From NCBI GenBank assembly GCA_029555085.1, contig JAKPTO010000010.1, positions 1 to 15,464 of the forward strand: a stretch of 15,464 bases of DNA, in the 5' to 3' direction. The notes beneath the pieces were generated by a model that was not told the DNA's origin, made no database searches, and was given only the letters and a program-made list of their open reading frames with translations. Source of the DNA: a bacterium (lineage in GTDB: Bacteria > Patescibacteriota > Patescibacteriia > UBA1558 > S5-K13). Position numbers and translations under genes: made by a program. The number at the start of each line of letters is the position of its first letter. Position 1 is the first letter of the stretch. This document shows, piece after piece, positions 1-15,464 of this stretch.

Positions 1-126
1 ATCACCGCACGTTCATTTAGTGAACAGGACTATTGGTTAACAACACCAATTATTGAAATTGTGGAAAAAACTGATGAATATTGGATATTCAAAACAAATA
101 ATTCGACATATAAATTATTAATATGA
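1..126 (+). CDS. 3' end of hypothetical protein (partial; ...ITARSFSEQDYWLTTPIIEIVEKTDEYWIFKTNNSTYKLLI)
   Basis: Frame 1 is open from base 1 to TGA 124-126 (manual translation) and co-oriented with downstream genes. Confidence 0.7.
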   Translation: MTARSFSEQDYWLTTPIIEIVEKTDEYWIFKTNNSTYKLLI

Positions 127-159
127 TTTTCAAAAAAAATAAAAACAACACAAGAACAT

Positions 160-423
160 ATGGATGAGATAACAATGATCGAAAAACAACGAGAAAAGTT
201 AACAATAGCATATGGTGTTTTGGAATTCCACCGTCAATTACTTACTCAATTGATGTCTAGTAAAACGGAATTTGAAATTGATATTATCCCGCGACCTAGT
301 GGTGGTTTTGTGGTTCTTGATGTTGAATCTAATTCTATAGTTGCACCTCTAGACGCTTGTATTGATATTATTTTGAAAAAAGGATATTTGGTTAGAAAAG
401 ATTTTTTTAACATTAGCATATAA
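160..423 (+). CDS. hypothetical protein, 87 aa
   Basis: ORF track; A-rich leader; fits the + strand gene run. Confidence 0.65.
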   Translation: MDEITMIEKQREKLTIAYGVLEFHRQLLTQLMSSKTEFEIDIIPRPSGGFVVLDVESNSIVAPLDACIDIILKKGYLVRKDFFNISI

Positions 424-444
424 CGGTAAAAATGTTTGAATAAC

Positions 445-1128
445 ATGGGACTGGATATTATTGTTGGTAAACCAGAAAAATTAAATGGCAGAGATTTGAC
501 CATACTTAAGAATATGATTTATGAGTCATTTTCTAACACCACGCTTAGGTATGTACGAATCGATGAAGATGAAACTGAATTTCTTGAGGTTTTCAAAGAT
601 TTTATAATTGATACCGAAGAAGAAGTATATGACATTAATATGTTGTTGTCTGAAAAGGGGTATACATATGAGGATGTGGATTATCAAGATGATTCGTATT
701 CATATCGAAATGATGATTTCCATTGTGGTGATTTCCGTTTCGTAATGAAAGATGGTAATATTCTTACATTTAATAATGTATCAACAATAAGTATTCCATG
801 TAAAGGTATTCTTTATAATAAAATTGGATCTCAAAGAAAAGGGGCTAATCGCGATTTTTATGCCGATGATATGTGGTCATCAAAAATTGTTGTGAAAAAA
901 GATGTTCTTATCGATCACTGGAATCGTTATTTCTCTGGTGATGGGAATATTGAACAAAAAGGATCAGATCTTCAAGTAACAGAAACAGGAAAAATTATTG
1001 TTAGTGGAGACGTTCCTTATGGTTTTGGTGTAGAATATAATCTCACGGCAGAAGAAAATAGAAAACGATTTAAAGAAAATATTATTGATATTTTTGTTGA
1101 GGGTGAAACATTTGTTGTTTATTGTTAA
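445..1128 (+). CDS. acidic hypothetical phage-type protein (MGLD... start)
   Basis: Long ORF. In-frame ATG at 445 is preferred over TTG at 436. Confidence 0.8.
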   Translation: MGLDIIVGKPEKLNGRDLTILKNMIYESFSNTTLRYVRIDEDETEFLEVFKDFIIDTEEEVYDINMLLSEKGYTYEDVDYQDDSYSYRNDDFHCGDFRFVMKDGNILTFNNVSTISIPCKGILYNKIGSQRKGANRDFYADDMWSSKIVVKKDVLIDHWNRYFSGDGNIEQKGSDLQVTETGKIIVSGDVPYGFGVEYNLTAEENRKRFKENIIDIFVEGETFVVYC

Positions 1129-1139
1129 TATTAAAAAAC

Positions 1140-1289
1140 ATGAAACAAAATAACAATCGTTATGTGATTGATACTCAAATAAGTGTCAAAAAAGAAAAAG
1201 AAGATCATAAAAAGAAAACAAAAGAAGATTTGATATCTGTTATTACAAGTTTAATAAAAAAAATAGAATATCTTGAACAATTAATTTAA
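1140..1289 (+). CDS. small hypothetical protein, 49 aa
   Basis: Manual translation MKQNNNRYVIDTQISVKKEKEDHKKKTKEDLISVITSLIKKIEYLEQLI; fills the gap between neighbours. Confidence 0.55.
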   Translation: MKQNNNRYVIDTQISVKKEKEDHKKKTKEDLISVITSLIKKIEYLEQLI

Positions 1290-1294
1290 AAGAT

Positions 1295-1912
1295 ATGAGT
1301 TACATAAGAAGTGGAAGTAATCCCGAAAAATTGTATATATGGGGCGATAAACAAAATGCTAATATAATAGCATTTAATGAAGAAGGAATCAAAGAAAATT
1401 GGTGTATTCCATTGGATATTTTTAATGGTTTAATAAAAAAATTCCATTGCCACTATCATGATTATCCTTGTAAATATAAAGGAGCACAAGTTGAAGAAGT
1501 GTGGGTTTATGAAGGTGAACTTGAATTTACAGATGAGGTAAATCCTTTACTAGATGCCGAATGTAAAATTAAACTTTCATATAAAGAACATTATGTAATA
1601 ATGTACGAAGTGACATGGAAATGTATTGTTTATTCAAATTTGAAAAGATTTGAAGTCAAATCCCCAGTAATATCAATGCTATCATCCGATCTTCAGAACG
1701 CAATAAATAAAGAGATTCGTGAAGATTTGAGGTATGAGGCTATGACAATTCTTCTATTAACAACAGATGAGAATAGAATGGAATTTCTTAAATATCATAG
1801 AGAGGACAAAGGTAATCTGTGTTGTCTGGTCATTGACAAAGCAAAGGAAGAACTGGTGAAAGAAAAAAAATTAACACAAAACGAAAATGATGGATTCGGA
1901 TGGCGAGGATAA
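1295..1912 (+). CDS. hypothetical protein, 205 aa
   Basis: ORF track; no recognised motif. Confidence 0.8.
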   Translation: MSYIRSGSNPEKLYIWGDKQNANIIAFNEEGIKENWCIPLDIFNGLIKKFHCHYHDYPCKYKGAQVEEVWVYEGELEFTDEVNPLLDAECKIKLSYKEHYVIMYEVTWKCIVYSNLKRFEVKSPVISMLSSDLQNAINKEIREDLRYEAMTILLLTTDENRMEFLKYHREDKGNLCCLVIDKAKEELVKEKKLTQNENDGFGWRG

Positions 1913-1967
1913 CAGATTGTCGTCCACATTATTTTGGCTGGCATTTAACTAAAAAAATAAAAAACAA

Positions 1968-2171
1968 ATGGAAATAAACGGATACGTATTAGTTTCAACC
2001 GATAAAAAAGGTGAAAAAAGATTTTTATCGGGTAATAGATGGGTGAAAGATTATTTAAAATTAAAATTTTCTGATATTACCCTATTACCAAGAGTAATTG
2101 ATATTAAAAAATGGCCAAACATTGGACCAACATATTTTAATGCACAAATAAAAATTGACATATGTATTTAA
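1968..2171 (+). CDS. hypothetical protein, 67 aa
   Basis: ORF track; strong A-rich leader. Confidence 0.65.
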   Translation: MEINGYVLVSTDKKGEKRFLSGNRWVKDYLKLKFSDITLLPRVIDIKKWPNIGPTYFNAQIKIDICI

Positions 2172-2392
2172 ATAAAACAGAAAAAATGAACATGAATTTA
2201 AATGAAACAAAATTTAGAATTGGGGATCTAGTATATAAACCAAAAGGTTATAAATTCCCCGGAATTGTTGTGTCTGTATTTAAGAACACCAATGGTGAAA
2301 CTCGAATTGTTGCAGAATTGGAAAATAATGGAATGCTTCATATCTTTACTGAAGCACAGCTTGAACGTAGACCAAATAAAGAAAAAAAATAA
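2162..2392 (+). CDS. small SH3-like beta-barrel protein resembling DfrB/R67 dihydrofolate reductase (start may be 2186 or 2192)
   Basis: FRIGDLVYKPKGYKFPGIVVSVF...VAELENNGMLHIFTEAQLER aligns by eye with R67 [23 protein letters not shown]...[21 protein letters not shown] (recalled sequence). Confidence 0.6.
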   Translation: MYLNKTEKMNMNLNETKFRIGDLVYKPKGYKFPGIVVSVFKNTNGETRIVAELENNGMLHIFTEAQLERRPNKEKK

Positions 2393-2393
2393 A

Positions 2394-2612
2394 ATGGAAG
2401 AAAAAGAAACACTGGATGAATTTCATTATCATGAAGCACTCGATAGATCGTATCTTATTGCTGAAATGATAGAAACCATACTTTTAACACATCCTGTCAT
2501 TCAAAAACATAGAGACTTAAAGAAGAGAGTTGCCAATGCTCAGCAGTTGATCTATAATGTGTATCAATTAATTGGTGGGTTGGAACTGGCACTTTTTCCT
2601 CCTAAAGAATAA
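2394..2612 (+). CDS. hypothetical helical protein, 72 aa (MEEKETLDEFHYHEALDR...)
   Basis: In-frame ATG at 2394, just after the upstream stop. The ORF-track start at 2265 overlaps the previous gene. Confidence 0.7.
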   Translation: MEEKETLDEFHYHEALDRSYLIAEMIETILLTHPVIQKHRDLKKRVANAQQLIYNVYQLIGGLELALFPPKE

Positions 2613-2654
2613 ATAGTTTTCTCATCTTTTTTCAAGAAAAAACGATTAAAAAAA

Positions 2655-2686
2655 TTTGGATTTCTCGTTTTTTTTACATATTTTTA
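2655..2686 (+). promoter_or_regulatory. putative Bacteroidota sigma-A promoter (variant -7 box)
   Basis: TTTG 2655-2658, 20-nt spacer, TATTTTTA 2679-2686 (one mismatch to TAnnTTTG); intergenic. Confidence 0.5.
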
Positions 2687-2696
2687 CCGTGTAGAG

Positions 2697-2858
2697 ATGT
2701 TTTCGAAAATCATTAACAATTTTGAAAATTATTTTCAATTACTTGGTTTTGATATGTCTGGAATCTACAAAAAAATATATATCAATTCTGAAATACAATA
2801 TCATCTCAATGAAATTGAAAAATGTGAAGATGAACTTAAAAATATTGGTAAAAAATGA
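2697..2858 (+). CDS. small hypothetical protein, 53 aa
   Basis: Manual translation MFSKIINNFENYFQLLGFDMSGIYKK...ELKNIGKK. The stop overlaps the next ATG (ATGA). Confidence 0.5.
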   Translation: MFSKIINNFENYFQLLGFDMSGIYKKIYINSEIQYHLNEIEKCEDELKNIGKK

Positions 2859-3244
2859 TAAAAGAACAAATGCCCGAAAATATTGGTGAATTAAAAAAAC
2901 TCATTGAAAGATATGAGACAATCACTCTCAAAGAAATAGAAAATGTGTGGACGGAAATGTCTCATTATTATGATCCAATGAAACCGGCGTATCTTGTTTC
3001 ACGAAAATTGACTGGATTTGGTACCACAATAACTTGTAATGTATGCCAAGCAGTTATGGATGATAAGGACGAGCCACATTGTGGGAAATGTGTATGTGGT
3101 AAACAATTAAAAGATTGTCTTTTATATCCATACAATAAAACCTATAAAAAAATAATTCAAGCTAAAACACCAGAAAAATTGTTGGTCGCTTATAGAAAAC
3201 GTGGGGAACATTTGAAAAAATATTTTAAAGATTTTATAAAATGA
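2855..3244 (+). CDS. Cys-rich putative metal-binding protein, paralogue of 3455-3817
   Basis: TGFG-x-CxxC...CxxC...C motif; shares NIxELKxLIExYETIxL and AKTxxxLxxAxRKRxxHL with 3455-3817. Confidence 0.8.
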   Translation: MIKEQMPENIGELKKLIERYETITLKEIENVWTEMSHYYDPMKPAYLVSRKLTGFGTTITCNVCQAVMDDKDEPHCGKCVCGKQLKDCLLYPYNKTYKKIIQAKTPEKLLVAYRKRGEHLKKYFKDFIK

Positions 3245-3450
3245 AACTGAAAAAAACAACAAGGAACGGTAGATTCGGTAAAGAAATTTTTATTAGTGAT
3301 TCTAAAGATAATGGTTATACCGCATATTTCTTTGACTTTCCGTTTATTGTCACCCAAGGACAAACAATTAAAGATGCCCAAGACAAACTTTGGTATGCAG
3401 CATATGATATTTTTAGTGATTTAATACAAAAGTCCAAAACTAAAATATAA
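3241..3450 (+). CDS. hicB: HicB-like antitoxin domain protein (no DNA-binding tail)
   Basis: DNGYTAYFFDFPFIVTQGQTIKDAQDKLWYA resembles the HicB/UPF0150 pattern GY.A..PDLP..TQG.T..EA..N..EA. Confidence 0.6.
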   Translation: MKLKKTTRNGRFGKEIFISDSKDNGYTAYFFDFPFIVTQGQTIKDAQDKLWYAAYDIFSDLIQKSKTKI

Positions 3451-3454
3451 AAAA

Positions 3455-3817
3455 ATGGCAACAGCAAAAAATATTGATGAACTTAAAAGTCTCATTGAAA
3501 CATATGAAACAATTAGTTTGGAAGATATAAAAAAAGTGTGGTCTTCTATTTTTAACAAGAAAAACAAAAAATCAGATTATCCGGGAAGAGATGTGGCAAA
3601 AAATATAACGGGGTTTGGAACTTTTTCATGTATTTTATGTGTAAAAGTAAAAAAACAGTGTCACTATTGTGTTTATGGGGAGTATATTGGGTGTATACTT
3701 TTTTCTCATAAAGAGACATATAAAAACATATCAGAGGCAAAAACATCAAAACAGTTATATAATGCATTTCGTAAAAGAGCTAAACATTTAAGAGAGTATT
3801 TTAACGACATACTATAA
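3455..3817 (+). CDS. Cys-rich putative metal-binding protein, paralogue of 2855-3244
   Basis: TGFGTFSCILC...CHYC...C; aligns along its length with 2855-3244. Confidence 0.8.
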   Translation: MATAKNIDELKSLIETYETISLEDIKKVWSSIFNKKNKKSDYPGRDVAKNITGFGTFSCILCVKVKKQCHYCVYGEYIGCILFSHKETYKNISEAKTSKQLYNAFRKRAKHLREYFNDIL

Positions 3818-3818
3818 A

Positions 3819-4352
3819 ATGAAATTTGGAAGTATTGAAATAATTGATAATAATGGCTGGAATTTAAATGAAGTGATTCCAGAATGGGATTGGAAAGTAG
3901 AAGAATCAAATTTAAAAATACCCCCCGAATTTGGCGTTGGTATTAAAACCCGTTACAATGGTGAGGATTTTACATTTAAACATGTTTTTAATGAAACACC
4001 GGTTGTGAAACTTATTGTTACAACTTGGCGGGGCATTTCAACTAATGCTATCCATTATTATGGTTCACTTCAAATCACTTTTCCTGAAATGGAAAAAGAT
4101 AACCAACCCGGCCATATTGTTAATCTTTATGGTGTAAGTGAAATTCCCATGTTCTCAAATAATAAAATAACATTAACTCGTGTATTAGAACAAAGTGAAA
4201 TTGATGATGATCCTATAAGACATGAGTATTTTGATGCTGGTGATAATGTTAGTTCATTTTATACACCGGCAAGTGTAATAAAGAGAGGGAAAGAAATGTT
4301 TGAAAATATATTTGGCAAGGGCTGGGTCTTGAAAATTGATGAACTTCATTGA
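3819..4352 (+). CDS. hypothetical protein, 177 aa
   Basis: ORF track; starts 1 nt after the previous stop. Confidence 0.8.
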   Translation: MKFGSIEIIDNNGWNLNEVIPEWDWKVEESNLKIPPEFGVGIKTRYNGEDFTFKHVFNETPVVKLIVTTWRGISTNAIHYYGSLQITFPEMEKDNQPGHIVNLYGVSEIPMFSNNKITLTRVLEQSEIDDDPIRHEYFDAGDNVSSFYTPASVIKRGKEMFENIFGKGWVLKIDELH

Positions 4353-4366
4353 TTTTTTATTAAAAA

Positions 4367-4654
4367 ATGAAAATAACAGATATAAGTAAAATTGACCCGG
4401 AATATCGTGTTCTTAACATCGGCAAATACAATGGATATGTTTATATTTGTCCATATTGTCATCCAGAACGCGTGGAGTTCCACATAAGGGATATTATTGG
4501 ATTTGGTACTGATAATCAAGGATATGTGGTTGTTGTTAATGAATGTCCAAAATGTTTTGAAAGATCATATCATCATTTATATGATTTTGACACTTATGAT
4601 ATATTTTTAATGATGCAAGACAAACAAGCAAAATTTCTAAATGAAAAAAATTGA
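4367..4654 (+). CDS. zinc-ribbon-like protein
   Basis: CPYC and CPKC pairs followed by SYHH. Confidence 0.75.
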   Translation: MKITDISKIDPEYRVLNIGKYNGYVYICPYCHPERVEFHIRDIIGFGTDNQGYVVVVNECPKCFERSYHHLYDFDTYDIFLMMQDKQAKFLNEKN

Positions 4655-4805
4655 AACACTTGGTACGATTTTGTTGTTGTTTGGTATTTCATGCTTTGTT
4701 ATGGATATTGAATTATTTGGAATTGCTTGGTCAATTTTAAGCCTTTTTGGATCGGTTTGTTGTATATCCGGAATTGTGATTTTAATAAAAACAACATTAA
4801 AATAA
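4641..4805 (+). CDS. small two-TM membrane protein, 54 aa
   Basis: Manual translation MKKIETLGTILLLFGISCFVMDIELFGIAWSILSLFGSVCCISGIVILIKTTLK. Confidence 0.6.
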   Translation: MKKIETLGTILLLFGISCFVMDIELFGIAWSILSLFGSVCCISGIVILIKTTLK

Positions 4806-4811
4806 AAAAAT

Positions 4812-4982
4812 ATGAAAAAACAAAAAATTAAAATGAAACCTAATCCTGATGATGTGAAAAAAGTCGTGGATAATGTCATTAAAAACATGCGCGGCAAACA
4901 TTGCCGTTTTGAGGGTGAATGTGATTTGGCCGGAAATCTCAAAAATACGAGGTTCTGTGCCCCATGCAGTTATTATAAATAA
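4812..4982 (+). CDS. small Cys-containing protein, 56 aa
   Basis: Manual translation ...GKHCRFEGECDLAGNLKNTRFCAPCSYYK. Confidence 0.55.
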   Translation: MKKQKIKMKPNPDDVKKVVDNVIKNMRGKHCRFEGECDLAGNLKNTRFCAPCSYYK

Positions 4983-5002
4983 TTATTAAAAATTTTAAAA
5001 TT

Positions 5003-5376
5003 ATGACTGGTTTATTTTTAATCTTATTTTTTTCACTAGGAATCGTTTTGGTTTATTATTTTATAAATTAGATTCTAGATCGTGTGCTGCTTTTTCAACA
5101 TTGGCTTTTATTATCTTTGGTTTATACCTGGTGGCAATTCCAATCAGTAGAATTACAACTAAAACAAAAGTAGAATATTTCAAACAACTACAAATAACAA
5201 TCGATCATAATCGAGAAGTTAATAATGATCTCTCAGTATTGGAAAGAATTGAAATCATAAATGAAATTAATGAATCTAATTGGGTAATCTCCAAATGGAA
5301 AATGACTGGCCAGAAATGGTATAACAACAAATGGTATTTTCATCCATCAACACAAACAGCTGAATACATAAAATAA
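5003..5376 (+). pseudogene. membrane-anchored protein gene apparently split by a 1-nt frameshift
   Basis: The ATG 5003 frame (MTGLFLILFFSLGIV..) stops at TAG 5069-5071. The other frame (..FGLLFYKLDSRSCAAFSTLAFIIFG..) is open to 5376 with no upstream ATG. Adding one T in the 5046-5049 run fuses them. Confidence 0.5.
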
Positions 5377-5404
5377 GTGAATCATTGTGAAAATAGATAT
5401 AAGA

Positions 5405-5432
5405 AAAGGGGGGAATATTATTATCCCCCTTT
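5405..5432 (+). terminator. intrinsic terminator-like hairpin (possibly bidirectional)
   Basis: AAAGGGGGGA...TCCCCCTTT inverted repeat downstream of the gene run and upstream of the next promoter. Confidence 0.65.
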
Positions 5433-5501
5433 AATTTGTTCTCCAACATCTAATAGTTAATTTTTCTTAAGGTTTATATTTAAAAATTTTTGAATAAAAA
5501 A

Positions 5502-5532
5502 ATTGGAAATTAAAATAATCTATTTATATTTG
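5502..5532 (+). promoter_or_regulatory. Bacteroidota sigma-A promoter
   Basis: (A)TTG 5502-5505, 19-nt spacer, TATATTTG 5525-5532; upstream of 5607. Confidence 0.65.
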
Positions 5533-5606
5533 TGTTGTAATAAAATTAATAGGTTTATCTTTTGATTTTAATATATTTATTGTTATAAAGTTTAAACAAA
5601 AAAATT

Positions 5607-6320
5607 ATGAAACTAATTGACACAGTTTTTACGATGCTTAGTGAGCAATACTTAAAGGAATTAAAAAACATAATTCAAGAGGCTGAAGAACTTCAATTAC
5701 AACCATCTAGTGAAGAATACCTTGAAAAAATTGGAAAAATGTTCGGAAAGGGATATGCCCGATGGTTAATTCTTAGAATGAAAGATAAATCATTAAAAGA
5801 AGAAGACATTTACAAATATATGAATTTCTTCAAATATTTCGAACAGGGTAGAAAATTGGGGTATTTTACCTATAATGATATTCTTAAATATAAAAATCCA
5901 GAACAATTCAATCGTGAAGCTACCGCAGCCCACGAAAAGTTAATTGGTTTCCAAGGTGAAGAACTGGAGGATAATGAAAAAAATCTTGTTTCACCACAAC
6001 AAATCCAAACATTGGAGAATGTTGGAATAAAATTTCTCGGATTAACCCCAGATGGATATCAATGTTTTAAGGTCCCAATGGGAGTTCAAGGAAATGAAAA
6101 AGCTTTTACAGCATATAAAAATATTCTAGCCCAATGTCAGGGACGAGATAAGGGGGCAAAAATTTCAATTTGCACAATGGCAGATATGGGAACCTTTGAT
6201 TCGTATTTAAAGGATGATGATTTTTATGTGTTTTTCAATATGAAAGATCCCAAATCACCATATCAATTTCATTATGCTTCGGACCAGTTTATGGATAAAA
6301 ATGATACGCCGGTAGCATAA
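5607..6320 (+). CDS. hypothetical large-phage-type protein with C-terminal CT...F.SY...YQFH..S.QFMD.ND motif
   Basis: ICTMADMGTFDSYLKDDDFYVFF...YQFHYASDQFMDKND resembles a 'WCT...YQFH...QFMD' domain I recall from large phages; function unknown. Confidence 0.8.
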   Translation: MKLIDTVFTMLSEQYLKELKNIIQEAEELQLQPSSEEYLEKIGKMFGKGYARWLILRMKDKSLKEEDIYKYMNFFKYFEQGRKLGYFTYNDILKYKNPEQFNREATAAHEKLIGFQGEELEDNEKNLVSPQQIQTLENVGIKFLGLTPDGYQCFKVPMGVQGNEKAFTAYKNILAQCQGRDKGAKISICTMADMGTFDSYLKDDDFYVFFNMKDPKSPYQFHYASDQFMDKNDTPVA

Positions 6321-6321
6321 A

Positions 6322-7077
6322 GTGAAAAAACACCAACATATAAAAAACTTTTTCAAATTTATTAATGATAATGATGAACGAAAAATACCAATACAAATTA
6401 AATTGGATTTATTTCCTGAATATCTAGATGATGAAGAAAAAGACTATATTTTAACATCAGAAAAAATTTCATTTGAAAAACGAGCACGATATATAAATTA
6501 TATTAATAAAACAAATAGATGGGATTTTATTGCACCTTTTGGTTCTTTTTCACCAACAACCACCCTTGCCATTAGTAAAAACAATAACGTTTATTTTATT
6601 AATTTATCCGGTGAGCAAGATGTTACCGGAATTGATAAATATAAGTTATTTCATACCGAATATTATTACCCAGCAATCCTACGTGGAGGAGAAGCGAGAG
6701 CCGCTTATTTTAATGCCTTATTTGAAAAAAATATATTTAAATATATTTTCAAAATGGATGGTTTTTTCGGACCAAATGTGGCCGTGGCAATATTATATAA
6801 TCCGAATGGATATAACAAAAACAATTATGGCGGACGAATTTTAATTAATCATAATGGAATAGCTGATGTTTCACAAGTTGATCTTTATGATATATTAAAA
6901 CGTAACGCTTCAGAAAAAGACCTTGCAGCTTATTTTAACACATTAATCGGGCGTGATGATATATGGTATGTTTACAAAAAAAAGCATACAGACGAAATTG
7001 GTGATTATTTCGATGCTACTACAATATATAACGAGAATATTCGTATTTATATGTCAGGAGAAGTTATTTATGTATGA
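6322..7077 (+). CDS. WG-repeat-like beta-repeat protein, paralogue 1
   Basis: GTG start; N-terminal QHIKNFFKF; repeats DFIAPF..LA..YFINLSGEQDVTGID and ILINHNGIADVSQVD; AxYxN motifs. Confidence 0.75.
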   Translation: MKKHQHIKNFFKFINDNDERKIPIQIKLDLFPEYLDDEEKDYILTSEKISFEKRARYINYINKTNRWDFIAPFGSFSPTTTLAISKNNNVYFINLSGEQDVTGIDKYKLFHTEYYYPAILRGGEARAAYFNALFEKNIFKYIFKMDGFFGPNVAVAILYNPNGYNKNNYGGRILINHNGIADVSQVDLYDILKRNASEKDLAAYFNTLIGRDDIWYVYKKKHTDEIGDYFDATTIYNENIRIYMSGEVIYV

Positions 7078-7688
7078 ATTTAAAAAACCAACATATAAAA
7101 AACTTTTTTAGGTTTCTTGAAAAAAAAGAAAATAGAAAAACAAAATTTGTTATTAAATATCGCATTATGCCCGAAGACATATCTGAAAAAGAAATGGATG
7201 TTTTTAAACATCATATTTCACCGGAAAAAAGGGCGGGATTATTCAATGGTATATTTAAAAAAATTTGGTATAGTTATGTTTTACCTTTTGATATTGTAGC
7301 ACCATCTTTAGCTTTAGCCACACAACTGGATAAATTTTTACTTATAAATCAATATGGTGAACCGAATGTGACCGGAATTGATTTAAAAAAACTTAGACAA
7401 AATGTTATTAATGATGAAATTCCTATTGGATATTTAGAGGGTTATTTAAATTCAGTACAGGAAAGATTTTTGTATTATAATTTGGATCGTAAATCTTTAT
7501 CCTTTCTTCCGGAAAATTTATTTCTTATAACAGTAAGTTTATCATTAAATCTAATGATAATTGTTAATGAGAACGGAATGCCGACTACAAGTGGTGTTAC
7601 CAAAAAAATAAAAAAACAAATAGAAGATATTCAGCCTGACGCATATGAAAATACAATAAATGTTATGATACGTTTTAAAATGATTTAA
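7074..7688 (+). CDS. WG-repeat-like beta-repeat protein, paralogue 2
   Basis: N-terminal QHIKNFFRF; VLPF..ALA..LLINQYGEPNVTGID; IVNENG. Confidence 0.75.
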   Translation: MNLKNQHIKNFFRFLEKKENRKTKFVIKYRIMPEDISEKEMDVFKHHISPEKRAGLFNGIFKKIWYSYVLPFDIVAPSLALATQLDKFLLINQYGEPNVTGIDLKKLRQNVINDEIPIGYLEGYLNSVQERFLYYNLDRKSLSFLPENLFLITVSLSLNLMIIVNENGMPTTSGVTKKIKKQIEDIQPDAYENTINVMIRFKMI

Positions 7689-7755
7689 AATTAAAAATTG
7701 AAAACTAATAATCAACATATAAAAAACTTTTTTAGGTTTCTTGAAAAAAAAGAAA
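7089..7755 (+). repeat. 43-bp exact direct repeat at the 5' ends of paralogues 2 and 3 (7089-7131, 7713-7755); first 20 bp also at 6334-6353
   Basis: CAACATATAAAAAACTTTTTTAGGTTTCTTGAAAAAAAAGAAA read directly at both positions. Confidence 0.9.
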
Positions 7756-8444
7756 GTAGAAATATACCAGATATTACAATATTCATGTTATTTCCTGAAA
7801 TGATTAATGATGATATTTGGAATTGTTTATTTTATAGTGATAAAGATACGTGTATAGATTTAAGAACAAGATACATTAATAAAATAAGTGGTTTGTTTTT
7901 TGATATGATTTTACCATTTAATGTGATTTCAAAACATCACGCATTGGCGTATGATTATGATGAAATGGAATTTTATACCGGTTATATTATAAATAAAAAG
8001 GGTGAAGTAAGTGTCAAAGGATTAGATATCAATAAATTTTATGGTGGTTATATTCCAAATTTACAATATATCGTCGCAGCATATGTAAATACATTGAACT
8101 GGACAAGATATGACTATATTAAGTATGGTGTTGCGACATTAATCCCAAAAAATATTTTACCCCATCACGCTAGTGCGATTCCTAAAGGCGAGGATGAATT
8201 TTATTCAGTTATTGTTGATTTAAAAACGGGATTAAAAGAAACATCATCTTTTGATTTAAAAACTATAGAAAAACTAGTCGATGCCGGATATGGTGCGGCG
8301 TATTTTAATGGTATAGTCGTCGGAAATCTTTATTCCGGAATTAGTTTTTATGACGATACCAAAAAAACACTAGTCGGAAAATCACTTGACGGTAAAAAAG
8401 TATTGATTGATACTGAAGGAAATCTTATTAAAATATTAAATTAA
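7698..8444 (+). CDS. WG-repeat-like beta-repeat protein, paralogue 3
   Basis: TTG start; QHIKNFFRF; ILPF..ALA..IINKKGEVSVKGLD; LIDTEGN. Confidence 0.75.
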   Translation: MKTNNQHIKNFFRFLEKKESRNIPDITIFMLFPEMINDDIWNCLFYSDKDTCIDLRTRYINKISGLFFDMILPFNVISKHHALAYDYDEMEFYTGYIINKKGEVSVKGLDINKFYGGYIPNLQYIVAAYVNTLNWTRYDYIKYGVATLIPKNILPHHASAIPKGEDEFYSVIVDLKTGLKETSSFDLKTIEKLVDAGYGAAYFNGIVVGNLYSGISFYDDTKKTLVGKSLDGKKVLIDTEGNLIKILN

Positions 8445-8459
8445 AATCTTTTCGAAAAA

Positions 8460-8491
8460 TTTGTTTTTTTCATTTTTTTGTAATATCTTTG
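8460..8491 (+). promoter_or_regulatory. Bacteroidota sigma-A promoter
   Basis: TTTG 8460-8463, 20-nt spacer, TATCTTTG 8484-8491; intergenic. Confidence 0.75.
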
Positions 8492-8513
8492 TTGTGAACA
8501 AAAAAATTACAAA

Positions 8514-8858
8514 ATGGAAGTAAAACTTAACAAATTAATTGATAGTCTTATACATACCACAAAACTTGGCCAGTGTAAATGGGAACGTGATTCATGCGGC
8601 GATTATAATTTAACACTCAAACACGTCGTAATATCTTTAAAATACACACCAAAACAAGGTTTAGTCAACAATGTTATATCTTTAGTCTTACGTGATCGTC
8701 TTAACATTGATATAAAATATGCCAGTATTGTAAAAGAAGACGATGATAATAAAAACAATCTCAGTAAATTATATACACTTGTGGTTGCAGACTATAACAA
8801 TTTCATAGAAGATGTTATTCAAGAAACATTAAATGAAATTGGATTTATTGAGTCGTGA
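8514..8858 (+). CDS. hypothetical protein, paralogue of 8880-9242
   Basis: KLIDSLIHTTKLGQCKW and NLSKLYTLV..IEDVIQETLNEI. Confidence 0.75.
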   Translation: MEVKLNKLIDSLIHTTKLGQCKWERDSCGDYNLTLKHVVISLKYTPKQGLVNNVISLVLRDRLNIDIKYASIVKEDDDNKNNLSKLYTLVVADYNNFIEDVIQETLNEIGFIES

Positions 8859-8879
8859 TTAAAAACAAAAAATAATAAT

Positions 8880-9242
8880 ATGATTACTGAAAAAATAATC
8901 GACAAACTCATAGAAAAAACAAGAAATAATCAATACATTTGGTATTATATTCCTTGTGAAAAGAAATTTCGACTCTCTTTGAAAAATGGTATATTATATA
9001 TGTCTTCTCGTTTAATTGATTCGTTAGAAAACACAAAATTCAATCATATATTACAAATTGAAATAGTACAAATTAAGTTAGAAATATATAATAACAATTA
9101 TAAGCCTGAAAAACTTATAGATGTAATAAAAGCCAAACATGAAAATTCTAACCTTAATATTTTATATGATCTTGTAGAAAAACAAACACAAAAATATATT
9201 GATGAAGAACTTCAAAAAATACAAAATGAAATCGATGAATAA
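8880..9242 (+). CDS. hypothetical protein, paralogue of 8514-8858
   Basis: KIIDKLIEKTRNNQYIW and NLNILYDLV..IDEELQKIQNEI. Confidence 0.75.
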   Translation: MITEKIIDKLIEKTRNNQYIWYYIPCEKKFRLSLKNGILYMSSRLIDSLENTKFNHILQIEIVQIKLEIYNNNYKPEKLIDVIKAKHENSNLNILYDLVEKQTQKYIDEELQKIQNEIDE

Positions 9243-9486
9243 ATTTTTTTTTCAGAACAAAAGAAACACGAGAAGTTTGTTAATTTGGTTATCTTTTATT
9301 GTACTAATATCAGGTATTATATTAATACTTTATCCTATAATAAGTGAAATTAAATCTTTTGTCGCTCTATTTTTCTTGGGTTTTGGTGCCGGATTCTTTG
9401 GTGCTAAAATTTACTTTCCTTTACTATATAAATTAAAAAGAAAAAAACGTCAAAAGAATTTTATAGATAGTATTAATAAAAATTAA
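9235..9486 (+). CDS. two-TM membrane protein with basic C-tail
   Basis: In-frame ATG at 9235; two hydrophobic stretches followed by KLKRKKRQK. Confidence 0.7.
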   Translation: MNKFFFQNKRNTRSLLIWLSFIVLISGIILILYPIISEIKSFVALFFLGFGAGFFGAKIYFPLLYKLKRKKRQKNFIDSINKN

Positions 9487-9490
9487 AATC

Positions 9491-10198
9491 ATGAGAAAAA
9501 TTTTTGTTACTTATGAATTGGCGGAAAAATTAAAAGTTATTGGTTTTAACGAATCATGCATTTTCAGTTATGACAAAGATAAACAACCGAGACATAATCT
9601 ATTTTATTCCGAGGGTTTATTATCACTTGATTGGTCTAAAGATAGCCCAAATTTATTAGCCCCATTATGGGAACAAGTTGCTACTTGGCTCAGAAATGAA
9701 TATCAAATCACAGTGATTGTTGGATTTTCATTAAAATTAAAAAAATGGGACGCACATTCAAGTGACTTAAAATTATATGGTATTGAATATATCAAACAAT
9801 ATATGTGGAAGGAATTATATGACCAGCCAAAATTCGACACATATGAAGAAGCCCTAGAATACGGAATTACAGAATGTATAAATAAAATCTGGAAAAAATA
9901 TACATATATACCCGATCCAACTAGTAACACATCCGATATAACCAAGTCAAAAATGTTTGAATTTATTAAAAAATCAACACCAGATCTTGTCTCTGTTATA
10001 GATATGAAACTAATTGGTTTTGGTGAAAGTAGTGAGGAAATAAATAGTCATTATCTGGTTAAATGTATTGTCGATGGTATCGATTTTACAAATCCATTCG
10101 AAAATCGTGACTTACAGTCAATCGAAAGAACTTGCCGGGTCGATGCTTTAACATTTCAAAACTGGTTAAAAAACGAATTAACAATTAAATGGATTTAA
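9491..10198 (+). CDS. hypothetical phage protein (FVTYELAEKLK..GF / APLWEQVATWLR / TYEEALE family) with C-terminal extension
   Basis: Motif pattern recalled from Bacteroidota phage hypothetical proteins; function unknown. Confidence 0.8.
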   Translation: MRKIFVTYELAEKLKVIGFNESCIFSYDKDKQPRHNLFYSEGLLSLDWSKDSPNLLAPLWEQVATWLRNEYQITVIVGFSLKLKKWDAHSSDLKLYGIEYIKQYMWKELYDQPKFDTYEEALEYGITECINKIWKKYTYIPDPTSNTSDITKSKMFEFIKKSTPDLVSVIDMKLIGFGESSEEINSHYLVKCIVDGIDFTNPFENRDLQSIERTCRVDALTFQNWLKNELTIKWI

Positions 10199-10199
10199 A

Positions 10200-10370
10200 A
10201 TGTGGAGAAAAATATTATTCGTTTTATTAATACCCGTATTTGTTGTGTTTTATTTTTTGTGGACAATTTTATCACCAATATTTTTATTAATCTTTAACTG
10301 GAATTATATAGATTTTTTCTATTTTGTTTTAAAAAAATATCTTAATTTAATTAATGTAACAATCGAATAA
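10200..10370 (+). CDS. small hydrophobic membrane protein, 56 aa
   Basis: Manual translation MWRKILFVLLIPVFVVFYFLWTILSPIFLLIFNWNYIDFF...; starts 1 nt after the previous stop. Confidence 0.6.
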   Translation: MWRKILFVLLIPVFVVFYFLWTILSPIFLLIFNWNYIDFFYFVLKKYLNLINVTIE

Positions 10371-10388
10371 AATATATTAAAGATATTA

Positions 10389-10874
10389 ATGAATAAAGAA
10401 GAAATAAAAATAGGTAATGAAAAAATAGCCAATTTCTTGGGGTGGTATCAAGACGAATCAGAAAGTATAAATTTATATTTTCAAAAAACAGACACAACAA
10501 AAAAATGTGTGTTTGATATTTTATCATCACCAACTCATGATTTACCATTTCATAGAGACTGGCATTATATATTTCGAGCTGTGGAAAAAATTGAAAATAT
10601 GGGATTTAGCGTTACCACAACAAACAATAATCACGATGGTGAAATTATGTTAGAAAAGGTAGATATTGGTTATGAAATGGACAGTGATTTTTATACTCAA
10701 ATATCAGGACAAATTAACGAACCCAATAGAGGTGTCCGGTCTTTTCGAATAGAAAGAGTTGATTTTGGAAACAGACTTGAAGCTCTTTGGAAAACAATTG
10801 TCACATTCCTCAATTATTATCAAGATGATAGTGTTAGATATGTTACAATAACAATTAATCAATATTTTGAATAA
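10389..10874 (+). CDS. hypothetical phage protein, possibly phage ABA-sandwich-like
   Basis: NEKIANFLGW...LPFHRDWHYIFRAVEKIE pattern; the domain assignment is tentative. Confidence 0.75.
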   Translation: MNKEEIKIGNEKIANFLGWYQDESESINLYFQKTDTTKKCVFDILSSPTHDLPFHRDWHYIFRAVEKIENMGFSVTTTNNNHDGEIMLEKVDIGYEMDSDFYTQISGQINEPNRGVRSFRIERVDFGNRLEALWKTIVTFLNYYQDDSVRYVTITINQYFE

Positions 10875-11302
10875 TGAAATATCCACTTAAATTCAAAGAC
10901 ATTGGTTTGTCATCACATGTATATCTGTCTCAAGAAAAAGGTCTGGAATACATAAAAAAATGGATGACCATTACAATGAATAAAATTTATGAACAACAAG
11001 GACAATTGGATTATTTCTTGTTCTTTATCAACGATAAATTACAAATACATCTTGAAATTATACCACCTCAACAACTTTCCACACCTGAAGGTAAAGAAGA
11101 AATAAGAAAAAAAATAAAAATAATTTGTTCTTATCAAAATGTCATCGCCGGCGGAATAAATGATTTTTTAAATTATAACAAGAAAAATAAAAATAAACAA
11201 CCTGTTATTATATCAATATTTTCGACTGCAACCAAAACCACCTTGGGTAACACACTCAATGATACTACAATTAATAAAATGTTTTCAAGTTTATTTGAAT
11301 AG
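10874..11302 (+). CDS. hypothetical protein, paralogue of 11327-11854
   Basis: IP..LSTPEGK, IAGG, IFST, FSSLFE; ends in triple stop TAG TGA TAA. Confidence 0.75.
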   Translation: MKYPLKFKDIGLSSHVYLSQEKGLEYIKKWMTITMNKIYEQQGQLDYFLFFINDKLQIHLEIIPPQQLSTPEGKEEIRKKIKIICSYQNVIAGGINDFLNYNKKNKNKQPVIISIFSTATKTTLGNTLNDTTINKMFSSLFE

Positions 11303-11326
11303 TGATAATTGAAAAATATATAAGAC

Positions 11327-11854
11327 ATGAATGAAATTCCAGATCTCGAAAATTTAAGACAAGAATTACTTACTTTTCCAACAACAGAAGATGCGTTGAA
11401 TTATTTGAAAAAGAAACTAATTTGCACCATCACGTCATTCTTTAAAAAACATGGTCCATTACCTTCAATGGTGTTTTTCGTCACTAGTGACTTATATCCG
11501 GAATTTATATTGATTCCCAGCATTGGACTTGAAACACCTGAAGGTAAAACAGCATTAAAATATACAATATTAGATATGTGTAAAGACCCAAAAATCATTG
11601 CTGCAGGAATGATTGTTAATGGTAGTGCGAAAATATTAAAGAATGAAAAAAATGATGAGACACAAAAAAATGATTTTGAAGATACACAAGATATAATCAT
11701 GTTAATTTTTTCAACACCAAGTAATGAAGAAGCAATTACATATTATGTTAATTCTGAAACCAAAACTATTTTGGGAAAAACATCATTTACCAACGTTCAA
11801 TGTGGTGGAAAATTTTCAAATTTTTTTGAATTGAGAAAAGCAACTATGAATTAA
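11327..11854 (+). CDS. hypothetical protein, paralogue of 10874-11302
   Basis: IP..LETPEGK, IAAG, IFST, FSNFFE; shared 15-mer ACACCTGAAGGTAAA at 11081 and 11534. Confidence 0.8.
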   Translation: MNEIPDLENLRQELLTFPTTEDALNYLKKKLICTITSFFKKHGPLPSMVFFVTSDLYPEFILIPSIGLETPEGKTALKYTILDMCKDPKIIAAGMIVNGSAKILKNEKNDETQKNDFEDTQDIIMLIFSTPSNEEAITYYVNSETKTILGKTSFTNVQCGGKFSNFFELRKATMN

Positions 11855-11899
11855 AAAAAATATATTAAACACAAACAATGTTTAAAAAATTTAAAAATA

Positions 11900-12183
11900 A
11901 TGGAAAAAACAGTTGAAATTAATGTACCAGATGGTTATGAAATTGACAAAGAAAAGTCGACTTTCGAAAAAATAGTATTTAAGGCTATTGAGCAAAATCT
12001 TCCAGAATGCTGGGAGGATTTGAAAAGTATTGAAGGATATTATATGGAAATAATATAGATACTGTTGTTATATTTTCTATAAGACACACTCTTGCCTTTA
12101 AATCTCCCGAACTCAGAGATAAATTCATTTCCTATCCTAAGATTAGAGAACTTATTATAAAGGCAATACCATTATTGGGATAA
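11900..12183 (+). pseudogene. frameshifted, probably internally deleted Bacteroidota phage hypothetical gene
   Basis: 11900-12058 encodes MEKTVEINVPDGYEIDKEKSTFEKIVFK..LPECWEDL then TAG. The -1 frame (12034-12183) encodes ..HTLAFKSPELRDKF..RELIIKAIPLLG, which I recall as the C-terminus of the same family. Confidence 0.6.
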
Positions 12184-12208
12184 AATGTAATTTTAAATAA
12201 TATAAAAA

Positions 12209-13636
12209 ATGAGCATACCTCTTACTCGTAAAATCAAATTATCGGTATACGTTCCAAATACCATTACAGAAGAAAAAGAAAGACACGAATACAAAACATT
12301 TGTGTGGCAACTTTTGAGAAAGGTAAATCAACAAAACTATGAATTTCATAACCTATTGGTAAAGAAACTTATTGAACTTGATTCCGTTCTCGAAGGACGG
12401 CTTACCGAAGACGATAATTTCATCGAAATTCGCAACCGTTATTACTCAGATAGAAAAGATAAAAAAAATCAACGGGAGTTTTTTGATTATATCAGAATGA
12501 AAAAAGATGAATTGATTAAAGAATTTGGTGGAAAAAATCTACATGGGTACATTTATACCTATTTGAAAAATTATATTAAATCCCTTCCAGAAGAACAACA
12601 ATTCATGGCATCATATACTTATGGATCCATTTCAAAAAATGTTGTCGACAAATACACTAACGATCAGTTCGATGTGTTTAGAGGTGTAAAAACTATTGCT
12701 ACGTATAAAAATACACAACCGATACCAATTAACATTATAGGACATGTCAAAAAAAATGAAAAAGGTGAGTTATATAAAAACACCGGAAAAGAATGGTTTA
12801 ACAAATATGATGACATTTATACATTCAAATTTAAATCAATTAAAAAACACGAAATTGAATTACAACTTAATTTTGGAAAAGACAGATCAAATAATCGAAT
12901 AATTGTCGATAGAATTTATAATAACGATCCAAATTATAAAATTTGTGATTCAAAAATCCAAGTCGTTGGAACAGAAATTTTTCTGTTACTAGTGTTTAAA
13001 CAATTTGTAACAAAACGAGAATTAGGTCTTGATGTTAGAAAAGTAATTGGAGTTGATTTGGGTGTAAAAAATGTGGCTACAATAGCAACAAATTTCTCTG
13101 ATCACATAGAAATAATTGGCGAAGGTGAGTTTGTTTTGATGAGAACTAAATTACAAATTGAAAAACAAAAAAGATCTATACAAAGAAATTCAAAGTATTC
13201 TAGAGGTGGACATGGAAGAAATAGAAAATTACAGAAATTAAACGAATACAGAAATTATGAACGTAATTTTCGTTCAACATTTAATCATAAAATATCGAAA
13301 GATGTTATTGAAATTGCAATAAAACATGGGGCTGGACAAATTAATATTGAAGATCTATCTTCTATTCCATTAAAAGAAAAAAATAACAGAATACTTAGAT
13401 TTTGGTCATATTATGACTTAATACAAAAAATTATATATAAAGCTAAACGAGAAGGTATAATTGTTAATTTGATTAATCCCAGTTATACCTCACAAAAATG
13501 CCATCAATGTGGTCAAATCGGAAACAGGCCAAAACAAGACACATTTTTATGTACCAATCCCACATGTAAAGCATTCAATGAACCAATTAATGCCGATGTT
13601 AATGCCGCCAAAAATATTGCTAAAATATCACTATAA
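12209..13636 (+). CDS. cas12f: Cas12f/TnpB-family RNA-guided RuvC endonuclease (type V-F-like), catalytic triad intact, 475 aa
   Basis: RuvC-I VIGVDLG (D283), RuvC-II INIEDL (E381), Zn ribbon C431/C434/C448/C453, RuvC-III NADVNAAKNIA (D463). RGGHGR, NHKIS, WSYYDL-QKIIYKA and YTSQKC closely follow AsCas12f1 as I recall it. A tracr/repeat region lies downstream. Confidence 0.85.
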   Translation: MSIPLTRKIKLSVYVPNTITEEKERHEYKTFVWQLLRKVNQQNYEFHNLLVKKLIELDSVLEGRLTEDDNFIEIRNRYYSDRKDKKNQREFFDYIRMKKDELIKEFGGKNLHGYIYTYLKNYIKSLPEEQQFMASYTYGSISKNVVDKYTNDQFDVFRGVKTIATYKNTQPIPINIIGHVKKNEKGELYKNTGKEWFNKYDDIYTFKFKSIKKHEIELQLNFGKDRSNNRIIVDRIYNNDPNYKICDSKIQVVGTEIFLLLVFKQFVTKRELGLDVRKVIGVDLGVKNVATIATNFSDHIEIIGEGEFVLMRTKLQIEKQKRSIQRNSKYSRGGHGRNRKLQKLNEYRNYERNFRSTFNHKISKDVIEIAIKHGAGQINIEDLSSIPLKEKNNRILRFWSYYDLIQKIIYKAKREGIIVNLINPSYTSQKCHQCGQIGNRPKQDTFLCTNPTCKAFNEPINADVNAAKNIAKISL

Positions 13637-13639
13637 AAA

Positions 13640-13671
13640 TTTGGTTTTTATGATATTTTTTCTTATATTTG
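13640..13671 (+). promoter_or_regulatory. Bacteroidota sigma-A promoter driving the guide-RNA region
   Basis: TTTG 13640-13643, 20-nt spacer, TATATTTG 13664-13671; directly after the nuclease stop and followed by non-coding DNA. Confidence 0.75.
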
Positions 13672-13677
13672 TACAAA

Positions 13678-13816
13678 AGTTCTTTGATATATTGGAAATT
13701 ACCTTTTTAATAGGTAATTGGGGCGGTTGTGCGTCCATAAAGTTGAGGGAGTGTCCTAAGAAATTAAAATCGAACAAAGACACATATAACCACTCACTAA
13801 GTACCCTTTTTTTATT
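13678..13816 (+). ncRNA. putative tracrRNA/scaffold for the Cas12f-like nuclease
   Basis: Hairpin AATTACCT/AGGTAATT (13697-13719). Hairpin GGGCG/CGTCC with loop GTTGTG (13726-13731) complementary to the repeat end CACAAC. Stem TGAG-GG-GTGTC/GACAC-CC-CTCA (13744-13796). Anti-repeat TACCCTTTTTTTATT (13802-13816). Confidence 0.7.
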
Positions 13817-13866
13817 TAAAAATTTTCGAACAACAGCCACAAAATCACGTGTTTATTCATCGGTAT

Positions 13867-13922
13867 GTTGGGGATGATAACAAAAATCTGGGTATACACA
13901 ACAACACATTGGTTCATCCACG
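13867..13922 (+). CRISPR. single 36-nt CRISPR-type repeat (13867-13902) plus candidate ~20-nt guide (13903-13922)
   Basis: GTTGGGGATGATAACAAAAATCTGGGTATACACAAC has GTTG...CAAC termini and pairs with two tracr segments. It is followed by AACACATTGGTTCATCCACG and a short T-run. Only one full copy exists, so it is not a conventional array. Confidence 0.6.
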
Positions 13923-13968
13923 TATTTTTAAATAATAATGAATTGTATCATAATAAAATTGACAAAAA

Positions 13969-14115
13969 ATGAAAGTATATCAATTATCTAAAATCAATGG
14001 CTATTATTGGTGGACAGGGACATCAATACTAACCACAATACCAGAAGAAAATTATGAATATAAATGGACTTCTGATTTTAAATTTGTTGAACAATTAAAT
14101 GGAAAGAAAATATGA
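13969..14115 (+). CDS. small hypothetical protein, 48 aa
   Basis: Manual translation MKVYQLSKINGYYWWTGTSILTTIPEENYEYKWTSDFKFVEQLNGKKI; ATGA overlap with the next gene. Confidence 0.55.
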   Translation: MKVYQLSKINGYYWWTGTSILTTIPEENYEYKWTSDFKFVEQLNGKKI

Positions 14116-14318
14116 AAGTATATGTAGTTTATCAAGAAAATGGATTTGGTGGTTCAGAAGTTGCTGAAATATTTTCATCACGGAATATAGCAAGAGAATA
14201 TGTTATTGATGAAATATTTGGCAAAAATCAAGCGTATAAAAACAAGACAGAAAACGTATTAAATAATTGTGCCGACCAGTTTATTCACGAACACGATGTT
14301 CTTTTTAATTGGCGGTAA
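14112..14318 (+). CDS. hypothetical protein, 68 aa
   Basis: ORF track. Its TAA stop lies in the TAAC of the adjacent attC-like site. Confidence 0.7.
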   Translation: MKVYVVYQENGFGGSEVAEIFSSRNIAREYVIDEIFGKNQAYKNKTENVLNNCADQFIHEHDVLFNWR

Positions 14319-14410
14319 CGATCCGGTGCTATGAGAAGGCCGGGAATTTGAAATACTTACTTGTCAACGAAGCGCAAACACCCGGCTTTTTTATAGCACG
14401 TGTTAACGCC
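14311..14410 (+). repeat. attC-like hairpin site 1
   Basis: TAAC 14316-14319 ... 19-bp arms 14326-14344 / 14381-14399 (G:T wobbles) ... GTTAACG 14402-14408. Confidence 0.75.
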
Positions 14411-14448
14411 TGTTTTTCATTGCCTTTCTTATTTAGAATCAAAACAAA

Positions 14449-14515
14449 TTACAACGATTGTTGTAAAATAGTTGTCAAAACATTTGGAAGTAATACAACA
14501 AATGTTGTATCTTTG
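14449..14515 (+). promoter_or_regulatory. promoter with two palindromic operators TACAAC-N4-GTTGTA
   Basis: TTTG 14483-14486, 21-nt spacer, TATCTTTG 14508-14515. Operators at 14450-14465 and 14494-14509; the second overlaps the spacer and -7 box. Confidence 0.75.
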
Positions 14516-14545
14516 GTGTATACAAAAACACTAAAAATAAACAAA

Positions 14546-14932
14546 ATGAAAGCACTTCAAATTATCAACAAATCAAGCGTAGAAGTAGAAAAAATGTATT
14601 GGACACCAAATCAGTATGATGTGACAATTAAAAACTCAAACGGAGTTCATGTTTTTGGTGTTAAATTAACATCAGAAGGAACATTTGAACTTTTTAACTA
14701 TCAGTTTAGCGAAGCAAATCAATTGTTAGTTGATAGTATTAAACCATTTATTTTATTTGAAATAGTTGACGTTGAATCATGCAATGAAATGCAGATTGCA
14801 TTCCCTACAGAAAAATTAAACAATGTAAAATCATTGGAAGATATGATTTTTGATTCTAAATCAGAATGGGTTAATGCAGGTTGCCCAGTTAGTACTTTTG
14901 CTGAAGAACAATATAGCGATAGAAATTATTAA
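14546..14932 (+). CDS. hypothetical protein, 128 aa (MKALQIINK...)
   Basis: In-frame ATG at 14546 after the promoter and an A-rich leader. The ORF-track extension to 14309 runs through the hairpin and promoter. Confidence 0.75.
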   Translation: MKALQIINKSSVEVEKMYWTPNQYDVTIKNSNGVHVFGVKLTSEGTFELFNYQFSEANQLLVDSIKPFILFEIVDVESCNEMQIAFPTEKLNNVKSLEDMIFDSKSEWVNAGCPVSTFAEEQYSDRNY

Positions 14933-14934
14933 TC

Positions 14935-15300
14935 ATGAAAAAACAAAATTACCATGAAGCTGAATTGGGCAAAGTGCCTGATTCAGTTAAAAACATCGAG
15001 TTTAAAGGAACTGTTATTGATGCTTCGGACTGCAAAGAAAAAAAGATTGCTGATATTTTATCAGGTAAGCATGATAATGACTTTATCGACAAAGAGAAAT
15101 TCCAAAGAAACTCTTATTATTTAGCGTATCACAAGGCTACTGAAATGCTCAACTGGGCAGAATTAAGTAGAACGCTTGCCGGTGATCGCTCGTCGATAAC
15201 AAAAGAGCGCATTCCTCAAAAGCATATTCAAAAAATTGACGAATTACGAAAATTAATGTCAGCGTGGATTTTAGAAAATGATCCGCAATTCAATCGCTAA
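14935..15300 (+). CDS. putative HTH-like DNA-binding protein, 121 aa
   Basis: C-terminal LNWAELSRTLAGDRSSIT looks like a helix-turn-helix; starts 2 nt after the upstream stop. Confidence 0.65.
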   Translation: MKKQNYHEAELGKVPDSVKNIEFKGTVIDASDCKEKKIADILSGKHDNDFIDKEKFQRNSYYLAYHKATEMLNWAELSRTLAGDRSSITKERIPQKHIQKIDELRKLMSAWILENDPQFNR

Positions 15301-15312
15301 CGCTGCGCCCTT

Positions 15313-15452
15313 AAAATAGGCGTTAACGTTTTGCGTGTATAAGAAGTGGTGGAATTTGAAACCGAAACTTTCAACAAACGCAGAACTTAATTAGAATTAA
15401 AAAACTTTAAATTAACCGAGAAATCCGCCATTTTTTATACACGCTGTTAGTG
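15313..15452 (+). repeat. attC-like hairpin site 2
   Basis: TAAC 15324-15327 ... 21-bp arms 15333-15353 / 15424-15444 (3 G:T pairs) ... GTTAGTG 15446-15452. The loop begins GGAATTTGAAA as in site 1. Confidence 0.75.
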
Positions 15453-15464
15453 GCTGGGCTTTCT

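Follow-up and report, generated by a model that had tools for sequence, protein, structure and literature searches.

Cas12f is an established protein family, and phage-borne CRISPR systems that lack adaptation genes have been described before. In AsCas12f, CnCas12f and Un1Cas12f (type V-F1) the guide is a dual RNA in which, according to the structural papers, the repeat pairs with the tracrRNA at two places. In Cas12f systems, whatever sequence follows a repeat becomes the guide. Spacer-protospacer recombination between phages and CRISPR loci is said to have been described by Varble et al. in 2019, for bacterial arrays and transducing phages and not for a phage-borne Cas12f. It would yield the layout we find here, that is, a repeat, a spacer and then the downstream sequence of the target.

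The window, which is the whole stretch of 15,464 nt that we analysed, contains a module that resembles these systems (Table 1). Our preferred reading, to which we give a probability of about 60%, is that it is a type V-F CRISPR-Cas12f effector module of a jumbo-type phage, without adaptation genes, in which the array has collapsed to one repeat. On the best reading, the guide that is left is predicted to be directed against a competing phage, and its position marks a joint made by spacer-protospacer recombination.

How does the module compare with described systems? The best match in sequence and fold is Al3Cas12f/Cas12f-MG119 (type V-F; PDB 9NZO, 9NZR; PMC13186708), which is of similar size, also has an intact RuvC and zinc ribbon, uses a tracrRNA and a crRNA and comes from a member of the Bacteroidota (Alistipes). 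Unlike Al3Cas12f, to which it is only about 29% identical, the window protein is phage-borne, belongs to a genome without adaptation genes and has a single repeat in the window copy. AsCas12f, CnCas12f and Un1Cas12f have the fold and the catalytic layout in common with it but are more distant (E 1e-55 to 1e-29), and Un1Cas12f has a longer N-terminus (529–539 aa chains). As in TnpB/omega-RNA systems of IS200/IS605 (Karvelis 2021; Meers 2023), the guide is DNA flanking the RNA scaffold and the target is the allele without the element, so that cleavage would favour retention or spread. Unlike TnpB, the module is single-copy and has a separate tracrRNA and a CRISPR repeat, and the window contains neither a transposase nor IS ends. 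Huge-phage CRISPR systems without adaptation genes and viral mini-arrays (PMC11656645; PMC7099407) are likewise phage-borne, with no Cas1, short arrays and anti-virus guides. However, mini-arrays borrow the effector and repeats of the host. Here both effector and tracrRNA are encoded by the phage itself, and the guide runs directly into the DNA that lies downstream of it in the target. No host repeat matching the window repeat was found in the assembly at up to 8 mismatches. The dead Cas12f of dCas12f-sigmaE systems (PMC12259090; PDB 9N9C) belongs to the same superfamily and phylum, but it is described as being without the C-terminal RuvC part, guided by single chimeric RNAs and located beside rpoE. 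In the window protein D/E/D and the zinc ribbon are both retained, and none of the window ORFs matches a sigma-factor family. Finally, the Cas12p 'hacker' (bioRxiv 10.1101/2025.01.20.633832) is also a phage-encoded small type V effector with a tracrRNA, proposed to act against rival nucleic acids, but it is of a different family (500–700 aa) and matches the window protein only at E 5e-16, over the RuvC end.

Table 1. Features of the Cas12f module and its right flank (window positions; L130 and L049 are loci of homologues, L162–L164 are viral contigs without the cassette).
Feature	Position	Strand	Details
cas12f gene	12209..13636	+	open frame, 475 aa; RuvC D283/E381/D463; zinc ribbon C431, C434, C448, C453
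Promoter-like site	13640..13671	+	TTTG (13640–13643), 20 nt, TATATTTG (13664–13671)
tracrRNA-like non-coding RNA	13677..13813	+	about 137 nt; conserved in L130 and L049
RNA 5' conserved segment	start of 13677..13813	+	AAGTTCTTTGATAT
RNA hairpin	13697–13719	+	
RNA hairpin	13721–13736	+	loop GTTGTG 13726–13731
RNA segment	13791–13800	+	CACTCACTAA
Anti-repeat	13801–13806	+	GTACCC
RNA T-run	13807–13813	+	
Leader	13814..13866	+	T-run to repeat; GGTAT end common to L130 and L049
CRISPR repeat, 36 nt	13867..13902	+	GTTGGGGATGATAACAAAAATCTGGGTATACACAAC; form GTTG...CAAC
Repeat part opposite anti-repeat	13890–13895	+	GGGTAT
Repeat part opposite tracr loop	13897–13902	+	CACAAC
Guide / spacer-equivalent	13903..13932	+	first 20 nt (13903–13922) AACACATTGGTTCATCCACG; also start of block common with rival contigs
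3' remnant of phage metalloprotease gene	13903..13970	+	cut within HExxH codons (CAC GAA TT/A ACA CAT)
Shared block	13903..15464	+	blastn: L162, L163 99.9%; L164 98.1% over 431 nt

By its sequence and its modelled fold, the 475-aa ORF is a Cas12f that lies nearer to characterised Cas12f proteins than to TnpB or other Cas12 subtypes. When a structure library was searched with a profile built from 12 homologues, the solved Cas12f proteins matched at E 1e-67 to 1e-29. Al3Cas12f was the best of them (9nzr/9nzo, E 2.4e-67, residues 4–474), and AsCas12f, CnCas12f and OsCas12f came next (E 1e-55 to 1e-50). Matches to dCas12f (1e-31), Cas12p, TranC (1e-7) and ISDra2 TnpB (4.3e-8) were weaker. Foldseek with the AF2 model (pLDDT 83) put 9nzr_A on top (E 2.8e-26), in a ranking that agrees with that of the profile. 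The protein contains the Pfam domains PF07282 (63.6 bits) and PF01385 (37.8 bits), both above their cut-offs, and with 95 bits against a curated cut-off of 450 for the NCBIfam model NF049972 it is not a Cas12f2. E381, D463 and the four zinc ligands are invariant in an alignment of 12 close homologues, and D283 is kept in 11 of the 12 (P0007 carries N there). With triad and zinc ribbon intact, the protein is apparently active as a nuclease. This bears out the sequence-only reading of this DNA, which had described a Cas12f-like protein with these residues and had set it apart from nuclease-dead, sigma-associated homologues.

One could also argue that the element is a TnpB-type transposon (IS200/IS605 or IS607). 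Its omega-RNA would then stop at the transposon's right end, and the flank would automatically serve as the guide. The protein does score 159.1 bits with the NCBIfam model guided_TnpB (NF040570), above the curated cut-off of 100, and its PHROG annotation is 'transposase'; the guide is indeed flanking DNA, and homology breaks off base-exactly, as at the right end of a TnpB element. The guided_TnpB match, however, shows only that the protein belongs by sequence to the wider TnpB/Cas12 superfamily, nothing narrower. We consider the transposon very improbable, for the following reasons. First, the element is single-copy in the assembly and is not flanked by terminal or inverted repeats; we found neither a second copy with the same ends nor an empty site joining about 12060–12200 to 13903. 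Second, a Pfam scan of 20 window ORFs gave none that reached the curated cut-off, so no TnpA, sigma factor or other cas gene is recognised in the window, and the sole Y1-transposase match of the assembly is on another contig, C6. The earlier statement that TnpA, IS ends and sigma factors are missing nearby thus stands. Third, the RNA scaffold begins past the stop codon, behind a promoter-like site of its own, and relatives of the protein bear real arrays. Fourth, ISDra2 TnpB matches far less well than the solved Cas12f proteins do, and the IS607_TnpB model gives 46 bits against a cut-off of 350.

The separate promoter that had been proposed corresponds to TTTG-N20-TATATTTG, presumably the Bacteroidota −33/−7 consensus. 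A TATATTTG box also lies upstream of the RNA in L130 and L049, and the site is one of a family (D3) of similar repeated sequences that are AT-rich and promoter-like; it may function as a promoter. The RNA that follows is predicted from sequence to be a tracrRNA whose anti-repeat can pair with the repeat. Its stems show compensatory changes in L130 and L049, its motifs recur directly after homologous genes in many loci, and no reading frame stays open through it in these two loci. A permissive Rfam scan of the whole window returned only a chance miRNA match (E 0.89). The folding energy of 13676–13826 is no better than that of shuffled sequences (z 0.23), so thermodynamic stability alone is no evidence for the RNA.

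The evidence for pairing between RNA and repeat comes from covariation, because RNAduplex by itself singled out no one pairing. Across the family, changes in the loop GTTGNN are matched by changes in the repeat end NNCAAC, as a proposed comparison of the regions downstream of homologues has now revealed. For the four loop variants (GTTGCA, GTTGGA, GTTGTA and GTTGTG), the periodic hexamer of the array is the exact complement at 16 of 28 sites, and the best of 15 control hexamers is periodic at only 2. The Alistipes loci collected here, for example, contain the tracr motifs TTCTTTGATA, a GTTGGA loop and a TCCAAC repeat end, where the window has GTTGTG and CACAAC. The anti-repeat pairs with the repeat of its own locus at a mean of 7.3 of 8 positions, compared with 6.2 across loci. 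Pairing is complete (8/8) in 12 of 18 loci; in the window there are 6 bp, one of them G-U.

The repeat occurs once in the window and once in the whole 1.02-Mb assembly, even when 8 mismatches are allowed. Its identity to the repeats of homologues (20–21 of 36 positions) is at chance level for an AT-rich window. We call it a CRISPR repeat because of its location after the RNA and the GGTAT leader, because its 3' 12 nt (GGTATACACAAC) are the same in the L049 repeat, because of its complementarity to the loop and because other runs contain repeat-spacer-repeat contigs. Searching viral contigs with it gave no match, in a collection from which close relatives of the window may have been left out. 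Solitary repeats in phages can act as RNA anti-CRISPRs (PMC11656645), and such a unit could in principle be transcribed to poison a Cas12f system of the host. But here the phage's own intact cas12f and tracrRNA adjoin the repeat, and the host bin has neither a second Cas12f homologue nor a similar repeat at up to 8 mismatches, which makes this explanation extremely unlikely. That the module has its own tracrRNA-like RNA, a single repeat and a guide, as first suggested, agrees with the conserved RNA, the loop covariation and the anti-repeat pairing.

The sequence-only reading went further and saw in the locus a compact evolutionary link between TnpB and Cas12f whose one guide is hard-wired. The combination of a Cas12f-like protein and a tracrRNA with a guide derived from the flank would fit such an intermediate, but we give it very little credence. 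We built a tree (FastTree, midpoint root, no TnpB outgroup; rows collapsed at 85% identity to 75). The window protein falls in a 12-row clade (support 100) nested inside a Cas12f family that mostly has arrays. Of 129 locus proteins whose triad is intact, 100 have three or more repeats in an array no farther than 700 nt away; this survey left out 5 of 158 locus proteins as shorter than 330 aa. Both clade members with readable context bear arrays with spacers of 29–30 nt after the conserved RNA, namely L130 (61% identical, 6 repeats), which lies in a complete phage record of 364,702 bp with terminal repeats, and L049 (53% identical, 7 repeats). The same repeat also forms arrays in other public runs. 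Hence, the one-repeat state is secondary, a derived variant, and the window array is a collapsed array within an array-bearing Cas12f lineage. The intermediate is not supported, all the more as sequence and fold lie far nearer to Cas12f, and neither is the idea that a fixed guide is a property of the system.

None of the 11 spacers of L130 and L049 has a protospacer at up to 3 mismatches among all collected loci and genomes, low-complexity matches apart, and exact scans returned nothing or the array itself; these spacers thus yielded no PAM. Phage targeting by the clade therefore rests on the one guide of the window. The tree also contains a nuclease-dead clade of about 375 aa, with some members on viral contigs. 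By eye, the L130 array seemed to abut a truncated tRNA (GGTTCGATTCC motif); neither ARAGORN nor Rfam made a call at 8027–8062, an exact scan found the locus only, and we dropped the idea.

The variation of the array can be followed in contigs from other public sequencing runs (Logan contigs), where presence in an RNA library is no proof of transcription. The module occurs in these runs with about ten repeats or with one. Contigs of runs X15 and X6 carry the window repeat as repeat-spacer-repeat, and in X6 the depth of the repeat words is about 10 times that of the flank. The form with one repeat, continuing into the window's flank, occurs not only in the assembly but also in at least two more runs: X2 (contig 13522–13981) and the RNA library X17 (13686–14400, running beyond). 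A cassette-less allele is also present in X15. In X6 a 6.3-kb contig begins at the repeat end and then diverges from the window, so two right flanks exist. The X17 contig starts at about 13686, close to the proposed RNA start, which is a hint only, and an RNA-library contig of X15 spans 13609–13896, that is, from upstream of that start. X2 has no contig over 12148–12234 and RNA runs cover cas12f piecemeal; we draw no inference from either.

These contigs also bear on whether the joint is an assembly chimera. Under this explanation, 13903–13932 is an ordinary spacer of a longer array, and the assembler jumped from it into an abundant rival phage that bears the protospacer. The joint does lie exactly at the boundary of repeat and spacer, arrays with more repeats exist, X6 has two different long continuations after the repeat, and apart from the window only the rival lineage is known to have the right flank. 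Nevertheless, a chimera is very unlikely. The contigs of X2 and X17, built at k=31, run unbroken across both ends of the would-be 30-nt spacer, and by the logic of de Bruijn graphs a 30-mer common to two paths would be expected to interrupt the contigs if both were there. In addition, 20 runs from 13 studies each contain at least half of the words sampled from the stretch across the joint, although 13 of the runs are possibly the source of this DNA.

Identity between the window and the cassette-less viral contigs L162–L164 begins exactly at 13903. Left of it they have nothing in common, and the other side of these contigs has no counterpart in window or assembly. In L162–L164 an intact metalloprotease ORF runs across this point (L163:1592–1945 matches phrog_87, 'metallo-protease', E 4.4e-6), with genes for DnaB, an SNF2 helicase and a methyltransferase as neighbours. 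A search of phage genomes with the guide, as had been suggested, found the exact 20-mer in 3 IMG/VR contigs with ...GCACGAATT directly before the match. Elsewhere in the assembly (up to 4 mismatches) and in 13 related genomes (up to 2) the guide is absent. Since it matches rival phage contigs exactly, the role in inter-phage conflict or homing that had been put forward is plausible. The AATT preceding the protospacer is T-rich and fits the TTR PAMs beside which Al3Cas12f guides were picked (PMC13186708) only if the register is shifted by one base. At the left boundary, a 24-nt word from 12009–12032 matched no viral contig.

From homology to characterised Cas12f we derive the following working model. 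The module would comprise the cas12f gene, a tracrRNA with a promoter of its own and a CRISPR array, without adaptation genes. The 3' anti-repeat of the tracrRNA would pair with GGGUAU of the repeat and its hairpin loop GUUGUG with the terminal six bases, CACAAC. By analogy, a Cas12f dimer would bind the dual RNA and read the roughly 20 nt following the repeat as guide. This guide is identical to a stretch inside a metalloprotease gene, preceded there by AATT, in a different and smaller phage lineage of the same habitats. We propose that the carrier is spared self-cutting because in its genome the repeat stands in place of the PAM side. A spacer against the rival phage would then have recombined with its protospacer and fused the array to the rival's downstream genes; this origin is the likeliest because the identity of the two phage lineages starts at the first base past the repeat. 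At present the module might cut rival genomes during co-infection, and if the break were repaired from the homologous right flank of the carrier, the cassette could spread much as in homing.

A decaying array may be a simple alternative account of the lone repeat. The module would then be a useless remnant whose array collapsed, through its repeats or another phage, the guide would be mere flank and its match a by-product of mosaicism. Multi-repeat forms in other runs agree with decay, as do the lone repeat itself and an anti-repeat duplex of 6/8, weaker than in most relatives. Decay also fits with the fact that no hairpin terminator is evident by eye past the guide, because the sequence there is coding sequence of the rival. 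However, the protein is intact in all catalytic residues and zinc ligands, its exact sequence is found on 67 contigs and falls in a 90% cluster of 12 members, X2 and X17 show the one-repeat form again, and perfect targets of the guide occur together with it in one sample (X15). Moreover, any sequence after a repeat would serve as guide. We therefore regard decay as possible, if unlikely.

A bolder version of the preferred reading is that this Cas12f has returned to a TnpB-like selfish life, as a cassette that homes by RNA guidance and passes from one phage to another, unrelated one. The crRNA of the terminal repeat, here the sole one, would always read into the adjoining DNA, and any rival genome with this DNA but without the cassette would be cut. 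Repair from the carrier would copy cas12f, tracrRNA and repeat into the rival, with conserved active-site codons (here HExxH) serving as landing sites. We put this forward tentatively and think it rather unlikely.

Even so, the locus is of interest in several respects. It belongs to a separate Cas12f clade, found in large phages of Bacteroidota, for which tracrRNA and repeat are defined; the clade is a candidate source of a compact editor. The base-exact joint looks like a natural record of spacer-protospacer recombination in two phages. It may also record RNA-guided homing, and either one, if true, would tie CRISPR interference to mosaic phage evolution. The coexistence of forms with many repeats and with one also allows a one-repeat Cas12f to be compared with the behaviour of its TnpB ancestors.

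What kind of genome carries the module? Neither the assembly nor the complete jumbo phage with L130 has Cas1, in keeping with the earlier claim that adaptation genes are missing. Among GenBank phages, blastn found no match to 11000–15464, and from the 13 related genomes window DNA is absent except for short AT-rich matches. The density of the promoter motif TAnnTTTG (1.8 per kb in C4, 1.95 in the rest of the assembly) was tried as a marker of foreign origin and discarded. An IMG/VR scan with the single protein as query returned nothing, and recovery of the homologues there required an alignment as query. The Bacteroidota setting follows from T9SS sorting domains and from the affiliation of relatives, and together with the similarity to rival and jumbo phages it upholds the phage context in Bacteroidota that had been suggested. 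The best explanation is a Bacteroidota host in activated-sludge-type habitats and a large, jumbo-type phage as carrier. Besides cas12f, the window and the complete jumbo phage have at least 5 protein-level segments in common.

The sequence-only reading had described a nuclease with one fixed guide that could serve inter-phage competition, host targeting or homing. A search with the guide 20-mer gave exact matches in three IMG/VR viral contigs (L162–L164), none of which carries the cassette. With up to four mismatches allowed, the 20-mer occurs nowhere else in the assembly, and with up to two it is missing from 13 same-family genomes. Identity between the rival contigs and the window starts precisely at the first base of the guide. 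Left of this breakpoint the rival contigs read ...ACTGTTGCACGAATT and the window reads ...CTGGGTATACACAAC; further left, the contigs resemble neither the window nor the assembly. An ORF that spans the breakpoint in the rival contigs reads ...LLHELTHWFIHVF... and matches PHROG 87 ('metallo-protease', E 4e-6). The break falls within its HExxH codons, and the window retains the 3′ stump of the gene. Its neighbours are genes for a DnaB-like helicase, an SNF2 helicase, a replisome organiser and a DNA methyltransferase. In X15, a public RNA library, the cassette-less allele and the Cas12f module co-occur.

A base-exact breakpoint at the repeat/spacer boundary is hard to explain by chance. It is expected if a spacer derived from the rival phage recombined with its own protospacer. 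Our preferred reading, to which we give a probability of about 0.6, is a functional phage-borne Cas12f module that would have acquired a spacer from the rival phage. This spacer would later have recombined with its own protospacer, leaving the odd layout as a scar, and the remaining crRNA would direct Cas12f to the rival phage lineage. Homing-like spread of the module might be a consequence. AATT directly precedes the target; for Al3Cas12f, T-rich PAMs are described, and its guides were selected beside 'TTR' (PMC13186708). In the literature searched here, we found no paper on a phage Cas12f with a guide that continues into the target's own flank.

Features of the Cas12f locus, its homologues and the matching phage contigs (window coordinates unless another sequence is named)
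Feature	Position	Result
cas12f ORF, encoding P0001 (475 aa)	12209-13636	
Cas12f1-like TNB domain	P0001 residues 401-470	Pfam 63.6 bits, above cut-off
OrfB_IS605	P0001 residues 277-384	Pfam 37.8 bits, above cut-off
guided_TnpB (broad NCBIfam model)	P0001	159 bits, cut-off 100, passes
Cas12f2 (NCBIfam)	P0001	95 bits, cut-off 450, fails
IS607_TnpB (NCBIfam)	P0001	46 bits, cut-off 350, fails
Al3Cas12f (9NZR/9NZO)	residues 4-474	E 2.4e-67, 12-sequence profile vs PDB
AsCas12f, CnCas12f, OsCas12f, RhCas12f		E 1e-55 to 1e-48, same search
Nuclease-dead Cas12f		E 1e-31, same search
Un1Cas12f		E ~1e-29, same search
Cas12p		E 5e-16, same search
ISDra2 TnpB		E 4e-8, same search
TranC		E 1e-7, same search
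tracrRNA-like RNA	~13677-13813	
Single repeat	13867-13902	
Metalloprotease gene, 3′ stump	13903-13970	
Identity to L162	from 13903	1,562 nt to window end, 99.9%
Identity to L163	from 13903	1,426 nt, 99.9%
Identity to L164	from 13903	431 nt, 98.1%
Array at L130		protein 61% identical; 364,702-bp IMG/VR record; 6 repeats of 36 nt, 5 spacers of 29-30 nt
Array at L049/L129		protein 53% identical; 7 repeats, 6 spacers of 30 nt
Protein-level similarity to the L130 phage besides cas12f	2412-2582, 2837-3232/3467-3799 (paralogue pair), 11465-11839, 11882-11983	
Cys-rich paralogue pair	2855-3244 + 3455-3817	repeat D4, 80% over 74 nt; homologues at 193.4-194.2 kb of the L130 phage
Three tandem paralogues	6322-8444	251, 204 and 248 aa; repeat families D1, D2
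D3 repeats, AT-rich	2637-2685, 8442-8490, 13622-13670	
Y1 (IS200-like) transposase domain	C6:248-607	27.7 bits, cut-off 23; 197-aa frame
tRNA-His, long extra arm	L130:8076-8171	anticodon atg (ARAGORN); Rfam tRNA 29.5 bits
Repeated scaffold motif	L058:2070-3224, L059:2640-3796	four copies, 320-450 nt spacing

The same breakpoint is also expected at the end of a TnpB-type element, and a TnpB transposon would also fit the layout. We consider such a transposon scarcely probable, since Cas12f structures outrank ISDra2 TnpB when a profile of P0001 and its 11 closest relatives (46–66% identity) is searched against all PDB chains. P0001 is thus a Cas12f; it is neither a TnpB in the strict sense nor, with its NCBIfam score below the cut-off, a Cas12f2. 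AlphaFold modelling from these 12 aligned sequences gave a mean pLDDT of 83, and Foldseek returned matches in the same order as the profile search (9nzr_A E 2.8e-26, TnpB 8h1j 7e-10). TM-scores reach only 0.45–0.48, which is not surprising when a multi-domain protein is modelled in the absence of its RNA. The alignment bears out the catalytic residues and the zinc ribbon named by the sequence-only reading: E381, D463 and C431/C434/C448/C453 are invariant in the alignment, and D283 is present in 11 of 12 sequences. In P0007, a 55% identical homologue, N replaces D283 (GINLG vs GVDLG) and E381, D463 and the zinc ligands are retained; going by its sequence, it may be an inactive clade member. Al3Cas12f itself comes from an Alistipes contig and is described as an obligate dimer that uses tracrRNA and crRNA (PMC13186708).

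Covariation across homologues supports the proposed tracrRNA and repeat. At the two closest homologous loci whose DNA was examined, L130 and L049/L129, the stop codon is followed by a TATATTTG box, a conserved RNA starting AAGTTCTTTGATAT, a leader with a GGTAT end and a CRISPR array. These elements recur in the window, with a single repeat in place of the array. The three RNAs have hairpins in common whose stems vary by compensatory changes, such as GGGCG/CGTCC, GGCTG/CAGCC and GGGTG/CACCC flanking the loop GTTGTG or GTTGTA. Every reading frame is interrupted across this region in L130 and L049, and the window's open frames there are therefore due to chance. The region's folding energy is unremarkable and Rfam gives no match to it; scaffold motifs recur directly 3′ of the gene at many loci of the family. 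We give hardly any credence to a reading of the locus as an RNA anti-CRISPR.

The loop variants GTTGCA, GTTGGA, GTTGTA and GTTGTG are exact reverse complements of the periodic array hexamers TGCAAC, TCCAAC, TACAAC and CACAAC. Loop and hexamer match at 16 of 28 tracr-like sites; among the 15 other NNCAAC hexamers, none is periodic at more than 2. An anti-repeat after CACTCAnnAA pairs with the repeat immediately upstream of the NNCAAC hexamer, perfectly over 8 bp at 12 of the 18 loci. Pairing averages 7.3 bp within a locus and 6.2 bp between loci, where 2 of 128 comparisons are perfect; the window has 6 (GUACCC vs GGGUAU, one G-U). Cas12f dual RNAs pair at two sites between repeat and tracrRNA, consistent with the pattern here. 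The window repeat is identical to the L130 and L049 repeats at 20–21 of 36 positions, no better than chance matches within the window, and for this reason the repeat call rests on position, the common 3′ 12-mer, the pairing rules and contigs from sequencing runs.

Among 153 locus-encoded relatives, all of at least 330 aa, the D/E/D triad is intact in 129, and for 100 of these an array of three or more repeats lies within 700 nt. In the remaining 24, which are ~375 aa long and dCas12f-like, the triad is broken; 16 of the 24 come with short arrays. Most members of this ~375-aa clade (L141–L161 from IMG/VR, L043, L044; F/L/- and similar in place of the triad) lie on viral contigs. In a FastTree phylogeny of 75 representatives, P0001 falls in a 12-row clade (support 100) with array-bearing L130 and L049, and the neighbours of this clade bear arrays too. 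The nuclease-dead proteins group apart in a clade of their own; the comparison with TnpB comes from the PDB ranking, the tree having no TnpB outgroup. The single repeat is a derived state, since clade and neighbours are array-bearing and the PDB ranking agrees. Hence the earlier idea of a compact intermediate between TnpB and Cas12f is not supported, and we regard a true evolutionary intermediate as most improbable. That the module with its single repeat is a decaying remnant strikes us as unlikely, if still worth considering.

Window 13640–14160 is contained in 20 public runs from 13 studies of sludge, wastewater, bioreactor and biofilm, counting every run in which half or more of the sampled words are present; 6 are RNA libraries and 13 are possible sources of this very DNA. 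We aligned Logan contigs from four runs (X2, X6, X15, X17) to window 11800–14400. Beyond the assembly, contigs of at least two runs show the one-repeat form, and X2 has a single unbroken contig over 13522–13981; an assembly chimera, in which the layout would be an artefact, is very unlikely in our judgement. The module also exists with long arrays. A 96-nt contig of X15 consists of repeat, 30-nt spacer and repeat, and the DNA run X6 also has a repeat-spacer-repeat contig. In X6 the repeat words have a depth of ~160 and the cas12f contig one of 15, a ratio that suggests an array of about ten repeats. One X6 contig connects the last 29 nt of the repeat to 13903–14263; a second, of 6,343 nt and depth 13.8, opens with these 29 nt plus A (13874–13903) and then diverges from the window. 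Within one sample, then, this array is found with two different right flanks (unphased). In the RNA library X17, one contig of depth 26 starts at 13686 and extends past 14400, and the sole other piece is 12532–12720 at depth 3. The letters ahead of 13686 in the longer contig are presumably Illumina adapter. At most this hints at an RNA end close to where the RNA is predicted to begin; an X15 contig also spans 13609–13896, and Logan contigs cannot prove transcription.

The record that holds L130 is a complete phage according to IMG/VR and CheckV (364.7 kb, direct terminal repeats, 100% complete). Contigs C35, C34, C1 and C6 of the bin resemble this phage as well; 14–24% of each of them, and of window contig C4, matches it at the protein level. 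About 95 kb of jumbo phage seems to lie inside the 'genome' bin (1.02 Mb, 53 contigs, 29% G+C), and the window is all of the 15,464-bp contig C4. The + strand carries every sizeable ORF of the window. The neighbours of cas12f are ORFans, with PHROG matches of unknown function in 2 of 10, and none of the 20 window ORFs scanned reaches the Pfam cut-off. In 13 related genomes the window DNA finds only AT-rich matches of at most 115 nt and is otherwise absent, and the exact P0001 sequence is on 67 contigs, the longest of 193.5 kb. Of five T9SS sorting-domain proteins encoded by the host bin, four lie on contigs that do not resemble the phage; the fifth is on phage-like C34. Among 46 genome loci that encode relatives, 42 bear Bacteroidota names. 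The simplest reading is a large phage that infects a Bacteroidota with a small genome and was binned with this host, in agreement with the phage and Bacteroidota setting first suspected. The rival contigs are ~20% complete at 10–11 kb (CheckV) and therefore belong to a much smaller phage. Cas1 is absent from the L130 phage record and from the assembly, in a search whose control was positive in 7 of 14 known genomes.

A Y1 transposase domain lies on phage-like contig C6; apart from P0001, no TnpB homologue was found in the assembly, and thus none beside this domain. At the metagenome loci L058 and L059, the scaffold motif CACTCACCAA is repeated 3′ of a Cas12f-like gene, followed in L058 by short TAGTATATACAAC-type repeats; it occurs twice 3′ of the gene in L081 and only once in L079. 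Instead of a classic array, L058 and L059 may have a series of guide-RNA units in tandem. The tRNA of L130 begins 50 nt past the last repeat, and a T-loop-like GGTTCGATTCC stands in the first bases past that repeat, where no tRNA is called. The three tandem paralogues of the window have a common N-terminus, QHIKNFF(K/R)F..., with at least 8 more DNA matches on contig C14, and they are a multi-copy ORFan family of the phage. The D3 stretches have a TTTG ... TAnnTTTG-like spacing, lie upstream of gene blocks and are candidate phage promoters.

Follow-up and report, generated by a model that had tools for sequence, protein, structure and literature searches.

A recombinase-less array of putative integron-like cassettes, each headed by an attC-like hairpin, in a phage-like contig

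The locus

The window analysed here is the whole 15,464-nt stretch of DNA. It is phage-like, as originally predicted, and its last part carries small genes separated by two long hairpins. The following features are relevant:

12209-13902, + strand: TnpB gene (12209-13636) and a structured 3' region running to 13902, outside the array
13903-14318, + strand: 3' part of cassette 0, with small ORFs at 13969-14115 (48 aa) and 14112-14318 (68 aa)
14316-14405, + strand: hairpin site 1, attC-like (TAACG 14316-14320; 5' arm 14326-14344; 3' arm 14381-14399; TGTTA 14401-14405)
14319-15326, + strand: cassette 1, putative mobile unit of 1008 bp, with hairpin 1, a promoter-like stretch and two ORFs between its flanks
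14406-14419, + strand: right flank of site 1, the 5' end of the cassette-1 body, pairing with 15310-15323 (14/15, including GTTA/TAAC)
14508-14515, + strand: TATCTTTG, candidate Bacteroidota-type -7 promoter element ahead of the ORF at 14546, recognised by reading
14546-14932, + strand: cassette-1 ORF of 128 aa, with no Pfam family and only a PHROG match at E 0.009; in 8 records
14935-15300, + strand: cassette-1 ORF of 121 aa, matching phrog_34662 (unknown function; E 1.5e-8); in 8 records
15324-15449, + strand: hairpin site 2, attC-like, first element of cassette 2 (5' arm 15333-15353; 3' arm 15424-15444; TGTTA 15445-15449)
15450-15464, + strand: site-2 right flank, GTGGCTGGGCTTTCT, opening the body of cassette 2, which the contig end interrupts

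The TnpB protein matches the Pfam families Cas12f1-like_TNB (1.9e-17) and OrfB_IS605 (2.6e-9), and its region, ending at 13902, truncates cassette 0. Two related loci, L004 and L007, are 99.9% identical to the window from 13903 on and unrelated to it before that position. Assembly data show a 39-nt contig over 13864-13902 at a depth of 160, against ~15-23 for its neighbours, with contigs leaving at 13903. Cassette 0 is thus present without its hairpin and its first ~154 nt. Its 68-aa ORF has only weak PHROG/DUF7336 matches, and its left flank, TTAATTGGCGG, ends in the TAA of the site-1 TAAC, which also supplies the stop codon of ORF 14112-14318. In L004, cassette 0 opens with a hairpin (reverse-complement coordinates 6514-6636). 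The right flank of this hairpin, GTTACCGCCAGTTAT, agrees at 13/15 positions with the site-1 left flank read in reverse complement.

Cassette 1 is bounded by the right flank ACGCCTGTTTT after hairpin 1 and, at its other end, by the left flank AAAATAGGCGT plus TAA. The Bacteroidota -7 consensus is TAnnTTTG; a stretch similar to the candidate element, AAATGTTGTATATTTG, heads the G002 locus. The two window sites lie 919 nt apart, and the contig lacks a recombinase.

The array had been expected to continue past the window edge, with a next site whose left flank would complement GTTAGTGGCTGGGCT. Both expectations were borne out in L004, which holds further hairpins and is 99.9% identical to the window over 13903-15464. 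There, cassette 2 carries a 59-aa ORF and is closed by AGCCTTGCCACTAAC, at which the third site begins (13/15 of the predicted complement); a fourth hairpin follows.

Two homologous hairpin sites

Site 1 consists of TAACG, ATCCG, a 19-bp stem with 3 G:T wobbles, a 36-nt loop, the return arm, a G and TGTTA, while site 2 has a 21-bp stem and a 70-nt loop. Both therefore follow one plan: TAACG, ~4 unpaired bases, a stem of 19-21 bp, a loop, the second arm and TGTTA. They were also recovered as a 47-nt direct repeat with 70% identity in a repeat search of the window, and a covariance model of the family, R1, scores them at 63.5 bits (E 2e-9) and 118.1 bits (E 3e-20), respectively. As in attC sites, these are imperfect palindromes with single-strand folding and outer boxes AAC ... 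GTT.

Folding favours the + strand. RNA folding of that strand gave -41.9 kcal/mol (z -5.29) and -39.0 (z -3.72) for the two sites, values equalled by 0/200 shuffles in either case, against -33.3 (z -3.41) and -24.3 (z -0.73) for the minus strand. DNA folding agrees (-14.4 on the + strand vs -11.7 on the minus strand, and -15.8 vs -13.0). The better folding of the + strand is due to the conserved G:T wobbles. The original prediction was accurate in these respects: it described two homologous long hairpins with TAAC...GTTA ends, an upstream gene stopping inside TAAC, the top strand as the folding strand, and a 4-nt asymmetry between core and arm. The asymmetry, TAACG-N4-stem 5' and stem-TGTTA 3', is kept in 30 family members.

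The site family and its distribution

Sites of the family are ~90-125 nt long and share a consensus: YAAC-G and N4 are followed by a 20-bp stem whose G:T wobbles are fixed, the loop varies, and the returning arm leads to T-GTTR. Among 30 distinct sites, 93.9% of cells are paired, against 69.5% in shuffles, and 19/20 stem pairs have changed on both sides; the observed values were reached by 0/500 shuffles. TAACG and TGTTA are invariant across these 30 sites, as is a G:U pair at two stem positions (30/30 and 28/30). The pairing pattern of the family exceeds chance.

R1 matches were found in 82/121 sampled genomes of Bacteroidales, the order of G009, but in only 1/40 relatives of the Patescibacteria bin that holds the window contig. 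All sites of a locus set lie on one strand, with 53 vs 0 in 25 phage-like loci and 49 vs 0 in 22 host-like loci. A BLAST search with site 1 against its own genome returned site 1 alone, and none of 50,697 phage records matched 14300-15464 by blastn.

A fuzzy genome search for GGAATTTGAAA returned 127 matches, essentially all chance, and a ViennaRNA-based scanner was dropped as too permissive (27 and 28 matches on the two strands of contig G008:C5, mostly spurious). Pattern matches were excluded for want of hairpin context in 5/23 metagenome and 5/8 genome cases. One pattern match, in L043 (a Spirosoma MAG), resembles a genuine site by eye. Searches of the literature outside subscription journals found no account of these sites as a family, nor any of arrays next to recombinases of the kind described below.

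Complementary cassette ends

The left flank at the end of a cassette complements the right flank that directly follows the hairpin of the same cassette; in an array, therefore, the right flank of one site pairs with the left flank of the next. In the window, a repeat search recovered this as an inverted 15-nt match between 14402-14416 and 15313-15327 (93%, 14/15), whereas the two flanks of site 1 itself agree at only 10/15. This difference, together with own-flank scores at background, rules out swapped ends as a mere by-product of a longer stem.

The pattern extends to the family. A partner with TAAC within 2.5 kb downstream, at ≤2 edits, was found for 22/27 unique right flanks in phage loci and 29/40 in hosts, against 1/27 and 1/40 in the upstream control; 5/27 and 11/40 right flanks have no partner at this threshold. 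The complementarity score averages 3.84 for adjacent pairs, 1.32 for a site's own flanks and 1.05 for other contigs, and scores of at least 8 occur in 4/19, 0/40 and 2/930 cases, respectively. Of the 19 adjacent pairs from the first scanner, 10 score 4 or less, and many downstream partner positions hold sites that this scanner overlooked. Swapped flank complementarity, as first noticed between sites 1 and 2, is thus a true signature of these cassettes.

Cassette junctions and the mobile unit

Comparison with related contigs, in which window stretches without contig cover were left out of evidence, places the junctions at TAACG. At site 1, L032 is identical at 15/60 positions upstream of the TAAC at 14316, rising to 60/60 past TAACG. 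At 15324, L024, L027 and L032 are 60/60 identical upstream and 24-29/60 downstream. Identity across TAACG thus steps from 60/60 to 13-29/60, in both directions. Population polymorphism follows the same line, with contigs passing into a different core after 15328 in 4/4 runs compared, although in some contigs the break is at 14421, 16 nt past GTTA and off any site.

Hairpins keep their downstream neighbours and change their upstream ones. Site 1 has 8 identical copies elsewhere, whose flanks are of 2 kinds upstream and 1 kind downstream; site 2 has 7, with 6 kinds upstream and 1 downstream. For the 7 cores seen at least twice, the kinds of upstream flank number 2, 2, 2, 6, 1, 1 and 2, and the downstream flank is of 1 kind every time. 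Near-identical contigs display combinatorial cassette shuffling. As the junctions lie at TAACG, 5' of each hairpin, the hairpin travels with the downstream genes, and the unit is 14319-15326. This revises the original proposal of a cassette at 14403-15446 and a 1044-bp circle.

The putative exchange point lies inside YAA|CG on the hairpin strand, which corresponds to the integron crossover, G|TT, on the opposite strand. The G/TT crossover first proposed thus holds when read on the other strand but not as it was placed, since the junctions fall in the 5' TAACG. The fourth base of GTTR at one site agrees with the first base of YAAC at the next in 23/23 host pairs, 6 of them G..C. As in integrons, the crossover falls in a conserved triplet and the first cassette bases complement the cassette's own inverse core. 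Junction mapping and flank pairing together support the idea that the hairpins are integron-like recombination sites bounding mobile gene cassettes.

Recombinases: absence here, linkage elsewhere

The absence of an integrase in cis, noted from the outset, was confirmed. A search of the window's whole genome for PF00589 matched contig C5 only and nothing on the window contig, and tblastn for relatives of the array recombinase found none in the window or in 45 window-related loci. As a recombinase is missing from all of these, the array is CALIN-like. PF00589 was likewise not found in 7 viral records, among them G005, which is complete at 31.8 kb, or on the ~121-kb contig G008:C5. A phage recombinase common to G005 and G008:C5 was considered and rejected, as methyltransferases are all that they share.

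Elsewhere, sites and recombinases are closely linked. Relatives of a 266-aa Xer/IntI-like recombinase are encoded in a set of 80 IMG/VR loci, of which 52 contain R1 matches (E ≤ 1e-3), and 224/224 of these matches lie upstream of the recombinase gene on the same strand. With a second scanner, which covered 320 kb of upstream and 426 kb of downstream sequence, all 242 sites detected were upstream and shared the strand of the recombinase gene. The linked recombinases of hosts and phages score 126-221 bits, against an IntI family cut-off of 265. Their alignment to VchIntIA (2a3v) falls into two blocks that leave chain residues ~208-246 unaligned, and the IntI-specific insertion is absent. Unlike in integrons, then, no IntI-domain tyrosine recombinase stands beside the array. 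The insertion is said to be required for attC recombination in passages of Ghaly et al. (bioRxiv 10.1101/2022.02.06.479319).

A second enzyme could take part, as IS91-family HUH transposases adjoin related recombinases in hosts. On contig G008:C1, a tyrosine recombinase gene is followed by an IS91-family transposase gene (NF033538, E 3e-128) and preceded by an R1 hairpin with ends CCACG...TGTTGAAC, while G124:C1 carries ~12 recombinase and transposase units in a site-rich 174-kb region. HUH enzymes work on single-stranded DNA next to hairpins, at tetranucleotides that do not vary. In this alternative, TAAC would be the nick or target of a rolling-circle system, the hairpin its ori or ter, and the cassettes non-autonomous passengers inserted serially. 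This explanation is considered unlikely. Apart from TnpB, the 20 largest window ORFs have no Pfam HUH or transposase match, the 80 phage loci tie arrays to the tyrosine recombinase alone (in a scan covering recombinase and sites), and the ends of the IS91-linked hairpin differ. Complementary cassette ends and the AAC/GTT box also fit the attC logic of a tyrosine recombinase.

It is less probable still that these are true attC sites served by a canonical host IntI, with the array an ordinary CALIN derived from a classical integron. The AAC...GTT boxes, folding strand, crossover position and host geometry are all canonical, IntI1 recombined one attC of P12002L (in the portion available of Qi et al. 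2023), and reviews count Bacteroidota among the integron-bearing phyla (in a section of PMC8618304). However, TIGR02249 exceeds its cut-off in 0/5 array-bearing Bacteroidales genomes, and the recombinases at array edges have no IntI insertion. The section of the IntegronFinder 2.0 paper on these bacteria (PMC9024848) gives one complete integron in Bacteroidetes proper, in Salinibacter, against R1 matches in 82/121 genomes.

Gene orientation in host and phage arrays

In segments between sites, the longest ORF shares the strand of the hairpin in 21/22 phage cases and is opposite to it in 22/23 host cases. The integron arrangement of gene then attC, with the folded strand opposite to the coding strand, is thus found in host arrays but not in the window or phage-like loci: host arrays are canonical in integron geometry, and phage arrays are inverted. 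The flip also indicates a role for the hairpin in DNA rather than RNA.

This bears on the least probable of the alternatives weighed, in which the hairpins act in RNA, as terminators or as processing or stability signals, or are conserved regulatory repeats, shuffled by general homologous recombination like the promoter-stem-loop cassettes of T4-type phages. The window hairpins are intergenic and on the sense strand, each 3' arm includes a T-run, there is a promoter-like motif after site 1, and G005 encodes a YqaJ exonuclease and NinG. Yet the same hairpin is antisense to host genes in those 22/23 segments, and L004 site 4 retains its stem without the T-run. Junctions join unlike cores sharing TAACG only (L018 vs L032), which is too short for homologous exchange. 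Nor is there an Rfam family: over the whole window (E ≤ 10), the 6 matches are chance-like and below gathering score, the best at 25.6 vs 83 bits, and a tRNA scan of the window found none. Finally, IS200/IS605 ends were rejected, as PF01797 is absent from 4 viral records and present in G000 on contig C6 only, each unit has one hairpin type rather than two, and the TnpB 12209-13636 element ends at 13902, outside the sites.

DNA methyltransferases predominate in the cargo of related arrays, which suggests accessory or anti-restriction genes.

Proposed mechanism and significance

In summary, 13903-15464 is very probably a short, integron-like array of mobile cassettes in a phage-like contig, lacking its own recombinase and presumably dependent on one acting in trans. 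The evidence for cassette recombination is wholly comparative. The + strand, when exposed as ssDNA, would fold into the hairpin, and an Xer/IntI-like tyrosine recombinase would carry out a single-strand exchange between two sites at AA|C. A circle would thereby be excised or inserted, with resolution by replication, as for integron attC sites. For cassette 1, the predicted joint of the 1008-bp circle is ...AAAATAGGCGTTAA|CGATCCGG... The recombinase may be supplied by a co-infecting phage or a Bacteroidota host; many related phages encode one at the array end, and host chromosomes bear the same site family beside such recombinases. The window array may thus be the phage counterpart of a CALIN.

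Taken alone, the window is one more decayed, recombinase-less example. The site family is of wider interest, as it follows integron logic yet is tied to recombinases without the IntI domain, in 82/121 Bacteroidales genomes and many phage contigs. Integrons are held to need that domain and are reported to be rare in Bacteroidota and phages. There is perhaps an even chance that the sites and the insertion-less Xer/IntI-like recombinases form a second, unrecognised integron lineage, common in Bacteroidota chromosomes and phage-borne together with its recombinase, so that phages would run their own anti-restriction and accessory cassette platforms and IS91-type tyrosine recombinases would be the same machinery. 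If these recombinases act on the hairpins, integron-type systems would be defined more broadly and have a wider known range, the swapping of methyltransferase and other accessory genes by phages would be explained, and IS91-associated tyrosine recombinases would gain a testable function.

Comparison with known systems

Like integrons and CALINs, the array has imperfect palindromes ending in AAC...GTT, a single folding strand, a crossover at G|TT (AA|C), complementary cassette ends, variable content, methyltransferase cargo among relatives and no adjacent integrase. The sites vary much less than integron attC sites, sharing TAACG-N4, a 20-bp stem and fixed G:T wobbles, and strand choice appears to rest on wobble pairs. 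In addition, phage genes lie on the hairpin strand with the hairpin heading the cassette, and the associated recombinase lacks the IntI-specific insertion. The original idea of a distinct system therefore stands in part: the insertion-less recombinase and inverted phage gene orientation set it apart, whereas site logic, polarity and host geometry match integrons.

PeSL cassettes of T4-type phages are small accessory genes flanked by stem-loops, whose exchange is considered to be homologous. Small accessory genes, a hyperplastic phage region, conserved stem-loop flanks and shuffling between relatives are shared with the present array, but its junction is a fixed 5-nt box and its cassette ends are self-complementary. 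The CTX phage, in turn, relies on Xer-mediated integration of folded single-stranded DNA. Here too, an Xer-type recombinase would act on a one-strand hairpin, with one exchange resolved by replication; the difference is that CTX has one attachment site recombining with dif, whereas many sites occur here in gene-cassette arrays of phage and host genomes.

The closest published work is that of Qi et al. 2023 (PMC9892861), which, in the portion available, describes phage CALINs with methyltransferase cassettes and recombination by IntI1 of one attC of Polaribacter phage P12002L. R1 has 4 matches in P12002L (E < 1e-3), which may or may not be the attC sites tested in that study. Within the tyrosine recombinases, Smyshlyaev et al. 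(bioRxiv 10.1101/542381) described an 'integron-like' subgroup that occurs in IS91 and IS3 elements; the sections available classify proteins only and ascribe no cassette arrays or hairpin sites to it. The array-side recombinases resemble this subgroup in scoring best against integron-integrase and XerA models and in being insertion-less, and some of their genes lie directly upstream of an IS91-family transposase.

Hairpin sites and their conservation

The window is the entire contig C4 (15,464 bp) of a bin of 1.02 Mb in 53 contigs, and carries two attC-like hairpins at its 3' end:

14316-14405, + strand: hairpin site 1, 3' end of the window
15324-15449, + strand: hairpin site 2, 3' end of the window
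14319-15326, + strand: mobile unit (cassette 1), 1008 bp, in agreement with two sites spaced 1008 nt apart

Both sites consist of TAACG, 4-5 unpaired bases, a stem, a loop, a return arm and (G)TGTTA, with stems of 19 or 21 bp and loops of 36 or 70 nt (sites 1 and 2, respectively). A repeat search of the window returned them as a direct repeat of 70% identity and found 14402-14416 complementary to 15313-15327 at 14/15 positions. RNA folding gave -41.9 and -39.0 kcal/mol for sites 1 and 2 on the + strand (z -5.3 and -3.7) and -33.3 and -24.3 kcal/mol on the - strand, while DNA folding gave -14.4 and -15.8 versus -11.7 and -13.0. The + strand is the better folder because its G:T pairs turn into C.A mismatches on the other strand. 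The original prediction, made from sequence alone, had described both hairpins, their flank complementarity and the folding strand accurately. An Rfam search of the window returned no family at threshold.

Relatives were collected from IMG/VR, metagenomes and genomes with the pattern TATRAGAAGNNNNGGAATTTGAAA, which matched seven IMG/VR contigs, 23 metagenome stretches (18 with hairpin context) and eight genome contigs. Two of the latter were taken into analysis: a 1.1-kb Salinivirgaceae MAG contig and, from a Saprospiraceae MAG, the initial 8 kb of a contig of 133 kb. After a simple scanner, a covariance model (R1) was built from 30 distinct sites; scanner and then model recovered many further sites that differ in sequence and share the same shape. 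Across the 30 sites, TAACG and TGTTA are invariant, paired cells reach 93.9% (69.5% in shuffles), 19/20 stem pairs have changes on both sides, and two fixed G.U pairs occur in 30 and 28 sites. None of 500 shuffles equalled any observed structure measure. The strand of sites is uniform within each locus, both in 25 phage-like loci (53 versus 0) and in 22 host-like loci (49 versus 0). A pattern match in a Spirosoma MAG contig (L043, ~3750-3880) has, by eye, a TAACG...stem...TGTTG architecture, from which the family probably reaches Cytophagales.

Flank complementarity

Two related loci, L004 and L007, are 99.9% identical to the window over 13903-15464 and unrelated 5' of 13903. L004 runs past the window, and here the expectation that the array continues, with a third site of foreseeable left flank (the sequence just before TAAC), was confirmed: about 200 nt 3' of site 2 lies AGCCTTGCCACTAAC, 13/15 of the predicted complement, followed by a third hairpin and then a fourth. 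Every left flank in L004 complements the preceding right flank (just after GTTA), with a 1-nt indel in two cases, and an upstream 'site 0' ends in GTTACCGCCAGTTAT, a 13/15 complement of the site-1 left flank.

This arrangement is general. A downstream complementary partner with TAAC was found within 2.5 kb for 22/27 unique right flanks in phage-like loci and 29/40 in host-like loci, and an upstream partner for only 1/27 and 1/40. Adjacent pairs had a mean complementarity score of 3.84 (n=19), compared with 1.05 for unrelated pairs (n=930); the two flanks of a single site are not complementary (mean 1.32, n=40). Many downstream partner positions hold extra sites that the first scanner had missed, which probably account for many low-scoring adjacent pairs. 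A motif such as CTGGTG(C/G)CGG recurs in the right flanks of many sites (e.g. L004 rc 8676-8690 and, in the viral record G005, rc 9487-9500), and ..TAGC..CTTGC.. in left flanks. When paired, the flanks of different cassettes retain a T.T mismatch beside a G.T wobble, always at one position.

Cassette limits and exchange point

Three different cores are found after the end of cassette 1 (...CCCTTAAAATAGGCGT/TAACG; slashes mark junctions): the window shares the first with L004 and L037; L024, L027 and L038 have the second; and L032 has the third. Six different sequences precede the site-2 core and its downstream cassette, and L018 and L032 have a common upstream sequence but continue into the site-2 and site-1 cores, respectively. 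In aligned relatives, identity drops precisely at TAACG, from 60/60 to 13-29/60. Seven cores seen more than once have 2, 2, 2, 6, 1, 1 and 2 kinds of upstream flank and always one kind of downstream flank. The + strand hairpin therefore moves with the genes 3' of it, and the limits first proposed for the cassette, 14403-15446, give way to 14319-15326, with the identity break at TAACG.

In metagenomes, 13903-15464 is present as contigs in 20 runs from 14 studies of sludge, digester, biofilm and soil. Contigs diverge directly 3' of 15328 (TAACG) into another core in all four runs examined. In one of the four, contigs continue in three different ways from points between 15328 and 15334, in one a contig leaves at 14320, and in one the stretch is entered at 15324 from a different upstream sequence. 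Contig breaks also occur in these runs at 14392 and 14421, neither at a site. At 14421 (runs X15 and X20), a different upstream sequence is joined to the cassette-1 body 16 nt after GTTA, not at a site.

The outer bases of host-array sites vary (TAAC or CAAC; GTTA or GTTG), and the fourth base of GTTR agrees with the first base of the next site's YAAC in 23/23 host pairs, six of which are G..C. This agreement places the exchange inside YAA/C, which is the integron G/TT point on the opposite strand.

A conserved unit, TAAC/TATGTTATATG(T/A)ACAC...ACATATAAAACC..GGATAGAAAATAAAAACAC, follows three different cassettes (L004 rc 9262, L024 rc 4370, L032 1967); it forms a short hairpin without the long stem and could mark the end of an array or represent a minimal site. 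At L024 rc 2403-2530 and in similar cores (L032 3433, L021 4234), a cassette ORF has its start within the hairpin loop and extends across the 3' arm and GTTA.

Orientation of the hairpins

The longest ORF between sites lies on the hairpin strand in 21/22 segments of phage-like loci and opposite it in 22/23 segments of host-like arrays, and hairpin polarity tracks the junction rather than transcription. In addition, site 4 of L004 keeps its stem through compensatory changes and has no T-run. Given both points, the hairpins would act as DNA, and a terminator or RNA element is not the primary explanation.

Recombinases

The window had been predicted to hold no integrase, and tblastn with two array recombinases indeed returned no match in it or in 45 related loci. 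PF00589 had no match on the ~121-kb contig G008:C5 or in seven viral records, one of which (G005, 31.8 kb) is complete; Y1 transposase was absent from the four viral records searched.

Host genomes carry tyrosine recombinases of 357-381 aa at array edges (L078, L079, L080). Their best models are XerA/integron-integrase and integron-integrase, but at 201-214 bits they stay under the IntI cut-off of 265, and they align to Vibrio IntI 2a3v in two blocks that skip ~208-246, the IntI-specific insertion. No match to TIGR02249 above cut-off was found in five array-bearing genomes.

A 266-aa relative of these enzymes follows a phage-type array in G032:C48, and its own relatives were found in 80 IMG/VR loci. 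R1 (E <= 1e-3) gave 224 matches in 52 of these loci, all upstream of the recombinase gene and on its strand. An independent scanner, covering 320 kb on the upstream and 426 kb on the downstream side, placed all of its 242 sites (in 64/80 loci) upstream of the gene and on its strand. This linkage is strong evidence that the 266-aa family serves the hairpin sites, on which it would be active.

In L060 (G008:C1:472001-478000; 1037-3317) and L071 (G124:C1; 2779-5021 and repeats), an IntI/Xer-like recombinase gene (256-323 aa) is followed by an IS91-family transposase (E 3e-128). An R1-type hairpin precedes the recombinase gene and ends in CCACG...TGTTGAAC, not TAACG...TGTTA; about 12 copies of such units lie within a 174-kb site-rich region of G124:C1.

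Distribution, host and cargo

In the bin of the window, R1 found two sites, both inside the window; the Saprospiraceae MAG has 18 and the Salinivirgaceae MAG 56, many of these 56 being ~50 nt from contig ends. R1 matched 82/121 genomes sampled from the order of the Salinivirgaceae MAG (Bacteroidales, NCBI taxonomy) at E <= 1e-5, and only 1/40 relatives of the window's bin, with a single match 48 nt long. From this distribution, the contig looks like a Bacteroidota-type phage fragment that is foreign to, or at the least atypical of, the Patescibacteria bin. Its phage character is seen in its IMG/VR relatives, in the genes upstream in L004 (DnaB, SNF2-type helicase, HNH nuclease) and in G005 (terminase, YqaJ, NinG), and in its 20 largest ORFs, among which TnpB alone has a family match above cut-off.

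DNA methyltransferases are the commonest ORF cluster in related records (15 records), and a PAPS-reductase-domain protein recurs in four. Family searches assigned no known function to the two cassette-1 ORFs. Three adjacent paralogous ORFs at 6322-8444 (251, 204 and 248 aa, no family match) are related to four ORFs that lie 3' of the L024 array (28-38% identity), a likeness indicating that the two phages are related beyond their cassettes. The initial ~12 kb of the 133-kb Saprospiraceae contig G008:C5 (L048-L054) recur ~121 kb further on, at the contig's end. The contig resembles a complete phage genome of ~121 kb; it has a few sites, at two places, and no tyrosine recombinase.

The TnpB (475 aa; OrfB_IS605 and Cas12f-like TNB) lies within 12209-13902. 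The structured region 3' of it stops at 13902, and L004 homology begins exactly at 13903. A 39-nt contig over 13864-13902 has ~10-fold higher depth in two metagenome runs, with contigs leaving at 13903. This suggests that a TnpB element present in multiple copies has its right end at 13902 and removed the head of cassette 0, the partial unit upstream of site 1. L033 has 13692-14683 in common with the window, without the TnpB ORF.

Comparison with known systems

The closest known kind is integrons and CALINs (attC clusters without an integrase). Qi et al. 2023 (PMC9892861) report 17 CALINs among 10,705 phage genomes, including one with two methyltransferase genes in the virulent Polaribacter phage P12002L, of which one attC site was recombined by IntI1. 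R1 has four matches in P12002L at E < 1e-3, which may or may not be the attC sites assayed there; three surround a methyltransferase gene at 38.0-39.2 kb. For Bacteroidetes proper, a single complete integron by IntegronFinder 2.0 is reported in PMC9024848. In Smyshlyaev et al. (bioRxiv 10.1101/542381), IntI is placed beside tyrosine recombinases from IS91 and IS3 elements, which lack the IntI insertion, and the insertion is restated as the defining feature of IntI by Ghaly et al. (bioRxiv 10.1101/2022.02.06.479319). Our literature search found neither the R1 site family described nor arrays reported next to recombinases that lack the insertion.

Host arrays match canonical integron geometry: in G012:C27, for example, five sites are separated by single genes, each encoded on the strand that does not carry the hairpins. 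In phages the gene is inverted, so that the hairpin heads the cassette. The observation is real, and the integron-like reading was right in kind but needed correction in its cassette limits. As the array works like an integron but lies outside the definition by IntI, it is not classed as one. It is a cassette array of inverted orientation and without a recombinase, belonging to an integron variant that is widespread in Bacteroidota and phages.
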